Sequence record: OZ035775.1
Source of the DNA: Sashavirus BDX09P1
Length of the DNA: 58,371 nucleotides
Direction: 5' to 3' (one strand)
In this document: positions 1 to 58,371 of the stretch, piece after piece
How the letters are laid out: every line of letters begins with the position of its first letter
Position numbering within the stretch: position 1 is the stretch's first letter
The notes under the pieces: generated by a model
The model's database searches: none
Told to the model about the DNA's origin: nothing
What the model saw: only the letters and a program-made list of their open reading frames with translations
Made by a program: the position numbers and the translations under genes

Positions 1-29
1 CTAATTTAAAATTTATGGGAGACAAATTT

Positions 30-665
30 ATGAAAATTTCAGACCGGGCTAAAAGAGCTGCTCTGGAGTTAACAACCGATCAACTCCGCTTTGCTAACCT
101 GTGGTTAGATCGTGTCAATAACGGCTTCAGCAATGCTCAGTGCGTCTTACACGCTTATCCTGGGCATAAAGACCCTGACGCAGCTAAAGTCACCGCACAT
201 CGCCTCCTGTCGAACAGGAAGGTGTTGAACTATCTGGACGCGATGGGAAGTCATGCGCTTGAATCTGTCGGGGAATCGTTAACGAGTCGTGTCGAGTGGT
301 GGAAACGAGCGGCAAGCACGGCTGAAGAATTACTGGAACCGTATTGTCAGCGTGTCATCGTCCCTGGTGAAGACGATACAGAAGCGAAACACCTGTGGGT
401 GAACAGTACCGACGATATCCCCAGCCATCTGCAACAGTACGTAGTTTGCTACAAACGTTACATGCTGGGCGGATACATTCTGGTGACGCGTGAACTGTTC
501 GACCCGAAAACTCGTGCAAAAGCGTCTGAACAACTGGATAAAATCACCGGGAACAGTATCGACCGTGTGGAACTGTCTGGTGTGGTTGGTAACGTGGTTC
601 AGAGTGTTCCTGAAGGTGCAACTATCGACGACATCGCGCAACTGTATCAGAAGGCGTTGAAATAG
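30..665 (+). CDS. terminase small subunit-like DNA-binding protein
   Basis: N-terminal region (LTTDQLRFANLWL...NAQCVLHAYPG...AAKVTAHRLLSNRKVLNYLDA) fits the helix-turn-helix pattern of phage TerS proteins; GGGAGA RBS before ATG at 30; terminator follows. Confidence 0.5.
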   Translation: MKISDRAKRAALELTTDQLRFANLWLDRVNNGFSNAQCVLHAYPGHKDPDAAKVTAHRLLSNRKVLNYLDAMGSHALESVGESLTSRVEWWKRAASTAEELLEPYCQRVIVPGEDDTEAKHLWVNSTDDIPSHLQQYVVCYKRYMLGGYILVTRELFDPKTRAKASEQLDKITGNSIDRVELSGVVGNVVQSVPEGATIDDIAQLYQKALK

Positions 666-756
666 GCGGTTGTTCCGGCTTAAATCGTGCCGGAAACCGT
701 TTGCGTTTTCGATAAACAGGGTTGAGTTGTGCGATGGTACAGGGTATGGTGTTAAA

Positions 757-806
757 GCCCCTTACGGGGCGTTTTAGAAAGCCCAGTTAGTTCCGGGCGA
801 TATTTT
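757..806 (+). terminator. intrinsic terminator(s) after 30-665
   Basis: GCCCC-ttac-GGGGC + GTTTT, then a second hairpin GCCCAG-ttagtt-CCGGGC + T-rich. Confidence 0.55.
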
Positions 807-865
807 ACACAACCACTTCAAAAACTGTTTCACCGTTACCCATCGTGTAGCAGCCATCGTCAGTT

Positions 866-988
866 TTACGAACATTCCAGACCCTTGTGATAAACAACCA
901 TGTCGTCAGTATCCAGATCGACAATTGTTCCGATTTTAAAAACACCTAGTGTCAGGTCTTTAGCGCGTTTGATTACTTTCAGTTCCAT
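866..988 (-). CDS. small hypothetical protein (40 aa)
   Basis: Below track threshold; ATG preceded by GTGAGGAACTGAAAA RBS, nearly identical to the RBS of the 1221-1382 gene. Confidence 0.25.
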   Translation of the reverse strand: MELKVIKRAKDLTLGVFKIGTIVDLDTDDMVVYHKGLECS

Positions 989-1220
989 TTTTCAGTTCCT
1001 CACAGTTCGTTTCAATGAGGTCATTATAGGTTATTTTAAATTTAGAACGAATTTGTAAACAGCTTCTGATAACGTTGAACCCGTGGTAGTTCCATAACAA
1101 CCCTGTCTGGCAACCATCCACAGTCGATCGCCTTTTGTCTGTCTGGCAATCATGTCAATCTGAAACTGTTCAATTAAAAACTCAATGTCCGGTGATAAAC
1201 CGGACATGATTATTAGTTGT

Positions 1221-1382
1221 TTAAGCGAGTTCATAAATTGTTTCGGGATATGTCCAGGTTGCTTTACCGATTACACTCTGGTTTTCATTGTAGAAAACGG
1301 AAATTGGAATATCATTAACTGTGTCCATCACATAATTGTCACCAACTGTTTTGAAAAATTCATCTTTGGTTACTTTAGTCAT
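1221..1382 (-). CDS. small hypothetical protein (53 aa)
   Basis: ATG with GTGAGGAACTGGAAA RBS directly downstream of promoter P1; antisense to track ORF 1185-1415. Confidence 0.3.
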   Translation of the reverse strand: MTKVTKDEFFKTVGDNYVMDTVNDIPISVFYNENQSVIGKATWTYPETIYELA

Positions 1383-1417
1383 TTTCCAGTTCCTCACATT
1401 TTGTTGTCTATGTGAGT

Positions 1418-1460
1418 AATTTACAATTCCTTGTGTAAACCGTCAAGAATTATTTTAAAT
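1418..1460 (-). promoter_or_regulatory. sigma70-like promoter P1 (conserved motif copy)
   Basis: Minus strand reads TTTAAAATAATTC-TTGACG-17 bp-TAAATT; AT-rich UP-like element. Confidence 0.6.
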
Positions 1461-1483
1461 AAAAACCCCGGTTAGTTCCGGGG
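1456..1483 (-). terminator. intrinsic terminator after 1493-1828
   Basis: CCCCGG-ttagtt-CCGGGG hairpin followed on minus strand by a T-run; overlaps UP element of P1. Confidence 0.55.
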
Positions 1484-1492
1484 TAATGTTCA

Positions 1493-1828
1493 TTATTCGC
1501 CCAACGCTTCTTTCAGTAACCGATACGTTTCAGGACATTTATCGGATCCGCGTTCACGTTCATAAGCTGCGCTAATAACATCCCAGTTTTCAATCACGCC
1601 TTTAAACGCCGGACACTTTTCAGCAATCAATGGAAAACTGTTTCTGATTTCCGGTACAGCTTCAACCAGGAACCAGCAACGGCGAAAATCGGAAACGTCA
1701 AGGGGTGCTCTAAACTCCCAGTCGTAACCCATTTCATTACCCGTGTGAATACAGACCATCGTTTTAGAACTTAGTCCGGTTTCACCAGAACATAACCACT
1801 GAATAATACGTTCCTGTTCTGTTTTCAT
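1493..1828 (-). CDS. hypothetical protein
   Basis: Track ORF, 111 aa, sits between terminator and next gene. Confidence 0.45.
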   Translation of the reverse strand: MKTEQERIIQWLCSGETGLSSKTMVCIHTGNEMGYDWEFRAPLDVSDFRRCWFLVEAVPEIRNSFPLIAEKCPAFKGVIENWDVISAAYERERGSDKCPETYRLLKEALGE

Positions 1829-1988
1829 TTCGTATCACCTATCATGAGCAAACAATCTGGTGTGTTAATCCAGAAACGATCACCAACATCCGGGGAAGCA
1901 TCCCAGGGCATCTTTTCAGTTACTTCCAGTTCAAGATCACCACGGGTATTTTCAGCGATAATTTTTACAGGTACACCGTCATAGGTAC

Positions 1989-2903
1989 TCATCGTTTTGC
2001 CTCCCCGCCGAGTGCCACCACAAGTTGTTTAATCAGCGCCTGAAGTTCACCTGTCATTAGTACAAAATCAGCGTCAAATCGTGCCAGAACATCTTCAAGG
2101 TCAATATCGTCATTCTGTCCGATCAGTCCATCACAGAACTTCACACGGTTTAATGTCATGCTGTCAGTTAGCGTAAACGTTACCCGCTGCTGCCAGTCCA
2201 GAGCCAGCTTTGTAACGACTTTCCCGGCTTCAATATGCGTGGCTATTTCGTCACTGGTTAAATCCTGTTTTTTAACGCGTGCAACACCGCCATCAGTCAG
2301 GATTGCTTTCAGTTCAGCAGAATCACCCATTGTGAAACCTGTTGGCGCGTTTCCTGAACGTACCCACTCCGTTGTTGTCAGTTCAACAGGGTTTTCAGTT
2401 GTCAGTGGGACTACAGGCAGACTACCCAGACTTTTACGCAGCAGTGCTAATGCATCTTCAGCCCGTTTAGCACTGGACGCATCAACCACGATTAACCCGT
2501 TAGTGATATCAATCCACAACTGTGTACGACTGTTTTTAACGAATGCTCGTGGTAACAGACTGTGCAATACTTCATCTTTCAGGCTGTCTTTCTCTGTTTT
2601 CTTCAGTTTACGCGCCTGTTCAGCTTCCAGTTTGGCGATTCGCGCGTTCAAATGCTGTTTAATGACCGGACCCGGAATAATCTTTTCCTGTTTCTGGATG
2701 GTCAGCAGATATTGCCCGTTAGCCTGGTGAACCAGCGTCTGATGTTGTTCAGTTGCCGGAACCCAACCAGTACGCACCATATCCTGTGAACCGCACGGAT
2801 TGAATTGAAACGCACACAGGCTGTCTTCCAGTGTTGGCAACTGGGCCATTAATGCCATAGGATTAGTCAGACGATAAATAATTGCGTTTTTAAAGAAGTT
2901 CAT
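1989..2903 (-). CDS. rdgC: recombination-associated protein RdgC homologue
   Basis: 304 aa; N-terminus [12 protein letters not shown] and overall length match my recollection of enterobacterial RdgC (MLWFKNLMVYRL...); from memory, not searched. Confidence 0.75.
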
Positions 2904-3097
2904 AGTTCAATGTCCTGTGGTTTGATAGTAACTTTTCCGTCAAGAACAACAGTGTTTACACCACTTAGTTTTTGTTCTTCGTATAAATCAAGTTCAACAT
3001 TAATTCCGACGATTGAGGCTTCGTGTATCGCACAGTTTAACTGTTTAATGAGGTCTGAAATTCTACGCTGATAATCTTGTGCTTCTGATAGTTTCAT
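2900..3097 (-). CDS. hypothetical protein
   Basis: Track ORF, 4-bp start/stop overlap with neighbours (operon packing). Confidence 0.4.
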
Positions 3098-3291
3098 ACA
3101 CCACCTTCATTTTTAACATATTCAGCAACTAAATCTTTGACTTCTACAATTTTAACATCACCATTATGATCAACCTCAATATGACAGTGACCATAACGCG
3201 CCGCTGTTAACCTGGCGTCGTTCAGTATTTTTAAATCTTTCAATACTTGTTCAATTGCTTGTTGTTTAATCACAGATTCGTGTACAGTCAT
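3094..3291 (-). CDS. hypothetical protein
   Basis: Track ORF in tightly packed minus operon. Confidence 0.4.
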   Translation of the reverse strand: MTVHESVIKQQAIEQVLKDLKILNDARLTAARYGHCHIEVDHNGDVKIVEVKDLVAEYVKNEGGV

Positions 3292-3521
3292 TTCCGTCTC
3301 CTTCTTTTCTTCGCCTCGCGTCGGGCTTTTGCAACACCTGTTTTACGATGTGGTTGTTTACGATCAGTAATAATTCCTTGTGGTGGAACACCCCATAAAG
3401 TATTGTTCAGACCATAATCATCTACCGAATAATACAAACCGTTAGCGGTGATAATTACATTTGGGTCGTACCCAGTAATTTTCCGAAAACAGTTGATAAT
3501 TGTTGTTTTTGTACTAATCAT
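3288..3521 (-). CDS. hypothetical protein with poly-basic C-terminus
   Basis: Track ORF; C-terminal KARREAKKRRRRK. Confidence 0.4.
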   Translation of the reverse strand: MISTKTTIINCFRKITGYDPNVIITANGLYYSVDDYGLNNTLWGVPPQGIITDRKQPHRKTGVAKARREAKKRRRRK

Positions 3522-3783
3522 ACGTTCACCACTTTTAAATCAGGTGTCAGGCTACGATGGTCATGATGACCGTTCATAGTAAATGAGAAAGTGTAATCGC
3601 ATTGCTCACCGTCGAACGTGAAGGGGATTTGAAACCCTGTATCGTCAGTGATGCGAACTTTAACCGGGTATTCAGCTTGCGGATCGACTGCTACAACAGT
3701 GCCGAACGGTTGAGATTTGCGACGTGCGAGAATTTCTAACAGTCGTGGACTGGTGATTTCCACGTGTTGACCAGTTTTAAACA
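3518..3783 (-). CDS. hypothetical protein
   Basis: Start moved to ATG (MFKTGQ...) with GGAG RBS, downstream of P2. Confidence 0.4.
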
Positions 3784-3816
3784 TGGTGATAACTCCAGTT
3801 GTTTTACACAAACTGA

Positions 3817-3858
3817 AGTCTATCTGATAATGTGTAAACCGTCAAGAATTATTTTAAA
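3817..3858 (-). promoter_or_regulatory. sigma70-like promoter P2 (conserved motif copy)
   Basis: Minus strand TTTAAAATAATTC-TTGACG-17-TAGACT. Confidence 0.6.
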
Positions 3859-4026
3859 CTGTCCGTCACTATCTGCGGCGTAACAAATACCGTGACTGTA
3901 GATTGTCGCAGTTCGTGTAATGCGTTGATAGTCTGAACATTGGTTACGAATACGCAGGTCGTAACCGGACTGTATGATCAGCAAGGTTGCAATGATGGCG
4001 AGTAACTTTAAAACGTATCTGAACAT
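3820..4026 (-). CDS. hypothetical membrane/secreted protein
   Basis: Hydrophobic N-terminus MFRYVLKLLAIIATLLII. Confidence 0.35.
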   Translation of the reverse strand: MFRYVLKLLAIIATLLIIQSGYDLRIRNQCSDYQRITRTATIYSHGICYAADSDGQFKIILDGLHIIR

Positions 4027-4087
4027 GTTCCACACTCCTGTTTGATAGTTTCAGGGTAGTGTGGAACTGGTGAAGATGGTATAGGAT

Positions 4088-4486
4088 TTACGATAATTTA
4101 ACAGTTAATCCGGCGTTGGTCAGGACGTTACACACGTCGCGAACACCAGCATTATATCCGTCTATAAGTGTTGCAGGTGAGTTAATACAGATACCAACAT
4201 GTTTCGGTAATTCAATTACCAACTGTTCCCGGCTGGCTTTCCACATGTCCCACGCGCGATTCAAACGATCGCCTTCTTCCACGGTGTACTCGTCATCTTT
4301 CCTTAATTTTTCTAAGACGTTTTTTGGTGTTCCGTATTTGTCTGAATAACACGCTTCAAACTGTTCACGACTCTTATCCACTTTTTCAACCCTCCAGCCG
4401 TATTTAGCATGACTCATAGCGGTCCGTTCATCATTCGTGGTGAACATTACGCGTCCGGATTTATGACAAATATTCCAAGTCGTCAT
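4088..4486 (-). CDS. hypothetical protein
   Basis: Track ORF, 132 aa. Confidence 0.45.
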   Translation of the reverse strand: MTTWNICHKSGRVMFTTNDERTAMSHAKYGWRVEKVDKSREQFEACYSDKYGTPKNVLEKLRKDDEYTVEEGDRLNRAWDMWKASREQLVIELPKHVGICINSPATLIDGYNAGVRDVCNVLTNAGLTVKLS

Positions 4487-4538
4487 TTCGTTAATACACC
4501 AATAATGAAAATTAGCATGTAGAATAAAACATTACGGG

Positions 4539-4697
4539 TCATAATTCATAAACCTTAAAACTACCGCCTGAATAGCGATGTTTACCACACAACTTACAAC
4601 GGTGTTCCTGATTGGCATAATTACGTTCATCCCCGTGGATAGTACGATATAAATACCATTCGTGTTTGCAGAATAATCGTTTGAGAAACATCTTCAT
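4539..4697 (-). CDS. small Cys/His-containing protein (52 aa)
   Basis: Below threshold ORF MKMFLKRLFCKHEW...HRCKLCGKH; C-x-H...C-x2-C spacing resembles a zinc ribbon. Confidence 0.3.
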   Translation of the reverse strand: MKMFLKRLFCKHEWYLYRTIHGDERNYANQEHRCKLCGKHRYSGGSFKVYEL

Positions 4698-4704
4698 AGT
4701 TCTA

Positions 4705-5022
4705 TCACCTTTTTAACGCATCACGACAATCACACAATAGACGAACATATGTTAATTTACGTTCATCTAACAACGCCGCCATGTTGTTGGCCTCATTTGC
4801 GAGGAATTCTAGCGCGTCTTTTTCAGAACAAAAACAGTGATAAGAGTTTTTGAGTAATACACGACCTTTATCGCTGTAACGACATTTAACACGCCAACCT
4901 TTTGGTGTTTTATTTATAATCTCATAGTGTTCAATATAATGATGGACATCAAGAGCTTTATATTTATCACTACAAGTAGGTTTGCGGATAAACCACATGT
5001 TTTGATTATCAGATACATTCAT
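4705..5022 (-). CDS. hypothetical Cys-rich protein
   Basis: Track ORF with start moved to MNVSDNQ...; several Cys/His. Confidence 0.4.
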   Translation of the reverse strand: MNVSDNQNMWFIRKPTCSDKYKALDVHHYIEHYEIINKTPKGWRVKCRYSDKGRVLLKNSYHCFCSEKDALEFLANEANNMAALLDERKLTYVRLLCDCRDALKR

Positions 5023-5225
5023 TATTTGACTCCATGACCTGGTGCAAAACAAACTGTATTGTTTTCTTTGAAAACCCAACCAGCTTTTTTAGCCTGTTTC
5101 AGACAATCACGAAAGTTTTTACCACCGAACGAAGTAACATCAGTTGCGAAAAATGGACCTTTAGGTTTTTTACATACGGCGCAATCACAGTAAAGGTCCA
5201 TTGAATAACCACTAACAACCATCAA
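5022..5225 (-). CDS. hypothetical Cys-rich protein
   Basis: Track ORF, CDCAVC...C pattern. Confidence 0.4.
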   Translation of the reverse strand: MMVVSGYSMDLYCDCAVCKKPKGPFFATDVTSFGGKNFRDCLKQAKKAGWVFKENNTVCFAPGHGVK

Positions 5226-5611
5226 TAACCCCTTTTAATCTTCCCCAATGCTTGTTGCACAATCTGCCAGGACGATAACATGAATAATTGCGCGTATTGC
5301 CCCGTGGTCTGGTGATGAAATACTCACATGATTTTCAACCCACCCTTCATCTTTGAACCACGGTAATTGTGAACATTTCATACTCATGATCCTCTTGTTT
5401 TTTGTTTAGTGACAAGATATCTCTTCAACCCGTCGCAACTAATTTCACAATCCCCGCAGGAACCACCATCCAACCAGATGATGCATAGTGTGTGATTTCG
5501 TGGGGTGAGTTACGCTTTACACTCACCGTAGCGCCTGACAATCAGCGGTATTTTCGGCCGGACAATTCCGGGTTACTACATACTTGGTCAGGTATCTTGT
5601 CTATGACAACA

Positions 5612-5653
5612 ACTATACAGATACATAAGCAATCTGTCAAGAATTATTTTAAA
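5612..5653 (-). promoter_or_regulatory. sigma70-like promoter P3 (conserved motif copy)
   Basis: Minus strand TTTAAAATAATTC-TTGACA-17-TATAGT; lies inside the track's 5' extension of the terminase ORF. Confidence 0.65.
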
Positions 5654-5716
5654 CATCTGTCACAACCAATCACCCGTGGTAAACTGTACAGAACAGTTAC
5701 AAACGGGCCGATAACC

Positions 5717-7480
5717 ATGAATAAGTTTACTGGAAATATTCATAATTACCCGCGCTGGCGTGATGCCTACGCAAATGACGAACGTATCTGGCGAAAAGGT
5801 CAGCCACGACCGGATTACAAACAGTGTTACATTGACCGTATTAACCTGTTAAACCGTATGCGCACGGATCGGGCAATTGTCCCGGTACTGAAAAAATATT
5901 ACGAAACAAACCCGGTAGCATTCATTCTCGACTGGGCGTTTACTTATGATCCGCGTAACGTCGGTACTGAATACCCACCAAATATGCCTTTCTGCCTTTT
6001 CGAACGTCAGATCGACATGGTTCAGTTTGTTTATGAAGCGCTTGAAGACAAAGAAAAAGGGCTTTGGGAAAAATCGCGAGATTATGGTGCGACCTGGGTA
6101 GCCTGTGGTTTGTCCGTGTGGGCGTGGCTGTATCGTCCTGGTTCGTCAGTTGGCTGGGGATCACGTAAAGAGCAGCTTGTTGATAAATTGGGCGACCCGG
6201 ATAGTATTTTTGAAAAGATTCGCCAGATTATCCGCGCATTACCGCCGGAATTACGTCCTGTTGGCCTGCGTGAAAAAGACCATCTGGTTTACATGAAATG
6301 CATCAACCCAGAAAACGGTGCAACAATTACTGGTGAAGCTGGCAATAACATCGGTCGTGGTGGTCGTAAATCTGTCTATTTTCTCGACGAGGCAGCACAC
6401 GTAGATCGTCCTGAACTGATCGAAGCGTCGTTGTCAGCTAACACCAACGTTCGTATCGACATCAGTTCAGTTAACGGTGTTGGTAACGTTTTTTATCGTA
6501 ATCGTAAAGCTGGTCTGGAATGGGAACCGGGTAAGAAATTACCTCGTGGTAAATTGCGTGTCATGGTTCTGGACTGGCGTGATCACCCGGCTAAAGACGA
6601 CGAATGGTATAAACGAGAAAAACAATCGTTTGCTGAAAAAGGTTTACAGCATATTTTCGCACAGGAAGTTGACCGCGATTATGCCGCTGCTGTTCAGGGC
6701 GTGTTGATTAAAGCTGAATGGGTACGCGCTGCTTTTGACGCTTTCCGTGACACAGAATGGCGCAAAGCTAACGGACTACTTACACCAACAGGTCAACGTA
6801 TCGCCGGACAGGATGCCGCAGACGGTGGTGAAGACGCAAGCGCACTGGTAATTGCTCACGGTGTATTCCTGACACATTTGCAGCTTGACCACAGAGGCGC
6901 TGAACTGGCTGCACCAGGGATGTTGACGATGGCTAATATGCTGGGTGTTGATGAATACTGGTACGAAGTTAACGGTGTTGGTACAGGTGTTAAAGTAGCG
7001 GCAAATGACCGGAAAGATACTCTACGCTTCCGTGTGCGCCCGTGGTTACCGAATGGAAAAGTTGTGGATCCGGGCGGTGATATTATCGGTGGTACGAAAC
7101 CTGGTGACAAAGACCGTAAATCAAACAAAGATTATTTCTCAAATTATAAAGCACAGGCATCGTGGGCGTTACGCCTGCGTTGTCAGCGAATTTATAAATG
7201 GTATGTGGAAGGTCAACCACAGGATCCAGACGAAATCATTCTGATTGATCCATCACTGGAAAATGCACAACGGTTAGAAGCTGAGTTAAGCCAGCCAACG
7301 TATACAAGTAACGGTGCCGGGAAGATTGTGATCGACAAGAAACCAAACGGAAGTAAGTCACCAAACTTTTTCGATGCTGCGGTTATTGCACTATCACCAA
7401 AACGTACCGAATTCGTTGAAGAACCGTTTACTGGTGGTGTGAATCCTGTTGGTACGCCTGATTACGGTGACATTTTTTAA
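5717..7480 (+). CDS. terminase large subunit
   Basis: Walker A-like KSRDYGATW, Walker B-like VYFLDEAAHV, C-terminal nuclease-sized domain; start set at ATG 5717 because the upstream in-frame part is occupied by promoter P3. Confidence 0.85.
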   Translation: MNKFTGNIHNYPRWRDAYANDERIWRKGQPRPDYKQCYIDRINLLNRMRTDRAIVPVLKKYYETNPVAFILDWAFTYDPRNVGTEYPPNMPFCLFERQIDMVQFVYEALEDKEKGLWEKSRDYGATWVACGLSVWAWLYRPGSSVGWGSRKEQLVDKLGDPDSIFEKIRQIIRALPPELRPVGLREKDHLVYMKCINPENGATITGEAGNNIGRGGRKSVYFLDEAAHVDRPELIEASLSANTNVRIDISSVNGVGNVFYRNRKAGLEWEPGKKLPRGKLRVMVLDWRDHPAKDDEWYKREKQSFAEKGLQHIFAQEVDRDYAAAVQGVLIKAEWVRAAFDAFRDTEWRKANGLLTPTGQRIAGQDAADGGEDASALVIAHGVFLTHLQLDHRGAELAAPGMLTMANMLGVDEYWYEVNGVGTGVKVAANDRKDTLRFRVRPWLPNGKVVDPGGDIIGGTKPGDKDRKSNKDYFSNYKAQASWALRLRCQRIYKWYVEGQPQDPDEIILIDPSLENAQRLEAELSQPTYTSNGAGKIVIDKKPNGSKSPNFFDAAVIALSPKRTEFVEEPFTGGVNPVGTPDYGDIF

Positions 7481-7521
7481 ACAGTGTGGCGGGATTATTC
7501 CCGTCATTTTCTTTTTAATTC

Positions 7522-7553
7522 TTGACAAATTACATTATAAATGTTTGTAAATT
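7522..7553 (+). promoter_or_regulatory. promoter-like variant of conserved motif
   Basis: TTAATTC-TTGACA-AATTAC resembles motif core without full UP element; -10 uncertain (TAAATT about 20 bp downstream). Confidence 0.35.
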
Positions 7554-7640
7554 ATCTGTTAGATTAATGTAACACGTCTATACTCCTGCAGGTAACCAAT
7601 CGGTTACAGTTAATTAACATTCTCTCACAGGAGTTTCAAC

Positions 7641-8339
7641 ATGTCTGACATGACTTTAGTTCCCACTGGCGGTTTCGGCGGTGAAGCTGGCGCGGCTGCA
7701 CTTGGTGGTGGTATCGGCGGTCTTATCGGTTCCTGGTTCGGTAACGGCTGGGGTGGTGCCGGTGGTTGGGGTGGTCGTGGTATTGGTGCTGCTGAAGGTG
7801 TTGTTGTTCAGAACTCTCTGGATACTAACGCTATTCTTCAGGCTATTAATGCGGCGTCACTGGCTAACATTCAGGGTCAGAATAGTACTAACCTGACTGT
7901 TGAACGCTCAGCAGCTTCTACCTATAACGGTCTAACCCAACAAAACACACAAAACCTGCTGGCAAACGTTCAAGGTTTTGCAGGTCTGAACACTCAGATT
8001 CAACAGGGCACTAACACTGTGACCAATGCGATCTGTGCGTCTGAAACTGCGGCACTGACTCGTTCTTTCCAGGCACAGTTAGCGGCTGAGAAGTGTTGCT
8101 GCGAAACCAACCTGAATATCGAACGTCAGGCAGAAGCAACTCGTGCACTGATCCGTGATCAGTTCGCACAGTCTCAGGCTGTTCTGATTTGTGACCTGAA
8201 ATCTCAGATTCAAACCCGTGACTTCCAGTTGTCTCAATTGTCACAAACGTCTCAGTTGGCGTGCAAAATTAACCAGGTCGATCAGCTTATTAACTTCAAG
8301 CTGCCTACTCCGCAAACTCCACCGACTGGCTGCTGCTAA
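7641..8339 (+). CDS. glycine-zipper / Q-N-T-rich protein of unknown function
   Basis: N-terminal 45 aa almost only G/A/W (GGFGGEAGAAALGGGIGGLIGSWFGNGWGGAGGWGG), then Q/N/T-rich region with Cys pairs and C-terminal GCC; good RBS GGAG. Confidence 0.6.
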   Translation: MSDMTLVPTGGFGGEAGAAALGGGIGGLIGSWFGNGWGGAGGWGGRGIGAAEGVVVQNSLDTNAILQAINAASLANIQGQNSTNLTVERSAASTYNGLTQQNTQNLLANVQGFAGLNTQIQQGTNTVTNAICASETAALTRSFQAQLAAEKCCCETNLNIERQAEATRALIRDQFAQSQAVLICDLKSQIQTRDFQLSQLSQTSQLACKINQVDQLINFKLPTPQTPPTGCC

Positions 8340-8351
8340 TTGGTCAACTAA

Positions 8352-8373
8352 GCGCCTCTGTACGGGGCGCTTT
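8352..8373 (+). terminator. putative hairpin/attenuator
   Basis: GCGCCTC-tgtac-GGGGCGC followed by TTT. Confidence 0.4.
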
Positions 8374-8389
8374 AACAGGAGATAAGAGT

Positions 8390-8749
8390 ATGCATTACAA
8401 ACCGTATTACGTTATCAAAAAAGACGATGATGACGATGAAGAGGAAGATATAGAAATTCATCACCATCATCATTATCACCACGGGCATCACCCGGACACG
8501 ATGGGAGTATTTCATCATGATAGCTATGCTGGCGAACATGGTTCAGTTATGGCCCATGTTAAAGCACGTATGGATAACCCTCCTTCGACTTGGGCGTCGT
8601 ACCACGATAAGCCCGGCGGGATGATGTCCATTGTTGAAATGGAATATCGCGAACTGATGGAAGAAAAAACCGAAGGTTCGACGTCTGGTATTAAAAAAGA
8701 GCTAACGGATCTGGCTGCAGCCTGTATCCATGCACTTAAAAAGATGTAA
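8390..8749 (+). CDS. His-rich acidic protein
   Basis: DDDDDEEED followed by HHHHHYHHGHH; RBS GGAGA. Confidence 0.5.
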   Translation: MHYKPYYVIKKDDDDDEEEDIEIHHHHHYHHGHHPDTMGVFHHDSYAGEHGSVMAHVKARMDNPPSTWASYHDKPGGMMSIVEMEYRELMEEKTEGSTSGIKKELTDLAAACIHALKKM

Positions 8750-8765
8750 CTAACAGGAAACCGAC

Positions 8766-9269
8766 ATGCAGAATATTAACGCAGGTATGGGTGTCACCCA
8801 GTTTAACGGTATGAAACCGCGAAGCACTATTAACATTGGTGGTGTGGAGTGGTCATTACGTCGGGATGCCACTGACTCAACAACAATGTTTCCTCACCCG
8901 AAGGTAAGCTGGCTTAACGCTGGTTGTGAACCGATGGGTGATGGTCGTTTTCATTACTGTTGGATTTTGGGTGTAATTCCCCCGACACCGGGGACAATCG
9001 AACGACCTGTTAATGTGATGTATGTTGGTTTCCATCAATTTAAAATTAATATCGCACCTAATTCAATTAGTCAGGCTGATTTAGACAGGATGCATGTTTA
9101 TGTCAGCGATACTTCTCATTTTGCTGGTGAATTTGTCAGTAAGTTTTTAGGTACAGAACCTGAACCTGTGGAAACCCGTGAAAATATCAGCCCGTGGCCC
9201 CCGATGAATGATCCTCGTGAGCAACCAAAAGTAGCCAAAAATAAGGTAAACGAAGATGACGAAGAATGA
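8766..9269 (+). CDS. hypothetical protein
   Basis: Track ORF 167 aa; acidic C-terminus. Confidence 0.45.
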   Translation: MQNINAGMGVTQFNGMKPRSTINIGGVEWSLRRDATDSTTMFPHPKVSWLNAGCEPMGDGRFHYCWILGVIPPTPGTIERPVNVMYVGFHQFKINIAPNSISQADLDRMHVYVSDTSHFAGEFVSKFLGTEPEPVETRENISPWPPMNDPREQPKVAKNKVNEDDEE

Positions 9270-9510
9270 AGGGGTAGACAAAGTAGTCGAAAGTCTGGGG
9301 TTACGCGCACACGTAATCGTAGACGAAGGTCACAGTCAAGAAGCGATCATGAAGTCGGCATTTAACGATTTTAAAGCGTTGGGTTCAATGAGTGGGATCA
9401 TGGCAGTGATGACTACCGGGAAATTGAGCCAGCAACAGTTAGATCTGGCGCAACGTATCGCTGTGAAAGTAATTGCAGTTTTAGGTCTTAAAGAGTCAGA
9501 AAAAGCGTAA
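9256..9510 (+). CDS. hypothetical protein
   Basis: Track ORF 84 aa, overlaps upstream gene by 14 bp. Confidence 0.4.
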   Translation: MTKNEGVDKVVESLGLRAHVIVDEGHSQEAIMKSAFNDFKALGSMSGIMAVMTTGKLSQQQLDLAQRIAVKVIAVLGLKESEKA

Positions 9511-9523
9511 AAAGGGGGTTACT

Positions 9524-9688
9524 ATGTGTTGTAGAACATCGTGTTGTCTGGGAAGTCCTGCTACGCAATTTGGTCTTCTTCAGTCACAGATTGCACATAC
9601 TCAGGCCGTTTTCAGAGGGTTTACCAGTCCGTTCATAGTACCATTACAGTTTTCCGCGTTCACGTTTAGACCTTTTGTATTTTACTGA
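9524..9688 (+). CDS. small Cys-rich peptide (54 aa)
   Basis: Below threshold; AAGGGGG RBS 6 bp before ATG; N-terminus MCCRTSCC. Confidence 0.3.
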   Translation: MCCRTSCCLGSPATQFGLLQSQIAHTQAVFRGFTSPFIVPLQFSAFTFRPFVFY

Positions 9689-9696
9689 TCGACTTT

Positions 9697-9723
9697 GCCC
9701 CGGACAGTTCCGGGGCTTTTTTT
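9697..9723 (+). terminator. intrinsic terminator ending the 7.6-9.7 kb operon
   Basis: GCCCCGG-acagtt-CCGGGGC + TTTTTTT. Confidence 0.65.
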
Positions 9724-10004
9724 CAACGTCTGAAAGATGAAAGAACAGCGAGGCTAACAGAACCTAAACCGAATATGACGGCGTATGTTAGCTGATGTTG
9801 AAGTTTCACAAAACCGTAATAATCGCTTTGTAATTCTACGATGTCAAAAGCAATTGAAAAACTGGTTACCAGCAACATGATTGAAAGAACACGAATCAGA
9901 GCAACTGCTAATCCTATCACCCCTTGTTCTTTTTTCTCAGTTGTAATAACGACAACAATCATTAACAGAAGTGAGAAAACAATATACATGTATTCCATAA
10001 TCAT
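9723..10004 (-). CDS. hypothetical membrane protein
   Basis: Two or three hydrophobic segments. Confidence 0.4.
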   Translation of the reverse strand: MIMEYMYIVFSLLLMIVVVITTEKKEQGVIGLAVALIRVLSIMLLVTSFSIAFDIVELQSDYYGFVKLQHQLTYAVIFGLGSVSLAVLSSFRR

Positions 10005-10158
10005 TAGTCCCGATAAACTTCAGCACACCCATAAATTTTACCAGGGTTGTAAGCCTGTTCAGCTTGTAAAGCACCCTGACACTGTTCGAACGTCATGATA
10101 CGTTCTGTCACAGGTTCAATAGCCACACCATGCAGAACAAGCACTAGTACATAACCAA

Positions 10159-10494
10159 TTAACATTCTCTTAGAGTCTCCGCCCAGTCCAGACCGTGTAG
10201 GTTTACAGTTGCAAGCCTCACTTTTGGGATACCGTAACGACGATTATCCCAAAATTCATCACAGAGTTCTGGTTCACTAAAATACCCGTAAACAACCCCG
10301 TAACTATTCGTGGCTATATAGTTAATATCTTCAGGAACAGTTAAAGACAAACCAAAATAATTGACCGTTTTATACACGTCTGCACTAGCCAGTGTCATTT
10401 TACAATCTGGCGCTTCTTCGTGGATATCCCACGATTTACCACAGTGTGAACACTGATATTCATCGTTACAGCGAATAGCGTTTACATGATTCAT
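10159..10494 (-). CDS. hypothetical protein
   Basis: Track ORF; CxxC pair near N-terminus. Confidence 0.4.
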   Translation of the reverse strand: MNHVNAIRCNDEYQCSHCGKSWDIHEEAPDCKMTLASADVYKTVNYFGLSLTVPEDINYIATNSYGVVYGYFSEPELCDEFWDNRRYGIPKVRLATVNLHGLDWAETLREC

Positions 10495-10496
10495 GA

Positions 10497-10799
10497 TTAT
10501 TCCTCTTTGAGTGATTCACCTAATAAATGTTTCATGCGTGTCAAACGTTTACATTGATTAATAAACGCCTGATTTGACCACGGTTGACTGAATTTACCAG
10601 TTGATACAGGATTCATTAAACCAGGGATAACCACAGATGCATCTGCTAATACTCTTTCACCATCCATTGTTATTTCAATATTCAAACCGTTATTAACGTT
10701 GAACATGTGACAGCCTGTTTCAACACCCGTACCCACATAACGAGCCATACATGACATACCCTGAACAGTCAGAAATTGTTTGTAATTCTCATATGTCAT
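10497..10799 (-). CDS. hypothetical protein
   Basis: Track ORF. Confidence 0.4.
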   Translation of the reverse strand: MTYENYKQFLTVQGMSCMARYVGTGVETGCHMFNVNNGLNIEITMDGERVLADASVVIPGLMNPVSTGKFSQPWSNQAFINQCKRLTRMKHLLGESLKEE

Positions 10800-11092
10800 T
10801 TAACGGTTCCTTCTACAAACCACATGGACGCAAGATACGCACACCCGGCAATTTTATGTTCGTGTTTAGGTTCGAAACTACCCGGGATCACTTTGATATG
10901 CGCGTGAGCATCTTTAAAGTTCACACCTTCAACAGCAATTAAGCGTTTTTCTACTTGGTCATTATAAGTTTTTAAAAGTTCGTCGCGCATTACTCGACAT
11001 GTTTCACACGGGCATTTCATAACAGGTTCAGTACAAGCATTAGGATCTAATGACGCAATACCAAAACCACTACCGTTGCCGTACATACTCAC
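10796..11092 (-). CDS. hypothetical protein with CPCETC cluster
   Basis: Track ORF; first gene after P4. Confidence 0.4.
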   Translation of the reverse strand: MSMYGNGSGFGIASLDPNACTEPVMKCPCETCRVMRDELLKTYNDQVEKRLIAVEGVNFKDAHAHIKVIPGSFEPKHEHKIAGCAYLASMWFVEGTVK

Positions 11093-11116
11093 TACTCCTG
11101 TTCAGTTGATGGTGAA

Positions 11117-11157
11117 AGCATAACTGCGTATCTGTAATCAGTCAAGAATTATTTTAA
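11117..11157 (-). promoter_or_regulatory. sigma70-like promoter P4 (conserved motif copy)
   Basis: Minus strand TTAAAATAATTC-TTGACT-17-TATGCT. Confidence 0.6.
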
Positions 11158-11227
11158 CACCGTGCAAAAAAACCATCACTGATATAACATACGTTAAGAA
11201 CCGTAAACCGTATGGAGCCTGTAGAAC

Positions 11228-12583
11228 ATGGCTGATCAACAATTCGAACAACTAGCCGTTGCCGGGTACAGTCGAACAGGCAACCAGGTAAACGACGATT
11301 TTCTTCCTAAACTGAATGGTAAACAAGGCCGTCGTATTCTTCGTCAGATGGCTGAGAACGACGAAACGATCGGTGGTGTACTGTTTGCTATGAGTAGCGT
11401 TTATCGTTCTGTACAGTGGATTTTTGACCCGTCTGACAAAGATGATCCAGAAGCTATCCGTTATTCAGAATGGTTACAGGATGCTATTGAAAATAAAATG
11501 GGTGATCCGCGTGGTGCACTCCCGGATGATACCTGGTCCGCGTTCGTTCAGACATGGACAGACGTTGATGTATTCGGCTGGGGTTGGTATGACATCTGGG
11601 TCAAAGATCTTGATGACGGTACAGTGGGTATTGCCCGTCTGGTTCCTGTAGCACCTGAAACGCTTGCTGGCTGGGATATTGAAGAACCGACAGGTTATGT
11701 TCGTGGTATTTATCAATGTTCACCTAATCAGGGTACAACGACGTTAATCACACGTGACCGTTCGCTTCATTTGATTTCAAGTCCGAATAAAGGTAACCCG
11801 GAAGGTTTATCACTGCTGCGCACAGCTTATCGCCCGTGGTACTACAAAAAAGTGAATATGGAAATCGAATCCATACTTGCCGAACGTGGTACAGGGTTCC
11901 CGGTAATTACTGTCAACGCAGATATTAAGAAAGCGGCTAATGATCCTAATGTTCCTGAACAACAGCGTCAGGCAGCACAGGCGATGATTGATGACTATGA
12001 AAACATCGTCGCTAATATCAAACGCAATGAACAATCAGGACTGGTGATTTATTCTAAACCGTATATCACGGGTTATGATAACGAAACAGGTGTTACTACG
12101 TACGGTGGTGAACAACAGGTGAAACTGGAATTCGTTACACCTAACCAGACCAGTTCTGTGGATATTGACCGGACGATTAAACGCCTGGATACCAGTATTG
12201 CCCGTGCGTTACTGGCTGATTTTTTATTTTTTGGCAGTTCGGGTAATACAAGTAATGGTGCTAACCTGGGTAATCGTACTGAACTGTGGATCCGCGCAAT
12301 GCAATCACGTATTGACAGCATTGTAGAATGTGTTAATCGTCAGTTGATACCGCAGTTATGGTCATTAAACGCATTTCCTGATGAATACCGCCCGTCGATT
12401 CGCGCCGGGTCGATCAGTAAAGACAGTATCGAGACGTTGACCACTGCACTTGCACGACTTGCACAAGCTGGTGCGCCTGTATTCCCGGATCCAGACCTTC
12501 AGGAATACGTGTATAAAGAGGCTGGTCTACCTATTACGGGGATTGATAAAGCCGGGGACGGATTACCGTCTATTGACGACTGA
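11228..12583 (+). CDS. portal protein
   Basis: 451 aa, size and placement typical of portal; general portal-like composition; family not determined. Confidence 0.65.
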   Translation: MADQQFEQLAVAGYSRTGNQVNDDFLPKLNGKQGRRILRQMAENDETIGGVLFAMSSVYRSVQWIFDPSDKDDPEAIRYSEWLQDAIENKMGDPRGALPDDTWSAFVQTWTDVDVFGWGWYDIWVKDLDDGTVGIARLVPVAPETLAGWDIEEPTGYVRGIYQCSPNQGTTTLITRDRSLHLISSPNKGNPEGLSLLRTAYRPWYYKKVNMEIESILAERGTGFPVITVNADIKKAANDPNVPEQQRQAAQAMIDDYENIVANIKRNEQSGLVIYSKPYITGYDNETGVTTYGGEQQVKLEFVTPNQTSSVDIDRTIKRLDTSIARALLADFLFFGSSGNTSNGANLGNRTELWIRAMQSRIDSIVECVNRQLIPQLWSLNAFPDEYRPSIRAGSISKDSIETLTTALARLAQAGAPVFPDPDLQEYVYKEAGLPITGIDKAGDGLPSIDD

Positions 12584-12591
12584 ATGAAAAA

Positions 12592-12609
12592 GGGACCGTT
12601 ACTGGTCCC
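12592..12609. terminator. bidirectional hairpin between convergent genes
   Basis: GGGACC-gttact-GGTCCC with T-rich flank on the minus side. Confidence 0.5.
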
Positions 12610-12615
12610 TTAATT

Positions 12616-12948
12616 TTACTTAGTTTCAGGCTGCACGATTGACAGTAACTTACTCGCTTCATCAACCGCAGTCTGAATACGAGTCTGTAACGGATAACTG
12701 TTGTTGATCGCACGTTCCAGCGTTTTATCAAGCAGTTGCAGTTTGACTTCATCATCGCCAGTGAACGCGTACATGTCAGCGACAACTTCCTTAAACTGTG
12801 ATGCTTGCTCAACAATAGTCGTGGTTACAATGTATTTCCAGACTTTGTTAAGTAGTTTAAATTTCACTTCGTTGTCAGCAACTGCATCAACCAGAATTTC
12901 AGCAGCAGTCTTGTCATATTTAACAAGCTCAAGAATTTCAAAACGCAT
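12616..12948 (-). CDS. hypothetical protein
   Basis: Track ORF. Confidence 0.4.
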   Translation of the reverse strand: MRFEILELVKYDKTAAEILVDAVADNEVKFKLLNKVWKYIVTTTIVEQASQFKEVVADMYAFTGDDEVKLQLLDKTLERAINNSYPLQTRIQTAVDEASKLLSIVQPETK

Positions 12949-12963
12949 TTAAGTCTTCTCCTG

Positions 12964-13308
12964 TCAGTTAACATACTTCGCGATCAGTTTATCACAATCC
13001 TCGCGACAGGTAGCATACTTAAACAGGTCACTGGCTGCTTCTGCGCGGTAGTCAGTATCAATGGTGTAATGTTCATTAACATAATTATAGGCTGCAAGGT
13101 AATTGCTGAACATCCCCGTGGTTACCACTTTCGGTTGTTCCCTTACGACCTTACCGTTAAACAGATGTGCGATTAGCAGAATCAGACCACCGATCACAGG
13201 ACTTGTGAGAAATGCGATAAAGAACCATACACCAGGGTTACGACCTGTTTGTTTGGCAACACCCGCGACAACCAGAGAGAAAAGAACCCATAAAATAGCG
13301 AATAACAT
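12964..13308 (-). CDS. hypothetical membrane protein
   Basis: Two N-terminal TM-like segments; AAGGAGG RBS; downstream of P5. Confidence 0.45.
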   Translation of the reverse strand: MLFAILWVLFSLVVAGVAKQTGRNPGVWFFIAFLTSPVIGGLILLIAHLFNGKVVREQPKVVTTGMFSNYLAAYNYVNEHYTIDTDYRAEAASDLFKYATCREDCDKLIAKYVN

Positions 13309-13338
13309 GATTGTGTCCTCCTTTGTTTTGATATTTGT

Positions 13339-13380
13339 AGGTTACACGTCCTTGTGTAATCCGTCTAGAATTATTTTAAA
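13339..13380 (-). promoter_or_regulatory. promoter P5 (variant motif, TAGAC in place of TTGAC)
   Basis: Minus strand TTTAAAATAATTC-TAGACG-17-TAACCT; ~50 bp context shared with P9. Confidence 0.45.
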
Positions 13381-13619
13381 TTGTCATAGACAGGCGGTAA
13401 GCCCATTGCGGCCTGTACAGACCGTTTTTCGTATTCCTCCCGAAGTTTCTGAAGCTGTTCAATACCGATGTCACAACCACGTATGATATCAGCGCACAGG
13501 TCGTTGTAGGTCGCTTCAGATTGCTTGCTGTGTGGGTAATCAACACAGGATGGATCTGCAATAATGACTTTCGGTAGATATGCGACAGTATCGCCCATTG
13601 CGTTTTTAAATATCGTCAT
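13371..13619 (-). CDS. hypothetical protein
   Basis: Track ORF. Confidence 0.35.
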   Translation of the reverse strand: MTIFKNAMGDTVAYLPKVIIADPSCVDYPHSKQSEATYNDLCADIIRGCDIGIEQLQKLREEYEKRSVQAAMGLPPVYDNLK

Positions 13620-13945
13620 AAATACGACCCCACAATTGCTGCACAGTTGACGATCGCTAAACGCGTTGCTTTTTCACGGTCTTCTCCGTGGCTAACTGGT
13701 TGCTTATAATTAACGCCAGTGTCAGGGTTATTAACCGTCACTTCGTTGTCACGAACATCCAGATCCATGTACATGTTAACCATCAGACTGAAAGCATCCT
13801 CATTACGTGTAAGAGGGTTCCACAGGCGACCATTACCTATATCAATACCTTCGTTTATGTAACGTTCGTCGTACGCGACGTAATATTTACCATGGATTTC
13901 AGCAGCCCGTGCTGCGTTGACTAATAAATCACGATTGTTCATCAT
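13616..13945 (-). CDS. hypothetical protein
   Basis: Track ORF, 4-bp overlaps with neighbours. Confidence 0.45.
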   Translation of the reverse strand: MMNNRDLLVNAARAAEIHGKYYVAYDERYINEGIDIGNGRLWNPLTRNEDAFSLMVNMYMDLDVRDNEVTVNNPDTGVNYKQPVSHGEDREKATRLAIVNCAAIVGSYL

Positions 13946-14445
13946 ACCCTTCCTGTTGATCCAAACCCGCCATTACGCTGACTATCAACATCTGGTAATT
14001 CTTCCACTTCAACCAGGTTAACAGGTTCGACACGTTCAACCATGATCTGACAAACACGTTCACCGTCTGCGATAGTCTGTAATTTCTGCCCGTGGTTAGT
14101 CAGCGTAACGTAGTATTCTTCTTTGTAATCACGATCACCAATACCCACACAGTTGATCAGTGACAAACCGTGTTTAAGACTCATGCCGGAACGTGGGTAA
14201 ATTTTAATGCAATATCCGCTATCAACTGACATTTTCAGACCAGTGGGAATCATAGCGCGGTCGCCGGGCCATAATGCGATTGTTCCTGCAACAACCGGAC
14301 GTTCCACTTTAGCGCCCGATTCTGTGAATATAGTTACCGATTCTTCCCACAGGCAAGCACGAACGTCTAACCCGGCGCTGTCTGGTGTTGCACGTGTCGG
14401 AAGTTCAGCGTGGGGTGTTAGTTTTTTGATATACAGGTTAGTCAT
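13942..14445 (-). CDS. dut: dUTP diphosphatase
   Basis: dUTPase motifs: AGLDVRA, PRSG, GVIDxDYxxE-like IGDRDYKEEY, C-terminal GGFGSTG. Confidence 0.85.
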   Translation of the reverse strand: MTNLYIKKLTPHAELPTRATPDSAGLDVRACLWEESVTIFTESGAKVERPVVAGTIALWPGDRAMIPTGLKMSVDSGYCIKIYPRSGMSLKHGLSLINCVGIGDRDYKEEYYVTLTNHGQKLQTIADGERVCQIMVERVEPVNLVEVEELPDVDSQRNGGFGSTGRV

Positions 14446-14479
14446 TGTTTGATTCCTCAGTGTGTTTCGTTCGTGACAA

Positions 14480-14521
14480 ATGTTAGTGTTACTGCTTGCA
14501 ATGTGTCAAGAATTATTTTAA
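14480..14521 (-). promoter_or_regulatory. sigma70-like promoter P6 (conserved motif copy)
   Basis: Minus strand TTTAAAATAATTC-TTGACA-17-CTAACA, GAGGAA RBS then dut ATG. Confidence 0.55.
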
Positions 14522-14552
14522 ACTTCTGTCAACGTTAACCAATGAGGAATAA

Positions 14553-14861
14553 ATGATGTTTGAACATCCGTGGAACATACCTGCATATGATGCTGAAAGT
14601 GAAAAACAATCACTTGACTATCAAATGAAAACACAACAAGTAGACTGGAGTGAAGCGCCAGACTGGGCTACATGTGTTGTTCTTAATAAGACAACAAACA
14701 CTTTTGCATGGTCTGACGGTTCAATGTACGCACCAATTTTAAGAAATCCACCACAAATTATGGAGAATGCTGATGACTTTGAAATCTTTGAAAAAACGCC
14801 CTTGTGGTCCAGCAACACCTGTCAAAACAAAACTGTTAATGACACCGAAAGCCCGTGGTAA
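14553..14861 (+). CDS. hypothetical protein
   Basis: Track ORF; GAGGAA RBS. Confidence 0.4.
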   Translation: MMFEHPWNIPAYDAESEKQSLDYQMKTQQVDWSEAPDWATCVVLNKTTNTFAWSDGSMYAPILRNPPQIMENADDFEIFEKTPLWSSNTCQNKTVNDTESPW

Positions 14862-15312
14862 CACTTATGAAGAATTCATCGCAACCGGGTGGAACGACGA
14901 CCAGTTAGTCGAACATGGTTATGCTATTCGTATTACAGACAAACGTTCCTGGTCACCAATGACCGTCGGAACTGAAACAATTACACCACCTTCAAATTGT
15001 CGGTGTACATTCACCCCTGTTCAACAACCATCAACAGCGTCTGACTTACTGAAACAGGCTGAACAGCTACTGACAGAACGTGGTAAGCAGTATGACACGT
15101 ATGGTCAGGAACGTTCGTCAGCTAAAATCGTTGCTGCGTTTAACACAATTACCGGGCGTGACTTAACACCAGGTGAAGGGTGGTTATTCCTGATGCTGTT
15201 AAAAGCGGTTCGTTTCTATTCCAATACTGAAACACCACATCGTGACAGTCTGGAAGACTTGATCAGCTATGCTGCATTACATGCAGAGGAATATCTTAAC
15301 AATGAACGGTGA
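14767..15312 (+). CDS. hypothetical protein carrying a TYEEFIATGWNDDQLVEHGY motif (start uncertain)
   Basis: Track ORF; true start may be the internal ATG near 14842; motif shared with C-terminus of the DUF2815-like protein. Confidence 0.4.
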   Translation: MLMTLKSLKKRPCGPATPVKTKLLMTPKARGNTYEEFIATGWNDDQLVEHGYAIRITDKRSWSPMTVGTETITPPSNCRCTFTPVQQPSTASDLLKQAEQLLTERGKQYDTYGQERSSAKIVAAFNTITGRDLTPGEGWLFLMLLKAVRFYSNTETPHRDSLEDLISYAALHAEEYLNNER

Positions 15313-15484
15313 ACAAGCATTCGACCTTCTGGTTAAATACGACATTATTGTTATTCACTGTGACCGTGAACAAATCGTTTTCACAGATGATCTTCGTTAT
15401 GAAGAACCTTATGACGGTGATAAACGGTCTGCCATGATTCGGTTAATTGAACGTGTGGCACGTGACAGAGGGGAACTATTATAA
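15302..15484 (+). CDS. hypothetical protein
   Basis: Track ORF trimmed to MNGEQAF start overlapping upstream stop. Confidence 0.3.
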   Translation: MNGEQAFDLLVKYDIIVIHCDREQIVFTDDLRYEEPYDGDKRSAMIRLIERVARDRGELL

Positions 15485-15678
15485 TGGTTCAAACTATTTC
15501 TGAATTACTACCCACCGTTTATGGCAACGTGACAGAACTTGCCAGGCGGATTGGGTGTAACAAAGCGACAGTTTATAAATATATGGATGACACCAACGGT
15601 GAATTTCACGCGGTGGTGAATGGTAAGTTAATGGTCAGACCCGGTTTTAAAGGACGTTATACTCGTGACAAAAGATGA
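15484..15678 (+). CDS. small putative helix-turn-helix protein
   Basis: TELARRIGCNKATVYKYM resembles an HTH. Confidence 0.35.
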   Translation: MVQTISELLPTVYGNVTELARRIGCNKATVYKYMDDTNGEFHAVVNGKLMVRPGFKGRYTRDKR

Positions 15679-15823
15679 AAAATTATTACGTGAACTTGAA
15701 ATAGACTACGAACGAGCGCAAAAAGCGTTACAGTTTCTGGAAGAACAGATCCGCGAAGTTAAGAACCGCATTCAGGGAACTGAAAAACGTAATCTTCCAC
15801 GCCCGTAACACGTGATATAATCG

Positions 15824-15851
15824 GCCTCAGTGTGTTAACTGAGGCTTTTTT
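15824..15851 (+). terminator. intrinsic terminator
   Basis: GCCTCAG-tgtgttaa-CTGAGGC + TTTTTT, directly before ATG 15852. Confidence 0.6.
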
Positions 15852-16811
15852 ATGGCTACTAAAGACCCATACCCGGATATTTCAGACAAGTATGACGCTC
15901 GCATTCGCGAAGCACTTAATGTCGTGTGGGAAAACGTGCGTCGTAGTGAGTCGTTAGCTAACCTGGAATACATCATTGAAACTCAGGGTATTGCCGGGCT
16001 AATCCCCATTCTTGAAACACTCCCTGATGAACTTAGTGCACAGTTGCGCCCGGTTATTGAAGACGCGATCGCCGAATCAGGTCGTGTAGTCATTCAGGTT
16101 TTACCGAAAGCGGCTGTGACAGGTCCGGTTGTGTTCAGTCTGGTCACCCCACAGGTCAGCACATATATCAACAACTATGTCGGACAACTGATCCGTGAAG
16201 TCAGTGATGAAACAGTCAAAGCTGTTCAGATTGCAGTTAACCAGGGTGTGGTAACCGGACGAAATCCGCGTCAGATAGCCCGTGATTTTCGATCATCAAT
16301 AGGGTTAACCACACGGCAGGAAATGACGGTTCAACGTCTGCGATCAGCACTGGAAAAAGGTGAAGCAGGTTATGTGAACAGTCTGACAACAGTTACAGAC
16401 AATGCAAAGAACGCTGTAAGTGCCGGGAAACTATCACAGGCGAAGATTGACCAGATAATCGAACAGACACGCTTGCGTTACGTAAAACAGCGTACAGAGA
16501 CAATAGCGCGTACTGAATCACTTCGTGCTGTATCAGTTGGTCAGGATCAGGCAATACGTCAGGGACAGATTACCGGGGCTATTAGTAATGAATTGCTGAA
16601 GCGCTGGTTATATAGAAAGGATGGTCGGACACGTGATGCGCATATTTCCACGGGTGAAACGAACGGTTGGATACCAATGGACAGACCGTTTTCAACGCCG
16701 TTAGGACCACTTATGTTTCCTCGTGATCCTAACGGTAGTGCCGCGAACGTGATTAATTGCCGTTGCAGGGTACAGTACAGCTTGCCGGAAGATATAGGTT
16801 CATTGGGTTAA
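15852..16811 (+). CDS. head morphogenesis protein (SPP1 gp7 / Mu F-like)
   Basis: C-terminal signature ...RTESLRAV...RTRDAHI...NCRCRV typical of this minor capsid family. Confidence 0.7.
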   Translation: MATKDPYPDISDKYDARIREALNVVWENVRRSESLANLEYIIETQGIAGLIPILETLPDELSAQLRPVIEDAIAESGRVVIQVLPKAAVTGPVVFSLVTPQVSTYINNYVGQLIREVSDETVKAVQIAVNQGVVTGRNPRQIARDFRSSIGLTTRQEMTVQRLRSALEKGEAGYVNSLTTVTDNAKNAVSAGKLSQAKIDQIIEQTRLRYVKQRTETIARTESLRAVSVGQDQAIRQGQITGAISNELLKRWLYRKDGRTRDAHISTGETNGWIPMDRPFSTPLGPLMFPRDPNGSAANVINCRCRVQYSLPEDIGSLG

Positions 16812-16817
16812 AAAATA

Positions 16818-16833
16818 CCCCGGTTTACCGGGG
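16818..16833. terminator. bidirectional hairpin
   Basis: CCCCGG-ttta-CCGGGG flanked by A-run (T-run on minus strand). Confidence 0.5.
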
Positions 16834-16851
16834 TTAACTAGAGGGTCATAA

Positions 16852-17070
16852 TCAACATCCTTGATTTACACGATATTTCATTTTCGACCAATTGTCAGCA
16901 GTATTTTTTAGAACAGCTATTCTTCTGTACTGACCTACACCGTACCACTTAAAGTCATTACCGTGACACGGTTCACATTCATAAGCACAAACATCACCGT
17001 TTTTATTAACTGCTATCCAGTTCGCCCATTGAGGGATGAAAGCAGTCATATTATCTATAATTGCTTTCAT
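16852..17070 (-). CDS. hypothetical Cys-containing protein
   Basis: Start moved to MKAIIDN with AAAGGA RBS. Confidence 0.4.
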   Translation of the reverse strand: MKAIIDNMTAFIPQWANWIAVNKNGDVCAYECEPCHGNDFKWYGVGQYRRIAVLKNTADNWSKMKYRVNQGC

Positions 17071-17369
17071 TGTGTTTATCCTTTTGTGTTTGTTCTCGCT
17101 TTGTTTATAGCGGCTAAAGCGATTGTATACGCACTGTTGACATATCTTTGAGCGTACCACCAGATTGAATCAGTGTTACTTCGTTTCACATTTCTGTAAG
17201 CCATTATTACATCAAGATCGTCAGCAGTGAGTTTGAAACTATCGTCATTTCCCATATGCTGGTTCCTTCTGTTACGGATTGACTAACAGGTATAACCCAC
17301 CGAATAAACAAATATTGACAATTATTGCAGCGATAATTGCGAAAATTAATGTTTTCATACTTAAACTTC

Positions 17370-17681
17370 CTATGCTCTAAAATGACTTATGTCAAACACA
17401 GCAAGAATGTGTTGACATTCTACAAAGCTGAAAGTATCTATCCACAATGCCTGAATGATAAGATTGTCACCATCTATGATGTGAGGGTGTTTCATTAACT
17501 CATTAATTGGGTAATAACAACCCTCTGTGAATTCACCACAATCTGGTGCTGTGAACGTACATCTACAACCGTTCATTATTTTACTCATCATAATCAAATC
17601 CTCGTCAATAACAGGAATTTCAACAGGGTCGTCCCGTTCAGCAATTTCTAATTGTTCGATAATTCGATCGTAGCTAATCAT
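17370..17681 (-). CDS. hypothetical protein
   Basis: Track ORF. Confidence 0.4.
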   Translation of the reverse strand: MISYDRIIEQLEIAERDDPVEIPVIDEDLIMMSKIMNGCRCTFTAPDCGEFTEGCYYPINELMKHPHIIDGDNLIIQALWIDTFSFVECQHILAVFDISHFRA

Positions 17682-17875
17682 GATTGTAACCTCATTTATG
17701 CATGTACAGATCTAATCCTAAAATCACAATAACAACTATCCACGCCATGCAAATGAGTTCTAAAGTGTCCATAACTTAGTCCTCGTTATTAAAATCTTCA
17801 GCGGCTTTATCGTATTCTTTTTTAGCGTCCGGATTGTCTGCCGGGTAACCAACAGTGTGTAATTCGTCTGTCACG

Positions 17876-18076
17876 TTATTCAAATCCCATACCATCTGGT
17901 AGTTCCCCCGTGATGATTGCGAAATTATAACTACATGCAACTATTTGACCGTTAACTGTGCTGATATCAACTTGCACAGGTCCACATTCAACTTCATCGT
18001 TTTTAATGCTGTCATGAAGTTTCCGAAGCATATCTAACACTGTTTCTTTGTTTACAGTTTCAGGTACTTTATTCAT
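17876..18076 (-). CDS. hypothetical protein
   Basis: Start moved to MNKVPETV with AAAGGAAAG RBS. Confidence 0.4.
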   Translation of the reverse strand: MNKVPETVNKETVLDMLRKLHDSIKNDEVECGPVQVDISTVNGQIVACSYNFAIITGELPDGMGFE

Positions 18077-18400
18077 GGACACTTTCCTTTTTAACTGGGA
18101 TAAACGGGTAGTGTGCAAGATCAGCTGGAACGAATCTCTTAACAGTTTTCCAACCACATCCACCGAGTACCTGCACACGTCCTAAGTATTGACGATAAAA
18201 GTTAAGGTTTTCCAGGTTTTGGTAATAACGTATCATTTTGATAACCTCTCTAGCCTCAATCTTAATCTTAAAACCTTTCTCCAGTCGGAATCAGTAAATT
18301 CTTCTAATGGTTTAATTAGCAATTCGTTGATGTGAGTGGGTGTATAAGGTTCCGATGGTTCACTAACGATATGCTGTTTCCGTTTCTTTTTACTCATAGG

Positions 18401-18949
18401 TTATAACCCCAGTAAAAGTTTAAGCGCACGTTTACGAACATCATCCTGTTTACGCAAAGTAGTTAATTCCTTTTGCAGATTTTCTTTCTCTTCCCATAAC
18501 TTTTTCATGTCTATCAACAATAAATCATAGGTCTTACGATTGACTTCAATTTCGTTACGTAGTTCGTCATTCTGTTTATGCAATTCTCCGATTTCACACT
18601 GTAACTGTAGTAACGGTTGATGTTGGTGATTATTCAACTTCTTTAATTTGGCTAGTACAGCTTTGCGAACGGCTTTAGATTCACGCATACCCACAAGAAG
18701 CATTTGGTCCATGTTTAGATCGATCACTTCAAACGGTTTTCTATTGCCACCTCTTCCCTGAAGTTTGGGTGTGAAAAGTTTCGTAACCAAAACTTGACCT
18801 TCTAATTCATCCTTAACTCTGGTTAAGAAATCATTATGACGGACCCAGATTTCCTCACCTTCAGCCACACGTGCTGGGTTGATGACATTCTTCAAGAAAT
18901 CCAGGCTGGACATTGTGAATTTGTTATCAACATTCATAACTTCAAACAT
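18401..18949 (-). CDS. Rha-like regulatory protein with coiled-coil C-terminus
   Basis: N-terminal ...KFTMSSLDFLKNV... resembles Rha-family motif; C-terminal heptad-rich region. Confidence 0.4.
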   Translation of the reverse strand: MFEVMNVDNKFTMSSLDFLKNVINPARVAEGEEIWVRHNDFLTRVKDELEGQVLVTKLFTPKLQGRGGNRKPFEVIDLNMDQMLLVGMRESKAVRKAVLAKLKKLNNHQHQPLLQLQCEIGELHKQNDELRNEIEVNRKTYDLLLIDMKKLWEEKENLQKELTTLRKQDDVRKRALKLLLGL

Positions 18950-18962
18950 AACCGTCAACCTC

Positions 18963-19028
18963 TTACTATTCCTACAATTACAGGTACTGCGAAAATCATG
19001 AAAGCCAGTATGTAGTAAATCATCGCGT
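18963..19028 (-). CDS. 22-aa hydrophobic peptide
   Basis: MIYYILAFMIFAVPVIVGIVRG with AAGGAGA RBS directly downstream of P7. Confidence 0.25.
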
Positions 19029-19056
19029 ATCTCCTTTTTTTCTTCCCGTTAACCAC

Positions 19057-19098
19057 AAGATAGTCGTGTTGGTGTAATCCGTCAAGAATTATTTTAAA
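19057..19098 (-). promoter_or_regulatory. sigma70-like promoter P7 (conserved motif copy)
   Basis: Minus strand TTTAAAATAATTC-TTGACG-17-TATCTT. Confidence 0.6.
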
Positions 19099-19103
19099 GA
19101 TAC

Positions 19104-19190
19104 AGCTAATACAGAATGTGTATTAGCTACACATGGTTTTACATAGGTTTCATGATTTTGAGTTGCAGCTAATACAGAACGTGTATTAAT
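19104..19190. promoter_or_regulatory. two palindromic operator-like sites
   Basis: AGCTAATACA-gaatg-TGTATTAGCT (perfect 10-bp arms) and an imperfect second copy ~60 bp away. Confidence 0.4.
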
Positions 19191-19203
19191 AGATCATAAA
19201 TTC

Positions 19204-19335
19204 ATAGATTTCGTCATGTTTATTTTTCAACCAACCACTCTCTATCTTATTCTTTTTATTATCTTTTTATAGAAAACATAATAAACATAGATAAACAGAA
19301 GAGTAGTATAAGTAGTAAAAGTTGCTGCAAGTAGG
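19204..19335. repeat. AT-rich dispersed element, copy A
   Basis: ~130-150 bp clearly alignable with 58021-58175; first ~60 nt roughly 90% identical by eye. Confidence 0.6.
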
Positions 19336-19382
19336 AGAGGTTTAAAAGGTATAGGGAGTCGCATACTTCCCATGAATCTATA

Positions 19383-19424
19383 CGTAAAATAATTCTTGAC
19401 GGATTACATCGACACAACTACCCT
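19383..19424 (+). promoter_or_regulatory. sigma70-like promoter P8 (conserved motif, plus orientation)
   Basis: TAAAATAATTC-TTGACG-17-TACCCT leading the structural operon. Confidence 0.5.
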
Positions 19425-19454
19425 GTGGTCAAGAAAACAAGAAGGGTTGAATGT

Positions 19455-19823
19455 ATGGATCCGAACATTAGAGTTGCCACAGACGAATTCATTCGTCGCG
19501 CCTGTAAAATTCACGGTGATCGTTACGACTACTCATTCAGCATTGTTGAAGATAGTTCCAGCACAGTGGTTATTATTGACCGTGAAACTAACACAGTGTT
19601 TTTCCAGGTTGTCGCTGAACATCTGGACGGTGTTGAACCAGTAACGACTGCTGTTGAACCAGTAACGACTGCTGTTGAACCAGTAACGACTGCTGTTGAA
19701 CCGATCAAGAATCTTTCTGAGATATTCGGTAACGTTGCAAACAGCGTGTATCACCAGTGCAATTATTCATCTGAAATGTTAGAATTTAGTCATGTTGAAA
19801 CAATACGAGGACAATCCCCGTGA
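19455..19823 (+). CDS. hypothetical protein with EPVTTAV repeats
   Basis: N-terminal DEFIRRACKIHGDRYDYSFS motif shared with triple-repeat protein 28318-28959; three in-frame EPVTTAV repeats. Confidence 0.45.
   Translation: MDPNIRVATDEFIRRACKIHGDRYDYSFSIVEDSSSTVVIIDRETNTVFFQVVAEHLDGVEPVTTAVEPVTTAVEPVTTAVEPIKNLSEIFGNVANSVYHQCNYSSEMLEFSHVETIRGQSP
19632..19703 (+). repeat. 21-bp in-frame tandem repeat (about 3.4 copies)
   Basis: GTTGAACCAGTAACGACTGCT repeated head to tail. Confidence 0.8.
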
Positions 19824-20230
19824 TTAACGTAAAAGTTAATAAGGTTGACAACTCACTACGTATGGTATTCGGTTGGGGTAGCATCTGTAAAAAACGTAAT
19901 CAGGAGACAGGCCAGTTAGAAATTTACACAGATACGGACAACGAGCAATTTCCCGAGGATGTCACTCTGAAAGCATGGTTGGACTTCATGAATTCTGATC
20001 AGCGCATCATGGATAATATGCATAATCAACAACCTGTTGGGAAAGTTGTGTTTGCGTTCCCGATGACCGAAGACATTGCAGCAAGTTTTGGACTGGTTGA
20101 TAAACTGGATCAGACAGGCGTCATTGTTGGTACGTTGATAACTGATGACGAAGTTTTGAAAAAGTTTCAGACTGGTGAATATACGGGATATAGTATCGGT
20201 GGAACTGCATATTATGAGGATGTGGAATAA
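19820..20230 (+). CDS. putative prohead serine protease (XkdF-like)
   Basis: Pattern KVDNSLRMVFGW...MHNQQPVGKVV...TGEYTGYSIGG matches my recollection of the XkdF/S78-type family; sits upstream of scaffold and capsid. Confidence 0.55.
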   Translation: MINVKVNKVDNSLRMVFGWGSICKKRNQETGQLEIYTDTDNEQFPEDVTLKAWLDFMNSDQRIMDNMHNQQPVGKVVFAFPMTEDIAASFGLVDKLDQTGVIVGTLITDDEVLKKFQTGEYTGYSIGGTAYYEDVE

Positions 20231-21489
20231 TGCGTACAGATGGTACTAATCATTTACGCCGCGCTAAATCGATGAAGATCGGTTTTCTGTCCGGCGTGAC
20301 AAAACCTGCTCACGAGGGAGCAAATGCTCTTGTTCTTAAATCACATTCAGAACCGCCTGCTGTTGTTCTTTTAAAGTCAACATTCAGCGCGGCACTGGCT
20401 GAAAAAGAACTTGAACAGAAAGTTCGTGATTTCCTCTCTAATTCGTGGATGTTGAACGATGCGCTTTATGAAGCAGCAGAGGATATTGCAAAAGATGATT
20501 CTGTTACCGATAAACAAGCAGCATTGCGTGACGCGGTAAATGAATATATTATAACGTTGCAACAGGCCGCTGGTATTTCGATGAATAAAGCGAAAGGTGG
20601 TAAAACTGAAGACGGTGAAGTTTTCCCGGCATCTGATTATGCATATGTGCCAGATCCAGAAAAACCTTCAACCTGGAAACTTCGTTTAACAGCTACCCCT
20701 GGCGGTGAACCTGATGCGCGTATTGTAGGCGCTGCACTTGCTGCATTAGGTCCGGGTTATCGCGGTAACAAAGTTGAAATCCCTGAAGCCGATTTAGCAG
20801 GTGTGAAAAACAAAGTCCGATCCGCGTGGAAAAAATTACACCCGGACCAGGAAGTACCTCAAGTTTTAAAAACGGCAGAGGAAATCGAAATGTCCGAACT
20901 GGAAAAATACAAAGCCCTGGCTGAGATGAACGACGTCCATAAGGCGTATCATAATTCTCTGCCTGAATCTGATCAGGAAGCATTCCGTAAAATGGATGCG
21001 ACTGCTCGCGATGCCCTCGTGACGATGGCTAAACAGGCTGATGAATCGTTTACCACGATTGCGGGTCAGGTTGTTCAGAAATCTGTAGCTGGTCCGATGT
21101 ATGACGTTCTGAAATCTCAGGACGAACAACTTCGCAAAGCACAGACCGAAGCGGCACTGGCGAAAGCTAAAGAAACCGTGAACGCTGATTTCGCACACAT
21201 TCCGGGTGAAATGGTACAGAAAACCCAGATGGTCATGACTCTTGAGCGTTTGCCGGAAGCGGATCGTAACTTCCTGGTTGAAAAACTCAAACAGGCCGAC
21301 GAACTCTGGAAAGCACGTAAAGAGCCAGCCGCGCCGAACGGCAGTGGTAAAGGTTCCAGTGCACTGGAAGACATGATCAACGAATGGCTGAAAGCAAATC
21401 CGGGTAAAACACGCACCCAGGCTATGCAGGCCATTTCTGCAACTAAAAAAGGTCAGGAAGCAATCGAAGCGATGCGAGGTGACGAATAA
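20230..21489 (+). CDS. putative scaffolding protein
   Basis: 419 aa, charged and helix-prone, between protease and capsid genes. Confidence 0.45.
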   Translation: MRTDGTNHLRRAKSMKIGFLSGVTKPAHEGANALVLKSHSEPPAVVLLKSTFSAALAEKELEQKVRDFLSNSWMLNDALYEAAEDIAKDDSVTDKQAALRDAVNEYIITLQQAAGISMNKAKGGKTEDGEVFPASDYAYVPDPEKPSTWKLRLTATPGGEPDARIVGAALAALGPGYRGNKVEIPEADLAGVKNKVRSAWKKLHPDQEVPQVLKTAEEIEMSELEKYKALAEMNDVHKAYHNSLPESDQEAFRKMDATARDALVTMAKQADESFTTIAGQVVQKSVAGPMYDVLKSQDEQLRKAQTEAALAKAKETVNADFAHIPGEMVQKTQMVMTLERLPEADRNFLVEKLKQADELWKARKEPAAPNGSGKGSSALEDMINEWLKANPGKTRTQAMQAISATKKGQEAIEAMRGDE

Positions 21490-21899
21490 TGGCTAAGAAC
21501 AGCAAAATCTACTGGAACTATGAGCGCCCGACCCGTGCCGTTGCATCCGTGGCCATTTCGGCAGGTGTTGGTCTTGTTCTGGATACCAGTTTAGGTGACA
21601 CTAACCAATGTGTACCTAAATACAAACTCCCAACGGCTGGCGGTCGTATTGACGGTGTGGCGGTTGATGATGTCGCAGCAGGTGTATTCTTTGATCTGGT
21701 GAATGAAAAAGAAAAATTCGTACCAGTAAAAGCCGCTGCAACGTTCGCCACAGGTGTTGAGCTTGCTGTTGGTGCTGACGGACGATTCCAGACCGCTACT
21801 GCTAATCAACTGGTTGTGGCTATTTCTCAAACTGGTGCCACTGCTGAAAACCAGGTAGCTACCGCATTACTTATTGCACCGTATTCTAAAGGAGCATAA
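21489..21899 (+). CDS. putative head decoration protein
   Basis: 136 aa, Ala/Gly/Val-rich, directly before major capsid as in lambda D-E order. Confidence 0.4.
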   Translation: MAKNSKIYWNYERPTRAVASVAISAGVGLVLDTSLGDTNQCVPKYKLPTAGGRIDGVAVDDVAAGVFFDLVNEKEKFVPVKAAATFATGVELAVGADGRFQTATANQLVVAISQTGATAENQVATALLIAPYSKGA

Positions 21900-21902
21900 C
21901 CG

Positions 21903-22922
21903 ATGAGTTACAAACAGAATTTTCGCGACGTTGGCGCACCAGATACATTCCTGTCTAACTTTTCTGTAAGTTACTGGCAGGATACGTCACTGTTTGTCGG
22001 TACTCGTTATTTCCCGGTAGTTCCTGTTAATCAGGCTGCTGGTAAGTTTCTGACTTACCCGAAAGGTTATTTCGGTCGTCCGGTTAACTCCAAACGTGCC
22101 GAAGATGGTGTTGCTAACACTATTGGTTACAAAACCAAAAACCAGGGTTACACCGTTGATGACGATGCGATCCGTATCTTTATTTCTGACAAAAAACGTG
22201 CAAACGTTCAAAACGGTCAGCAACTGGATATGGAAGCGTCAGCAGTAACCACAGATGCGTTGCTGATCAACAAAGAAGTGGATTTTGCTGAAAAATTCCT
22301 GACCGCTGGTAAATGGGGTCTTGATTTCCAGGGTAAAGACTCGTCTCCGTCCACGGGTGAATTCCTGAAATGGTCTAATGCGAATGCCGATCCGATTGGT
22401 GATATCCTGTCACGTCGTGTTGCGTTCTCTCTGGCATCCGGTGGTCGTCGCTGGAACAAAGCACTGATGACGCTGGACGTGTATGACGCACTGACCCGTA
22501 GCCCGGCTGTTATTGACCGTATTAACGGTGGTTCTACCACTCAGAACCCTGGGATCGTGACTAAACAGGCACTGGCTGCACTGCTGGAAGTTGACGAACT
22601 GGAAATCATGCAGTCTGTGGTCAACATGGCTGCTGATGGCGTTGAAGACGGTGACGGCAATCCACTGTCAGACTTCCAGTTTGCTAAAACTGGTGTGCTG
22701 ATGCTCAACTATGTCGAACCGACTGTTGGCAATATGAAACCTGTTGCGGCTGCGGGCTTCGTGTGGAACGAGTTCATCGGTCTGGGCGTTAACAACGGTC
22801 CGTCTATCCGTACCTATCCGGGCGTCGAAGGCCGTCGTGGTAATTTCGTTGAAGCGGAATTTGCCATTGATGTTCAGATGGTTGCACCTGACCTGGGCGT
22901 TCTGTTCTACGACGCGGTTTAA
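21903..22922 (+). CDS. major capsid protein (lambda gpE-like)
   Basis: 339 aa, size and position; lambda E-like by size and gene order; family not confirmed. Confidence 0.7.
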   Translation: MSYKQNFRDVGAPDTFLSNFSVSYWQDTSLFVGTRYFPVVPVNQAAGKFLTYPKGYFGRPVNSKRAEDGVANTIGYKTKNQGYTVDDDAIRIFISDKKRANVQNGQQLDMEASAVTTDALLINKEVDFAEKFLTAGKWGLDFQGKDSSPSTGEFLKWSNANADPIGDILSRRVAFSLASGGRRWNKALMTLDVYDALTRSPAVIDRINGGSTTQNPGIVTKQALAALLEVDELEIMQSVVNMAADGVEDGDGNPLSDFQFAKTGVLMLNYVEPTVGNMKPVAAAGFVWNEFIGLGVNNGPSIRTYPGVEGRRGNFVEAEFAIDVQMVAPDLGVLFYDAV

Positions 22923-22942
22923 TAACAACTGTGGTATCATTA

Positions 22943-22969
22943 AGGGGTGGCTTATGCTGCCCCTTTTTT
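22943..22969 (+). terminator. weak hairpin + T-run after capsid gene
   Basis: GGGG...CCCC short stem followed by TTTTTT. Confidence 0.35.
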
Positions 22970-22984
22970 CATGAGGTTAAAATC

Positions 22985-23338
22985 ATGCGTAATTCATATG
23001 ATCCGTCACTGAAATATGTTTTCACCCGTCCGATGCTGTGGAATGGTAAACAGATGTCCGCTGGCGATAAAGTATCAACATCAAAAGCTATCCCGGCTGT
23101 TTTAAATGCCCTTGTGCGTATGCGCCACATTGAACCAGCTACTGCGACCGTTGAAGAACCAGTGACTGTAGCAACCGAAGAATCGGTATCAACCACAGCT
23201 GCTGAAATCCGACGTGACGCGCCAAAAACCTATAACGTTTATGTTATGGGTATGCCGATGAATTCAGAATCATTCAGCAGTAAAAGTGCCGCTGCTGAAT
23301 GGTGTGAATCTCAAGGCTTGACATATAACTATTCTTGA
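22985..23338 (+). CDS. hypothetical head-associated protein
   Basis: Start moved to MRNSYDPS with GAGG RBS. Confidence 0.4.
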   Translation: MRNSYDPSLKYVFTRPMLWNGKQMSAGDKVSTSKAIPAVLNALVRMRHIEPATATVEEPVTVATEESVSTTAAEIRRDAPKTYNVYVMGMPMNSESFSSKSAAAEWCESQGLTYNYS

Positions 23339-23346
23339 CCTATTGT
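23318..23346 (+). promoter_or_regulatory. promoter-like element at 3' end of gene
   Basis: TTGACA-17 bp-TATTGT overlapping the stop codon, pointing into the non-coding island. Confidence 0.4.
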
Positions 23347-23352
23347 TAGTTG

Positions 23353-24053
23353 TAGATAGTTTTCGTGGCGACTTTGCGGACTTTTTAGAAACTGACCACA
23401 AAGATAAATGCAAACGAAGAACGTTTTCTGATGGCGGCGTAATAGCCTGTAAGTCAGCAAGGTCTTCCGATTCCTTGTAAATAAATTCGGCGCACTGGCC
23501 CGGTGTGATTAATAATGGGCACCCACGAATGAGAGTATTGTGATTGATCGTCGTTCTTGCGCGCAAAGTCTGCTCGAAGACAGTATTCTCATTCGTGGGT
23601 AACAACGGGCGTGTCGCCTTAGTAAATCCCTCAAGGGTGCAGCGAATAATCCGGTAATGTCGTTGCCGTAAGCCGCACGAAACGTGGCACACAACAGGTA
23701 AGAGCATTTGGTCAATGCGAAGTTATTCGCGCAGACGTAAGGCCTAATTGTCGGCAGTGCTCTTATCGTTGTGGTGAATTGCAGTTCTCAGAAACAACCA
23801 GAAGATAAGCGCCTGGCACTGCAACCCAAACACTCGCTGATAAGGAGGTGATCCTTATCTTGCTGGCGGGAAAGCCGCAAATCGTGGGTAAAGCATGTTG
23901 TGAAACATCCTGAACTGCGTGTCGTTTTACATAACTGGTTATTCACGTGTCACGCATAGGGGTATGTTGGGACGTCAGGTGTGGATGACCAGTTATGTAA
24001 AACCCTCATTATCACCCAGAGCCATTTGCCGTCTGTTTAAGACGGCTTTTTTT
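23353..24053 (+). ncRNA. candidate structured non-coding transcript
   Basis: ~700 bp with no credible ORF on either strand, GC-richer than surroundings, long imperfect hairpin (14-bp stem with G-U) at ~23517-23600, ends at strong terminator. Confidence 0.3.
24028..24053 (+). terminator. intrinsic terminator
   Basis: GCCGTCT-gttta-AGACGGC + 7 T. Confidence 0.7.
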
Positions 24054-24092
24054 CGTGCTAATATAACGAAAACATTTCTCACAGGTGATCAC

Positions 24093-24503
24093 ATGGCTAT
24101 TACAGTTGAAGGTATTCGTTATTTGATCAGTGTCCCTGATGTTACTGATGAACAAATTCAGTGGTACATTGACAACGGTTATACAAATCCTCTCAGTATT
24201 TGCGTTGCTCTCTGTGATTATATGGCGTCTATCGCCAGCAACGATACTGATATTAAAGTAGGTCCGATCTCACTCAGCAGTAGTCAGTCAGCAGACGCCT
24301 GGAATAAACTTAAAAAAGATTTTATTTTACGTATTAATACTGGCGCTGATTCAGGTGGTGGTTTGTTAGGTAGTTTTATGGGTGTTGGTGGAGCTACATT
24401 AACTGGCGCTGGTATGCAACCTGCTATTCAACGTGGTCAGTTCGACAACCCACCTGTAACACTTGAAAGCGGTGGTCGTGCACTTAACGAGGGTGAACGG
24501 TGA
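24093..24503 (+). CDS. putative head-tail connector / head completion protein
   Basis: Start at ATG with RBS; position between capsid and tail genes. Confidence 0.4.
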   Translation: MAITVEGIRYLISVPDVTDEQIQWYIDNGYTNPLSICVALCDYMASIASNDTDIKVGPISLSSSQSADAWNKLKKDFILRINTGADSGGGLLGSFMGVGGATLTGAGMQPAIQRGQFDNPPVTLESGGRALNEGER

Positions 24504-24877
24504 TGGCAGACAAACGTCAAAGTGTCCTGAACGGTGTTACTCGTGCACTTGCTGAAGTAGGTGAGGATTTAACAGTTAAACGCACGACAACGGTTCCTAA
24601 TCCGTCTAATCCTACATTACCGGGCACAACCGTTACTGAATCACACACCTGTCGTGGTTATATTTACCCATTAGAAAAATGGGATCCGACTACTATGACC
24701 AGGATAACTACGACGATGGTAATTATGGATAGTCAGAGTTTTGAACCACGATTCGTTCCCGATCGGGGGGATGTTGTGGTTGATGAACGTGGTAAAGAAT
24801 ATCGCCTTCTTGATCGTCAAAACCCACGATTGTTAGGGGATGATATGGCATTTATTCACCCTGTTGGAGCGGCCTGA
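24500..24877 (+). CDS. putative head-tail joining protein
   Basis: Track ORF, 4-bp overlap. Confidence 0.4.
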   Translation: MMADKRQSVLNGVTRALAEVGEDLTVKRTTTVPNPSNPTLPGTTVTESHTCRGYIYPLEKWDPTTMTRITTTMVIMDSQSFEPRFVPDRGDVVVDERGKEYRLLDRQNPRLLGDDMAFIHPVGAA

Positions 24878-24878
24878 T

Positions 24879-25310
24879 ATGGCTAAGGCTAACGTTAATG
24901 ACATAAACCGTATAACAGGTGTCTTTAAAGACATTAAAGCTGACCTGCGAGATTTTACCGATCGTGAAGTCATCCGGTATGTCCTGACGTTACGTAATAT
25001 TCTTGTCAGTGAACCACCTGACGGTACACCTGTGGATACAGGCTGGGCAAGTAACAACTGGTGGTTCGATCAGGGGCAACCCGCTAATAGTCCTGATACA
25101 CCAACAGGTAATGTTGAAGCCAGTAAAGCACGTGTCGAACAGGATACGGTCACTATCAGCAGTATTAAAGTTAATGGTCAGGAACTGCATATTACTAACA
25201 ACGTTCCTTACATTGGGGTTCTCAATGGTGGTAGCAGTACACAGACACCTTCCGGGTTTGTCGAACGTGCTATATTAAAAGCCGGAATAATGGTGAGGTT
25301 TAATCAGTGA
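24879..25310 (+). CDS. putative tail completion protein
   Basis: Start moved to MAKANVN with GGAGCGG RBS. Confidence 0.4.
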   Translation: MAKANVNDINRITGVFKDIKADLRDFTDREVIRYVLTLRNILVSEPPDGTPVDTGWASNNWWFDQGQPANSPDTPTGNVEASKARVEQDTVTISSIKVNGQELHITNNVPYIGVLNGGSSTQTPSGFVERAILKAGIMVRFNQ

Positions 25311-25732
25311 TGACACTCTCAGATGTTTCAGGAATTGTTTATAATCGCGTTCTGGCGAATCTCCCCGTGGAAATTACGCCTGACAGATTTACAATCGCTT
25401 CTGGTCAACTCTCTGATGACACTACAGAAAAACCCGGTCTGATTCTGACACACAATCCCGGTCCGTGGACAATAACCACGTTGGGTGGGGAAGGTGTTTG
25501 TCGTCGTCGTTTAAGAACAGGAAACGTTTTTTTACAGGTACGTACACCTGCTCAGTATGGTATGGACACTTTGAGTATTGATATTGCGGATCGGCTTGCA
25601 AAATTATTTGAAGGTGTCTGGCAGGACCGCCCGTTAATTTACACGAGTGTTGATATTCGTCATCAGGGTCGTGATAACGCGTGGTTTTTAACAAACGTCG
25701 TACTTAGTTACGAATACGAAGAAATATATTAA
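25307..25732 (+). CDS. putative tail terminator protein
   Basis: Track ORF by position. Confidence 0.35.
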   Translation: MMTLSDVSGIVYNRVLANLPVEITPDRFTIASGQLSDDTTEKPGLILTHNPGPWTITTLGGEGVCRRRLRTGNVFLQVRTPAQYGMDTLSIDIADRLAKLFEGVWQDRPLIYTSVDIRHQGRDNAWFLTNVVLSYEYEEIY

Positions 25733-25768
25733 ACTACGAATGATTGCAATCAAACGAGGCTTAGAACA

Positions 25769-27226
25769 ATGGCTGAATCAATTTTTAAATGTTCGCAAAC
25801 ACCTGCGGCTGATGTAAACGCAACACGACTCAGTGTAGCAAAAGTCTGTGAACCTGTTTCTGGTACACCCTGGACGGTTCAACAACCGAATGAAATTAGT
25901 TCTTACAGTGCTGATATTACAAAGACTCAGCGTACACCGATCAGTACGGACCGATCTGCACGTAAAGGCACGGTAACTAACGTTGAAGTTGCACCGGGTT
26001 TTCAGACAGACCTGACACTTGATACATTCCGCTACTGGGGTGACGGATTCCTTTATAGTAAATGGGTCGGTGCTGGTGCAATTGATATTGATGTTACCAG
26101 TGTTGACGCTGACGCTTATAATGTTACTACTCTTGATGCGGCATTACCTGAAGGTGCTCTTGTTTATGCGACAGGTTTTACACTGGCTGCAAACAACGGT
26201 TTGAAAACTGTAGGCGCTGATAGTACCACTACTGCTATCAAAGTGTCAGGGCTTACTGCCGAAGCGTCACCGCCTGCTGAAGCTCGTTTGTATCTCGTGG
26301 GGTATGCTGCAGCGTCTGGTGACATCGCTGTTAACAGTAATGGTCAGTTGACGTCTACCACCCTGGATTTTTCCACACTGGGTTTAGTACCGGGCCAGTA
26401 TATTTATATTGACGGTCTAACACAGTCGGTTACCAGTAAAATGGCCCGTGTGACTATGGTTGGTGATCATGTTCTGACTCTCGCTAACAGTGAATTCACC
26501 ACTGAAGAAGGTACGGGTAAAACTGTACGTTTATTTGTTTCCAGTTTTGTTCGAAACGTTCCTGTTGATTCTGCAGAGTTCGTGAAAACTGAATACACGA
26601 TGGAAGCACGTTACAACACGACACCTGTTATTTATGAATACGCGCGTGCTGTAGCTGCAAACCAGATGACAATCAACGCACCATTGACTGAAAAAATGAC
26701 AATGGATCTGACGTTTGTAGCACAGGATTTATCAGCACCGTCAGAAACAGCGCTACCAGGTTCCGGGTATATTGAATTCGTGGCTAACGAAGCGTACAAC
26801 ACCGTAACGAACCTGAACCGTGTACGACTGACCGGGATTGATGATAGTGGCCTCAGTACGTTCCTGAAAGACGTTACTGTCACCGTGAATAACAATGTGT
26901 CAGGTGAAAACGTGCTGGGCGTGATGGGTGCTGCGTTTACCAATATTGGTAACCTGGAAATCACGATGGAAACTGAAACGGTGATGACGGACGGTGCTGT
27001 ACTGGCTGCGATCCGTAACAACGCAACAGTCAACTTCGAACTTGCCGGGGTAAACGGTGATGGTGCAATTGTGGTTAACATCCCCGCTATGACACTGGGT
27101 GACGGTTCTAAGAACCTTGCAACGGGCGAAAAAGTGAAAGTCACTGTTAGCGGTAACGCCCACGAAGAAGAGTCGATCGGTTTTATGATTGGATTCAGCT
27201 TGTTCCCGTACTTGCCTACAGCATGA
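25769..27226 (+). CDS. putative major tail protein
   Basis: 485 aa, Thr/Val/Ala-rich, directly before chaperone G/GT; terminator follows. Confidence 0.5.
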   Translation: MAESIFKCSQTPAADVNATRLSVAKVCEPVSGTPWTVQQPNEISSYSADITKTQRTPISTDRSARKGTVTNVEVAPGFQTDLTLDTFRYWGDGFLYSKWVGAGAIDIDVTSVDADAYNVTTLDAALPEGALVYATGFTLAANNGLKTVGADSTTTAIKVSGLTAEASPPAEARLYLVGYAAASGDIAVNSNGQLTSTTLDFSTLGLVPGQYIYIDGLTQSVTSKMARVTMVGDHVLTLANSEFTTEEGTGKTVRLFVSSFVRNVPVDSAEFVKTEYTMEARYNTTPVIYEYARAVAANQMTINAPLTEKMTMDLTFVAQDLSAPSETALPGSGYIEFVANEAYNTVTNLNRVRLTGIDDSGLSTFLKDVTVTVNNNVSGENVLGVMGAAFTNIGNLEITMETETVMTDGAVLAAIRNNATVNFELAGVNGDGAIVVNIPAMTLGDGSKNLATGEKVKVTVSGNAHEEESIGFMIGFSLFPYLPTA

Positions 27227-27246
27227 CATGGTAGATGGTAGTGGTT

Positions 27247-27269
27247 GCCCGGTGTTAACCGGGCTTTTT
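27247..27269 (+). terminator. intrinsic terminator
   Basis: GCCCGG-tgttaa-CCGGGC + TTTTT. Confidence 0.6.
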
Positions 27270-27331
27270 GTTGCGTAATTTGTACAGAACTATTACTATC
27301 TAATCGTCTACTACATAAAAGGTAAAAAACC

Positions 27332-27754
27332 ATGTCAAAGTTTGACCATCTGAAAAAAGCACTTTCTCCACTGGTGCTGAAGTCTTCTGCTGAACTGATT
27401 TTAAATGAAAATTTCAGTATCACCGTGTTGAACCTGAACACCGCTAACCAGGTATATAACGTAACAGTTGCGGACTATGTAAAACAGAACGGTGTGTTGT
27501 CTGAAAACTTCTTTGAAAAACTGTGGAATCAGGAATATACACCAGAAGGTGTTAAGTTCGTGGCTAACGTTCTTATGCTGGACTGGAAACTGATTGGTGA
27601 AGATGACAAACCGGAACCATTCAGTGTTGAAGAAGCTATTGAACTGTTAAGTGATGAACGTTTTGGTCAGGTGATCTACAGTCGTGTTATTCAGTTTGCA
27701 ATTAATTCCGCATTTTTCCAGGACGAATGGGAAAAACAGATTGAAAAAAACTGA
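27332..27754 (+). CDS. tail assembly chaperone (G-like)
   Basis: 140 aa acidic protein upstream of tape measure; slippery A_AAA_AAC at its 3' end. Confidence 0.55.
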   Translation: MSKFDHLKKALSPLVLKSSAELILNENFSITVLNLNTANQVYNVTVADYVKQNGVLSENFFEKLWNQEYTPEGVKFVANVLMLDWKLIGEDDKPEPFSVEEAIELLSDERFGQVIYSRVIQFAINSAFFQDEWEKQIEKN

Positions 27755-28050
27755 TCGACTTCCTCTTGTGGAACGATAAGACAGACGGGGACGACCTGGA
27801 CTGGGTTACACAAGGGGCGGCTGCACGTGGTATATCTGTTCCGGTTGTTGTACAGAAACGACCTAGATTGCGACCTGATGCTATATTTTTTTGGAATGCT
27901 TACGTGGATCTGATGGAAGCTGATTGGGTTGCTTGTGAGCGATATGCACGGGTGTATAACGTTGATGTACAATTCCTATGGAAATTATTGGTAGCGTTGC
28001 GGTCTGCACGTGTTGTCGAGATGAAGAAAAATAAACACAAGCCCGGTTAG
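27745..28050 (+). CDS. GT-like C-terminal extension reached by -1 frameshift
   Basis: -1 frame is open from 27745 and spans track ORF 27766-28050; heptamer A_AAA_AAC at 27745-27751 in the G frame. Confidence 0.5.
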   Translation, partial: KKLIDFLLWNDKTDGDDLDWVTQGAAARGISVPVVVQKRPRLRPDAIFFWNAYVDLMEADWVACERYARVYNVDVQFLWKLLVALRSARVVEMKKNKHKPG

Positions 28051-28063
28051 TTCCGGGCTTTTT
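28041..28063. terminator. hairpin terminator
   Basis: GCCCGG-ttagtt-CCGGGC + TTTTT; same hairpin sequence as near 781 and 1466. Confidence 0.55.
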
Positions 28064-28317
28064 CATTTATGTAGTCGAGGATTGCAGGAGAGTATTTAAA
28101 CCACTCTGTAGCACCGTCAAAACCTTTAAGACGCGCGTTAAGTTCGTGATAGACCTTGTGTACCTCTTGTTCCAGTTTATACGCGTCGGCGCCTTGTGGG
28201 AACGGATACGACACGAGTTTAACCACGGGGTGTGGAGTTCGTCGTTGTAGTTGTCGTAGTCGCTGTTTTAAGTCGTTTGTAATACCAACTTTAAGCAGAG
28301 TAGGACACTGTTTATCG

Positions 28318-28959
28318 TCAGAACACGTAGAGCGTTCCGTGTTCTGACGGGTTAAAACCTGTTTCAGCGCACTGGGGGCAACCTTGTTTCATTGAAGTGT
28401 GATTGTTCGGAGTTTGTTCAAACACACCGTGTTCTGAACAAATGATTTTTACAAGGGTGGAATTGTTAACATACTCCACCAACGAATAGTCGTAATGGTC
28501 CCCGTGAACTTCGTGAGCACGAGTAATGAATTCTTCGGCGGATGAACGTCTTTGTTCAGACAATTGTTCCCAAGCACATTGTAGGCAACCTGCTTTTTGC
28601 TGCAAGTGACTATATGGACGTTGTTCAAACACTCCATGTATCGGACAGATGATTTTCACAGGAGTACACCGATTAACATACTCCACCAACGAATAGTCGT
28701 AACGGTCCCCGTGAACTTCACGGGCGCGTGTAATAAACTCTTCTGTGGTTAAACGTTGTTGCTTAACTGCACATTGGGGACAACCTCTCCCGCGAACATG
28801 ATTATTAGGAATCTGTTCAAACACACCATGTTCAGGACAGGTGATCTTCACAGGAGTACACCAATTCACATACACCACTAGCGAGTAATCGTATTTGTGC
28901 CCATGAACTTCACGGGCACGTGTGATAAATTCTTCTGTGGTTAAACGTTTCCTACTCAT
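28318..28959 (-). CDS. triple-repeat Cys-containing protein
   Basis: Three ~68-aa repeats each with EEFITRAREVHGD+YDYSLVEYVN...VKIICPEHGVFEQ...GCPQC; no GIY-YIG, HNH or LAGLIDADG catalytic motif seen. Confidence 0.55.
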   Translation of the reverse strand: MSRKRLTTEEFITRAREVHGHKYDYSLVVYVNWCTPVKITCPEHGVFEQIPNNHVRGRGCPQCAVKQQRLTTEEFITRAREVHGDRYDYSLVEYVNRCTPVKIICPIHGVFEQRPYSHLQQKAGCLQCAWEQLSEQRRSSAEEFITRAHEVHGDHYDYSLVEYVNNSTLVKIICSEHGVFEQTPNNHTSMKQGCPQCAETGFNPSEHGTLYVF

Positions 28960-28960
28960 C

Positions 28961-29140
28961 TTATTTGTCGCTTTTTAACACAGCCCAGATTAACGCACCT
29001 AACCAACCGACGAATGTCCAACCCGCAAAGATGTTAAGTAAAATAATTGCTGTTTGTTGTTTATGTTTAATGTTAATCGCGATGAGTGCTGGGATCAGAT
29101 ATACAGCAGCGATTAAGAAAAGAATGATGAAACTAGCCAT
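28961..29140 (-). CDS. small membrane protein, superinfection-immunity-like (59 aa)
   Basis: MASFIILFLIAAVYLIPALIA...NIFAGWTFVGWLGALIWAV; GGAGGG RBS after P9; preferred over antisense track ORF 28965-29147. Confidence 0.45.
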   Translation of the reverse strand: MASFIILFLIAAVYLIPALIAINIKHKQQTAIILLNIFAGWTFVGWLGALIWAVLKSDK

Positions 29141-29170
29141 TTTGTAACCCTCCGTTGTTTTGTTGATTGT

Positions 29171-29212
29171 AGGTTACACACCATTGTGCAATCCGTCAAG
29201 AATTATTTTAAA
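29171..29212 (-). promoter_or_regulatory. sigma70-like promoter P9 (conserved motif copy)
   Basis: Minus strand TTTAAAATAATTC-TTGACG-17-TAACCT. Confidence 0.6.
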
Positions 29213-29274
29213 CATTTGTCGCTTTTTAGACCCGTGTTAAACTGTGTATATGCTTCGTGAAAAGGTTAACCACA

Positions 29275-31842
29275 ATGGCACAGTATCCGATTGATATAAA
29301 AATAGACACTGGTAATGCTGACAGAAATCTTAACAGTCTTAATAACCAGTTAGACCAAACAGCTAATTCTGCAAAATCTGCTGCACAGGCTGCAAACACT
29401 TTATCAAAAAGTGAACAGCAAGCTGCAAAATCTGCACAAGTAATGGCTTCAAATACTGGTAATGCTACATCATCTTTAAAGACGATGGCATCTGGCGTAA
29501 ATCTTGCAACAAACGCCGTTCGTGGTTTTATGGCAATAGGTGCGGTGTCTTCTGCTATTGAGTTAGGAAAAGCGTTTATTGTTGCGGGTGATGCAGCTAA
29601 TCAACTTGAAGCTCGTATTGCAAGATTGACCGGGAGTACATCATCAGCCGAACAAACATTTCAAACACTCGCGGATATTGCCTCTAAAACAGGTGGTGGT
29701 CTTGCTGATACTGAACGTTTATGGGAAACCTTATCATCATCATTAAAGGATAGCGGCGCAACAAACGACCAGATATTACGATTAACTGAAACACTTCAAA
29801 AAATAGGTCGTGTTGGTGGTTCATCTGCTGAAGAAATGTCTAACGCATTACGTCAGTTTGGTCAGTCAATTTCATCTGGTGTAGTTCGTGCAGAAGAATT
29901 TAACAGCATTGTTGAACAGATGCCAGAACTGGCAAGACAGATGGCTGCTGGTTTAGGTATTTCAATGGGTGAGTTACGTCAGCAAATGCTGAATGGTGAA
30001 CTTACAGCGGAACAAGCATTGAACGCTATCATTCGTCAAACGCAAAATGTTGATGAAGAATTTAGCAAATTGCCACGGTCTTTAGATCAGGCCACAAATT
30101 CGTTATCTGTATCGTTAGCCACGTTTGTTGCAAGCGTGAATGATGTGACTGGAGCATCAAATCTTGCTGTAGACGCTATTGATACACTTACATGTTTCAT
30201 CAATAAATTAGGCGATGATTCAACAACAACTGCTGATAAATTGTGGTCAATAGCTGGCGTAATATCTAAGTTACAACCTGGTGCTATCGGAGCATCCCTT
30301 GCCGATCTGGTCTGGTCAAATGATGATGTAAATAATGCAAAAGCGTACAATGACCAGGTTGACAGATTTGTTAAAGCATCTGCTGCTGGATACGAACAAG
30401 CTAAAAAAAACCGTGATGCTACAAAACCTATTTCTATAAAAGGGACAAATGCATCAGACGCGGAAGCACAAAAACAGATTAAAAACCTGAAAGAGCAGAT
30501 CACCTACACCCAGGCGCTTGCTGACGGTAATTATGAACTGGCAGCAAGTCAGAAACTGGGTAACAAAGCAACAAAGGAACAGATTGCAGACTACGCCGCG
30601 TTGTTGAAGCAACAGGCAGAATATAAAGAAAATCAAAAGAACCAGAAGAAATCAGCGAGTGCTGAAGCATCTGCGGCTAAACGTGCACAGAAAGAACTGG
30701 AACGTAATCAGGCTGCTAACCAGAAATACCTGAAAACGCTTCAGGATAAAATCAATGCTGGTAATTATGATGTTCAGTTAGCACGCGAACAGGTTCAGAT
30801 TGCTTTAACACAGGGGTCGTCTGTTGAACAACTTACAGCAACATATCAGAAAGAATATCAGGTACGTCAACAGTTAACGCTGGCATCACAACAAGCAGAA
30901 GCACAGTCACGATTGAATAAAGACGCGACTGATGCTGAACGTGCCGCTGTTGATGCACATGTGGCTGCATTGCAACGTCAACAGCAGGCGCAACAGTTAG
31001 CTGGTCAGGTTTCACAGGTACAAACCGATGTACAGGGTGAGTTAAACCCGTATCAATCACAGGTTGATCAGGTTAATCAGCAGGAAGCACAACGTCTTAC
31101 TGTCATACAACAAGCCCGTGAACAAGATTTAATCAACGAGCAACAATACCAAGATATGAAAACGCAGATTCAACAGGCTGGGGAACAAGCCCGTACGAAT
31201 CTTGCAAATGCTAACTACAGCTTGTTGCTACAATCCAGTGCTGATTTTTTGGGTCAAATGGCTGCTGGTCTGGCACAATCTAAAGGTGAGCAATCAAACG
31301 CGTATAAAGCGATGTTTGCACTCTCTAAAGCCTTTAGTATTGCACAGGCAAGCATTAACCTGTGGACAGCAGTTAGCCAGGCTATGGCGTTGCCGTTCCC
31401 GGCGAATATTCCGTTCATTGCACAGGCTTTGTCATATGGAACAAGCGTGTTAGGTAACATTCAGTCTGTGGCTGCAACAGGTTTTGCAACGGGTGGTTAT
31501 GTTAAAGGTCCGGGTACAGGTCAGAGTGATAGTATAAACGCACGTTTGAGTAATGGTGAGTTTGTCAGTACCAAACAGGCTACCAGTCGTTATCGTAGCA
31601 CTCTGGAAGCAATGAATCGTGGCACATATACACCAGGATCTGAAGGTGGTTCGTCACCTAATATTCAGGTTCATAACTACGGTGGTGAACGTGTTCAGGT
31701 GAAACAAGGATTAACACGAGATGACGTAGTGCTTATCATAGGTGAAGAATTCCCACGACAATCAGCGGCACAATGGAATGACCCGTACAGTCAGACAAAT
31801 AAAGCGTTCAGGTCTAACTATGATGCGAACAGGAAAATATAA
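29275..31842 (+). CDS. tail tape measure protein
   Basis: ~855 aa, Ala/Gln-rich helical repeats, position after G/GT. Confidence 0.8.
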   Translation: MAQYPIDIKIDTGNADRNLNSLNNQLDQTANSAKSAAQAANTLSKSEQQAAKSAQVMASNTGNATSSLKTMASGVNLATNAVRGFMAIGAVSSAIELGKAFIVAGDAANQLEARIARLTGSTSSAEQTFQTLADIASKTGGGLADTERLWETLSSSLKDSGATNDQILRLTETLQKIGRVGGSSAEEMSNALRQFGQSISSGVVRAEEFNSIVEQMPELARQMAAGLGISMGELRQQMLNGELTAEQALNAIIRQTQNVDEEFSKLPRSLDQATNSLSVSLATFVASVNDVTGASNLAVDAIDTLTCFINKLGDDSTTTADKLWSIAGVISKLQPGAIGASLADLVWSNDDVNNAKAYNDQVDRFVKASAAGYEQAKKNRDATKPISIKGTNASDAEAQKQIKNLKEQITYTQALADGNYELAASQKLGNKATKEQIADYAALLKQQAEYKENQKNQKKSASAEASAAKRAQKELERNQAANQKYLKTLQDKINAGNYDVQLAREQVQIALTQGSSVEQLTATYQKEYQVRQQLTLASQQAEAQSRLNKDATDAERAAVDAHVAALQRQQQAQQLAGQVSQVQTDVQGELNPYQSQVDQVNQQEAQRLTVIQQAREQDLINEQQYQDMKTQIQQAGEQARTNLANANYSLLLQSSADFLGQMAAGLAQSKGEQSNAYKAMFALSKAFSIAQASINLWTAVSQAMALPFPANIPFIAQALSYGTSVLGNIQSVAATGFATGGYVKGPGTGQSDSINARLSNGEFVSTKQATSRYRSTLEAMNRGTYTPGSEGGSSPNIQVHNYGGERVQVKQGLTRDDVVLIIGEEFPRQSAAQWNDPYSQTNKAFRSNYDANRKI

Positions 31843-32345
31843 TGAGCAATACAGATGATTTACCACGGCTTGAGTACGGCGCGAAAATGGTGTTACCTGA
31901 GCGTGATAATTACAGTTACAGTCCGCCGTGGGGTGTAACTAAATCTGATATTTCCGGGACGCTATCACGGTTAGGTCGTAGCGCCTTTGGTGGTCCTGCT
32001 CAGGTATCGTGTACAATTCAGTTATACAGTCCTGCAATGCTTCAGTGGTGGGACGATTTTTATAATCTGGAAATCGCTGAAGGTAGTAAGCGGTTTGTGA
32101 TGCAACTGTTTGTGAACGGTTTGATTCAGGAACACGTTGTTCAGATTGTCAGTAACCCGTCGTCCTCTGTTGTAGGATGGAAAGGATCTGTCGATCTACA
32201 GTTGCAAGCTGTTCCTGTAATCGACCGTTGCGCAATGGCATCACGATTGTTAATCACTAAATGCCAGGGTGATTACGCTGCTTGTTATCTTAAAGAAATT
32301 ATTGATACTGGCCTACTCTTAAATAACGCGTGGACACCAGAATGA
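31842..32345 (+). CDS. minor tail protein (gpM-like position)
   Basis: Gene order after tape measure. Confidence 0.45.
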   Translation: MSNTDDLPRLEYGAKMVLPERDNYSYSPPWGVTKSDISGTLSRLGRSAFGGPAQVSCTIQLYSPAMLQWWDDFYNLEIAEGSKRFVMQLFVNGLIQEHVVQIVSNPSSSVVGWKGSVDLQLQAVPVIDRCAMASRLLITKCQGDYAACYLKEIIDTGLLLNNAWTPE

Positions 32346-32848
32346 AAGACGAACTGCGTGAATTATTAACGGTCGCAACAACTGGTAAAGGTGTTGTTGA
32401 CGGTGTGAAACTGAACCATAGTTCATGGCCCAATCCGCTATACATCACCAGTGTTTATCCGGGATTTATCGCTGTACATGAAGACGGTAAGGAATATGAG
32501 TACGAATACGTCCCTATGTCCGTCAAGAAGGCGAATAAACAAAACGATTTATCACAGGATTATTCATTCACCATTCAGGATCTGAATGAAGTTGTCGGTG
32601 TATATCTGGACTTAATTCCGCTTGACAGTAATGAAAAACCATCTGTTGAGTTACGAACGTTTGTTTATCGTGAAGATGGTTCCATGTCTGATATTCAGGA
32701 TGGGCCATATCTTCTGGAATCTGGTGACATTACTACCGAACCACAGGGTTGTACGTTCACAGCATCACCACCTATTACAAACTTCGCCGGGACAGGTGAA
32801 TTATATACGTTTGAACGTTTTCCCACTCTACTGGCGTATGCAACATGA
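32330..32848 (+). CDS. minor tail protein (gpL-like position)
   Basis: Gene order. Confidence 0.45.
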   Translation: MDTRMKDELRELLTVATTGKGVVDGVKLNHSSWPNPLYITSVYPGFIAVHEDGKEYEYEYVPMSVKKANKQNDLSQDYSFTIQDLNEVVGVYLDLIPLDSNEKPSVELRTFVYREDGSMSDIQDGPYLLESGDITTEPQGCTFTASPPITNFAGTGELYTFERFPTLLAYAT

Positions 32849-33204
32849 TCGGTGACCGCTACGATATTGATAAATGGAATTGTACACACGAGGTTAGTCA
32901 GTGGTATCAGGTCCACAATTACCCACACGTATTGAAAACTGTTTCAGGTGATGAATGGGATATTGCGTTTGTCAGATGGATGCGAAAACGTTTTTCACCA
33001 ATCACCGCACCGGAACAAGGCGCGCTTGTACTGATGAAGAACCGATATTCAGGCGGTTTTCATGTTGGCGTGTGGGATTGTGGAATGGTTCATCATTGTT
33101 ATCAGCCACCGGATGATTCACCAGGACAGACAATCAGATCACCTTTAAGTATAATCAAGACAGCACATAAAGAAATCACGTTCTGGAGAATGAAAAGTGT
33201 CTAA
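32845..33204 (+). CDS. tail protein with NlpC/P60-like Cys-His-His pattern (gpK-like)
   Basis: WNCTHEV ... GGFHVGVW ... HHCY spacing. Confidence 0.45.
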   Translation: MIGDRYDIDKWNCTHEVSQWYQVHNYPHVLKTVSGDEWDIAFVRWMRKRFSPITAPEQGALVLMKNRYSGGFHVGVWDCGMVHHCYQPPDDSPGQTIRSPLSIIKTAHKEITFWRMKSV

Positions 33205-35728
33205 AGTCATCTATCACACTAATCCTGTTGAACACGCGGATAACGTTGACTTTGGTGAATGGATGCTGAAACGCTGGCCCGTGGGCACAGTTCGTCCGCG
33301 TGGGTTACTGATTTATAAAAACGACGAAAACATTACCCAGAAATGGGTCACTGACCCCAGCGTATTAACTGATCCTGATGCTGTTTATCACATTTATGAA
33401 TTACCAAAAGGTGGGGTGATTAGTGCAATAACGAAAGTTATTAGCACAATTCTAAACCCCATTTTAAAATTGTTCATGCCGAATACCAGTGCGTCGGATA
33501 ATCTTAAGAATTCACGTTCAGCGTCATCTAACAACGCGCTTCAGGGGCGTACTAATGCTTCACGACCGGGTGAACGTATTTCTGATATTCGTGGTCGTGT
33601 ACTGGCATATCCTGATTTGTTAATGGACTACCGAATCTTCATTGACCGAACAGAATACGAAGTTCAGTTTCTGTGTCTGGGTGCTGGTGAATACGAAGTC
33701 GAAGACGTTCGTGATGGTATTACACCTGCGGTAAATATCAGTGGTGAAAAATTAGACTTTTATAAAAAAGGTAATGCACCAGGGTATGGTTCTCCATATA
33801 TGAATATCGGTGGTGCAATTGATATTAACACTTTTCCGATCATGGTTGCTAAGTCATCGAACGAAGCAGACGGATCTGAAGTCAAGCCACCAAACTATGC
33901 TGATATCAGTAAAGCAAGTTTTAAAGTTTACAGCACTGGTGAAATTGACACTACGATTACCAGTGATGATAACACTACGATTGACTGGTCGGAACGTGCA
34001 CCAATCAGTAGTAAAATTCGTTTATCACAATTTTACAGTTTTACACCTAATACGTTACCGTTAAACACGTATGTACGTAATGACCTGTCCGGTGAATATG
34101 ATGTTATTTATGCAGGTGAGAATACGTTAATCATTGATACTAATGGTCGTGATGGTTGGGATGCTCTGTCTGAAAGTGGTCAGGCTGCGTATACACAGGC
34201 TTACTTGCGAAACGACGGTTACTGGGAATTTGAACCCACTGAAGGAAGCGGAAATTTTTTATACAAATTTTCACCGTCTCTTGACAGTACCACGCCATAT
34301 GTTGTCGGGCCTTATCTGATTGATAGTGCGGATAAGTTGATGATTAACCTTTATGCACAGAATGGCGTGTATAAAACGGACGGTGATGTTTACCCGTTTA
34401 CCTGTAAATTCCAGGTAGTTTTGTCGGACCCGAACGGTGTGAAAGCAAATGTGACACATTCTATGTCTGTCAGTGGTCGCTATACAGAAGCTGTAGGCAG
34501 TTCGTTAATTGTGGACAACCCTTTTGACGGTCCTGTTAACGTGTCTGTAAGACGACTGTCAAATACAGATAAAGATTTCGAAGGGTCTGTTGTTGATAAC
34601 ATTAAGTGGCGCGATTTATACGCTATCACAAACGTTTCCCCGCGTTCCTATGGTGATGTGACATTGATCCATACAGTGACGAAAGCAACAAATGCGGCAC
34701 TGAAACAAAAAGAACGTAAATTAAACATGATTGCAACCCGTGTATATAACGGTGTTGCAAGTAGTAATTTTGCAGACGTTGTAATGTCAATGCACACAGA
34801 TCCTTTATTTGGTCGTCGCACATTGGACACTATTGATCGCGATGCTTTATATGCTGTTAAGGAACAACTTCTTGAATATTTTGGTGACCAACGAGCAATT
34901 GAAGTTGGTTATACATTTGATAATAACAGTACGACGTACGAAGAAGGATTGGACACTATCTGTAACACGGTGAATGTTAAACCATATCAGATCGGTAGTG
35001 TATTGTATTTCTGGCCTGAATTACCACAGGAGCAGTCCGCAATGCAATTCGGTCACGCGTTTAAGATTCCTGACAGTGATAAGCGCACACGTTCTTTTGC
35101 ACCACCTAAAGAATATACGGGTGTTCAGGTTAAATACTTCGATCACAATGAAAAATCATATTTGTATGTAACTAAAGGTGAAGAAACAAACCTTAATAAG
35201 ATAGATCTTGTTGCATGTCAGTCGCGATATCTTGCAAACATCCGTGCTAATCGTGAGATGAATAAATTACGTTATCAACGTGTTACTCACGAGTGCACAG
35301 CGCTTAGTATCGGGTTACAGGCTACCCCGGGTATGCGTGTGGATATGATTGACAATACCCGTATGAAACAACACGAAGGTATTGTAGTTGACGTTGACGG
35401 TTTAACACTTATTCTTAGTGATCCTGTTACGTTCACCACGGGTAATACATACAGTATAACGTTGACACACCGACTGGGAACACTTGAAAACATTCCTGTA
35501 ACTGCCGGGGATGATGAATTTTCAGTGGTAATGGCTTATCAACCGTCTGAAGAAATTTACACGGGGTGGTTACGTGACCGTACCGCATATGTTATCCGTG
35601 CTGATGACGAACGTAGCAAATTAGCAATGCTTGTTCAGAGTATGGAACCGTCAGGAAGGGATAACAATTATCAGGTAGGTTTAACGTGCATCAATTATGA
35701 TGCACGTTATTATCAGGATGATTTATAA
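33197..35728 (+). CDS. tail tip / central fibre protein (J-like)
   Basis: 843 aa, position after K-like gene. Confidence 0.55.
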   Translation: MSKVIYHTNPVEHADNVDFGEWMLKRWPVGTVRPRGLLIYKNDENITQKWVTDPSVLTDPDAVYHIYELPKGGVISAITKVISTILNPILKLFMPNTSASDNLKNSRSASSNNALQGRTNASRPGERISDIRGRVLAYPDLLMDYRIFIDRTEYEVQFLCLGAGEYEVEDVRDGITPAVNISGEKLDFYKKGNAPGYGSPYMNIGGAIDINTFPIMVAKSSNEADGSEVKPPNYADISKASFKVYSTGEIDTTITSDDNTTIDWSERAPISSKIRLSQFYSFTPNTLPLNTYVRNDLSGEYDVIYAGENTLIIDTNGRDGWDALSESGQAAYTQAYLRNDGYWEFEPTEGSGNFLYKFSPSLDSTTPYVVGPYLIDSADKLMINLYAQNGVYKTDGDVYPFTCKFQVVLSDPNGVKANVTHSMSVSGRYTEAVGSSLIVDNPFDGPVNVSVRRLSNTDKDFEGSVVDNIKWRDLYAITNVSPRSYGDVTLIHTVTKATNAALKQKERKLNMIATRVYNGVASSNFADVVMSMHTDPLFGRRTLDTIDRDALYAVKEQLLEYFGDQRAIEVGYTFDNNSTTYEEGLDTICNTVNVKPYQIGSVLYFWPELPQEQSAMQFGHAFKIPDSDKRTRSFAPPKEYTGVQVKYFDHNEKSYLYVTKGEETNLNKIDLVACQSRYLANIRANREMNKLRYQRVTHECTALSIGLQATPGMRVDMIDNTRMKQHEGIVVDVDGLTLILSDPVTFTTGNTYSITLTHRLGTLENIPVTAGDDEFSVVMAYQPSEEIYTGWLRDRTAYVIRADDERSKLAMLVQSMEPSGRDNNYQVGLTCINYDARYYQDDL

Positions 35729-35749
35729 CAAGTTATCTAAGCCGTTGGC

Positions 35750-36145
35750 TTGTTTTTTGTTACAAAATCTGAGCAGTGGAAAGATAAGCAGACAGGAGAA
35801 AAGAAAGAGCAGACTGAATGGCATCGCGTGGTCATCTTCGGTAAACTTGCTGAAGTTGCAAGAGAATACCTTCGCAAAGGTTCGCAGGTTTATATCGAAG
35901 GCCAGCTACGCACTCGTAAATGGTCTGACAGCAACGGCGTAGACCGATATACCACGGAAATTGTCATTCCACAGATGTGGGGTGTGATGCAGATGCTTGG
36001 CGGCAAGCGTGATGATTCTGGTCAGCAACAACCACGCCAGCAATCAGGCCAACAACCGCAACGACAACAGCAGCCACCAAAACAACAAAGCTAGCAAGGA
36101 GGCAATGAGCCTCCGATGGACTTCGACGATCTAATACCCTTCTGA
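35750..36145 (+). pseudogene. ssb: 5'-truncated, frame-broken ssb remnant
   Basis: Translation ...[48 protein letters not shown]...MQMLGG matches the C-terminal half of enterobacterial SSB; the acidic tail PPMDFDDLIPF is encoded in another frame at ~36103-36145; no N-terminal OB-fold half or start codon. Confidence 0.8.
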
Positions 36146-36157
36146 TGATAAAACTAA

Positions 36158-36177
36158 CCCCGCAGAAGCGGGGTTTT
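36158..36177. terminator. hairpin terminator between convergent units
   Basis: CCCCGC-agaa-GCGGGG + TTTT. Confidence 0.6.
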
Positions 36178-36179
36178 GA

Positions 36180-38285
36180 TTATGCACTATTAGCAGGCCT
36201 GTCTAAGTACCATCCGTAGTTTGTTTTAGTCAATTGTATAAGCTCCCCATTTGTTTTGTACTGAGTAACACCATGCGACGTATTGTACATTATTCTGTCA
36301 TTAACAGAAACGCCGGGTGCCTGTTTTACAAGGGTAACTTCTGTAAGTGATGAAAGTGGCAGTATACGTATTGTTTTACCTATATATCCACCGGTTATAT
36401 TAGTGATTAGTGAGCCAGAAGTCGCTGAGTCGAGATAAAATAAATCCACCACATCGGCATTAATGGTTGAAACAACTGAATTTACGGTAGAAGTTGTTGC
36501 AGCGTTTTCCCTTACGAAAGACGATCCGTTCCAGCGGTACATTAACCCATCTGAAAGCCCAATAACCTTCTCATTAACCCTAATATCATGCGCGTAAGTT
36601 TTAGACGTGTCCACTATTTTAAAAGTACCGCAAAATGGAACGGGAATAATAGTCGAGCTAGTTAAACGGTTAACAGTATAAATGGCGTTGTTCACTGTCC
36701 ACTGCCGCCCGTTCCATACACTCATGAAAGCCCCTGACGACAAAAGAACAGTAGAGCTATATCCGGTTTCAACATGCACAGACTCAGACAATAACCCTTT
36801 ATCTTGTGGGTTACTGAAATCGTTAGTGCAATCAAATAGTCTTAAGTTAGCGCGTCCCTCGAATTGGCCTGTAGGACCAATAGGGGCCACAACGAAAAGA
36901 TAATCCTTATCAAAACCATAATCAGGGCCAACGCGTAAGAACGACGCCATACAGTTAGTGGTAGGGAACTGTCCTTTTACAACCCACTTTCCACTAGAAT
37001 CTTGCATTAATAGCTTTTGAATGGCTATTTTGTACGGCTTAGTGGTCGTATCTACTGCGCGCTCAATGGCGAACGGTGTTCCGTCATAGAAGTTTCCAAA
37101 GCCAATTTCGCCGCCAGATGTGCCGAGAGTATCGGTATCAGTGTCTTTTCTAACATCCTCACCGTAGGCGTAGTTACCGCTATCATCAATTGTGATATAC
37201 CCCTCAACTATTCCGGTAGATAGTTGAGTTAAATAATAATAAGGAATTGCAGGCTTGCCGTTTATGTACCCGACTTGTGTAGGTGCAATTGATGAGAAGT
37301 AAGCACCAGATGGTTTAACCAATGGCGTAATATCAACAGGGGTGCTCCATGTATTGCCACCATCCTTTGATACGACATATTCAATAGTTGATGTTGTGTC
37401 AGGGTTAGTTCCTTGTTGTGCATGCCCCCACCCAGTAATCCCCTTCATTGATGTAAAGAAACAATACAAATATCCATCAAGATTATTTAGAAATAGTACC
37501 GTTTCAGAAGTGGCATATCCTGGCCCTTTGTTAACAACAGTTCCAGTGGTCCAGTTCACACCGTTATCATCAGATATTAGGTAATCAATGTGCATAGGTG
37601 TGCCGTCCTGTCCTGGGTCAATATTGGCACCATCCTTCACTGTATATATACATACCACCCGCCCACTTGGAAGTGACACCGCTTTTGGTGCAAAGTTAAA
37701 TACATTCTCTACATAAGTTTGCAACTGTAAGCGCAAATTATTGTTAAAGCTTCTTGAGTATTTATTCCCAAAAGTGAAATTAAATCTATTTTTTGCAAAT
37801 GATTGCCTTTTGTAAAGCTCAAAATCTTTATCCTTGACTGCTCCGTTAACTAAATCAACTCCGTCATCATCAGCCAAGTCACTTCTTAAACTTGCATCAC
37901 CAACACTAACCCACGCGCCAAGACCAACGCCACCAGCAGTTTCAGGTGTTGAACCAGAAGAAACGGTTTTAGGAAATTCACCGTCCCATCGGTAATATTC
38001 TCCTGTCGACTTATATCGCAACACCTGGTTAGGTAATGTTAATGTCGCACCATCTTCAAAGCTATCCATTGTAATATAACCGACCTGAGATATAGCCAGA
38101 TTATACAGATTTTCTAAACCATCCAGTGTTTTGTTAGTAACTGATTCGCCACGGATTGTATCGGTTGCTTCCAGTGCAGGTTTACCGGTAGCGTCACGAC
38201 TTTTCGCAACGTGTTCAATATGTAAAATCGCTTGTTTGCCTGTTTTCAAATCATCAGCACTGATATAATCGTTACAGTTAGCCAT
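36180..38285 (-). CDS. tail fibre / tailspike with sialidase-like Asp-box (BNR) motifs
   Basis: Two S-x-D-x-G-x-x-W motifs (SDDNGVNWT, SKDGGNTWS); ~700 aa; GGAGA RBS at ATG 38285. Confidence 0.6.
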   Translation of the reverse strand: MANCNDYISADDLKTGKQAILHIEHVAKSRDATGKPALEATDTIRGESVTNKTLDGLENLYNLAISQVGYITMDSFEDGATLTLPNQVLRYKSTGEYYRWDGEFPKTVSSGSTPETAGGVGLGAWVSVGDASLRSDLADDDGVDLVNGAVKDKDFELYKRQSFAKNRFNFTFGNKYSRSFNNNLRLQLQTYVENVFNFAPKAVSLPSGRVVCIYTVKDGANIDPGQDGTPMHIDYLISDDNGVNWTTGTVVNKGPGYATSETVLFLNNLDGYLYCFFTSMKGITGWGHAQQGTNPDTTSTIEYVVSKDGGNTWSTPVDITPLVKPSGAYFSSIAPTQVGYINGKPAIPYYYLTQLSTGIVEGYITIDDSGNYAYGEDVRKDTDTDTLGTSGGEIGFGNFYDGTPFAIERAVDTTTKPYKIAIQKLLMQDSSGKWVVKGQFPTTNCMASFLRVGPDYGFDKDYLFVVAPIGPTGQFEGRANLRLFDCTNDFSNPQDKGLLSESVHVETGYSSTVLLSSGAFMSVWNGRQWTVNNAIYTVNRLTSSTIIPVPFCGTFKIVDTSKTYAHDIRVNEKVIGLSDGLMYRWNGSSFVRENAATTSTVNSVVSTINADVVDLFYLDSATSGSLITNITGGYIGKTIRILPLSSLTEVTLVKQAPGVSVNDRIMYNTSHGVTQYKTNGELIQLTKTNYGWYLDRPANSA

Positions 38286-38311
38286 CTTTAAGTCTCCAGG
38301 AGTGTAGAACA

Positions 38312-38635
38312 ATGTCTGATAACCCAGTGTTGAGGTATTGGCCTATAATAGCATTTGTTGCCACGGGGTTGGTAGGTTACGGGGTAACTCAAAACCAAAT
38401 CAATTCTAATGAAAAAGATATTGCAGATGCAAAAACCTATGCGCACGAGGCGCTCAATCTGGCAAAACGAGTGGAATCCCGTGTGGATGTCCATGATATC
38501 AAAATTGAATATCAGGCAACACAGAACGCTGAAATCCTCACTAGTGTTAAAGAGCTAACACAGTCAACAAATGACCTGAAAGTTGTTATTGAAGGTTTGA
38601 AAGCGGAACAACGTAAAACCGGGAGTAAGCAATGA
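38312..38635 (+). CDS. membrane protein (single N-terminal TM, coiled coil)
   Basis: YWPIIAFVATGLVGYGV hydrophobic segment; first gene of lysis cluster. Confidence 0.4.
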   Translation: MSDNPVLRYWPIIAFVATGLVGYGVTQNQINSNEKDIADAKTYAHEALNLAKRVESRVDVHDIKIEYQATQNAEILTSVKELTQSTNDLKVVIEGLKAEQRKTGSKQ

Positions 38636-39021
38636 GTAACTTTAAATTCAGTCAGAGAAGTGAAAATAATCTGAAAGGGGTTAATTCAGATCTTGTGAAA
38701 ATAGTGCGTCGTGCACTTCAATTATCACCCGTTGATTTTGGTATCACAGAAGGTTTACGAACTGTTGAAAGACAACGACAACTGGTTGCGGCAGGTAAGA
38801 GTCAGACGATGAACAGTCGCCATATCACGGGTCATGCTGTTGATGTGTTTGCCTACCCTACATCAGCCGGGTCATGGGAATGGAAATACTACGAACAGAT
38901 CGCCACTGCTTTTAAACAGGCTGCTAAAGAACTGAACATTCCTGTCGAATGGGGCGGTGACTGGAAAACACTGAAAGATGGTCCACACTTCCAGTTACCA
39001 CATGCGAAATATCCCGCGTGA
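38632..39021 (+). CDS. endolysin, L-alanyl-D-glutamate peptidase (M15-like)
   Basis: SRHITGHAVDV ... DGPHFQL metal-binding pattern typical of VanY/M15 endolysins. Confidence 0.75.
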   Translation: MSNFKFSQRSENNLKGVNSDLVKIVRRALQLSPVDFGITEGLRTVERQRQLVAAGKSQTMNSRHITGHAVDVFAYPTSAGSWEWKYYEQIATAFKQAAKELNIPVEWGGDWKTLKDGPHFQLPHAKYPA

Positions 39022-39031
39022 GATAACAATC

Positions 39032-39262
39032 ATGGATAAATTCAGCATATTACGTAACACAACCGGGGGGATCTCTTTAAGCCGCGCACAAGCGGCTTTA
39101 GGCTTCCTCGTGGTAACAGGTATTCTGATTTACCAGGCCGTGGACCGTACACTTGATGATACAGTGCTGTTAACCTATTTCGGTTTCTGTATCGGTCAGT
39201 ATGTTGGTGCTAAAAAAATCGCTGTAGATAAACAACGAGGTACGCCAAATGACAACCCGTAG
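39032..39262 (+). CDS. putative holin
   Basis: Two TM-like segments (AALGFLVVTGILIYQAV, LLTYFGFCIGQYVGA), charged C-terminus. Confidence 0.45.
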   Translation: MDKFSILRNTTGGISLSRAQAALGFLVVTGILIYQAVDRTLDDTVLLTYFGFCIGQYVGAKKIAVDKQRGTPNDNP

Positions 39263-39647
39263 TGTGTTAATCACCGTTGTTGCAACTGTTCTGGTATTAG
39301 GCGCTGGTGCGTATACGTGTTACCACGCGGGATATAAAGCACGGGTAAATGAAGAACGTCAGGAACGTTTAGACGATGCACAACGGGAACAACAACGGTT
39401 AAAGGCACAACAGGAACTGGCAGATGATGTACTTCGTGGTTTAGCTGACTGGTCGCAGAATACTAAAATCGTGGAAATACGACATGAAAAGACTAATACT
39501 GTTTTTCGTAACGAGTGTCTTACTTCTGAATATCAACGCTTGTACAACGAACGAGTTACCGAAGCAGAAGCCCGTTTATCAGGCCGCATTAGTTCAGAAG
39601 TGTCAGACCGAAAACCTTCCACGGCTGAACGGTCTGACAGGAAGTGA
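39249..39647 (+). CDS. i-spanin (Rz-like)
   Basis: N-terminal TM then charged coiled-coil region. Confidence 0.55.
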   Translation: MTTRSVLITVVATVLVLGAGAYTCYHAGYKARVNEERQERLDDAQREQQRLKAQQELADDVLRGLADWSQNTKIVEIRHEKTNTVFRNECLTSEYQRLYNERVTEAEARLSGRISSEVSDRKPSTAERSDRK

Positions 39648-39732
39648 TTCAACAGATGTTAATGATCAGTGGTTAGATATTTATTTCAAATGTGCAACTA
39701 TTCACAACGCATTAGTAGACAGTCTTCAGTAA
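39484..39732 (+). CDS. o-spanin (Rz1-like lipoprotein), embedded in i-spanin gene
   Basis: Signal peptide with lipobox-like LNINAC, starts inside 39249-39647 in another frame and extends past its stop. Confidence 0.55.
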   Translation: MKRLILFFVTSVLLLNINACTTNELPKQKPVYQAALVQKCQTENLPRLNGLTGSDSTDVNDQWLDIYFKCATIHNALVDSLQ

Positions 39733-39945
39733 ATCTTCAACCGACACCTCAATCCACGATGCGGGAACCGGATATTCAGTCCGGTACATGAACAAGGATG
39801 TTCCTATCAACCCGTGTGGATCTGTTTTAATCCCTCGCATGTTCAACAATGGAAAAAACTGTTCGCGTGTTTGTGGCAATCTTGCAAAGCGTCCTGTCGG
39901 GCGTTTAGCAGGATCCATAGGGTTGAATTCAACGATTGTGGACAT
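39712..39945 (-). CDS. hypothetical protein
   Basis: Track ORF. Confidence 0.4.
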   Translation of the reverse strand: MSTIVEFNPMDPAKRPTGRFARLPQTREQFFPLLNMRGIKTDPHGLIGTSLFMYRTEYPVPASWIEVSVEDLLKTVY

Positions 39946-39951
39946 AGTGAG

Positions 39952-40392
39952 TTACTCCAGTGAATAGATTGTAATTTCGCAATCAATGTTGTTCAATTTT
40001 TCATAAATCAAAGGTCTGACTACTGACCATGATAAACCACCATTTGAACAACCTAATCGTGGTAATGAAACTGAACGTATTTTAAAGTGTCTGATGACTT
40101 TTATAAGATCGTCCAAACCATATTCAATCCATTGTAATTGTGAAGGATTACACCAATGTTCTTTAGTTGGAAAATTAATAATTATCTGATTGTTTTCAGA
40201 TGTGACAAACATTTTTCCAACTTTTACACGGTGTTGTTCACAGGCTTTTCGGTACTGTTTAAAATTGTCAGGAAAGGTTCTTTTAAACGCTAATGCAATA
40301 CCTTTACCCATTACACCAACGCAATTCACGGTGTTTACTAGAGCATGTGAATTGCTTTTAAGAAGGTCCCCCGTGACTTCTATTACTGACAT
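39952..40392 (-). CDS. macro domain protein
   Basis: VNTVNCVGVMGKGIALAFK ... LPRLGCSNGGL matches macrodomain ADP-ribose-binding signature; AGGAG RBS. Confidence 0.65.
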   Translation of the reverse strand: MSVIEVTGDLLKSNSHALVNTVNCVGVMGKGIALAFKRTFPDNFKQYRKACEQHRVKVGKMFVTSENNQIIINFPTKEHWCNPSQLQWIEYGLDDLIKVIRHFKIRSVSLPRLGCSNGGLSWSVVRPLIYEKLNNIDCEITIYSLE

Positions 40393-40897
40393 AACAATAA
40401 CTCCTGTACGCTTGTCTTTTTATTTTCTGATAGTCGGAAACTTTTACAGATCTTGTTTTACATTCACCAATACGATGTGGGTCGAAAATAAACATCACCT
40501 GTGAACGGTCATTTCCTCCTGCTGGTAACCCGGTGTCAGGGTCTACAAATGCTATACGGCCTTTAAACACCCATAGTTCCGAACAATGTGTCAGTGCTTT
40601 GTGAAACCAGTCTGCAGACGTCATAGCGTTCACAAGTAATAACGAACCAGTTCCCTGATAAACAGTGGTTATTATTTTATTAACCCAGGGGGACGGATCG
40701 CTGTATGGTGGGTTACACCAGACGAATCCACCACCATTACTTTGAACAATCGAATGCCAGTCTTTATTCAGACTATCAGTGATGAACAACGAACATTTAG
40801 CGTTAGAACCATCGGTACACACATCAAGAACAAGTGGGAATTCACGAGAAACGTTATCAATAAAATCCCACGGTGTTTCCCAGTTGTCTTTAGCCAT
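40358..40897 (-). CDS. DNA N6-adenine methyltransferase (phage Dam family)
   Basis: WETPWDF ... DVCTD ... WCNPPYS motif; start at MAKDNWETP with GGAGAG RBS. Confidence 0.8.
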   Translation of the reverse strand: MAKDNWETPWDFIDNVSREFPLVLDVCTDGSNAKCSLFITDSLNKDWHSIVQSNGGGFVWCNPPYSDPSPWVNKIITTVYQGTGSLLLVNAMTSADWFHKALTHCSELWVFKGRIAFVDPDTGLPAGGNDRSQVMFIFDPHRIGECKTRSVKVSDYQKIKRQAYRSYCYVSNRSHGGPS

Positions 40898-41243
40898 GTT
40901 CCGGTACACTCTCCACGCTGTAATAAACAGGAATACCCAGACGTTCAGCTTCTGCAATTTCTGCCAGCGTACCAGACGAACGACGATAATCAGGAAGCAC
41001 CAGAACAGCGTCACAGCGGCGCATAATTTCTAACGTACCTGATAGGTAGTATTCAGGTTGTATATTGCGTAAACCGCCGTCAAAGTCCCACAATTCGGTG
41101 TTCTTGTGAGGGATAACCGGGAACCACCCCGGACGTTGTAAAGCAAGTCGTTTACCTGTCTGTTCAGCGCGCGACACGTTACGGGATGTTTTAAGCGCAC
41201 AATCAGCACGATAAGGCCCGGCAATGTAACAGAGTTTAATCAT
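40890..41243 (-). CDS. nucleoside 2-deoxyribosyltransferase-like protein
   Basis: MIKLCYIAGPY...AVLVLPDY...SSGTLAEIAEAERLGIPV pattern; 8-bp overlap with Dam. Confidence 0.45.
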   Translation of the reverse strand: MIKLCYIAGPYRADCALKTSRNVSRAEQTGKRLALQRPGWFPVIPHKNTELWDFDGGLRNIQPEYYLSGTLEIMRRCDAVLVLPDYRRSSGTLAEIAEAERLGIPVYYSVESVPEHG

Positions 41244-41583
41244 GGTTGTTTTCCTGCATCTGTAAGAACACAATCATTGCGGCACGGAGTGGGTTAGCGT
41301 GAATAACACATGAGTCATCCGCATAAATCATTTCTGTCGCATCACCAGTAATTCCATCAATATCAGCATTTTCAGGTAAAGCGATCCACGATGAATCTGT
41401 TGAAACAATACTAATTTTATTTTCAATAATAATCGGCATTGCATCAGTCGGATTAGTGGTATATTTGAAACCACCCCGTGACCAACAACCTTGGATATCT
41501 TTATCGTCAGTATGAACACCGTAAATAACTTTCAAAACAAGGCGGTCAATATCTCTATCATTCATCTTATTGTAATCAGTCAT
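41236..41583 (-). CDS. hypothetical protein
   Basis: Track ORF. Confidence 0.4.
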   Translation of the reverse strand: MTDYNKMNDRDIDRLVLKVIYGVHTDDKDIQGCWSRGGFKYTTNPTDAMPIIIENKISIVSTDSSWIALPENADIDGITGDATEMIYADDSCVIHANPLRAAMIVFLQMQENNHD

Positions 41584-42112
41584 GACGATTCATCCCTTCT
41601 AACATGTCCCAGATAAGCGCAACACGACGCGGGTCAGTGCTGATAGTGTGTAAAGTTTCACATCCGTAATGCCATCCCCAACGAACGGATAATTCTGACA
41701 ATAGATAACCACGGGAATTAGCCAGTTCAGCCAGTTCACCGGGTTTAAACGTCGTTGTATTAGGTTCTGTAAGAACACGAGTACCACAGATAGCGTCACT
41801 GATGCGCCACGGTTTCATCAGGTCATCAACTTTGTACCAGTTACTGATACTGATTTCAGACGTTCCCCAGCGTGCAGCCAGTTTAAGACGTTCCTGACGG
41901 GCCGGGAACATTGGCATCTGTGGTAAACGCAGTTGGATCTGTTCTGCAGGTTCAAACATGTCATCGTCTGTTAAACGAAATTCACCACGGTCATCAATAT
42001 AAAAACCACGGGAACGACCATCACGGGTGAACCCGTCAACACGGTTATAAATTTTACCGGGAGTAAAGACACCAATCGGTGAACCAGTTACGAATTTGTG
42101 TGAAGTATGCAT
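41576..42112 (-). CDS. hypothetical protein
   Basis: Track ORF. Confidence 0.4.
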   Translation of the reverse strand: MHTSHKFVTGSPIGVFTPGKIYNRVDGFTRDGRSRGFYIDDRGEFRLTDDDMFEPAEQIQLRLPQMPMFPARQERLKLAARWGTSEISISNWYKVDDLMKPWRISDAICGTRVLTEPNTTTFKPGELAELANSRGYLLSELSVRWGWHYGCETLHTISTDPRRVALIWDMLEGMNRHD

Positions 42113-42151
42113 TGTTATCGCCTCAATAAGTTTTAAATAATTCTATACGGT

Positions 42152-44008
42152 TTACCGAAGTGGTGCAACGAGTTTTTCAGCTTCTTTGATGTAAAAATCA
42201 TAATTGAGTGTTGCCCGGTTAAAACGTTTCATGTCGTTGCACTCAGTGGTCAACCAACCTTTACACACTGACATACGGCGTTCAGGCGCATCAGGGTTCA
42301 GTTTCAGTGATTTTGCCAGCGGTGGCATGACTTTTGTTAATGGTGCACCATCTGTGCTGACATAATAACGGGTAATGTTCTGAACCTGTTTGTCACCCCA
42401 TAACAACTTGCTGTTACGCGGCACTTTCGTCACCAACATAAAATCGTGAATATCGTCGTGTGATGTTATAAAATCACGAATATCTTTATTATGTACCAGT
42501 GCTGCTTCAGCCGCTTTTGCGACAACCTGCATACTGTGGTTTTGATGCCAACCAAGGTCAACGCTGTGACAATAAGCGCCTTTACGTTTAACTTTCTTAC
42601 CACCTTCGTAAACAGCGATGTAGTTGTTTACGTCGCGAATAAACATCACGTCATAAATCGCTTCTTCAAGCTGGAGTCTGGTTAATTTTTCCCACGCGTG
42701 ACGAACCTGTTCTACTTGTCCGGTAAACACTCGTGGTACGTAAACCGTAAGACCATCTGTGTTAGCCTGGATCATGGACAAACCAGGGATTTTCAGAAGT
42801 TCTTCAGCCAACATGCACAAAAGTAACTGTCCATTAATCGTAATAGCCATTGTATAAGCAGGATCGTAGAATGGACTGTATACGTTATTACTGTCACCAT
42901 ACACACCGTTTAACGCCAGTTTTAACATTGCATTTTCTGGTGTACCTTTCGGGTAACTGGAACGCATGTCGTAAACATTTTTATAAATGGTGCAAAATTG
43001 TTTTCCCAGATGTGCCGGATAAAGTTCATTACTGATCGCAAGGTTCGGGTAAAAACTGGCAACGTCCAGATCGATGATCACATAATTTTCACTGGACCTG
43101 ATAGTTTGAGACTCAATAGACCCGTGGATACCACCCGTACCAAAATCAAACGAGAACCCGTTAATGTCTGCACTTAAATCTGTAAATACACCTTTTGTTT
43201 CAGTGATGACCTGTTGACGTAACCAGTTAAGAACACGATTAAATTCAGGCTGTTCAAAACGGACATAAGGGAAAATCACGCTGTTTAATGCGATTGATAG
43301 TCTGTGCGTCTGTCGTGGTTTTCTACTACCCGGTTCGAAACATTGAATACCTGATTTTTCAAGTTCCATGATGAAATAGTCTTTACCGATTTTCGTGTCG
43401 TTATGGTTCATGAAATTACGACCGTATTTAGCAGAAAGTTCACGACGAAAATCTATCAGCTTTTTACTGTGTTTATAAAACATCAAAGTCGCTTTCAAAT
43501 CGTGCATCAGATATTGACGAAGCGTATCAATTTGAGAATCGGTTAAATAAGTCCCTGGTGTAAACGGAAGGTCTTCAATGTTTTCCATTCTCATATTGAA
43601 TTCAAGTGTTTTCAGACTTGTTCGTTTTGCCTGATTGTCGAAATGATGAATTTTGTACAAATCAAGCTGGGGAACTATCCAGTCTTTTTCCCACACCATA
43701 TGAGCAAAACGATTTTCATCACCGGCGTTAATTATCGAATCGCCTTTTTTGTAAATGTCTGCGTTGGTGATATACATGATGTTGTTCAAAATAGAATGCT
43801 GAACAGGATAGTCGTAACCCAGATTGTTATAACCAACTTCTTCAGCACGATGTTCACGCAAATATTCCGTGAAGAAGTAAAAAGCCTGACGATCATCGCG
43901 ACGATTTGAAATCTCAAAAATATAAGGCGTTTCAGTTAACGCGTGAATAGCACCGAACAGGAAAACATTAGGATAGTTTTCAATATCGTGAACGTAAGTA
44001 TCTGACAT
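42152..44008 (-). CDS. DNA polymerase, compact exonuclease-less type
   Basis: Motif-like strings DLDVASFYPNL, KLALNGVYGDSNN, QANTDGLTV in polymerase A/B/C order; family A versus B not resolved. Confidence 0.6.
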   Translation of the reverse strand: MSDTYVHDIENYPNVFLFGAIHALTETPYIFEISNRRDDRQAFYFFTEYLREHRAEEVGYNNLGYDYPVQHSILNNIMYITNADIYKKGDSIINAGDENRFAHMVWEKDWIVPQLDLYKIHHFDNQAKRTSLKTLEFNMRMENIEDLPFTPGTYLTDSQIDTLRQYLMHDLKATLMFYKHSKKLIDFRRELSAKYGRNFMNHNDTKIGKDYFIMELEKSGIQCFEPGSRKPRQTHRLSIALNSVIFPYVRFEQPEFNRVLNWLRQQVITETKGVFTDLSADINGFSFDFGTGGIHGSIESQTIRSSENYVIIDLDVASFYPNLAISNELYPAHLGKQFCTIYKNVYDMRSSYPKGTPENAMLKLALNGVYGDSNNVYSPFYDPAYTMAITINGQLLLCMLAEELLKIPGLSMIQANTDGLTVYVPRVFTGQVEQVRHAWEKLTRLQLEEAIYDVMFIRDVNNYIAVYEGGKKVKRKGAYCHSVDLGWHQNHSMQVVAKAAEAALVHNKDIRDFITSHDDIHDFMLVTKVPRNSKLLWGDKQVQNITRYYVSTDGAPLTKVMPPLAKSLKLNPDAPERRMSVCKGWLTTECNDMKRFNRATLNYDFYIKEAEKLVAPLR

Positions 44009-44088
44009 AATAAAACCCTGATAAGTAAATGGGGCACCATGGCCCCATGTCTGTTTAAAGCGGTATGTCGTCCCAGTTCCAGTAACTA

Positions 44089-44898
44089 TCAGTAACCGTT
44101 ACCGTTGAGAAAATTCGGGGCCGGGGTGGTCATTACCATATAACCGTTAGCGATCAGTTGTTCATCGTTCCAACCTTGCGCAATAAACTGTTCGTAAGTT
44201 GCACCACCTGCTTTTTCAGTCATCACCTTCACAGGTGCTGCCGCTGGTGTAGGCGCTGCTACAGGTGCTGCCGCTGGTGTAGGCGCTGCTACAGGTGTTA
44301 CGCCGATCGGACGTGCACCTTCAGGCATTGCAGGAGCAGCACCGAACACTGAGGCAGGAGCCGGACCAGAAATGATTTCTTCACCTGCATAAAGCAATTG
44401 CGCCATTTCCATGTTGATATACACACCAGCCTGATTACCTGTACGACCGTTTGCAACAGATGATCCGCTGATACGGTAGTAATAACCTTTTTTCGCCAGA
44501 TTTTTATCAATAACTGGTTGGTACGCTGCGTTATAAACAGGACACGCGTCAATAGCCACGTTGCGTGAGAAACCAATTACCCAGTGACCAGCATAACCAG
44601 TTTTACTCGCATGTTTCGGATCGTCACCGTTAATAATTTTCCATGCGAAAGTGGGTTGTTGTGGTTCGCCGTTCACATAGTGTGAGTTAGCTGCTCGCAT
44701 GATGGCCTGGAACACCGCACCAAGTTCACCTTGTTCTTCCCACCAGTTCGCAGCTGTTTTAGGAAATGCCAGACCAACCCACCAGTTATGTTTTTCAGGT
44801 GCTAACGGTTTATTTTCGTGGTCATGAGTGTTGATATCGAAAAAAGAACCGCCAACCAGACGACCAACCGGAGTTACAAAAGATTCTTTCTGTGCCAT
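44089..44898 (-). CDS. DUF2815-like phage protein (SSB-like partner of DUF2800)
   Basis: N-terminus MAQKESFVTPVGRLVGGSFF...; Pro/Ala repeat linker and conserved C-terminal peptide. Confidence 0.55.
   Translation of the reverse strand: MAQKESFVTPVGRLVGGSFFDINTHDHENKPLAPEKHNWWVGLAFPKTAANWWEEQGELGAVFQAIMRAANSHYVNGEPQQPTFAWKIINGDDPKHASKTGYAGHWVIGFSRNVAIDACPVYNAAYQPVIDKNLAKKGYYYRISGSSVANGRTGNQAGVYINMEMAQLLYAGEEIISGPAPASVFGAAPAMPEGARPIGVTPVAAPTPAAAPVAAPTPAAAPVKVMTEKAGGATYEQFIAQGWNDEQLIANGYMVMTTPAPNFLNGNGY
44231..44298 (-). repeat. 30-bp in-frame tandem repeat (about 2.3 copies)
   Basis: ACAGGTGCTGCCGCTGGTGTAGGCGCTGCT x2 encoding APTPAAAPVA. Confidence 0.8.
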
Positions 44899-44913
44899 GT
44901 TATTAACCTTCTT

Positions 44914-46059
44914 TTAAAGTGGACGTGCGCCAGTCGGCATCGTCACGGGTTTATTGAAAACAGATTCTGCCAGTGTGCTGTGACCTTTACGCGGGTCACT
45001 GTCAGGTACTAAAACTGGCCGACCTTCTGGTTTTGTTGTACACATGTCAACAAGTGCCGGAGGCAGTGATTTTTCCAGTGTTGACAACGGTTTTAATTTA
45101 CGTTCGTACAATGTTTCAGGGTTTACACCAAACATGGATGCAGCACCGATCAGTTTTCCTTCGTCCGTAAGCTGACGTCGGGTTTGCTTTGTTGCAAGTT
45201 TAAAACCCGGTAAAATCTTACCCATGCGAACAAAATGTAACCCCTGAGTATGTAACGCTGTTTTTGCTTCAGAAGAACGCGTATACAGTTCTTCAAGAAG
45301 TGCCAGACGACGCGCCACTTCTTCTGGCGTAAGTGATGGTGGTGCATCAAGAACAGTAGCCAATTCTAAAACCCTCTCATACATTGCCGGACACATACCA
45401 CGCGCCGGACAGTAATGACAATGACTACCAACATTTAACGGTGCGTCTGGTTTATGTGCTTCGTTAAACCCGTGTTTAAATCGTTCAGCCCATTCCATCA
45501 ATGTTACCCGGTTAAACTCCCACCGTCTTACAGGTCCGAGTGGGTGATAAGCCCGTGGCTGAACAATTGTGAACACAACGCGCTTAACTGTGTCGATGCA
45601 ACGTTGGTCCAGTGCATAATAGACCCCCTGTGAGTTATCAACTGCGTCAACTGCAACATGACCGTATTTATAATCCCATACATAAAGCGTATCAGTATTA
45701 AAGTCATACCAGCGATAATCACAGGTTCCGTACTGACCGGGTAACAACCAGTCAATGTGAATGCGAACTTCTGAAAACAGCGGATCAAGTTTCGCACCAA
45801 CTGAAAGAACATCTGCTATAAAGTCATCCGCGTAAATGTGCATGTCTTCAGTAACCTGAACACCGTTAGGAGCAAGACACGGCATTAATGGCGGTTTACC
45901 TTTAATCTTCTGTTCTAATACCCAGTGCCCGGCTGTACCTTCTTCAGCACTGGGTGACGATGGTTCTACATAGTCAATCCGCTGTGACAGTTGAACGCTA
46001 CCCGGACAAGCTAACCAACGTTTTGATCCACTGGCACTAAAGGTAGCGTGACTGGTCAT
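44914..46059 (-). CDS. DUF2800-like PD-(D/E)xK nuclease with C-terminal Cys cluster
   Basis: N-terminus MTSHATFSASGSKRWLACPGS; CHYCPARGMCP cluster (Cas4-like arrangement). Confidence 0.6.
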   Translation of the reverse strand: MTSHATFSASGSKRWLACPGSVQLSQRIDYVEPSSPSAEEGTAGHWVLEQKIKGKPPLMPCLAPNGVQVTEDMHIYADDFIADVLSVGAKLDPLFSEVRIHIDWLLPGQYGTCDYRWYDFNTDTLYVWDYKYGHVAVDAVDNSQGVYYALDQRCIDTVKRVVFTIVQPRAYHPLGPVRRWEFNRVTLMEWAERFKHGFNEAHKPDAPLNVGSHCHYCPARGMCPAMYERVLELATVLDAPPSLTPEEVARRLALLEELYTRSSEAKTALHTQGLHFVRMGKILPGFKLATKQTRRQLTDEGKLIGAASMFGVNPETLYERKLKPLSTLEKSLPPALVDMCTTKPEGRPVLVPDSDPRKGHSTLAESVFNKPVTMPTGARPL

Positions 46060-46820
46060 CAGAATGCCCCACCCATTTGTTTAACAGATTCAGCCTGACC
46101 AACAATGTTTTCAGCATCAGCAGGGGCAGCGTTAATACGTTCAATCAGTTCGATGATAGATTTCAGTTTTACTGGGTCGTCAATCTGCATCACGTTTTGA
46201 GTTTCATACAGTCCCATGATTCGCTGACTTAATGGCGCAGCACGGTCACCCATAATTTGTCCAAACATCTGCATCAGTGCTGACTGAAGAACCTGGGTGT
46301 TATAAACTTTAGCCGGATCCGTGGTTACAGGTTGCTCGACTGGTGCAGCCGGTACTGCTGGTACAACTGGAGCTACCGGAGCGGCAGGAACCGCTGGAGC
46401 AGGATCAACAGGTGCTACATAACCAGGTGCGAGTTCTGCAGGTCCGGTATAACGCCCTGCTTCAACTGCTTCAGCGATAAGTTCACGTTTAACACCGTCA
46501 ACAAACGCTTCATCCAGTTTTTTCTTTTGACGCCACAGACCATCACCTTTGTTCAGGGATTTACTGTCGGTGTGGATACGCGGATCATGACGCAAACCCC
46601 ATTTGTCGAACTCTTCAGTGCTGGTTTCGTTATCGTCAACATCTTCAGTTGGTGCAGATACAACAGGCAGTGATTCAGCAACGACAGTCACAGTTTCTTT
46701 AGTGATACCATCACCAGGAGCAGTCATAAGCGGTGCAGCACCAGTCGCAATCGCTGCTGCCAGATTGTTGATCGCAGTTTCCAGACCCGGAGCAGTTACA
46801 AGTAATTTAACTTCGAACAT
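46059..46820 (-). CDS. hypothetical protein with Pro/Ala/Val-rich linker
   Basis: PAPAVPAAPVAPVVPAVPAAPV low-complexity segment; first gene after P10/P11. Confidence 0.45.
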   Translation of the reverse strand: MFEVKLLVTAPGLETAINNLAAAIATGAAPLMTAPGDGITKETVTVVAESLPVVSAPTEDVDDNETSTEEFDKWGLRHDPRIHTDSKSLNKGDGLWRQKKKLDEAFVDGVKRELIAEAVEAGRYTGPAELAPGYVAPVDPAPAVPAAPVAPVVPAVPAAPVEQPVTTDPAKVYNTQVLQSALMQMFGQIMGDRAAPLSQRIMGLYETQNVMQIDDPVKLKSIIELIERINAAPADAENIVGQAESVKQMGGAF

Positions 46821-46852
46821 TACGTTTTCCTCTTGTTGTTTGGTTGTCGCTA

Positions 46853-46893
46853 ACTTTAAAAGGTGTTGTGTAATCTGTCAAGAATTATTTTAC
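46853..46893 (-). promoter_or_regulatory. sigma70-like promoter P10 (conserved motif copy)
   Basis: Minus strand TGTAAAATAATTC-TTGACA-17-TAAAGT. Confidence 0.6.
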
Positions 46894-46915
46894 ACTCGCC
46901 TTTCGTTGATGCAGA

Positions 46916-46956
46916 TGTTAGAGGAATAAGTTGCAATGCGTCAAGAACTATTTTAA
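46916..46956 (-). promoter_or_regulatory. sigma70-like promoter P11 (tandem second copy)
   Basis: Minus strand TTTAAAATAGTTC-TTGACG-17-CTAACA. Confidence 0.5.
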
Positions 46957-46990
46957 ACTTTTTTCACGATTCGATATTACAGGGTAGAAA

Positions 46991-48652
46991 ATGAAAGCTC
47001 GTTATTATCAGACTGAAGCTATCAATAACGTATGTCAGGCATGGTCAAGCGGTGCTGACGACGTAATTCTTGTGCTTCCCACGGGGGCAGGAAAAACGTT
47101 CTGTATGTCTGAACTGGTAAAAACAAGAGACGGTGTAAAAGTCATTCAGGCACACCGTAAAGAACTGGTTAGTCAAATCGCAATGGCTGTTGCTCGCCAG
47201 GGATTACCACACAGATTTATAGCGCAAAAAGATACTGTTAAGTTTGCAACTAATCAGCAGATGAAAACGCTTGGTTACAGTACCTATTCCCCCGGTGCTG
47301 ACATCGTTATTACCAGTTCACAAACGTTAAGAACAAAACAGTACGAACGATGGTACAACGACGTGTCTCTTGTATTCAGCGACGAAGCGCATCACCTGGT
47401 GCGTGGCACACAGTGGGGAGACTGCCGGGAAAAATTCCCTAACGCTAAAGGTCTGGGTGTTACAGCTACACCGATCCGTGCTGACGGTAAAGGTCTGGGT
47501 CGTCATGCGTCAGGTTACGCAGATCAGATGATCATTGGTCCGTCAATGCGTGAGTTAATCAGTCAACAACATCTGGCTGATTATCGTCTGATTATGGCTG
47601 AAACAGACCTGGAATTAACCGCAGAAATGATTTCCCATACCACGGGTGATTACAAACCTTCCGCATTAAAAAAAGCGATGGAAGATTCAAACATCGTTGG
47701 TGATACCGTCAGTACGTGGAAAACGTACGCAGACGGTTTGCTCACTGTTGTGTTTACGTGTGATGTGGATTCTGCTGAAGCACTTGCAAAAGAATTTCGC
47801 GATGCTGGCATTCCTGCAGAGGCGATCAGTTCACGAAACAGCAATCAGGAACGAGCGGACATTCTAGAACGTTTTGAACGACGTAAGACGCTTGTACTGT
47901 GTAACAACGATTTATTCGGTGAAGGATACGACTGTCCGGCAATGGAATGTGCAGTAATGGATCGTCCCACAGAATCTTACTCTTTGTTTGTACAACAGAT
48001 GGGTCGTCCGTTGCGTTTCAAACCGGGTAAAAAAGCACTGATTATTGATAAAGTCGGTAATGTTCGTCGATTTCTGGCCCGTGGTTTTCCACTTCCCGAT
48101 CAGCATTACAACTGGTCTTTAGATGACCGCGACCGTCGTTCGTCAAACAGCAGTGGGAACAGTAATACAACATGTACAAATAAGGGTGACCCTGATAACG
48201 GTATTCCACCGTGTCTGAAGCCTTATCCGTCTGGTCTGCCGTGCTGCCCATATTGTGGTCATATTCCTGAAAAAGCCGAACGCTCAGGCCCGGATCGTGT
48301 AGAAGGTAATTTACGTGAACTGACACCTGAAGAACTAGAAGAATTACGCCGGGCAGTTGTGATAATCGACCGTGACCCTGTTGCAGTAAAAGAACAAATG
48401 TTAAACGCTGGTGCACCCCCTGTTGCAGCTTACAGTGCAATGAAAAACATTCAGGCAATGAACGATGCACAGCGTAAGTTACGCGGCATGATTACCACAT
48501 GGGCAGGTATTCAACGTGATAAAGGTATACCCGTTGATGACGCTTACAAGATGTTTTACAGGGTGTTTGGTGTTGATGTACTTAGCGCTCAGGGGTTGCG
48601 TACTCGTGAAGCTAATGAACTCGCCGCAAGGGTTGCAAGTTCATTAATCTGA
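46991..48652 (+). CDS. superfamily 2 DEAD/DEAH-box helicase
   Basis: Walker A LPTGAGKT, motif II SDEAHH. Confidence 0.8.
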   Translation: MKARYYQTEAINNVCQAWSSGADDVILVLPTGAGKTFCMSELVKTRDGVKVIQAHRKELVSQIAMAVARQGLPHRFIAQKDTVKFATNQQMKTLGYSTYSPGADIVITSSQTLRTKQYERWYNDVSLVFSDEAHHLVRGTQWGDCREKFPNAKGLGVTATPIRADGKGLGRHASGYADQMIIGPSMRELISQQHLADYRLIMAETDLELTAEMISHTTGDYKPSALKKAMEDSNIVGDTVSTWKTYADGLLTVVFTCDVDSAEALAKEFRDAGIPAEAISSRNSNQERADILERFERRKTLVLCNNDLFGEGYDCPAMECAVMDRPTESYSLFVQQMGRPLRFKPGKKALIIDKVGNVRRFLARGFPLPDQHYNWSLDDRDRRSSNSSGNSNTTCTNKGDPDNGIPPCLKPYPSGLPCCPYCGHIPEKAERSGPDRVEGNLRELTPEELEELRRAVVIIDRDPVAVKEQMLNAGAPPVAAYSAMKNIQAMNDAQRKLRGMITTWAGIQRDKGIPVDDAYKMFYRVFGVDVLSAQGLRTREANELAARVASSLI

Positions 48653-48693
48653 TGGTAATCTGCATAGAAATATTTTAAACGTAAGGAACTGTA

Positions 48694-49185
48694 ATGACAA
48701 CGCTTGAACAATGGGCGATTCGTCACGGTATTAGTCAGATGGCGTTGTACGAGTTATACGCTCTTTATCAGCCTGACGGAACACCACACGAAGACGGTGT
48801 AAGTGAAAGCGCTACCAGTAAAGAGTGTGAACTGATTGCGGCACGTGCAGGGCAACGTATCTGGCGTAATAACTCAGGTGCTCTGAAAAACGAAAAAGGA
48901 ATGATGGTTCGTTATGGTCTTGGTAACACCAGTGCGAAAATCAACGCTGTTATGAAGTCAAGCGACTATATCGGAATTAAAACCAAAATCATTACACCGG
49001 ATATGATCGGTTCAAAAGTGGGTGTCTTTATTGCTGCCGAAATGAAACGCCCTGACTGGCACATGATCCCCAGTGATAAACGTGCACAAGCACAGGCCAC
49101 TTTCGGTGCGATTGTTGAGAACGCAGGTGGTGAATTTCGTTTCATCACTCATCCTTCACAATTTGAAAAATGGATTAAACAATGA
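48694..49185 (+). CDS. VRR-NUC-like nuclease
   Basis: RNNSGA ... SDYIGI ... AAEMK spacing consistent with PD-(D/E)xK VRR-NUC. Confidence 0.5.
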   Translation: MTTLEQWAIRHGISQMALYELYALYQPDGTPHEDGVSESATSKECELIAARAGQRIWRNNSGALKNEKGMMVRYGLGNTSAKINAVMKSSDYIGIKTKIITPDMIGSKVGVFIAAEMKRPDWHMIPSDKRAQAQATFGAIVENAGGEFRFITHPSQFEKWIKQ

Positions 49186-49355
49186 ATACTGAACGCATTG
49201 AACGTCTGCAAAAACTGATTGAAAACCACGGTATTGAGGCTGTTGCTAAACGTCTGAACGTTACTGAAATTCATGTTAAACGTAATCTGCTTACCGGGCG
49301 ATCTGCTATCAACCTGGTCAAACTGATGGCTGCTGAACGTCAGTTCGGAGCGTAA
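49182..49355 (+). CDS. small putative DNA-binding protein (57 aa)
   Basis: Below threshold; start overlaps upstream stop (ATGA); VAKRLNVTEIHVKRNL HTH-like. Confidence 0.3.
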   Translation: MNTERIERLQKLIENHGIEAVAKRLNVTEIHVKRNLLTGRSAINLVKLMAAERQFGA

Positions 49356-49358
49356 ATT

Positions 49359-51713
49359 ATGAAAGGGTTACTGAACCGTAAACAGTGGGTCATGTGGCGG
49401 CTTGAGACAGTCGCCGATCGTCCAAAACCAACGAAAGTACCATACAGCCCGGTACACGGTTATAAAGCCAGTACCACTAACCCTAACGACTGGTCTGACT
49501 ATCACACCGCGTTGGGTATGGCGCAAATGTACGGTATGTCTGGTGTTGGTTTCGTATTCACAGAAAATGATCCTTATTTCTTTATTGATGTTGATAACTG
49601 TCTGGTAGATCAGGCAACAGCTACGTGGTCACCACTAGCGCATGAATTCGTAAACCGTTTTCCAAATGCTTACACTGAAGTCAGTCAGTCAGGAACAGGT
49701 TTGCATATTATCTGTGCTTATACCAGCATACCGGAAGGTTTTAACAGTCTGAACGACCAGAAAACCGGGCTGGAAATGTACTGGCGTGATCGTTTCGTCG
49801 CGATGACGCTCACGGGTAATGGTGATGTTGATATTGATTATACCCAGGGCATTCATGATTCTATTGCCCGGTATGGTCGCATCCGTTCAGACCGTTCCGC
49901 ACGCTGGACAACAGCACCCTGTGATGACTGGTCAGGCCCGGCAGACGATGATGAACTGATTAAAATGGCGTTAAATTCGTCCAGTGCTGCTTCAGTATTT
50001 GGTAATAAAGCGTCATTTGCAGATCTGTGGAATGCAAACGTTGAACGCCTGTCTGTGTCATATCCCAGCGACCAGGGAAAAGACTACAATGCATCTGCCG
50101 CTGATGCTGCCCTGTGCTCACACCTTGCGTTCTGGACCGGGAAAGATTGCGAACGTATTGAACGTCTATTTAACCGTTCCGGACTGGTTCGTGGTAAATG
50201 GACAGATCGTCAGGATTACCGTGAAAACACGATTCTGGGCGCTGTGGAACGTTGTGATACGGTTTATCGTAGTCAACCGACGCTGACACCAGAACTGATG
50301 AAAGCAGTCACACCAGCGCCTACCGTCGTTCCTAATGGTGGAACACCTGCGTACATGAGTGTGAAACCCGGTGAAGGTGCATATGGTTCAAACCACACGG
50401 TTAACGCATCCACGTTCGTTAATAACTATTATCCGAACAACACTTTGATTTTCGTCCAGCAACAGCCGTACCGGTTCAACGGTCGCGTGTGGGAACGTGT
50501 GAGTGAAGATGAACTGAAACATCAGATATCTATGGCAATGCTCGCCAGCGAACCAAAAGCTGACGTGATCAATGGTACGTACAAGGTTTTGTCGTATTTA
50601 TTCACACGCGCTGATCGTGAGCTTGGAACATGGCCCGGCGTTGATGTATCACACTATATTGTTTGTCAGAATGGGATACTGGATGTACATACGGGTAAAT
50701 GTGATGCACATAACCCGGACTTCTTTACGACCAGTATTTTACCGTATAGCTACGATCCGTTTGCCCGTGCGCCAGCATTTGAACAGTTTCTTAATACAAC
50801 TCTGGAAGGTGATCAGGAACGTATTGCACTGTTGCAGGAATGGCTGGGTTACATGCTTGTCAACTCGTATGACTATCAGAAAGCGATGCTGTTGATTGGT
50901 GCGCCACGTTCCGGTAAAGGTACGATTGGTCGAATCATTCAGGCACTAGTAGGTGATGAAGCGTATGCAGGGATCACACTGGAGGGTTTAGCCAGTGATG
51001 CGGTACTTGAAACTGTGCTGGATAAATCTGTACTGTTTATTGGTGATGCTCACAGTGTGTCCGGGCCTGATCGCAACCGAATTCTGGACCGTTTCAAATC
51101 TATTACAGGTTGTGATGCGATTCCGGTTAATCGTAAGTATAAAGGTGCATGGAACGGTCGTTTACCGGGACGTATGACACTGGCTGCTAACAACATCCCG
51201 GCATTTGCTGATGATTCAGGTGCAATGGCTAACCGTTTGCTGATCCTACCATTCAACATTTCGTTCCTGGGTCGTGAAGATACCACTCTGGAAGCACGAC
51301 TGATGAAAGAACTACCGGGGATCTGTAACTGGGCGATTGAAGGTTTGCAACGGTTACGTGCAAACGGACGGTTTACTGAACCAAAAGCAAGTCTGGAAGA
51401 ACGTCAGGAAATTATGGATCAACAATCACCACTTAGAAGTTTTATCAGAGATTGTTGCGAATTGGTATCTGATGGTGAGGTGCATACTGAAGAACTCTAT
51501 GGTCGTTATCGTCTCTGGAAAACACAGGAAGGTGGTCCAGCAATGACTAAAACTGCATTTAGTCGGGCATTTAAATCCACCCTTCGTGGTAAAGTGAAAA
51601 AAGACGTTGTTAATATAAATAACGTACGATTAAACGGTTTCAGGGGTATTCGTCTTCTCCCTTTTCAGTCAACAGCTAATGTAGTGCCTTTCCCACCTGC
51701 GAGTAACGGTTAG
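49359..51713 (+). CDS. primase / D5-like replicative NTPase
   Basis: 784 aa; Walker A GAPRSGKGT in C-terminal half, N-terminal primase-polymerase-sized domain. Confidence 0.75.
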   Translation: MKGLLNRKQWVMWRLETVADRPKPTKVPYSPVHGYKASTTNPNDWSDYHTALGMAQMYGMSGVGFVFTENDPYFFIDVDNCLVDQATATWSPLAHEFVNRFPNAYTEVSQSGTGLHIICAYTSIPEGFNSLNDQKTGLEMYWRDRFVAMTLTGNGDVDIDYTQGIHDSIARYGRIRSDRSARWTTAPCDDWSGPADDDELIKMALNSSSAASVFGNKASFADLWNANVERLSVSYPSDQGKDYNASAADAALCSHLAFWTGKDCERIERLFNRSGLVRGKWTDRQDYRENTILGAVERCDTVYRSQPTLTPELMKAVTPAPTVVPNGGTPAYMSVKPGEGAYGSNHTVNASTFVNNYYPNNTLIFVQQQPYRFNGRVWERVSEDELKHQISMAMLASEPKADVINGTYKVLSYLFTRADRELGTWPGVDVSHYIVCQNGILDVHTGKCDAHNPDFFTTSILPYSYDPFARAPAFEQFLNTTLEGDQERIALLQEWLGYMLVNSYDYQKAMLLIGAPRSGKGTIGRIIQALVGDEAYAGITLEGLASDAVLETVLDKSVLFIGDAHSVSGPDRNRILDRFKSITGCDAIPVNRKYKGAWNGRLPGRMTLAANNIPAFADDSGAMANRLLILPFNISFLGREDTTLEARLMKELPGICNWAIEGLQRLRANGRFTEPKASLEERQEIMDQQSPLRSFIRDCCELVSDGEVHTEELYGRYRLWKTQEGGPAMTKTAFSRAFKSTLRGKVKKDVVNINNVRLNGFRGIRLLPFQSTANVVPFPPASNG

Positions 51714-51730
51714 TCATTGCACAAGGATGT

Positions 51731-51772
51731 GTAAAATAATTCTTGACGAATTACAGATGTGTGCGCTATAGT
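51731..51772 (+). promoter_or_regulatory. sigma70-like promoter P12 (conserved motif, plus orientation)
   Basis: TAAAATAATTC-TTGACG-18-TATAGT. Confidence 0.65.
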
Positions 51773-51803
51773 CTGTACATCAAGTGAACAAGGAGTGATT
51801 GTT

Positions 51804-52016
51804 ATGAAACCACGCTACCGGTTAATGAGACTTTCACAGTGTCCTAACGGAACACGGTTTTATTTTTATCGTCTGAAGCAACTATTACCTTTCACGTTAA
51901 TTGCTAACAGCTTCAAGAAACACGAAAGTATTTATCATGAAGGTCACGATTTTAACATAACCGCGCGAAAATACAGAACGTCTATTCATAAATTTGTATG
52001 GGCTAAGGTGAACTAA
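51804..52016 (+). CDS. hypothetical protein
   Basis: AGGAG RBS 8 bp before ATG. Confidence 0.4.
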   Translation: MKPRYRLMRLSQCPNGTRFYFYRLKQLLPFTLIANSFKKHESIYHEGHDFNITARKYRTSIHKFVWAKVN

Positions 52017-52017
52017 A

Positions 52018-52293
52018 ATGAAAATTGTCGATGCAGAATTTAGTTACATTGGTGATTTTAAAAATGGTTGTGAAATTAAGTCACCGTGTGAAGTTGTGTA
52101 TTATAACCGTAATCATTATAAATGGTGTGGTGATTTCCCAAAAATAGTCCCTGCTGGTTCAAGTCCTATTGTAACTGGTGGTATTGGTAAAAACGGATGG
52201 GTACCAATTACAACAAACAACGATGTGCGTAACGTCTGGTTACCACAGGTTATTTTAATTGGTATTTGTTTGCTTGTTTTATTTTTATGGTGA
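52018..52293 (+). CDS. hypothetical protein with C-terminal TM
   Basis: Track ORF; C-terminal VILIGICLLVLFLW. Confidence 0.4.
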   Translation: MKIVDAEFSYIGDFKNGCEIKSPCEVVYYNRNHYKWCGDFPKIVPAGSSPIVTGGIGKNGWVPITTNNDVRNVWLPQVILIGICLLVLFLW

Positions 52294-52354
52294 ACTAATT
52301 CTGGGTATGGTCTATGTCAAAATTCTATCCTGAATACAGGAAAGGTAAAAAACC

Positions 52355-52552
52355 ATGAAAAACATATTTGACCGTTTAATTACTGTTATTGTTTTCCTTG
52401 TATCAGTAACGCTCGCGTCTTGCATTGTCGGACTAATGACCCGTGGTAATCATGCGGAAACACCGTGGTGGTTTCTGGCTGGTCTTGGATTATTAGCGGC
52501 TGCTGCATCAATTGGCGCTTGCATGTGGGGAGTGAAAAATGATCATGACTGA
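52355..52552 (+). CDS. small membrane protein
   Basis: Two hydrophobic segments. Confidence 0.4.
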   Translation: MKNIFDRLITVIVFLVSVTLASCIVGLMTRGNHAETPWWFLAGLGLLAAAASIGACMWGVKNDHD

Positions 52553-52760
52553 GTTCGGTGCTGTAATCAAAAAAGAAGACCGTTATGCACATATTAATAC
52601 CCGGATTACCTGGGTTGATATCAGTGAAGCTACTCTGTTCAGTTCAACTTACATGGCTGGTGTTGCACTTAAAGCACTTCGTGATCAAGGTTTCAATTGC
52701 AGAAAAGTAACAATTGCGCCTGTTAAAATCACGCGGATCGTCGAGGAGACAGAAGGATGA
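52539..52760 (+). CDS. hypothetical protein
   Basis: Track ORF. Confidence 0.35.
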   Translation: MIMTEFGAVIKKEDRYAHINTRITWVDISEATLFSSTYMAGVALKALRDQGFNCRKVTIAPVKITRIVEETEG

Positions 52761-53437
52761 AAATTGTCTGGTCATTATTCGACGGTTCCGGGATTATGGG
52801 CTTACCGTGGGCGATACATGGATATCAGGTTTATTGTTTTAATGCTGATTCTGCTAATCACGGGGAATACTTTATTAAAGCTGATCACCCCAATCTTCAT
52901 TACGTTAATCAATGGATTGATCCACAGTTTGCAATTAAGCAGGAAATACTGGGAACACCTTTACCGTCAATTATTTTCGGCTTCCCGGATTGCACCCTGT
53001 TTGCTCAAAGCGGTTCGCAACATGACCGGGATGACGCTGAACTACAGTATGCACTGGCAAACGCAAAACTGATCCGTGAACTCGGAGAACGTTATAACGT
53101 ACCCTGGATGATCGAAAACCCTGTCGGTGCTTTATCACGTCCTGAAATGATGGGGACACCTGACGCTTATTTTCATCCGTGGGAATATGGCGGTTATATG
53201 ACAACAGATGATAAACCTTTTCACCCTAAAATGCCGATGTTTGACGGATACACGAAGAAAACATGTCTGTGGTTCGGTAACGGTTTCAGAATGCCTGAAA
53301 AACGTCCCGGACCGATTAATATTGGTTTCTTCTGGGGCTGGAAATATCTGGGTGGTAAATCTGAAACAACTAAACAGTTACGTTCATTAACCCCGCGTGG
53401 CTTTGCTCGCGCTGTATTTGAGGCTAATAAACAATGA
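52757..53437 (+). CDS. compact C5-cytosine methyltransferase-like protein
   Basis: Motif I-like LFDGSGIMG, motif IV-like GFPDCTLFAQSG (Cys retained, PCQ replaced by DCT), motif VI-like IENPVG, motif IX-like RSLTPRGFARAV; only 226 aa so little or no target-recognition domain. Confidence 0.5.
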   Translation: MKIVWSLFDGSGIMGLPWAIHGYQVYCFNADSANHGEYFIKADHPNLHYVNQWIDPQFAIKQEILGTPLPSIIFGFPDCTLFAQSGSQHDRDDAELQYALANAKLIRELGERYNVPWMIENPVGALSRPEMMGTPDAYFHPWEYGGYMTTDDKPFHPKMPMFDGYTKKTCLWFGNGFRMPEKRPGPINIGFFWGWKYLGGKSETTKQLRSLTPRGFARAVFEANKQ

Positions 53438-53829
53438 TAATAGTCGTTACAGGCGGTCGTGACTTCAACGACAGAACAGCGGTATTTTCAGCATTAGGGT
53501 TACTTCACAAACAATTCCCGGTTACCGAACTGATTGAAGGCGGTGCATCAGGTGTTGATAACCTGTGTAAGCAATGGGCGCAATTACACGGTATTCCTGT
53601 CCGCAGTTGTCCAGCAGCGTGGAACGATCTGACAGTGCCGGGTGCAGTAGTCAAACAAGGTAAGAACGGGCCTTATAACGCTGTTGCAGGTCATCAACGT
53701 AATCAGGCGATGTTAGAGGGTGAGCCACGTCCTACATATGGTGTTGTGTTCCCCGGTGGTCGTGGTACTGCTGATATGCACCGTCGCATGTTGAAAGCTG
53801 GTTTAACTGTGTGGGTTCCATATGGTTGA
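53434..53829 (+). CDS. SLOG/DUF2493-like protein
   Basis: N-terminal IIVVTGGRDF and GGASGVD pattern. Confidence 0.45.
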   Translation: MIIVVTGGRDFNDRTAVFSALGLLHKQFPVTELIEGGASGVDNLCKQWAQLHGIPVRSCPAAWNDLTVPGAVVKQGKNGPYNAVAGHQRNQAMLEGEPRPTYGVVFPGGRGTADMHRRMLKAGLTVWVPYG

Positions 53830-54184
53830 TGCGTATCATATTACTAAAGTGGAAAACCGTGAAAGTATCCTGATGAAAGGTATCGTACCGGGGATAAAAC
53901 TTCTTCGTGGTGATCTTGATTTTCAACGTGGGTTAGGTGTTCCCATCCGTTCCTGTGGTTATGATAAGTTATACGGTTTTCACCCCGTGTTCATTACCTT
54001 TAATCCTGTTGAGGCTATATCAATAATGGGTTATCGTGGTTCTGCTGATGAATGGTGTGTTGCTGTTATAAACGCTACTAATTTACAACATAAACCCGGT
54101 CGTTTTTCGTGGGAGTCAATCACTGATTATGTACCTGCTGATTGTATAAAACGTTTCGAACCGCTGACCAACTTCTTAAAATAA
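53822..54184 (+). CDS. hypothetical protein
   Basis: Track ORF. Confidence 0.4.
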   Translation: MVDAYHITKVENRESILMKGIVPGIKLLRGDLDFQRGLGVPIRSCGYDKLYGFHPVFITFNPVEAISIMGYRGSADEWCVAVINATNLQHKPGRFSWESITDYVPADCIKRFEPLTNFLK

Positions 54185-54217
54185 TTCTTGACAGATTACC
54201 AACCTTCTCCGATAATT
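54176..54217 (+). promoter_or_regulatory. sigma70-like promoter P13 (conserved motif, plus orientation)
   Basis: TAAAATAATTC-TTGACA-17/18-GATAAT. Confidence 0.6.
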
Positions 54218-54250
54218 AGCCTCAGTTAACACACATGGGGCTAAACACAA

Positions 54251-55018
54251 ATGGCTAACATTAACTCCCTTCGCAAGCTATCTGATACCGATAAAACCAA
54301 CGTAAAACGTGGTAACGCGTATCGTATTGATCCGCGTATCATCAAGATTCGCCCAGGACATAACCCACGCGGTGTATTTACCGACAACTACTGGGAAACC
54401 GAAGCAGCACTGGCACACATTGAAAACTTTCGTCAGGCTTATACTAACGGTGATTTCGTTCCACCGATCGTGGTACAGGTTGTTGACGGTGTTCCGTATG
54501 TCCAGGATGGTGAGCATCGTTTACGTGGCGTGTTAGCAGCTATTGAAGCCGGGACGCCGATTCTGACAGTAGACGTTGTTGAATCGTCCGGTGACGAACT
54601 ACAACAGACCCTGACACTATTAAAAGGTAATGAGGGTAAACCGTGGTCACCCGTTGAACGTGCTGTTATTTACGGTCGTTTCCGTTCATACGGCATGAGT
54701 GTTGAGCAGATCGCTACACAGGTCGGTAAAACCGTCCAACACGTTTACGAACAACTGAATATTCTTGATATGCCACTGGAACTTAAACGTCGTATTCAGA
54801 ACGGTGAAATCAGCGCATCAGCAGCCATTCGCCAGTTTAAAGCAGGTGATAAAGAACCAGTAGTAACGCGTCGTCCGCCTGCTAAACTGGTACGGTCCGC
54901 AGTGGAAGCAATCCGTGGTGAATGGTCTGTAACCCGTTCGGAAGGTGGTAAAGTCCTGGTTGAACTTACCGCTGAACAGTTTGAAGCGTTAAAAGCACTG
55001 AAGGAGCACCAGTTATGA
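54251..55018 (+). CDS. ParB-like nuclease-domain protein
   Basis: ParB N-terminal signature VQDGEHRLRGVLAA (GERRxRA-like). Confidence 0.65.
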   Translation: MANINSLRKLSDTDKTNVKRGNAYRIDPRIIKIRPGHNPRGVFTDNYWETEAALAHIENFRQAYTNGDFVPPIVVQVVDGVPYVQDGEHRLRGVLAAIEAGTPILTVDVVESSGDELQQTLTLLKGNEGKPWSPVERAVIYGRFRSYGMSVEQIATQVGKTVQHVYEQLNILDMPLELKRRIQNGEISASAAIRQFKAGDKEPVVTRRPPAKLVRSAVEAIRGEWSVTRSEGGKVLVELTAEQFEALKALKEHQL

Positions 55019-55203
55019 AAAACCGTAAAGCAAAGATTCTGTTAGTTCGTAGAAACGGTCCCGGCGTCTGGCAGTGGGTGAGACTCAGCAATCGACGAAT
55101 GGGGTTAATGAAATATTACGGGATGATGGTTGGTGGTTTTTGCAAAAAGCCCAGCGCGGCGCAAAACCGCTGGAAAAACCACCTGCGTACTAAAGGAGAC
55201 TAG
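55015..55203 (+). CDS. hypothetical basic protein
   Basis: Track ORF. Confidence 0.35.
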   Translation: MKNRKAKILLVRRNGPGVWQWVRLSNRRMGLMKYYGMMVGGFCKKPSAAQNRWKNHLRTKGD

Positions 55204-55364
55204 TTTATGTCAGACAACTTAACATCAATTTACGGTACGTTGACCTGTCGTTCTAAATTTAAACCGTTGACAAAAGAAGAAGAACGTCAGTGTAAGTTCA
55301 ATAACAGTTTTCCCAGCGTTAATGAAAATCGTTGGATTGCCAAACTAACCGGGAGTAAGAAGAA

Positions 55365-55589
55365 ATGACTATCCGACTGATGAATCCAACCGTTGCCCGT
55401 GATATTAAACCAGGTGACAAGATTGAAGTATTTAACGAATGGTACTGGGTACGCTATATCAATTACCACGGGTCACAGATTACGCTTCGTTTACAACCGG
55501 AAGACGAACCGCTATCACCATTTTGCGAAAACGACCGCGTTGTGGTTACAGTACCAGAAGATCTAATGATTGATGTCGAATGTAACTAA
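55365..55589 (+). CDS. hypothetical protein
   Basis: Track ORF. Confidence 0.4.
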   Translation: MTIRLMNPTVARDIKPGDKIEVFNEWYWVRYINYHGSQITLRLQPEDEPLSPFCENDRVVVTVPEDLMIDVECN

Positions 55590-55833
55590 CAGGTTCCCTC
55601 GTAACGGTTTAAAATGGTCCGCACGAGATCTGGCGTTATTAAAAATTAATGCAGGAAAGATCAGTGCGGATGAAATAGCGTATTACCTTCGCCGGGACGT
55701 TGAAGCGGTGCACATTAAAGCGTCACGTCTCGGTATATCACTGGTAACCAATAAATGTAAACGTGGTCATGCGCGAGTTTACCAAAAAGGTAGATGGCGC
55801 TGTCCTGAGTGTAGAAAATTAAAAGGGTATTGA
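55570..55833 (+). CDS. hypothetical protein with C-terminal CxxC pair
   Basis: Track ORF; RWRCPECRK. Confidence 0.4.
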   Translation: MMSNVTNRFPRNGLKWSARDLALLKINAGKISADEIAYYLRRDVEAVHIKASRLGISLVTNKCKRGHARVYQKGRWRCPECRKLKGY

Positions 55834-55835
55834 AT

Positions 55836-56407
55836 ATGACACCTGAACAATTCGCAACAGCAGCACACGGTGATCAACTTCGTAAGTACACCAATGACCC
55901 ATATGTTAACCACTGCCGGAACGTTGCTGAACTGGTTAAACGCTATGGTGGTACGCCGGATATGGTTACCGCTGCCTGGCTGTGCATGACGTCGTTGAAG
56001 ATACTCCCGTGACTGTGGGTGATGTGTGTTCGCAATTCGGTGAAACTGTGGCACGTTATGTTGATCAGCTTACTGATGTGAGTCGTCCACACCACGGCAA
56101 CCGCGTTAAGCGTAAAGCACGGGACATCGACCATTTATCACGGGCTGAACCTGTGGTAAAAACCATAAAACTGTGTGATCTGCTGGATAACACCTCTTCA
56201 ATTGTCCGACACGATCCGAAGTTTGCTGTAACATACCTGGCTGAAAAACAAATCATGCTTGTTCACCTGTCAGACGCCAGTAATCAGGAGTTATACGCGC
56301 TTGTTGAGCGTGAATTGTTTAAAGCCAAATACAAACTAACGAACGTCCAGTTAACCGCGTTTGACAAACACTACGACGCACTGGTTAAAGCGATGGGGGA
56401 GTTGTGA
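55836..56407 (+). pseudogene. HD-domain (p)ppGpp-hydrolase-like gene interrupted by a frameshift
   Basis: Frame 1 gives ...AAHGDQ...PDMVTAAWL then stops; HD signature HDVVEDT continues in another frame from ~55985; two extra nt (TG) at ~55983-55984 split the conserved AAWL-HDVVEDT. Confidence 0.6.
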
Positions 56408-56664
56408 TCATGAATAAAGCATCACCTGTAGAAATACGTAAATGTCTTGAAATGGCAAATAGTCTTGCACATGCCGGGATTAGATTTGTTCCTGTACCAG
56501 AAACCAGTGATGATGAATTTAATTCGCTGGTTTCTCATTCTTACGGGATACTGGACAAAATAGCAGACGATTGTGATACGACTAACCGCCAGTTCGAAAG
56601 CCTCAGCAACCACAAACATCACTTCATCAACGGCACTTGCGTAGAGTGCCTGAAAAGTGAATAA
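56404..56664 (+). CDS. hypothetical protein
   Basis: Track ORF. Confidence 0.4.
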   Translation: MIMNKASPVEIRKCLEMANSLAHAGIRFVPVPETSDDEFNSLVSHSYGILDKIADDCDTTNRQFESLSNHKHHFINGTCVECLKSE

Positions 56665-56727
56665 CTACCTGTTCATACTATTCATCAGTGCGCTCTATGT
56701 GGCGCACGTTTTCTATGAGGTGTACCG

Positions 56728-57066
56728 ATGAGTTTGTTTCAATGTGAAAACTGTGGGTGTGTTGAAAATACAGCTCTGTCTTCTCAGGGGTTTAACGGTT
56801 TCTTTGAAAAATTATACGACTGGTCATATGCACCTGAAAGGAAAGGTAAACGATTATGTTCAGCGTGTGGACCTGTTAAATACAGTGATGGTAATAATAC
56901 TGAATATGGTAAGTGGCATAACGTTTTTCCGCGTCAGTATTTACCATTGGGTAAGTTTAAAACGAATCGTCAGGGTAATCTGGAACATGTTGAAACGGGT
57001 GAAACAGATTATCAACCTTACATACTTAAACAGGATGGTGACTGGAAAAACGAACCCTTCTGTTAA
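56728..57066 (+). CDS. hypothetical zinc-ribbon-like protein
   Basis: CENCGC ... CSACG Cys pairs. Confidence 0.4.
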   Translation: MSLFQCENCGCVENTALSSQGFNGFFEKLYDWSYAPERKGKRLCSACGPVKYSDGNNTEYGKWHNVFPRQYLPLGKFKTNRQGNLEHVETGETDYQPYILKQDGDWKNEPFC

Positions 57067-57073
57067 CAAAAAA

Positions 57074-57092
57074 GCGGGGCTAACTACCCCGC
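57074..57092. terminator. bidirectional hairpin terminator
   Basis: GCGGGG-ctaacta-CCCCGC flanked by A-run and T-rich sequence. Confidence 0.55.
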
Positions 57093-57097
57093 TATCT

Positions 57098-57823
57098 TTA
57101 TTGACCCATCATATCTTTATACATCATCAAAACAACATCATCCGGCATATTATCTACATCGCAATGCGGGTTGTGTGACAACGCATACAGTCTGATTTTC
57201 TCCTTCAAATCGCTGACATCGACTACAGGTGGTTCCACTCGTGCTACAGGTGGTTCCACTCGTGCTACAGGTGGTTCACAAACCATCACGTTAAACGGTG
57301 TCCCGGTGCCTTCGTATTTTTCAAGCAAATCAACCATTACATTTACACATTCTGGGGTCCATCCCCGGCGCAAACCATTCTGAATCCAACTATCAGTAAT
57401 TGTGTGTTCGTTTAAATTCCTGCGTAGCACATATCTTGCACATTCAAAATTACCGCACATCGCCTCAAACCGTATCCACACGTCGTGACCGTGAACAGCT
57501 TCCAGGATCTGTGAATCAACGTATCTGACACGTTGCCAGTAGTTATTAGCAAAACGCCTGTGTGGTAATTTCTGACGCAGTTCGGTAACCGGTATTGTGC
57601 GTTTAAGAACAACTTCACCAACATCAATCACCGGATCCAGATTCGGCAACCCAAGTTTTTTCATGATGATGTTAAGCGTGGTAGCCAGTGGGTACTGCTT
57701 ACCCGCCATCCATTCGTTATAACGACCAACTGAAATTTTAACGTCGTGTTCAGCAAGATAATCAACAGCCTCGCGTAAACCACCCATCGCATCAGCAAAT
57801 TCTTTAAAAATATTCTTTTTCAT
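57098..57823 (-). CDS. putative HTH regulatory protein with EPPVARV repeats
   Basis: N-terminal region resembles a small HTH (CII/Cro-like pattern); in-frame EPPVARV x2.5; next to iteron-rich AT region. Confidence 0.4.
   Translation of the reverse strand: MKKNIFKEFADAMGGLREAVDYLAEHDVKISVGRYNEWMAGKQYPLATTLNIIMKKLGLPNLDPVIDVGEVVLKRTIPVTELRQKLPHRRFANNYWQRVRYVDSQILEAVHGHDVWIRFEAMCGNFECARYVLRRNLNEHTITDSWIQNGLRRGWTPECVNVMVDLLEKYEGTGTPFNVMVCEPPVARVEPPVARVEPPVVDVSDLKEKIRLYALSHNPHCDVDNMPDDVVLMMYKDMMGQ
57223..57280 (-). repeat. 21-bp in-frame tandem repeat (about 2.7 copies)
   Basis: CTACAGGTGGTTCCACTCGTG repeated. Confidence 0.8.
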
Positions 57824-57872
57824 ATCACCCTCCTTTTTCTTTTATTTTACCACGGGGTGAGAATTATGCAAG

Positions 57873-58001
57873 TAATCCTGTCATAGTGTTACAGCTAATC
57901 CTATGGTAGAACGACTGACTATCATAGGATTGATCGCAAACTGTTAATACTAAGATAGAACACTATGATAGTATTAGTGTTACGGTTAATCCTGTCATAG
58001 T
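57873..58001. promoter_or_regulatory. iteron / operator-like cluster
   Basis: TAATCCTGTCATAGT direct repeat at ~57873 and ~57987; palindrome AATCCTATG...CATAGGATT between; multiple CATAG/CTATG units. Confidence 0.4.
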
Positions 58002-58020
58002 ATCAAAATCATAGATTGGT

Positions 58021-58175
58021 ATAGATTTCGTCATGTTTATTTTTTAACCAACCCCTCTTTATTTTATTCTTTTTATTATTTTTTTCATAGATAACATAGA
58101 AAACATAGATATAAAGAAGAAGTAGTATAGAAAGATAGAGATAATACTAGAGTAGTGTAAGCTGCAAATAAAGGT
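58021..58175. repeat. AT-rich dispersed element, copy B
   Basis: Alignable with 19204-19335 (ATAGATTTCGTCATGTTTATTTTT-AACCAAC...ATTCTTTTTATTAT...AGTAGTATA...GCTGCAA). Confidence 0.6.
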
Positions 58176-58371
58176 AAAATAAAAGTCTGGGAGATACCTA
58201 TTGTAATCTATGTTTTCATGCAAGTATTTGAAATTGTTGTGGTTATGGGTTACGTATTTATGTATGTGATCGAAAATTAGTGCACGTTGTGTATTATCTG
58301 TAAACTTAATACTAACATTGTATTAGCTGTAAAACAGGGCGTGTGGACAACCCGTGGGTATCTGTGGGAAA

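What the first reader, a model, noticed from the sequence alone, without database searches (positions are those of the whole stretch)
52757..55018. Compact C5-MTase-like protein clustered with SLOG-like and ParB-like genes
The 226-aa protein keeps C5-cytosine methyltransferase motifs I, IV (Cys retained but PCQ replaced by DCT), VI and IX, yet leaves little room for a target-recognition domain. It is followed by a SLOG/DUF2493-like protein and, after its own promoter, a ParB N-terminal-domain protein. The minimal MTase may have relaxed or unusual specificity or a non-methylating role.
Basis: partly seen in the sequence, partly recalled or inferred. Interest (0 to 1): 0.5.

Follow-up and report, generated by a model that had tools for sequence, protein, structure and literature searches.

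The report
Compact phage Dcm-like cytosine methyltransferase gene
The 226-residue protein belongs to a very common, already annotated family of unusually small phage DNA cytosine-C5 methyltransferases, one member of which has been shown to make 5-methylcytosine, and its SLOG and ParB neighbours share a phage backbone with it rather than forming a functional unit.

Summary
The window is a 9NA/Sasha-like E. coli siphophage. At 52757..53437 it encodes a 226-aa protein with C5-MTase motifs I (FDGSG), IV (P-D-C-T), VI (ENP) and IX (RSLTPRGFA). It has no target-recognition domain: 40 aa separate motifs VIII and IX, against 122 aa in E. coli Dcm. It also has no motif X.

The protein is not new. It belongs to phrog_757 (E 1.8e-79) and has relatives in 1,491 phage records, nearly all 215-250 aa. 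It is 43% identical over its full length to KarlJaspers Bas06 "Dcm-like C5 cytosine methyltransferase". A close relative of that gene (phage K42) was reported to put 5mC on retron Ec86 msDNA and trigger that defence. The reported catalytic residues C82/E128/K175/K176 align with C79/E120/K167/K168 here. dN/dS is 0.04-0.07.

The gene cluster is synteny only. 9NA has the MTase without SLOG, KarinMuster has SLOG and ParB without the MTase, and Sasha carries a 51%-identical allele. About 74 of 80 loci from other lineages have neither neighbour.

Sequence specificity remains unmeasured. Interest is low to moderate.

The parts
51732..51772 (+). Promoter-like site (TTGACG-18-TATAGT) preceded by the conserved phage element TAAAATAATTCTTGAC. 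It is the likely start of the transcription unit holding four small ORFs, the MTase, SLOG and ORF120.
   Evidence: repeat D4; 11 exact copies in the window; 15 at up to 3 mismatches vs 1.1 expected
52757..53437 (+). Compact C5-cytosine DNA methyltransferase, 226 aa (phrog_757, 'Dcm-like' phage family)
52778..52792 (+). Motif I, F8-D-G-S-G12 (AdoMet-binding loop)
52985..52996 (+). Motif IV, P77-D78-C79-T80. Cys79 is the presumed catalytic nucleophile and aligns with K42 Dcm C82 and with the M.HaeIII/DNMT2 PPCQ motif.
53114..53122 (+). Motif VI, E120-N121-P122 (ENV equivalent; aligns with K42 Dcm E128)
53255..53260 (+). K167-K168 in the invariant Y-T-K-K-T-C-x-W strand. They stand at the position of motif VIII (QxRxR) and align with K42 Dcm K175/K176.
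53297..53356 (+). Residues 181-200, the most variable and indel-prone segment after the catalytic core. It is the only candidate for a vestigial recognition loop (inference).
   Evidence: (entropy 2.6-2.75 bits; insertions after residues 189-190)
53381..53416 (+). Motif IX-like R209-S-L-T-P-R-G-F-A-R-A-V220. The protein ends 6 residues later, with no motif X.
53434..53829 (+). SLOG-superfamily protein, 131 aa (Pfam YAcAr PF10686, PHROG 289). Its start overlaps the MTase stop.
53822..54184 (+). ORF120, a rare accessory ORF of unknown function.
54177..54216 (+). Second copy of the TAAAATAATTCTTGAC element with TTGACA-17-GATAAT (11 of 12). This is the promoter-like site for the ParB-like gene.
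54251..55018 (+). ParB/Spo0J-like protein, 255 aa, with an N-terminal ParB box (GEHRLR) and an HTH

Best explanation
Gene 52757..53437 encodes an active, orphan, SAM-dependent DNA cytosine-C5 methyltransferase of the compact phage family usually annotated 'Dcm-like' (phrog_757).

It consists of the catalytic Rossmann domain only. The proposed chemistry is inferred by homology: Cys79 (motif IV) attacks C6 of a flipped-out cytosine, Glu120 (motif VI) protonates N3, Lys167/Lys168 replace the motif VIII arginines, and the FDGSG loop binds AdoMet. The product is 5-methylcytosine.

It is an exchangeable accessory gene, co-transcribed with small early genes, SLOG and ORF120 from a phage promoter at about 51740. 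Its most probable benefit is to pre-methylate phage DNA against cytosine-sensitive restriction, independently of the host's dcm status. The cost is that sensors such as retron Ec86 (Eco1) can detect it.

The SLOG and ParB-like genes are separate backbone genes of 9NA-like phages and are not partners of the enzyme.

Shown here: family membership, fold, conserved catalytic residues, absence of a TRD and motif X, purifying selection, and independence from the neighbours.

Taken from a paper: a 43%-identical homologue makes 5mC in vivo.

Inferred: that this allele is active, what its target sequence is, and that it serves anti-restriction.
For: - Family membership: PHROG 757 'DNA methyltransferase' at E 1.8e-79 over the full length. 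There are 699 close homologues, 850 representative clusters and 1,491 phage records. Median length is 226 aa.
- Link to the studied enzyme: 43% identity, E 6e-59, end to end with KarlJaspers Bas06 bas06_0055. That gene is 711 bp, the same length as the K42 dcm gene of the retron paper. C82/E128/K175/K176 align with C79/E120/K167/K168.
- Experimental support from that preprint (10.1101/2023.08.16.553469): high 5mC on msDNA by LC-MS with wild-type Dcm but not with the C82A/E128A/K175A/K176A mutant, and escape mutants map to dcm.
- Sequence bridges to canonical enzymes: the family profile hits DNMT2 and M.HaeIII across motifs I-IV. Six of 96 family members reach Pfam PF00145.
- Selection: dN/dS 0.04-0.07.
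- Cassette behaviour.
Against: - No methylation data exist for this allele or this phage.
- The window protein gets no hit from Pfam, NCBIfam or PDB sequence searches.
- The Pro of the canonical Pro-Cys dipeptide is Asp in this clade, the motif VIII arginines are lysines, and motif X is missing. Activity could therefore be weaker or different.
- The BASEL authors found no simple link between methyltransferase genes and restriction resistance in Drexlerviridae (PMC8594841), so the anti-restriction benefit is unproven.
- The window still strongly avoids several 6-bp palindromes, so methylation is clearly not a blanket protection.
Confidence: 0.75

Rival explanations
1. The enzyme is active but, lacking a TRD, has a very short or relaxed specificity, or prefers single-stranded or hairpin DNA or RNA (as DNMT2 does with tRNA), rather than a defined duplex site such as CCWGG.
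For: - Only 40 aa separate motifs VIII and IX, and there is no homology to the Dcm TRD. hhalign against E. coli Dcm covers motifs I-VI only, at 15% identity.
- The best PDB sequence hit of the family profile is DNMT2, at E 0.009.
- The one demonstrated substrate of a homologue is retron msDNA, a single-stranded DNA hairpin. msDNA from MG1655 carrying an empty vector had low 5mC despite its CCTGG site, so the phage enzyme did something the host enzyme had not done. That MG1655 is dcm+ is my own knowledge.
- The CCWGG specificity was assumed by analogy, not mapped.
Against: - Expressing K42 Dcm in MG1655 without the retron caused no growth defect. MG1655 carries McrBC (my own knowledge), which should cut a chromosome methylated promiscuously in purine-C contexts.
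- Mutating either C of the single CCTGG site in msDNA abolished defence.
- Residues 121-180 are highly conserved across the family, which suggests a defined, shared substrate-binding surface.
Confidence: 0.15
2. MTase, SLOG and ParB form one functional module. For example, it could be a DNA-modification or partition-linked system in which ParB targets DNA and SLOG processes a nucleotide.
For: - The genes are adjacent on the same strand, with overlapping stop and start codons between MTase and SLOG and between SLOG and ORF120.
- The arrangement recurs in PDP46, Sasha and some metagenomic relatives.
Against: - 9NA has the MTase (91% identical) and ParB but no SLOG.
- KarinMuster has SLOG (96% identical) and ParB but no MTase.
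- Sasha has a 51%-identical MTase allele next to a 95%-identical SLOG.
- Of 80 viral-contig loci with an MTase homologue, only the 5 9NA-like ones have SLOG within 5 kb.
- Neighbours elsewhere are helicases, a Dam-like MTase, a DNA polymerase and others.
- ParB has its own promoter-like element.
Confidence: 0.04
3. The protein is a catalytically dead pseudo-enzyme, for example an AdoMet- or DNA-binding decoy, because the Pro-Cys dipeptide, the motif VIII arginines and motif X have been lost.
For: PDCT replaces PPCQ, TKKT replaces QxRxR, and there is no GNxV motif. There is no Pfam hit.
Against: - Cys79 is invariant. Glu120, Asn121 and Thr80 are at least 90% conserved, and Lys167 is invariant, in 96 sequences down to 30% identity.
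- The TKKT and motif-X-less architecture is shared with the K42/Bas06 enzyme, which is reported to be active.
- The Asp variant dominates a large clade (89 of 120 clusters) under dN/dS of about 0.05.
Confidence: 0.05

Closest known systems
Phage K42 / KarlJaspers (Bas06) 'Dcm-like C5 cytosine methyltransferase', the trigger of retron Ec86/Eco1 (bioRxiv 10.1101/2023.08.16.553469)
   Same: Same family (phrog_757) and same compact, co-linear architecture: 236 vs 226 aa, 43% identity, E 6e-59. The reported catalytic and substrate-binding residues are conserved. The same TKKT/FKKT strand and the same C-terminal RSLTPRGFARAVFEAN motif are present.
   Different: Motif IV is PPCT in K42/Bas06 and PDCT here. 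There are indels in residues 181-196, the candidate recognition loop. The genomic context differs (Drexlerviridae, next to a helicase, with no SLOG or ParB). No experiment has been done on the 9NA-like allele.
Canonical bacterial type II C5-MTases (Pfam PF00145: M.HhaI, M.HaeIII, prophage CP-933R MTase 3g7u)
   Different: About 100 residues shorter. There is no TRD or small domain and no motif X. PCQ becomes DCT, ENV becomes ENP and RxR becomes KK. The protein scores below Pfam detection.
DNMT3A/DNMT3B catalytic domains
   Different: 12-14% identity. DNMT3 still has a TRD loop and motif X and works in DNMT3L-containing tetramers. Whether the phage enzyme oligomerises was not tested.
E. coli Dcm (CCWGG), from which the family takes its annotation name
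   Same: Motifs I, IV, VI and IX are recognisable.
   Different: Only 15% identity over motifs I-VI. The Dcm TRD (122 aa between motifs VIII and IX), its N-terminal extension and motif X are absent. There is no overlapping vsr gene; the downstream gene is SLOG. The label 'Dcm-like' therefore does not establish CCWGG specificity.

Membership tests
DNA cytosine-C5 methyltransferase superfamily (PF00145-type) | Motif I, FxGxG AdoMet loop | tested here: met
   F8-D-G-S-G12. It aligns with M.HaeIII, DNMT2 and E. coli Dcm FAGIGG.
DNA cytosine-C5 methyltransferase superfamily (PF00145-type) | Motif IV Pro-Cys with the catalytic cysteine | tested here: inconclusive
   Cys79 is invariant in 96 relatives and aligns with the PPCQ cysteine. 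The preceding Pro is Asp here. Across the family it is Pro (83 diverse clusters) or Asp (89 of 120 close clusters), and Gln is replaced by Thr.
DNA cytosine-C5 methyltransferase superfamily (PF00145-type) | Motif VI, ENV | tested here: met
   E120-N121-P122. ENP occurs in 165 of 176 family members.
DNA cytosine-C5 methyltransferase superfamily (PF00145-type) | Motif VIII, QxRxR | tested here: not met
   The equivalent strand reads Y-T-K167-K168-T. Lys167 is invariant.
DNA cytosine-C5 methyltransferase superfamily (PF00145-type) | Target-recognition (small) domain between motifs VIII and IX | tested here: not met
   40 residues here against 122 in E. coli Dcm. The AF2 model shows only a loop and two short helices there.
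DNA cytosine-C5 methyltransferase superfamily (PF00145-type) | Motif IX (RxLTPRExARLxGF) and motif X (GNxV helix) | tested here: inconclusive
   Motif IX is present: RSLTPRGFARAV, 10 of 16 identical to Dcm, E 0.019 in a single comparison. Motif X is absent, as the protein ends 6 residues later. Whether the C-terminal helix 214-224 takes the structural place of motif X was not resolved.
DNA cytosine-C5 methyltransferase superfamily (PF00145-type) | Passes the Pfam PF00145 gathering threshold | tested here: not met
   No hit at E<=0.1 for the window protein. Six of 96 family members hit at E<=0.01; the best, P0100, scores 27.3 bits against a cut-off of 22.
DNA cytosine-C5 methyltransferase superfamily (PF00145-type) | C5-MTase catalytic-domain fold | tested here: met
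   [not shown]
DNA cytosine-C5 methyltransferase superfamily (PF00145-type) | Forms 5-methylcytosine in DNA | not testable with these tools
   Reported for the 43%-identical K42 homologue by LC-MS, not for this protein.
Compact phage 'Dcm-like' MTase family (phrog_757; K42/Bas06 Dcm) | Full-length profile match and co-linear alignment with the characterised member, including C/E/KK residues | tested here: met
   phrog_757 at E 1.8e-79, residues 1-225. Bas06 at 43%, E 6e-59, residues 3-226 vs 5-236, with C82/E128/K175/K176 aligned to C79/E120/K167/K168.
Compact phage 'Dcm-like' MTase family (phrog_757; K42/Bas06 Dcm) | Single-domain length of about 215-250 aa | tested here: met
   Median 226 aa. 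Only 7 of 176 motif-complete members exceed 260 aa.
Compact phage 'Dcm-like' MTase family (phrog_757; K42/Bas06 Dcm) | Activates retron Ec86/Eco1 | not testable with these tools
   Needs an in vivo assay.
E. coli Dcm orthologues (CCWGG-specific, vsr-linked) | Homologous TRD and an overlapping vsr gene | tested here: not met
   hhalign covers motifs I-VI only, at 15% identity. The TRD is absent. The downstream overlapping gene is SLOG, not Vsr.
SLOG superfamily, YAcAr/YspA-related (PF10686, ex-DUF2493), for ORF 53434..53829 | Pfam model above the gathering threshold | tested here: met
   70.5 bits against a cut-off of 28.2, E 1e-19, residues 1-64. PHROG 289 at E 2.7e-23.
ParB/Spo0J family, for ORF 54251..55018 | N-terminal ParB box (GERRxR) plus HTH | tested here: met
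   Spo0J 1vz0 at E 3e-07 over residues 69-192, with GEHRLR aligned to GERRYR. HTH_ParB at 28.9 bits against a cut-off of 22.6. TIGR00180 is below its cut-off, 37.2 vs 58.45.
ParB/Spo0J family, for ORF 54251..55018 | Partner ParA ATPase and parS sites (a true partition system) | not tested
   No obvious parS-like inverted repeat turned up near the gene in the repeat scan. ParA was not searched for.

The most novel reading that the evidence does not exclude
This family is a minimal architecture for sequence-specific DNA C5-methylation. The catalytic domain lacks both the TRD and motif X, and reads its target through the roughly 20-residue variable loop (residues 181-200), through homo-oligomerisation as in DNMT3, or both. 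The 51%-identical alleles swapped into otherwise 95%-identical 9NA-like backbones would then differ in specificity or in visibility to methylation-sensing defences such as retron Ec86.
Probability: 0.3. Interest if true: 0.55.

Novelty: already known. Interest (0 to 1): 0.27.

Why it matters
For this window it matters little. The gene is 99% identical to an annotated 'cytosine specific methyltransferase' of phage PDP46. It belongs to a family present in about 1,500 sequenced phages, one member of which already has an experimentally assigned activity and a known role as a retron trigger.

The useful outcomes of this check are these:
- The MTase-SLOG-ParB 'cluster' should not be read as a system.
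- The label 'Dcm-like' does not justify assuming CCWGG specificity, because no Dcm-type recognition domain is present.
- The family is almost invisible to Pfam and NCBIfam. Only 6 of 96 members hit PF00145, so automated pipelines that rely on those libraries will miss it.

How a 226-aa enzyme with no TRD and no motif X selects its target is still unresolved. It could be settled cheaply with methylome mapping, and it bears on phage anti-restriction and on how defences sense phage methyltransferases.

Tried and rejected

2. CCWGG statistics as a clue to specificity. There are 91 sites against 60.7 +/- 7.6 expected from dinucleotide shuffles. A maximal-order Markov model gives observed/expected of 0.64-0.71 instead. 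The two baselines disagree, so no inference is drawn.

3. A locus search with the diverse alignment A2 failed because it has no conserved 7-10 column stretch. It was repeated with A1, so the 80 loci are biased towards relatives of at least 50% identity.

4. Longer family members (292-401 aa) were checked for fused recognition or Dam domains. None has a Pfam domain in its extension.

5. The SLOG protein against PDB sequences gave no meaningful hit.

6. The 9NA genomics paper (PMC6819911) is not held. The published Cell Reports version of the retron Ec86 study is cited by others but is also not held, so only the preprint was read.

7. A literature search for a description of TRD-less phage C5-MTases found nothing specific.

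8. An Rfam scan of 51500-56500 gave no RNA family.

9. KarinMuster's reported sensitivity to restriction systems (PMC11990801) cannot be used as evidence about the MTase, because that phage lacks the gene.
Full report
**What the window is.** The region matches Escherichia phage PDP46 at 96.5% nucleotide identity. It also matches other 9NA/Sasha-like siphophages: AVIO78A, KarinMuster Bas82, Sasha, Sergei and 9NA. The finding lies in the early/replication arm, downstream of an NrS-1-type primase (49359..51713).

**Check of the observation.**
- All three ORFs are at the stated coordinates.
- The 226-aa protein has F8-D-G-S-G12 (motif I), P77-D78-C79-T80 (motif IV), E120-N121-P122 (motif VI) and R209-S-L-T-P-R-G-F-A-R (motif IX).
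- In an alignment of 96 relatives reaching 30% identity, C79, P122, K167 and five other residues are invariant. F76, P77, T80, E120, N121, R209, S210, T212 and P213 are at least 90% conserved.
- The downstream ORF is a SLOG/YAcAr protein: PF10686, E 1e-19, above the curated cut-off.
- The ParB-like protein has the ParB box, with GEHRLR in place of GERRxR, and the HTH. It matches Spo0J 1vz0 at E 3e-07, HTH_ParB above its cut-off and PHROG 1033 at E 8.5e-60.
- The 'own promoter' is TTGACA-17-GATAAT at 54188-54216, an 11 of 12 match.
- That promoter is part of a 16-nt element, TAAAATAATTCTTGAC. The element has 11 exact copies in the window, and 15 copies at up to 3 mismatches against 1.1 expected. 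Another copy lies at 51732, ahead of the unit that contains the MTase.

**Is it a C5-MTase, and is the recognition domain really missing?**
- The window protein gets no hit from Pfam, NCBIfam or PDB sequence searches.
- A profile of the family does align motifs I-IV with DNMT2 (E 0.009) and M.HaeIII (E 0.044). It places C79 on their catalytic cysteine.
- Six of 96 family members reach PF00145.
- The AlphaFold2 model is confident, at pLDDT 94.5 and pTM 0.92.
- In E. coli Dcm, motif VIII (Q274HRER) and motif IX (R400RLTPRE) are 122 residues apart, and motif X (G435NSV) follows. Here the equivalent distance is 40 residues, and the protein ends 6 residues after the motif IX block, so there is no motif X.
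- The model shows only a loop and two short helices in residues 175-213.
- The compactness is therefore real. It is a family trait rather than a truncation: median length is 226 aa, and 7 of 176 members exceed 260 aa.
- The longer members carry N- or C-terminal extensions with no Pfam domain.

**The family is large and already known.**
- phrog_757 'DNA methyltransferase' matches at E 1.8e-79.
- There are 699 close homologues in the 5.8-billion-protein set.
- There are 850 clusters at 50% identity.
- tblastn finds 1,491 phage records, spanning Drexlerviridae, Webervirus, Dhillonvirus, Vequintavirinae, phi92-like and some T4-like phages.
- Many of these are annotated 'Dcm-like C5 cytosine methyltransferase' or 'C-5 cytosine-specific DNA methylase'. 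PDP46 carries a 99%-identical copy annotated 'cytosine specific methyltransferase'.

**Experimental anchor.**
- A preprint on retron Ec86 (10.1101/2023.08.16.553469) isolated escape mutants of phage K42, which is 95.4% identical to KarlJaspers Bas06. All the mutations hit a 711-bp dcm gene.
- Expressing that gene arrested growth only in cells carrying the retron.
- LC-MS showed high 5mC on msDNA with the wild-type protein but not with the C82A/E128A/K175A/K176A mutant.
- I retrieved Bas06. Its bas06_0055 is 711 bp and annotated Dcm-like.
- It aligns end to end with the window protein at 43% identity, E 6e-59. C82, E128 and K175/K176 fall on C79, E120 and K167/K168.
- The Bas08 orthologue is 47% identical.
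- The window allele and its 9NA and metagenomic relatives show dN/dS of 0.04-0.07.
- A non-methylating role is therefore unlikely.

**The Asp in place of Pro.** Among diverse family representatives motif IV is P-P-C-T (83 clusters). In the window's clade it is P-D-C-T (89 of 120 clusters). Thr instead of Gln after the Cys is the family signature.

**Specificity.**
- The preprint assigns CCWGG by analogy with host Dcm. Its other support is that mutating the single CCTGG site in the msDNA stem abolished defence. No genome-wide map is given.
- The phage protein has no Dcm-type TRD. hhalign aligns it with E. coli Dcm only over motifs I-VI, at 15% identity. The name therefore carries no information about specificity.
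- Two indirect points argue against gross promiscuity. First, K42 Dcm was not toxic in MG1655 lacking the retron. That strain has McrBC (my own knowledge), which should attack a promiscuously methylated chromosome. Second, residues 121-180 are as conserved as the catalytic motifs.
- The only variable, indel-prone stretch after the core is residues 181-200. I take it as the candidate vestigial recognition loop. This is an inference.
- Site statistics for CCWGG in the window are ambiguous.

**Is MTase-SLOG-ParB a module? No.**
- PDP46 has the same order as the window.
- Sasha has a 51%-identical PPCT allele of the MTase next to a 95%-identical SLOG, then an HNH gene, then ParB.
- 9NA has a 91%-identical MTase and ParB but no SLOG.
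- KarinMuster has SLOG (96% identical) and ParB, with a 198-nt ORF where the MTase would be and no MTase remnant.
- Of 80 viral-contig loci carrying an MTase homologue, SLOG lies within 5 kb only in the five 9NA-like ones. Three others have weak ParB-like hits.
- Neighbours in other lineages include helicases, a Dam-like MTase, a DNA polymerase and structural-looking genes.
- The MTase slot thus behaves as an exchangeable accessory cassette in a conserved backbone, and ParB has its own promoter element.

**Mechanism and role.** The best-supported reading is an active orphan C5-MTase acting on DNA, expressed early. The plausible benefit is host-independent protection against cytosine-sensitive restriction, and a known liability is detection by retron Ec86. 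The anti-restriction benefit remains an inference. The BASEL authors saw no simple correlation between methyltransferase genes and restriction resistance in Drexlerviridae (PMC8594841). The window also still avoids several 6-bp palindromes strongly.

**Verdict.** The protein is a TRD-less C5-MTase homologue. It is neither a new kind of protein nor likely to be non-catalytic, and the gene cluster is synteny rather than a system. What remains open is how this minimal architecture selects its target. That question applies to the whole, already known family and not to this locus in particular.

Noticed in passing
[not shown]
   Followed up: yes
window, 11 exact copies (e.g. 1442-1457 -, 19385-19400 +, 46877-46892 -, 51732-51747 +, 54177-54192 +): The 16-nt element TAAAATAATTCTTGAC (an A/T-rich stretch plus a -35 hexamer) recurs 11 times exactly, and 15 times at up to 3 mismatches against 1.1 expected. 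It occurs on both strands and looks like a phage promoter family that defines transcription units.
   Followed up: partly
window 55830..56407 (+), around 55981-55982: The HD-domain (RelA/SpoT-like) phosphohydrolase gene is split into two overlapping frames (55830..56012 and 55982..56407). The cause is a 2-nt insertion (TG) relative to the intact 570-nt gene of PDP46. It is either a real frameshift or a sequencing error.
   Followed up: partly
window 40358..41014 (-): A second methyltransferase is present: a 218-aa Dam-type N6-adenine MTase (PF05869, E 3.7e-31, NPPY at residue 101).
   Followed up: partly
whole window: Several palindromes are strongly avoided, measured against maximal-order Markov expectation: AAGCTT 1 vs 10.8, CCCGGG 2 vs 22.2, GGTACC 1 vs 12.6, GTCGAC 1 vs 9.2 and CTAG 23 vs 59.7.
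   Followed up: no
L088 (Sasha) 1203-1904 vs window 52757..53437; L073: Two MTase alleles only about 51% identical (PPCT vs PDCT) occupy the same slot in backbones whose flanking SLOG and primase genes are 95-100% identical. This indicates cassette replacement by recombination.
   Followed up: partly
L047 3242-4498; L012 3409-4125: In other phage lineages the MTase homologue sits just downstream of a 418-aa protein that looks like a PAPS-reductase/DndC-type enzyme (judged by eye, not scanned), or of a Dam-like NPPY methyltransferase.
   Followed up: no
P0006, P0008 (about 329 aa family members): Some family members carry a roughly 100-aa N-terminal extension with no Pfam match. It could be an added DNA-binding domain.
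   Followed up: partly

Follow-up and report, generated by a model that had tools for sequence, protein, structure and literature searches.

The complete genome analysed here (Sashavirus BDX09P1, record OZ035775.1; 58,371 nucleotides, hereafter the window) carries a gene whose intact form would encode a PaSpo-like small alarmone hydrolase (SAH), and this gene is broken by a tandem duplication of the dinucleotide TG that is private to the window. As written, the hydrolase gene is a null allele rather than a recoding site or an enzyme made in two pieces. A genuine and recent loss-of-function mutation is slightly favoured as the explanation of the duplication, at about even probability, and an error of sequencing or assembly is almost as likely; all other readings share a small remainder between them.

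Results

Structure of the disrupted gene

The disrupted gene spans 572 nt on the plus strand (Table 1). Its first open reading frame (ORF1) runs from the ATG at 55836 to the TGA at 56010-56012; the product begins MTPEQFATAAHGDQ, reads in full over its in-frame part as MTPEQFATAAHGDQLRKYTNDPYVNHCRNVAELVKRYGGTPDMVTAAWL, reaches VTAAWL and then continues with nine out-of-frame residues, CMTSLKILP. The second frame has no stop from 55940 onwards, shows the signature (V)HDVVEDT... from 55982/55985 (translation from 55985, HDVVEDTPVTVGDV...) and closes with the TGA at 56405-56407. The codon starts of ORF1 are divisible by 3 and those of the second frame leave a remainder of 2, which is the offset of a 2-nt insertion. 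The duplicated TG falls between the Leu49 and His50 codons, turning CTG-CAT into CTG-TG-CAT, and within the TGTG repeat the extra pair can be placed at either 55981-55982 or 55983-55984. Translation as written stops after 58 residues and leaves 140 residues, with the HD and ED motifs, in the other frame; the break leaves His11, Arg16/Lys17 and His26 on one side and the HD, ED and Asp114 motifs on the other. The original prediction had located the N-terminal part (...AAWL) and the HDVVEDT signature in different frames, separated by two extra nucleotides, TG, at about 55983. The reading of the frames, the contiguous halves of the domain match and the single 2-nt gap in an alignment with orthologues (both described below) bear this out.

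Table 1. Positions of the hydrolase locus features and of the two other private frameshifts in the window
Feature	Position	Strand	Basis
Whole disrupted gene; its orthologues in PJ16, Bas82, PDP46 and AVIO78A are hydrolase genes of 570 nt and 189 codons	55836..56407	+	Sole length difference is one 2-nt gap; 95-97% nucleotide identity
ORF1: native residues 1-49 (His11, Arg16-Lys17, His26), nine out-of-frame residues, TGA	55836..56012	+	HD_4 profile positions 3-47; tblastn 100% to residues 1-49 of PJ16 and AVIO78A
Dcm-type motif CCTGG (CCWGG), 2 nt upstream of the TG duplication	55975..55979	+	Possible role in a base-calling artefact
TGTG, the tandem TG duplication (2-nt insertion)	55981..55984	+	Single TG in PJ16, Bas82 and PDP46; TA in AVIO78A; allele private to the window
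Second frame: native residues 50-189 and stop (His50-Asp51, Glu54-Asp55-Thr56, Asp114, Asn118, C-terminal helical extension)	55985..56407	+	HD_4 profile positions 47-128; 96-97% identity to relatives (tblastn)
GTGA: TGA of ORF1 overlapping a GTG (Val58) of the second frame	56009..56012	+	Read from the sequence; any function conjectural
Second private frameshift: A6 run (A5 in Bas82 and AVIO78A)	14553-15312; run 14791-14796	+	Genome-wide comparison with relatives
Third private frameshift: 2-nt deletion, GAAC against GTTAAC or GCTAAC (PJ16, 536P12, Bas82)	28047-28959; site 28321/28322	-	Genome-wide comparison with relatives

A shift of frame anywhere in 55940-56009 would yield a full-length protein, and this geometry is all that speaks for programmed recoding, in which slippage during transcription, or a ribosomal shift of -1 or +2, would make a little full-length hydrolase and thereby regulate its dose. 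The permissive zone 55940-56012, however, lacks any XXXYYYZ heptamer and any homopolymer of at least 4 nucleotides, the only repeats being ATAT and TGTG, in line with the original prediction, which had seen no obvious slippery sequence. All seven full-length close orthologues are unshifted, and because they are single-frame genes with otherwise identical flanks there is no conserved recoding signal. Recoding is effectively refuted by the comparison with these single-frame relatives together with the absent slippery heptamer, and we regard it as scarcely credible.

It is also highly improbable that the locus encodes a split functional enzyme, in which the 58-residue N-terminal peptide would work together with a C-terminal fragment initiated separately at the GTG at 55982 or at the GTGA. 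The former GTG, the sole in-frame start upstream of the second-frame residues 50-189, does lie before His50, and the GTGA does form a stop-start overlap, but neither GTG, nor any other start codon of the second frame, has a Shine-Dalgarno-like sequence ahead of it. Moreover, a product reinitiated at 56009 would begin with Val58, past the catalytic motifs, and would lack both HD and ED; the metal ligands would sit on two chains divided in the middle of the helical core; and such an arrangement occurs in no relative. Given the missing Shine-Dalgarno-like sequence and the position of the 56009 start, independent expression was judged unlikely, and the second frame is probably not expressed.

Identity of the intact protein

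Joining the two frames by removing two bases gives a protein of 189 residues, referred to here as the repaired protein. It matches the Pfam family HD_4 (PF13328) with 55.9 bits (E = 5e-15; curated cut-off 27.2), and the fragments as written score 23.5 and 18.0 bits, each alone under that cut-off. The profile positions matched by ORF1 and by the second frame are contiguous (Table 1), so the split is not a matter of chance. Among structures in the PDB, the repaired protein matches Lmo0812 (4e-15), human HDDC3/MESH1 (1e-13 and 1e-12) and Drosophila Mesh1 (3e-11), as well as hydrolase-domain structures of Rel/SpoT proteins from several bacteria. It also matches PHROG 990, 'metal-dependent phosphohydrolase' (2e-38), and the match to TIGR00691 spoT_relA, a profile of 687 positions, covers only profile positions 4-122 (1e-20), which represent the hydrolase and include nothing of the synthetase. 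A multiple alignment pairs His11, Arg16-Lys17, His26, His50-Asp51, Glu54-Asp55, Asp114 and Asn118 with the metal-binding and catalytic residues of Lmo0812 and HDDC3; in RelA/SpoT-homologue (RSH) hydrolase domains, the Arg/Lys position serves to bind the substrate.

The repaired protein has the architecture of an SAH, being a stand-alone protein of 189 residues (SAHs have about 180-210) whose domain matches are HD_4 and HD only, with no synthetase, TGS or ACT domain; the frame of the window copy as written is broken at 55981-55984, whereas a functional SAH needs one continuous ORF. Its flanking genes are unrelated small ORFs, encoding a DUF1382 protein and proteins without a family. By these features the intact gene encodes a hydrolase-only, single-domain RelA/SpoT homologue, that is, an SAH, and the closest SAH type, on pairwise similarity alone, appears to be PaSpo of Salmonella phage SSU5. 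The original prediction that an intact version would be a phage small alarmone hydrolase is thus upheld by HD_4, TIGR00691, the SAH and Rel structures and the 50% identity to PaSpo.

Comparison with orthologues

The window is the genome of an Escherichia coli siphophage of the Nonanavirus/Sashavirus (9NA-like) lineage (for background on this phage group, see bioRxiv 10.1101/2024.09.12.612763), and over the shared parts it is about 96-97% identical to PJ16, AVIO78A, PDP46, KarinMuster (Bas82) and 536P12. An intact gene of 570 nt and 189 codons, 95-98% identical, is present in seven close relatives. In all four annotated relatives, a 570-nt coding sequence stands at the equivalent position, with the same neighbours as the window gene: PJ16_095 (WKV24598), Bas82_0088 (XPK41804), PDP46_0095 (XNX38465) and AVIO78A_102 (UAW58887). 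These four share 95-97% nucleotide and 96-98% protein identity with the window gene, but none has the extra TG and each encodes a single protein of 189 residues, whereas the window copy is frameshifted. A five-way DNA alignment of the window with PJ16, Bas82, PDP46 and AVIO78A, with a mean column identity of 98%, contains one gap only, of exactly 2 nt. The junction reads GGCTGTGCATGA in the window, GGCTGCATGA in PJ16, Bas82 and PDP46 and GGCTACATGA in AVIO78A (also quoted as GGCTGTGCATGAC, GGCTGCATGAC and GGCTACATGAC, respectively). In 536P12 and two IMG/VR contigs all 189 residues lie in one frame, and the Salmonella phages SP-062 and SP069 are intact across the junction as far as their records extend. 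Comparison with orthologues in related phages, which had been suggested as a check on the original prediction, therefore found every one of them intact at the junction.

The orthologues are annotated variously, as 'polyphosphate hydrolase', as 'metal-dependent phosphohydrolase' or, wrongly, as 'RelA/SpoT family (p)ppGpp synthetase'. The last of these is the label in PDP46 (PQ783785), where it is attached to a hydrolase-only protein despite the absent synthetase domain. In AVIO78A (MZ726797), many product names seem to be shifted by one gene relative to the record's own notes: 'polyphosphate hydrolase' stands on AVIO78A_101, the 570-nt hydrolase gene AVIO78A_102 is labelled 'hypothetical protein', and 'DNA primase' is attached to the 174-nt AVIO78A_083.

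The family is under purifying selection, as 32 variable codons show synonymous changes only and 8 show an amino-acid change among the five close sequences. The substitutions private to the window in the hydrolase gene comprise four synonymous changes and two conservative replacements (L139I and A142V). That these changes are synonymous or conservative indicates that the break is recent relative to the divergence of the window from its relatives. Apart from the TG duplication, the gene has no second defect, and with private changes of this kind the lesion is very young.

The frameshifted allele itself was not encountered elsewhere. A degenerate 31-nt pattern across the TGTG junction had no match in IMG/VR, in bacterial contigs taken at one genome per species or in JGI metagenomes, and exact-product look-ups returned no record of the 141-aa fragment, the 58-aa fragment or a neighbouring 241-aa protein. 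None of the complete E. coli genomes searched carries the hydrolase gene. Homologues at a greater distance, with 43-59% identity, occur in large numbers among viral contigs and across many bacterial phyla, and each of them matches in a single frame; the bacterial genome contigs contained relatives only at 43-56% (in diverse Proteobacteria, Planctomycetota and others) and no close orthologues.

This phage lineage can demonstrably do without the hydrolase gene: Sasha, Sergei, Solent and 9NA have no copy of it, and its 5' part has been replaced in the viral contig IMGVR_UViG_3300045988_047713 (positions 1270-1790). In this contig, the first ~93 hydrolase codons have given way to a 90-aa YAcAr gene (YspA/cpYpsA-related SLOG, PF10686), the end of which runs into a non-functional 3' remnant of the hydrolase gene comprising residues 94-189 (96 codons) at 97% identity. 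Proteins of the SLOG family are nucleotide-binding, and the contig may represent the exchange of one nucleotide-signalling accessory gene for another.

It is conceivable, but improbable, that the TG duplication is both real and selected, the loss of the alarmone hydrolase being advantageous on the host of this phage, for example if the enzyme were costly or were sensed by a host defence. If so, the repeated independent losses (in Sasha, 9NA and the contig just described) would mark an ongoing arms race around immunity of the toxSAS/CapRel type in Nonanavirus phages.

Frameshifts elsewhere in the window

Comparison of the entire window with its relatives revealed two other private frameshifts (Table 1). 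The longer A run splits the homologue of Bas82_0021 and AVIO78A_035 (246 and 227 aa, respectively, with a C-terminal DUF6378) into ORFs at 14553..14861 and 14767..15312, of which the downstream one has its own ATG and retains the whole conserved domain. The 2-nt deletion splits an accessory homing-endonuclease-like gene just before its T5orf172 domain. This gene encodes three DUF723-type zinc-ribbon repeats and a T5orf172/MUG113 domain (304 aa in Bas82_0047), is flanked by the tail assembly chaperone and tape-measure genes and adjoins a small superinfection-immunity gene. Its orthologue in PJ16, PJ16_055 (OQ955832, 26531-27235, minus strand), has two zinc-ribbon repeats rather than three and is independently truncated within the T5orf172 domain by an in-frame stop (...EVHKVYH*LNARLKGFDGATEWF...), and the gene is missing entirely from AVIO78A and PDP46.

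A 1-nt difference from PJ16 at 55144 was considered as a further lesion of the window and rejected, since the window agrees there with AVIO78A, the two sharing one reading frame through the end of the small ORF concerned (55015-55203, plus strand). It is PJ16 that differs, by one A in an A-run that gives PJ16_087 another C-terminus, and this represents either a polymorphism in homopolymer length or a sequence error on the PJ16 side. On the other side of the hydrolase gene, positions 57098-57823 (minus strand) hold a 241-aa ORF with no assigned function and a short tandem peptide repeat (PPVARVEPPVARVEPPVV), the orthologues of which are 756-798 nt long.

Discussion

The two explanations named in the original prediction, a genuine pseudogene or a sequencing or assembly indel, have proved to be the right alternatives, given that the relatives are intact, that there is no recoding signal and that the allele is absent from the other public collections searched. 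On the first of these, slippage of replication on TG would have produced a recent loss-of-function mutation in an accessory gene. On the second, the true phage would have a single TG and an intact 189-codon gene, and the extra pair would stem, for example, from long-read base-calling in a short repeat beside a methylated CCWGG site or from insufficient polishing. That one genome of 58 kb has three private indels that break a frame (near 14795, near 28322, at 55983), each in an ORF that is otherwise well conserved and carries a single lesion, fits residual indel errors in a consensus; three fresh single-lesion pseudogenes in one such genome would be unusual. The control pair, PJ16 against AVIO78A, shows no frame switch in annotated genes, and the frameshifted allele occurs in no other collection searched. 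The local context points the same way, with a dinucleotide repeat at the site and the CCTGG motif 2 nt upstream of TGTG. Methylation motifs such as CCWGG are a known context for base-calling errors in nanopore and other long-read data, and the relatives encode cytosine and adenine methyltransferases, so that the DNA is probably modified.

The distribution and nature of the three indels, in contrast, argue against an error. All three lie in genes that are dispensable or tolerant of splitting, and none has hit the structural and replication genes, which make up ~45 kb and would be expected to receive random errors. For two of the three genes, natural and independent decay is seen in relatives, namely in the contig with the YAcAr replacement for the hydrolase and in PJ16, with its nonsense codon, for the endonuclease-like gene. 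In addition, the deletion at 28322 (GTTAAC to GAAC) lies outside any typical error-prone repeat, and only one of the three indels is at a long homopolymer. On balance, we slightly favour a private TG duplication that has recently and genuinely inactivated a PaSpo-like SAH gene.

The gene is of a known kind, a PaSpo-type phage SAH that is intact and annotated in relatives, and there is no sign of a new mechanism or system. The value of the finding lies chiefly in annotation and quality control, as the window holds three suspect indel sites. If the insertion is an error, an intact PaSpo-like SAH should be annotated and the assembly needs re-polishing, two other genes being likewise affected. If the insertion is real, a candidate counter-defence gene has been knocked out naturally in this phage, which together with the near-identical, intact Bas82 and PJ16 would form an isogenic-like pair for testing whether the SAH protects against toxSAS immunity of the CapRel/FaRel type or modulates the stringent response of the host.

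From the homologue in SSU5, at 50% identity, and from the biochemistry of SAHs, a role can be proposed for the intact protein. The PaSpo SAH of SSU5 neutralises all five of the toxSAS toxins against which it was tested, namely CapRel, PhRel, PhRel2, FaRel and FaRel2 (Jimmy et al. 2020, PMC7229694), and PaSpo is routinely used to detoxify CapRel-SJ46 during purification (PMC9712102). SAHs have also been reported to reverse the pyrophosphorylation of the tRNA CCA end by toxSAS enzymes (bioRxiv 10.1101/2021.04.30.441581). In the intact phage enzyme, His26, His50-Asp51 and Asp114 would form the Mn2+ site and Glu54-Asp55 would be the catalytic residues. Its substrates would be (p)ppGpp or (p)ppApp, stripped of the 3'-pyrophosphate, as well as tRNA CCA ends to which toxSAS toxins have added pyrophosphate. 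By analogy, the protein may degrade (p)ppGpp/(p)ppApp, repair pyrophosphorylated tRNA, or both, and a plausible effect of the phage copy would be to dampen the stringent response of the host or to counteract abortive-infection toxins of the CapRel/FaRel type.

Among cellular enzymes, the structures of Mesh1/HDDC3 and of bacterial SAHs (3nr1, 5vxa, 3nqw, Lmo0812 4yf1 and 6yvc) align with the repaired protein over residues 5-128, with E values from 4e-15 to 1e-4, and every Mn2+-binding and catalytic residue of these enzymes is kept in it. They are, however, only ~30-35% identical to the phage protein, which has an additional C-terminal region of ~60 residues. SSU5_099 (YP_006906731), the PaSpo of SSU5, is closer, with 50% identity over residues 6-147 (blastp 2e-44). 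Both PaSpo and the repaired protein are hydrolase-only RSHs of a single domain, encoded by enterobacterial siphophages, and both extend beyond the Pfam HD_4 core and have in common the motifs AHG..Q.RKY, NH, LLHDVVEDT, IKLxDLLDNTSSIV and DPxF..YLAEK. PaSpo differs in its length of 213 residues, in a 17-residue insertion and in a divergent C-terminal tail, and it is intact and experimentally active.

What the first reader, a model, noticed from the sequence alone, without database searches (positions are those of the whole stretch)
57840..58371. Iteron-rich terminal region carrying the second copy of the dispersed element
Direct repeats TAATCCTGTCATAGT (x2), a palindrome AATCCTATG...CATAGGATT, many CATAG/CTATG units and AGCTAAT half-sites matching the 19.1 kb operator all occur beside a minus-strand HTH-like gene. 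If the genome is circular or permuted, this region lies directly upstream of the terminase small subunit gene at the window start. It is a candidate origin, packaging site or master regulatory region.
Basis: partly seen in the sequence, partly recalled or inferred. Interest (0 to 1): 0.55.

Follow-up and report, generated by a model that had tools for sequence, protein, structure and literature searches.

The report
Regulator-site array upstream of phage terS
This is the conserved 550-bp control region between a Cro-like DNA-binding gene and the small-terminase gene of a 9NA-like virulent phage: lineage-specific protein-binding sites bracket the genome's most AT-rich element, so it most likely switches genes on or off and may also serve as a replication origin.

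Summary
The window is a complete, arbitrarily linearised genome of a 9NA-like (Sashavirus/Nonanavirus) headful-packaging siphophage. "Terminal" is therefore a record artefact: the region is the divergent intergenic space between gene 57098-57823 and terS (30-665).

The gene's N-terminus folds as a Cro/XRE helix-turn-helix. Across about 14 relatives the layout is constant: 3-7 sites, the AT-rich element, one site, then site(s) near terS. The site sequence falls into six types, each paired with its own HTH variant. TerS and the ParB-like protein stay conserved and so cannot explain the variable sites. One site (58142-58160) has switched type inside otherwise 91-95% conserved DNA. In other lineages a cognate site sits on the terS ribosome-binding site.

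Best reading (about 0.5): operators of the adjacent regulator, giving autoregulation and terS control. Serious rival (about 0.3): an iteron-type origin, because the shared element is the least stable duplex in the genome. A pac function is weakly supported. Nothing comparable was found in the literature I could read; the key paper (Zeng et al. 2019) was not available.

The parts
57073..57093 (.). Bidirectional intrinsic terminator separating the rightward operon (ends 57066) from the leftward regulator gene
   Evidence: 7-8 bp GC-rich stem with T-runs on both strands; Sergei and AVIO78A annotate a terminator at the same place
57098..57823 (-). gp84-like gene (241 aa): N-terminal Cro/XRE HTH (aa ~1-60, nt 57644-57823), flexible linker, conserved all-alpha central domain (aa ~72-180) with no fold match, PPVARVE repeat linker, C-terminal helices
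57613..58020 (.). Lineage-specific cassette: HTH-coding part of the gene plus site array A. It matches no phage in the GenBank collection; only one Logan metagenome contig (L038) shares it
   Evidence: Alignments to all nine relatives break at 57612 and resume at 58021; L038 carries the same cassette at ~96%
57844..57871 (-). Candidate promoter of the regulator gene: -35 TTGCAT (57871-57866), 16-bp spacer ending in TGG, -10 TAAAAT (57849-57844). Alternative: GTAACA-18-CATAAT (57892-57863)
   Evidence: Read from the sequence. Site S1 abuts the -35 of the first candidate and fills the spacer of the second. In relatives TTGCAC-17-TATGAT is overlapped by their first site. Inference only
57873..58000 (.). 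Array A: six 14-nt sites TAATMCTNNNNTAG. S1 57873-57886(+), S2 57896-57909(+), S3 57919-57932(-), S4 57945-57958(+), S5 57963-57976(-), S6 57987-58000(+). Start-to-start spacing 18-26 bp. Most are preceded by the outer arm GTTAC(A/G)G
   Evidence: The motif is found nowhere else in the genome at 0 mismatches except S7
58021..58132 (+). Element B (dispersed element, copy 2): CATAGAT-type motifs, a T-rich run (58035-58085), then three 9-bp repeats CATAGATAA/CATAGAAAA/CATAGATAT (58086-58112) and an A-rich tail
   Evidence: 87-95% identical to 19205-19313 and to relatives. The core is conserved in all lineages and at both loci. TRF finds a period-9 array. It is the least stable 60/100/150-bp duplex in the genome, z 4.4-4.6. 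No RNA structure or Rfam signal
58142..58155 (+). Site S7 (TAATACTAGAGTAG), the single cognate site just right of element B
   Evidence: It is positionally orthologous to a cognate site in every lineage. The 19 bp are 42% identical to Bas82, while the flanks are 91-95%
58206..58233 (.). ATCTATGTTTTC (58206-58217), a perfect inverted copy of 58099-58110, followed by the IHF-like TTTCAAATACTTG (58221-58233, minus strand)
   Evidence: I13; TTTCAAnnnnCTTR is present between B and terS in nearly all lineages. One mismatch to the IHF consensus; binding not tested
58278..58325 (.). Two 19-bp palindromic operators, O3 58278-58296 (TAGTGCACGTTGTGTATTA) and O4 58307-58325 (TAATACTAACATTGTATTA), of the type shared with Sasha-like relatives and with the 19-kb locus
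   Evidence: TARTRCA-N5-TGYAYTA at <=1 mismatch occurs only at 19107, 19170, 58278 and 58307. O4 is 100% conserved in Bas82
58352..58363 (+). Candidate terS promoter -10 region, CCGTGGGTATCT (extended -10 TGn + GTATCT), within the cluster-wide conserved AACCCGTGGNTATCNGTGNGAAACTA
   Evidence: the same CCGTG(N)T(W)A(W)CT motif lies 25-55 nt upstream of the terL (5674) and tape-measure (29232) starts, and of 9NA terS and head genes. Conservation shown. Inference only
30..665 (+). terS (211 aa), the gene controlled from this region; RBS GGGAGA 17-22
   Evidence: phrog_51; Sergei, PJ16, AVIO78A and 9NA annotate 636-bp genes. It is followed by terminator-like hairpins (read)
19057..19424 (.). Sister locus upstream of the head genes: leftward canonical promoter (19057-19098), operators O1 19107-19125 and O2 19170-19188, element B copy 1 (19205-19313), rightward canonical promoter (19385-19424)
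   Evidence: The same layout is found in 9NA at 15.85-16.2 kb, with 9NA-type sites

Best explanation
The region is the control region shared by two divergent genes: the gp84-like regulator gene (leftward) and terS (rightward). The regulator uses its N-terminal Cro/XRE helix-turn-helix to bind the repeated sites. These are S1-S6 next to its own promoter, S7 just beyond the AT-rich element B, and the palindromes O3/O4 about 50-90 bp upstream of the probable terS promoter. Binding would repress its own transcription (S1 abuts or overlaps the promoter) and set the level or timing of terS expression. A reduced copy of the same control region (two operators plus element B) lies upstream of the head-gene operon at 19.1-19.4 kb, next to a strong leftward early promoter, so the same protein could coordinate that early/late junction. 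In outline this resembles the phi29 p4 switch region between divergent early and late promoters. What is shown: the anatomy, the HTH fold, the co-variation of sites with the HTH domain, the positional conservation of the sites, and the independence from TerS and ParB. What is inferred: that this protein is the binder, the promoter positions, the sign of regulation, and any role for element B. Element B is conserved in all lineages, so it must be read by a conserved host or phage factor, or act through its physical properties.
Against: There are no binding data and no mapped transcription starts. The co-variation is confounded by physical linkage: the HTH-coding DNA and array A are contiguous and move as one cassette. 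Only S7, the terS-proximal sites and the 19-kb sites are unlinked evidence. In the window and in Sergei, the 19-kb operators are not of the same subtype as array A. The window's sites do share the CAGCTAAT half-site core with them. Eight to ten sites in 550 bp is more than a simple repressor usually needs. Element B (conserved, duplicated, extremely AT-rich, with 9-mer repeats) is not explained by this model. I found no convincing sigma-70 promoter for terS that the sites overlap in the window lineage.
Confidence: 0.5

Rival explanations
1. Replication origin of the iteron / lambda-ori type, possibly doubling as a regulatory region. The gp84-like protein is the origin-recognition factor, array A and S7 are its iterons, and element B is the DNA-unwinding element where the conserved NrS-1-like PrimPol/SF3 helicase (49359-51713) is loaded. 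The 19-kb copy would be a second origin or a control locus.
For: The two copies of element B are the two least stable duplex segments in the genome at 60, 100 and 150 bp (z 4.0-4.6). Each lies between divergent transcription units, which would add negative supercoiling. The order AT-rich element - site array - autoregulatory site - binder gene matches pSC101/R6K/P1-type replicons, and 19-bp dyad-symmetric repeats next to an AT-rich block match lambda ori (my knowledge). A variable DNA-binding domain with a conserved remainder parallels lambda O in lambdoid phages (my knowledge). In 9NA-type lineages all 7-8 sites are direct repeats of a ~26-bp unit. Two-locus origins are known: SPP1 oriL/oriR and P4 ori/crr (my knowledge). 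No other initiator candidate is annotated, and the replicase is a PrimPol+D5_N/SF3 helicase. The 9-mer repeats of B are conserved, like that enzyme.
Against: The protein has a Cro/XRE HTH and no similarity to Rep_3, lambda O, DnaA, RepL or other initiator families. Site spacing is irregular in most lineages (25-65 bp), and orientation is mixed in the window. DnaA boxes are not conserved. A cognate site on the terS RBS in two specificity classes has no obvious origin role. GC skew turns at both loci but simply follows gene orientation, so it is uninformative. There are no replication data.
Confidence: 0.3
2. Packaging (pac) recognition region. TerS, alone or with the gp84-like protein as a specificity factor, assembles on repeats upstream of its own gene, and terminase makes the series-initiating cuts in or near element B.
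For: The region lies immediately upstream of terS, as with SPP1 and P1 pac (my knowledge). The regulator gene and terS are adjacent in all relatives examined. The conserved elements (CATAGAT motifs, B, AACCCGTGGNTATCNGTGNGAAACTA, an IHF-like site) could be read by the conserved TerS. 9NA-like phages are pac-headful packagers (PMC4153490; PMC8954984 citing Zeng 2019). Several related GenBank records were opened inside or at the end of element B.
Against: The variable sites do not track TerS. [quoted passage not shown] In many headful phages pac lies inside terS (my knowledge). There are no end-mapping data for this phage. The published map of the 170-bp 9NA cleavage region (Zeng 2019) could not be read.
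Confidence: 0.1
3. No specific function: AT-rich intergenic DNA whose repeats arose by slippage or duplication, with conservation due to recent common ancestry.
For: Low-complexity AT-rich DNA does generate short repeats. ATAGATA-type arrays occur by chance in many unrelated viral contigs.
Against: The layout is kept across lineages whose site sequences are unrelated. The motifs are confined to two loci. Enrichment is far above shuffles. The element B core is conserved between phages whose flanks have diverged beyond alignment.
Confidence: 0.03

Closest known systems
Phage Cro/CI-type (XRE) repressor-operator modules, including phi29 p4 and other early/late switch regions between divergent promoters (comparison from my own knowledge)
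   Same: An XRE-type HTH protein is encoded next to its own sites. The sites are pseudo-palindromic, 14-19 bp, and abut its promoter and the neighbouring divergent gene. The DNA-binding domain and sites are exchanged together as a specificity cassette, as in lambdoid immunity regions.
   Different: The phage is virulent, with no lysogeny genes reported for the group (PMC4153490). There are 8-10 sites rather than 3-6. The HTH is fused to a conserved ~110-aa all-alpha domain with no fold match. The sites bracket a conserved, duplicated AT-rich element. A second reduced copy lies 39 kb away.
Iteron replicons (pSC101, R6K, P1) and lambda ori/O (from my own knowledge)
   Same: An array of repeated binding sites lies next to an AT-rich, easily melted block. 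The binder gene is adjacent, with a site at its promoter. The N-terminal DNA-binding part varies while the rest is conserved among relatives.
   Different: The binder is not a winged-helix Rep_3 or lambda-O-type protein. Spacing is not in a regular ~22-bp phase in most lineages, there are no conserved DnaA boxes, and extra sites lie on the terS 5' region.
Two-locus origins: SPP1 oriL/oriR (G38P) and P4 ori/crr (alpha primase-helicase); papillomavirus E2/E1 origin (from my own knowledge)
   Same: Two dispersed copies of binding sites plus an AT-rich block in one genome. The replicase is an SF3-helicase-type primase. In the E2 analogy, one dimeric site-specific protein both regulates transcription and marks the origin.
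   Different: No homology to G38P, P4 alpha or E2, and no evidence that either locus initiates replication.
pac sites of SPP1 (pacL/pacC/pacR) and P1 (from my own knowledge)
   Same: A repeat-rich, bendable region with an IHF-like site immediately upstream of terS in a headful packager.
   Different: The repeats vary while TerS does not, and the element is duplicated, whereas a single pac fragment is reported for 9NA (PMC4153490).

Membership tests
Cro/C1 (XRE) HTH regulator with cognate operators | DNA-binding domain with the XRE/Cro-C1 helix-turn-helix fold | tested here: met
Cro/C1 (XRE) HTH regulator with cognate operators | Repeated, partly dyad-symmetric sites at or next to the regulator's own promoter and the divergent gene | tested here: met
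   S1-S7 and O3/O4. S1 abuts the candidate promoter. Cognate sites lie on the terS RBS in the 9NA and L044 classes. Promoter positions are inferred
Cro/C1 (XRE) HTH regulator with cognate operators | Site sequence co-varies with the DNA-binding domain among relatives | tested here: met
   Six HTH variants pair with six site types. S7 switched within conserved DNA. Caveat: physical linkage; also a subtype mismatch at the 19-kb locus in the window and Sergei
Cro/C1 (XRE) HTH regulator with cognate operators | Demonstrated binding and transcriptional effect | not testable with these tools
   Needs EMSA/footprinting, ChIP-seq and transcript mapping
Iteron-type / lambda-type replication origin | Three or more initiator-binding repeats adjacent to an AT-rich unwinding element | tested here: met
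   Array A plus element B. B is the least stable duplex in the genome. This shows anatomy only
Iteron-type / lambda-type replication origin | Binder belongs to a known initiator family (Rep_3, lambda O, DnaA, RepL, etc.) | tested here: not met
   No Pfam family; PHROG of unknown function; no PDB sequence match; fold matches only XRE HTH
Iteron-type / lambda-type replication origin | Regularly phased direct repeats (~one or two helical turns) | tested here: inconclusive
   Window: spacing 23, 23, 26, 18, 24 bp but mixed orientation. 9NA-type: all direct but spaced 25-65 bp
Iteron-type / lambda-type replication origin | Conserved host-factor sites (DnaA boxes, IHF) | tested here: inconclusive
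   No conserved DnaA box. An IHF-like TTTCAAnnnnCTTR (1 mismatch) is conserved between B and terS
Iteron-type / lambda-type replication origin | Replication initiates here | not testable with these tools
   GC skew follows gene orientation and is uninformative
pac site (TerS recognition and cleavage region) | Lies in or next to terS | tested here: met
   Contiguity shown through the Bas82 record
pac site (TerS recognition and cleavage region) | Recognition repeats match the specificity of TerS | tested here: not met
   For the variable sites: TerS 1-70 is 66-100% identical across lineages whose sites are unrelated. The conserved motifs remain compatible but untested
pac site (TerS recognition and cleavage region) | One locus per genome, matching the single pac fragment | tested here: not met
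   Element B and its flanking sites are present at two loci in the window, Bas82, PJ16, Sergei and 9NA. A single pac fragment is reported in 9NA (PMC4153490)
pac site (TerS recognition and cleavage region) | Virion DNA ends map here | not testable with these tools
   Zeng et al. 2019 mapped 9NA cleavages to a 170-bp region (recalled from that paper's abstract, from memory) but the paper is not held
ParB/parS-like centromere or KorB-type sites | Sites match the specificity of the phage ParB-like HTH protein | tested here: not met
   The ParB-like protein (54251-55018; PF17762) is 93% identical to 9NA gp81, with an identical HTH, while the sites differ completely

The most novel reading that the evidence does not exclude
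The gp84-like protein is a dual-function, papillomavirus-E2-like factor. Its fast-evolving Cro-type domain selects lineage-specific sites that bracket the conserved AT-rich/9-mer element. Its conserved central domain recruits the conserved NrS-1-like PrimPol/SF3 helicase, so the terS and head loci would be two origins whose specificity cassette gives each lineage of a virulent phage its own replicon identity, while the same protein also times terS expression.
Probability: 0.2. Interest if true: 0.7.

Novelty: new variant of a known kind. Interest (0 to 1): 0.45.

Why it matters
[quoted passage not shown] They include candidates for Salmonella and E. coli biocontrol (PMC8273493, PMC10612097) and a plasmid-dependent phage (PMC12137930). 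This region supplies the first concrete, testable regulatory circuit for the group: a named protein, mapped candidate sites, six natural specificity variants that can be swapped, and a precise candidate for the origin or unwinding element. It would also be an example of immunity-region-style cassette exchange in a strictly virulent phage. Practically, it shows that related GenBank records are opened inside a functional element, and that one TerS annotation is over-extended across the operators.

Tried and rejected
(1) Structured RNA. Rfam found nothing at gathering threshold across the whole window, nor at E<=1 in 57800-58371, and there are no tRNAs. Folding element B on either strand gave z-scores of -0.3 to -0.6 for the terS copy; only the minus strand of the 19-kb copy reached -2.9. 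Rejected.

(2) Small ORFs in element B. These are short and not conserved between the two copies (read). Rejected.

(3) Element B as a general late promoter. terL and the tape-measure gene have the late-type -10 motif without B or sites, and ATAGA-type k-mers peak only at the two loci. Rejected as a general promoter.

(4) ACCCGTGG as a special signal. It occurs 16 times, mostly in coding DNA, and spells the preferred codons ACC-CGT-GG(T). Only the versions followed by T(W)A(W)CT near gene starts were kept, as promoter candidates.

(5) TerS or the ParB-like protein as binder of the variable sites. Rejected on conservation.

(6) GC skew as origin evidence. It follows gene strand. Uninformative.

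(7) Searches that gave little:
- IMG/VR scans with a 17-mer and with the degenerate site pair returned chance hits.
- The 9-mer scan hit many AT-rich giant-virus contigs, plus some true relatives.
- Zeng et al. 2019 is not held.
- The afdb50 fold library was unavailable.
- Papers on PDP46, AVIO78A, Sergei, BstA and TayeBlu say nothing about this region.

(8) NrS-1 PrimPol recognition sequences (TTTGGTTA, GTGG/GTGA; PMC8718748) loosely resemble GGTTGGTTAA on the bottom strand of B and the CCGTGG motif. This is a recalled resemblance, not a test, and I gave it no weight.

Full report
**What the window is.** The 58,371-bp window is a complete genome of a 9NA-like siphophage (Sashavirus/Nonanavirus). 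The finding region and its flanks match Escherichia phage KarinMuster_Bas82, Sashavirus 536P12, Salmonella phages Sasha, Sergei and Solent, and E. coli phages PJ16, AVIO78A and PDP46 at 89-96%. In the circular Bas82 record, window 58021->778 is a single collinear 91.9% alignment, so the window's two ends join. [quoted passage not shown] The 'terminal' position is therefore a consequence of where the record was opened. The region is the ~577-bp divergent intergenic space between the leftward gene 57098-57823 and terS. The true terS start is ATG 30 (211 aa, RBS at 17-22), as annotated in Sergei, PJ16, AVIO78A and 9NA.

**Check of the observation.** Everything listed is present.
- The 15-mer direct repeat and the 13-nt palindrome are reported by the repeat finder.
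- CATAG/CTATG occurs 10 times in 532 bp. The genome mean per window is 0.6 and Markov simulations give 1.2.
- Five of the ten genomic AGCTAAT copies fall in this region or at 19.1 kb.
- The repeats generalise to a 14-nt motif, TAATMCTNNNNTAG, with six exact copies against 0.19 expected and a seventh with one mismatch. These form array A (S1-S6, 57873-58000, spacing 18-26 bp, mixed orientation) plus an isolated S7 at 58142.
- The 'dispersed element' is a ~112-nt stretch (58021-58132) that is 87-95% identical to 19205-19313.

**Anatomy.** From left to right the region contains:
- a bidirectional terminator (57073-57093);
- the gene 57098-57823;
- its RBS and a candidate promoter (TTGCAT-16-TGG-TAAAAT, 57871-57844, or GTAACA-18-CATAAT), abutted or overlapped by S1;
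- array A;
- element B, made of a T-rich run and then three 9-bp repeats of CATAGATAA type;
- S7;
- a perfect 12-nt inverted copy of part of B (I13);
- an IHF-like TTTCAAATACTTG;
- two 19-bp palindromes, O3 and O4 (58278-58296 and 58307-58325);
- a cluster-wide conserved AACCCGTGGGTATCTGTGGGAAACTA;
- the terS RBS.

The palindrome TARTRCA-N5-TGYAYTA occurs at exactly four places in the genome: O3, O4, and O1/O2 at 19107 and 19170. The 19-kb locus is a reduced copy of the same region. It has a leftward canonical promoter, O1, O2, element B and a rightward canonical promoter, just upstream of the head genes.

**The neighbouring protein.** The 241-aa product has no Pfam family and belongs to a PHROG of unknown function.
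- An AlphaFold2 model (pLDDT 77.7) has a four-helix N-terminal domain.
- The central all-alpha domain (aa ~72-180) has no structural match.
- The family is tiny, with 14 representatives among 1.8 billion proteins.
- In every contig examined, the gene lies divergent from a 211-aa terS with 410-780 bp between them.

**Comparative evidence.** All nine GenBank relatives lose similarity to the window exactly between 57613 and 58020. That stretch covers the HTH-coding part of the gene plus array A. One metagenome contig (L038) shares this cassette. In the relatives the same space holds arrays of other motifs. Across about 14 genomes there are six classes, each pairing one HTH variant with one site type.

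The layout is constant:
- 3-7 sites next to the regulator gene;
- element B;
- exactly one cognate site 40-60 bp beyond B's 9-mers;
- then site(s) near terS.

In the 9NA class and in the unrelated L044/L134 class, a cognate site lies 6-11 nt from the terS ATG. Within DNA that is 91-95% identical between the window and Bas82, the 19 bp of S7 are only 42% identical, having changed from the Sasha type to the window type.

The HTH domain averages 46% identity between lineages, against 80% for TerS residues 1-70. The ParB-like protein is 93% identical between the window and 9NA, with an identical HTH. PJ16 and 9NA have essentially the window's TerS N-terminus but different sites. The variable sites are therefore not TerS or ParB sites, and the adjacent HTH protein is the obvious binder. 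In 9NA the sites are confined to the same two loci: seven at terS, two at the head locus, and one doubtful site elsewhere.

Two caveats apply. First, HTH and array A are physically linked, so only S7, the terS-proximal sites and the head-locus sites count as unlinked evidence. Second, the head-locus operators of the window (Sasha subtype) and of Sergei (L043/L044-like) do not match their own array A subtype. The window's sites do share the half-site CAGCTAAT(A/C)C and the outer arm GTTACAG with the Sasha-type operators, so cross-recognition is plausible.

**Element B.** Its core, a T-rich run followed by three ATAGATA(R)(Y) 9-mers, is conserved in all lineages and at both loci, even where the flanks no longer align. 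The two copies are the two least stable duplex segments in the whole genome at 60, 100 and 150 bp (z 4.4-4.6 and 4.0-4.2). B shows no RNA-structure or Rfam signal and no conserved ORF. It is not a general late promoter. terL and the tape-measure gene carry the late-type motif CCGTG(G/T)TAAACTGT 35-45 nt before their starts, without B or sites. Variants of that motif precede terS (58352-58363) and the 9NA terS and head genes. B also marks the right-hand recombination boundary of the specificity cassette.

**Mechanism.** The best-supported reading (confidence about 0.5) is a transcriptional control region. The Cro-type protein binds its lineage-specific sites, represses its own promoter, and controls terS. 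In the 9NA and L044 classes it would do so by sitting on the 5' end of the terS transcription unit. In the window lineage it would act from about -55 and -84 relative to the predicted start. It could also act at the head-locus junction, next to a strong leftward early promoter, where O1 is centred near -66. This resembles the phi29 p4 early/late switch (my knowledge).

The main rival (about 0.3) is an iteron- or lambda-type origin, possibly combined with regulation. The order 'AT-rich block - site array - autoregulatory site - binder gene' is that of pSC101/R6K/P1 replicons. Dyad-symmetric 19-mers beside an AT-rich block recall lambda ori. Two-locus origins exist in SPP1 and P4. The replicase is an NrS-1-like PrimPol fused to a D5_N/SF3 helicase. 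Against this rival:
- the protein is not from any initiator family;
- site spacing is irregular;
- no DnaA boxes are conserved;
- the terS-RBS sites have no obvious origin role.

A pac function (about 0.1) fits the location and the strict linkage of the regulator gene to terS. However, the variable sites ignore TerS, and the element occurs twice whereas 9NA has one pac fragment. If pac does lie in this region, the conserved CCGTGG...GAAACTA block or element B would be the candidates.

**Novelty and limits.** No paper I could read describes this region. The one paper likely to discuss it (Zeng et al. 2019) is not held, so prior description cannot be ruled out. I class the finding as a new variant of a known kind: a Cro-type regulator/operator specificity cassette, here in a virulent phage, fused to a novel domain, and bracketing a duplicated unwinding-prone element. 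All functional statements are inferences from sequence, structure prediction and comparison. Binding, transcription starts, replication initiation and DNA ends all remain to be measured.

Noticed in passing
window 1440, 3839, 5634, 11139, 13361, 14503, 19079, 29193, 46875, 46938 (minus strand); 19388, 51735, 54180 (plus strand): There is a family of ~13 near-identical strong sigma-70-type promoters, (T)TTAAAATAATTCTTGAC(G/A)G(A/T)TT(A/G)CA-N10-TAnnnT. Most drive the blocks of small leftward genes interspersed among the virion genes. None lies in the finding region. A 27-nt core is 100% identical in 9NA and in several Klebsiella phages.
   Followed up: partly
window 5674-5685 and 29232-29243; variants at 58352-58363, 9NA 239 and 16171: A second promoter-like motif, CCGTG(G/T)TAAACTGT (extended -10 type), lies 35-45 nt upstream of the terL and tape-measure starts, with variants before terS and the head genes. 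It may be the late-gene promoter class of these phages.
   Followed up: partly
window 57223-57277: A 21-bp tandem repeat (2.6 copies, 100% match) inside the regulator gene encodes a PPVARVE proline-rich linker. Copy number ranges from none in the 9NA class to about 11 in one metagenomic homologue (P0003), so linker length is hypervariable.
   Followed up: partly
L001 (Bas82 PQ850612) 3848-4600; window 58284-58371 + 1-29: The Bas82 TerS annotation (250 aa) starts 39 codons upstream of the conserved MKISD start used in 9NA, Sergei, PJ16 and AVIO78A. The extension runs across operators O3/O4 and is probably an over-extension. The window's own ORF call from ATG 15 is likewise 5 codons too long.
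   Followed up: partly
L036 (Sergei 18.7-19.0 kb) versus L043/L044: The head-locus control region of Sergei, Sasha and Solent is mosaic. Its repeats (TACATATCTGGT...) and its B element resemble the L043/L044 and 9NA classes, not the Sasha-type array at its own terS locus. It also lacks the rightward canonical promoter present in the window, Bas82 and PJ16.
   Followed up: partly
window 54251-55018 and 49359-51713: The ParB-like HTH protein is 93% identical to 9NA gp81, making it one of the most conserved proteins compared here. The 'primase' is an NrS-1-type PrimPol fused to a D5_N/SF3 helicase. Either could be the conserved reader of element B.
   Followed up: no
L041 2238-2504, L042 2238-2504: Two 9NA-class metagenomic relatives carry an extra 88-aa ORF inserted between the regulator gene and the site array, lengthening the intergenic region to ~780 bp.
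   Followed up: no
window, whole genome (1-kb bins): Cumulative GC skew has its minimum at ~19 kb and its maximum at ~57 kb, which are the two loci carrying element B. The skew sign follows gene orientation block by block, so it says nothing independent about replication.
   Followed up: partly
window 18401-18958 and 18959-19023 (minus strand): The leftward unit driven from the 19-kb locus encodes a ~21-aa hydrophobic peptide and a 185-aa protein with weak anti-repressor (phrog_8235) similarity. This unit differs between relatives: in Bas82 it encodes an RDF-annotated protein and an unrelated hypothetical.
   Followed up: no
window 7512-7571: The third most AT-rich, least stable segment of the genome (z 3.8) lies between terL and the next rightward gene. 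It contains a promoter-like TTCTTGACAAATTACA but no repeats of the kinds described here.
   Followed up: no
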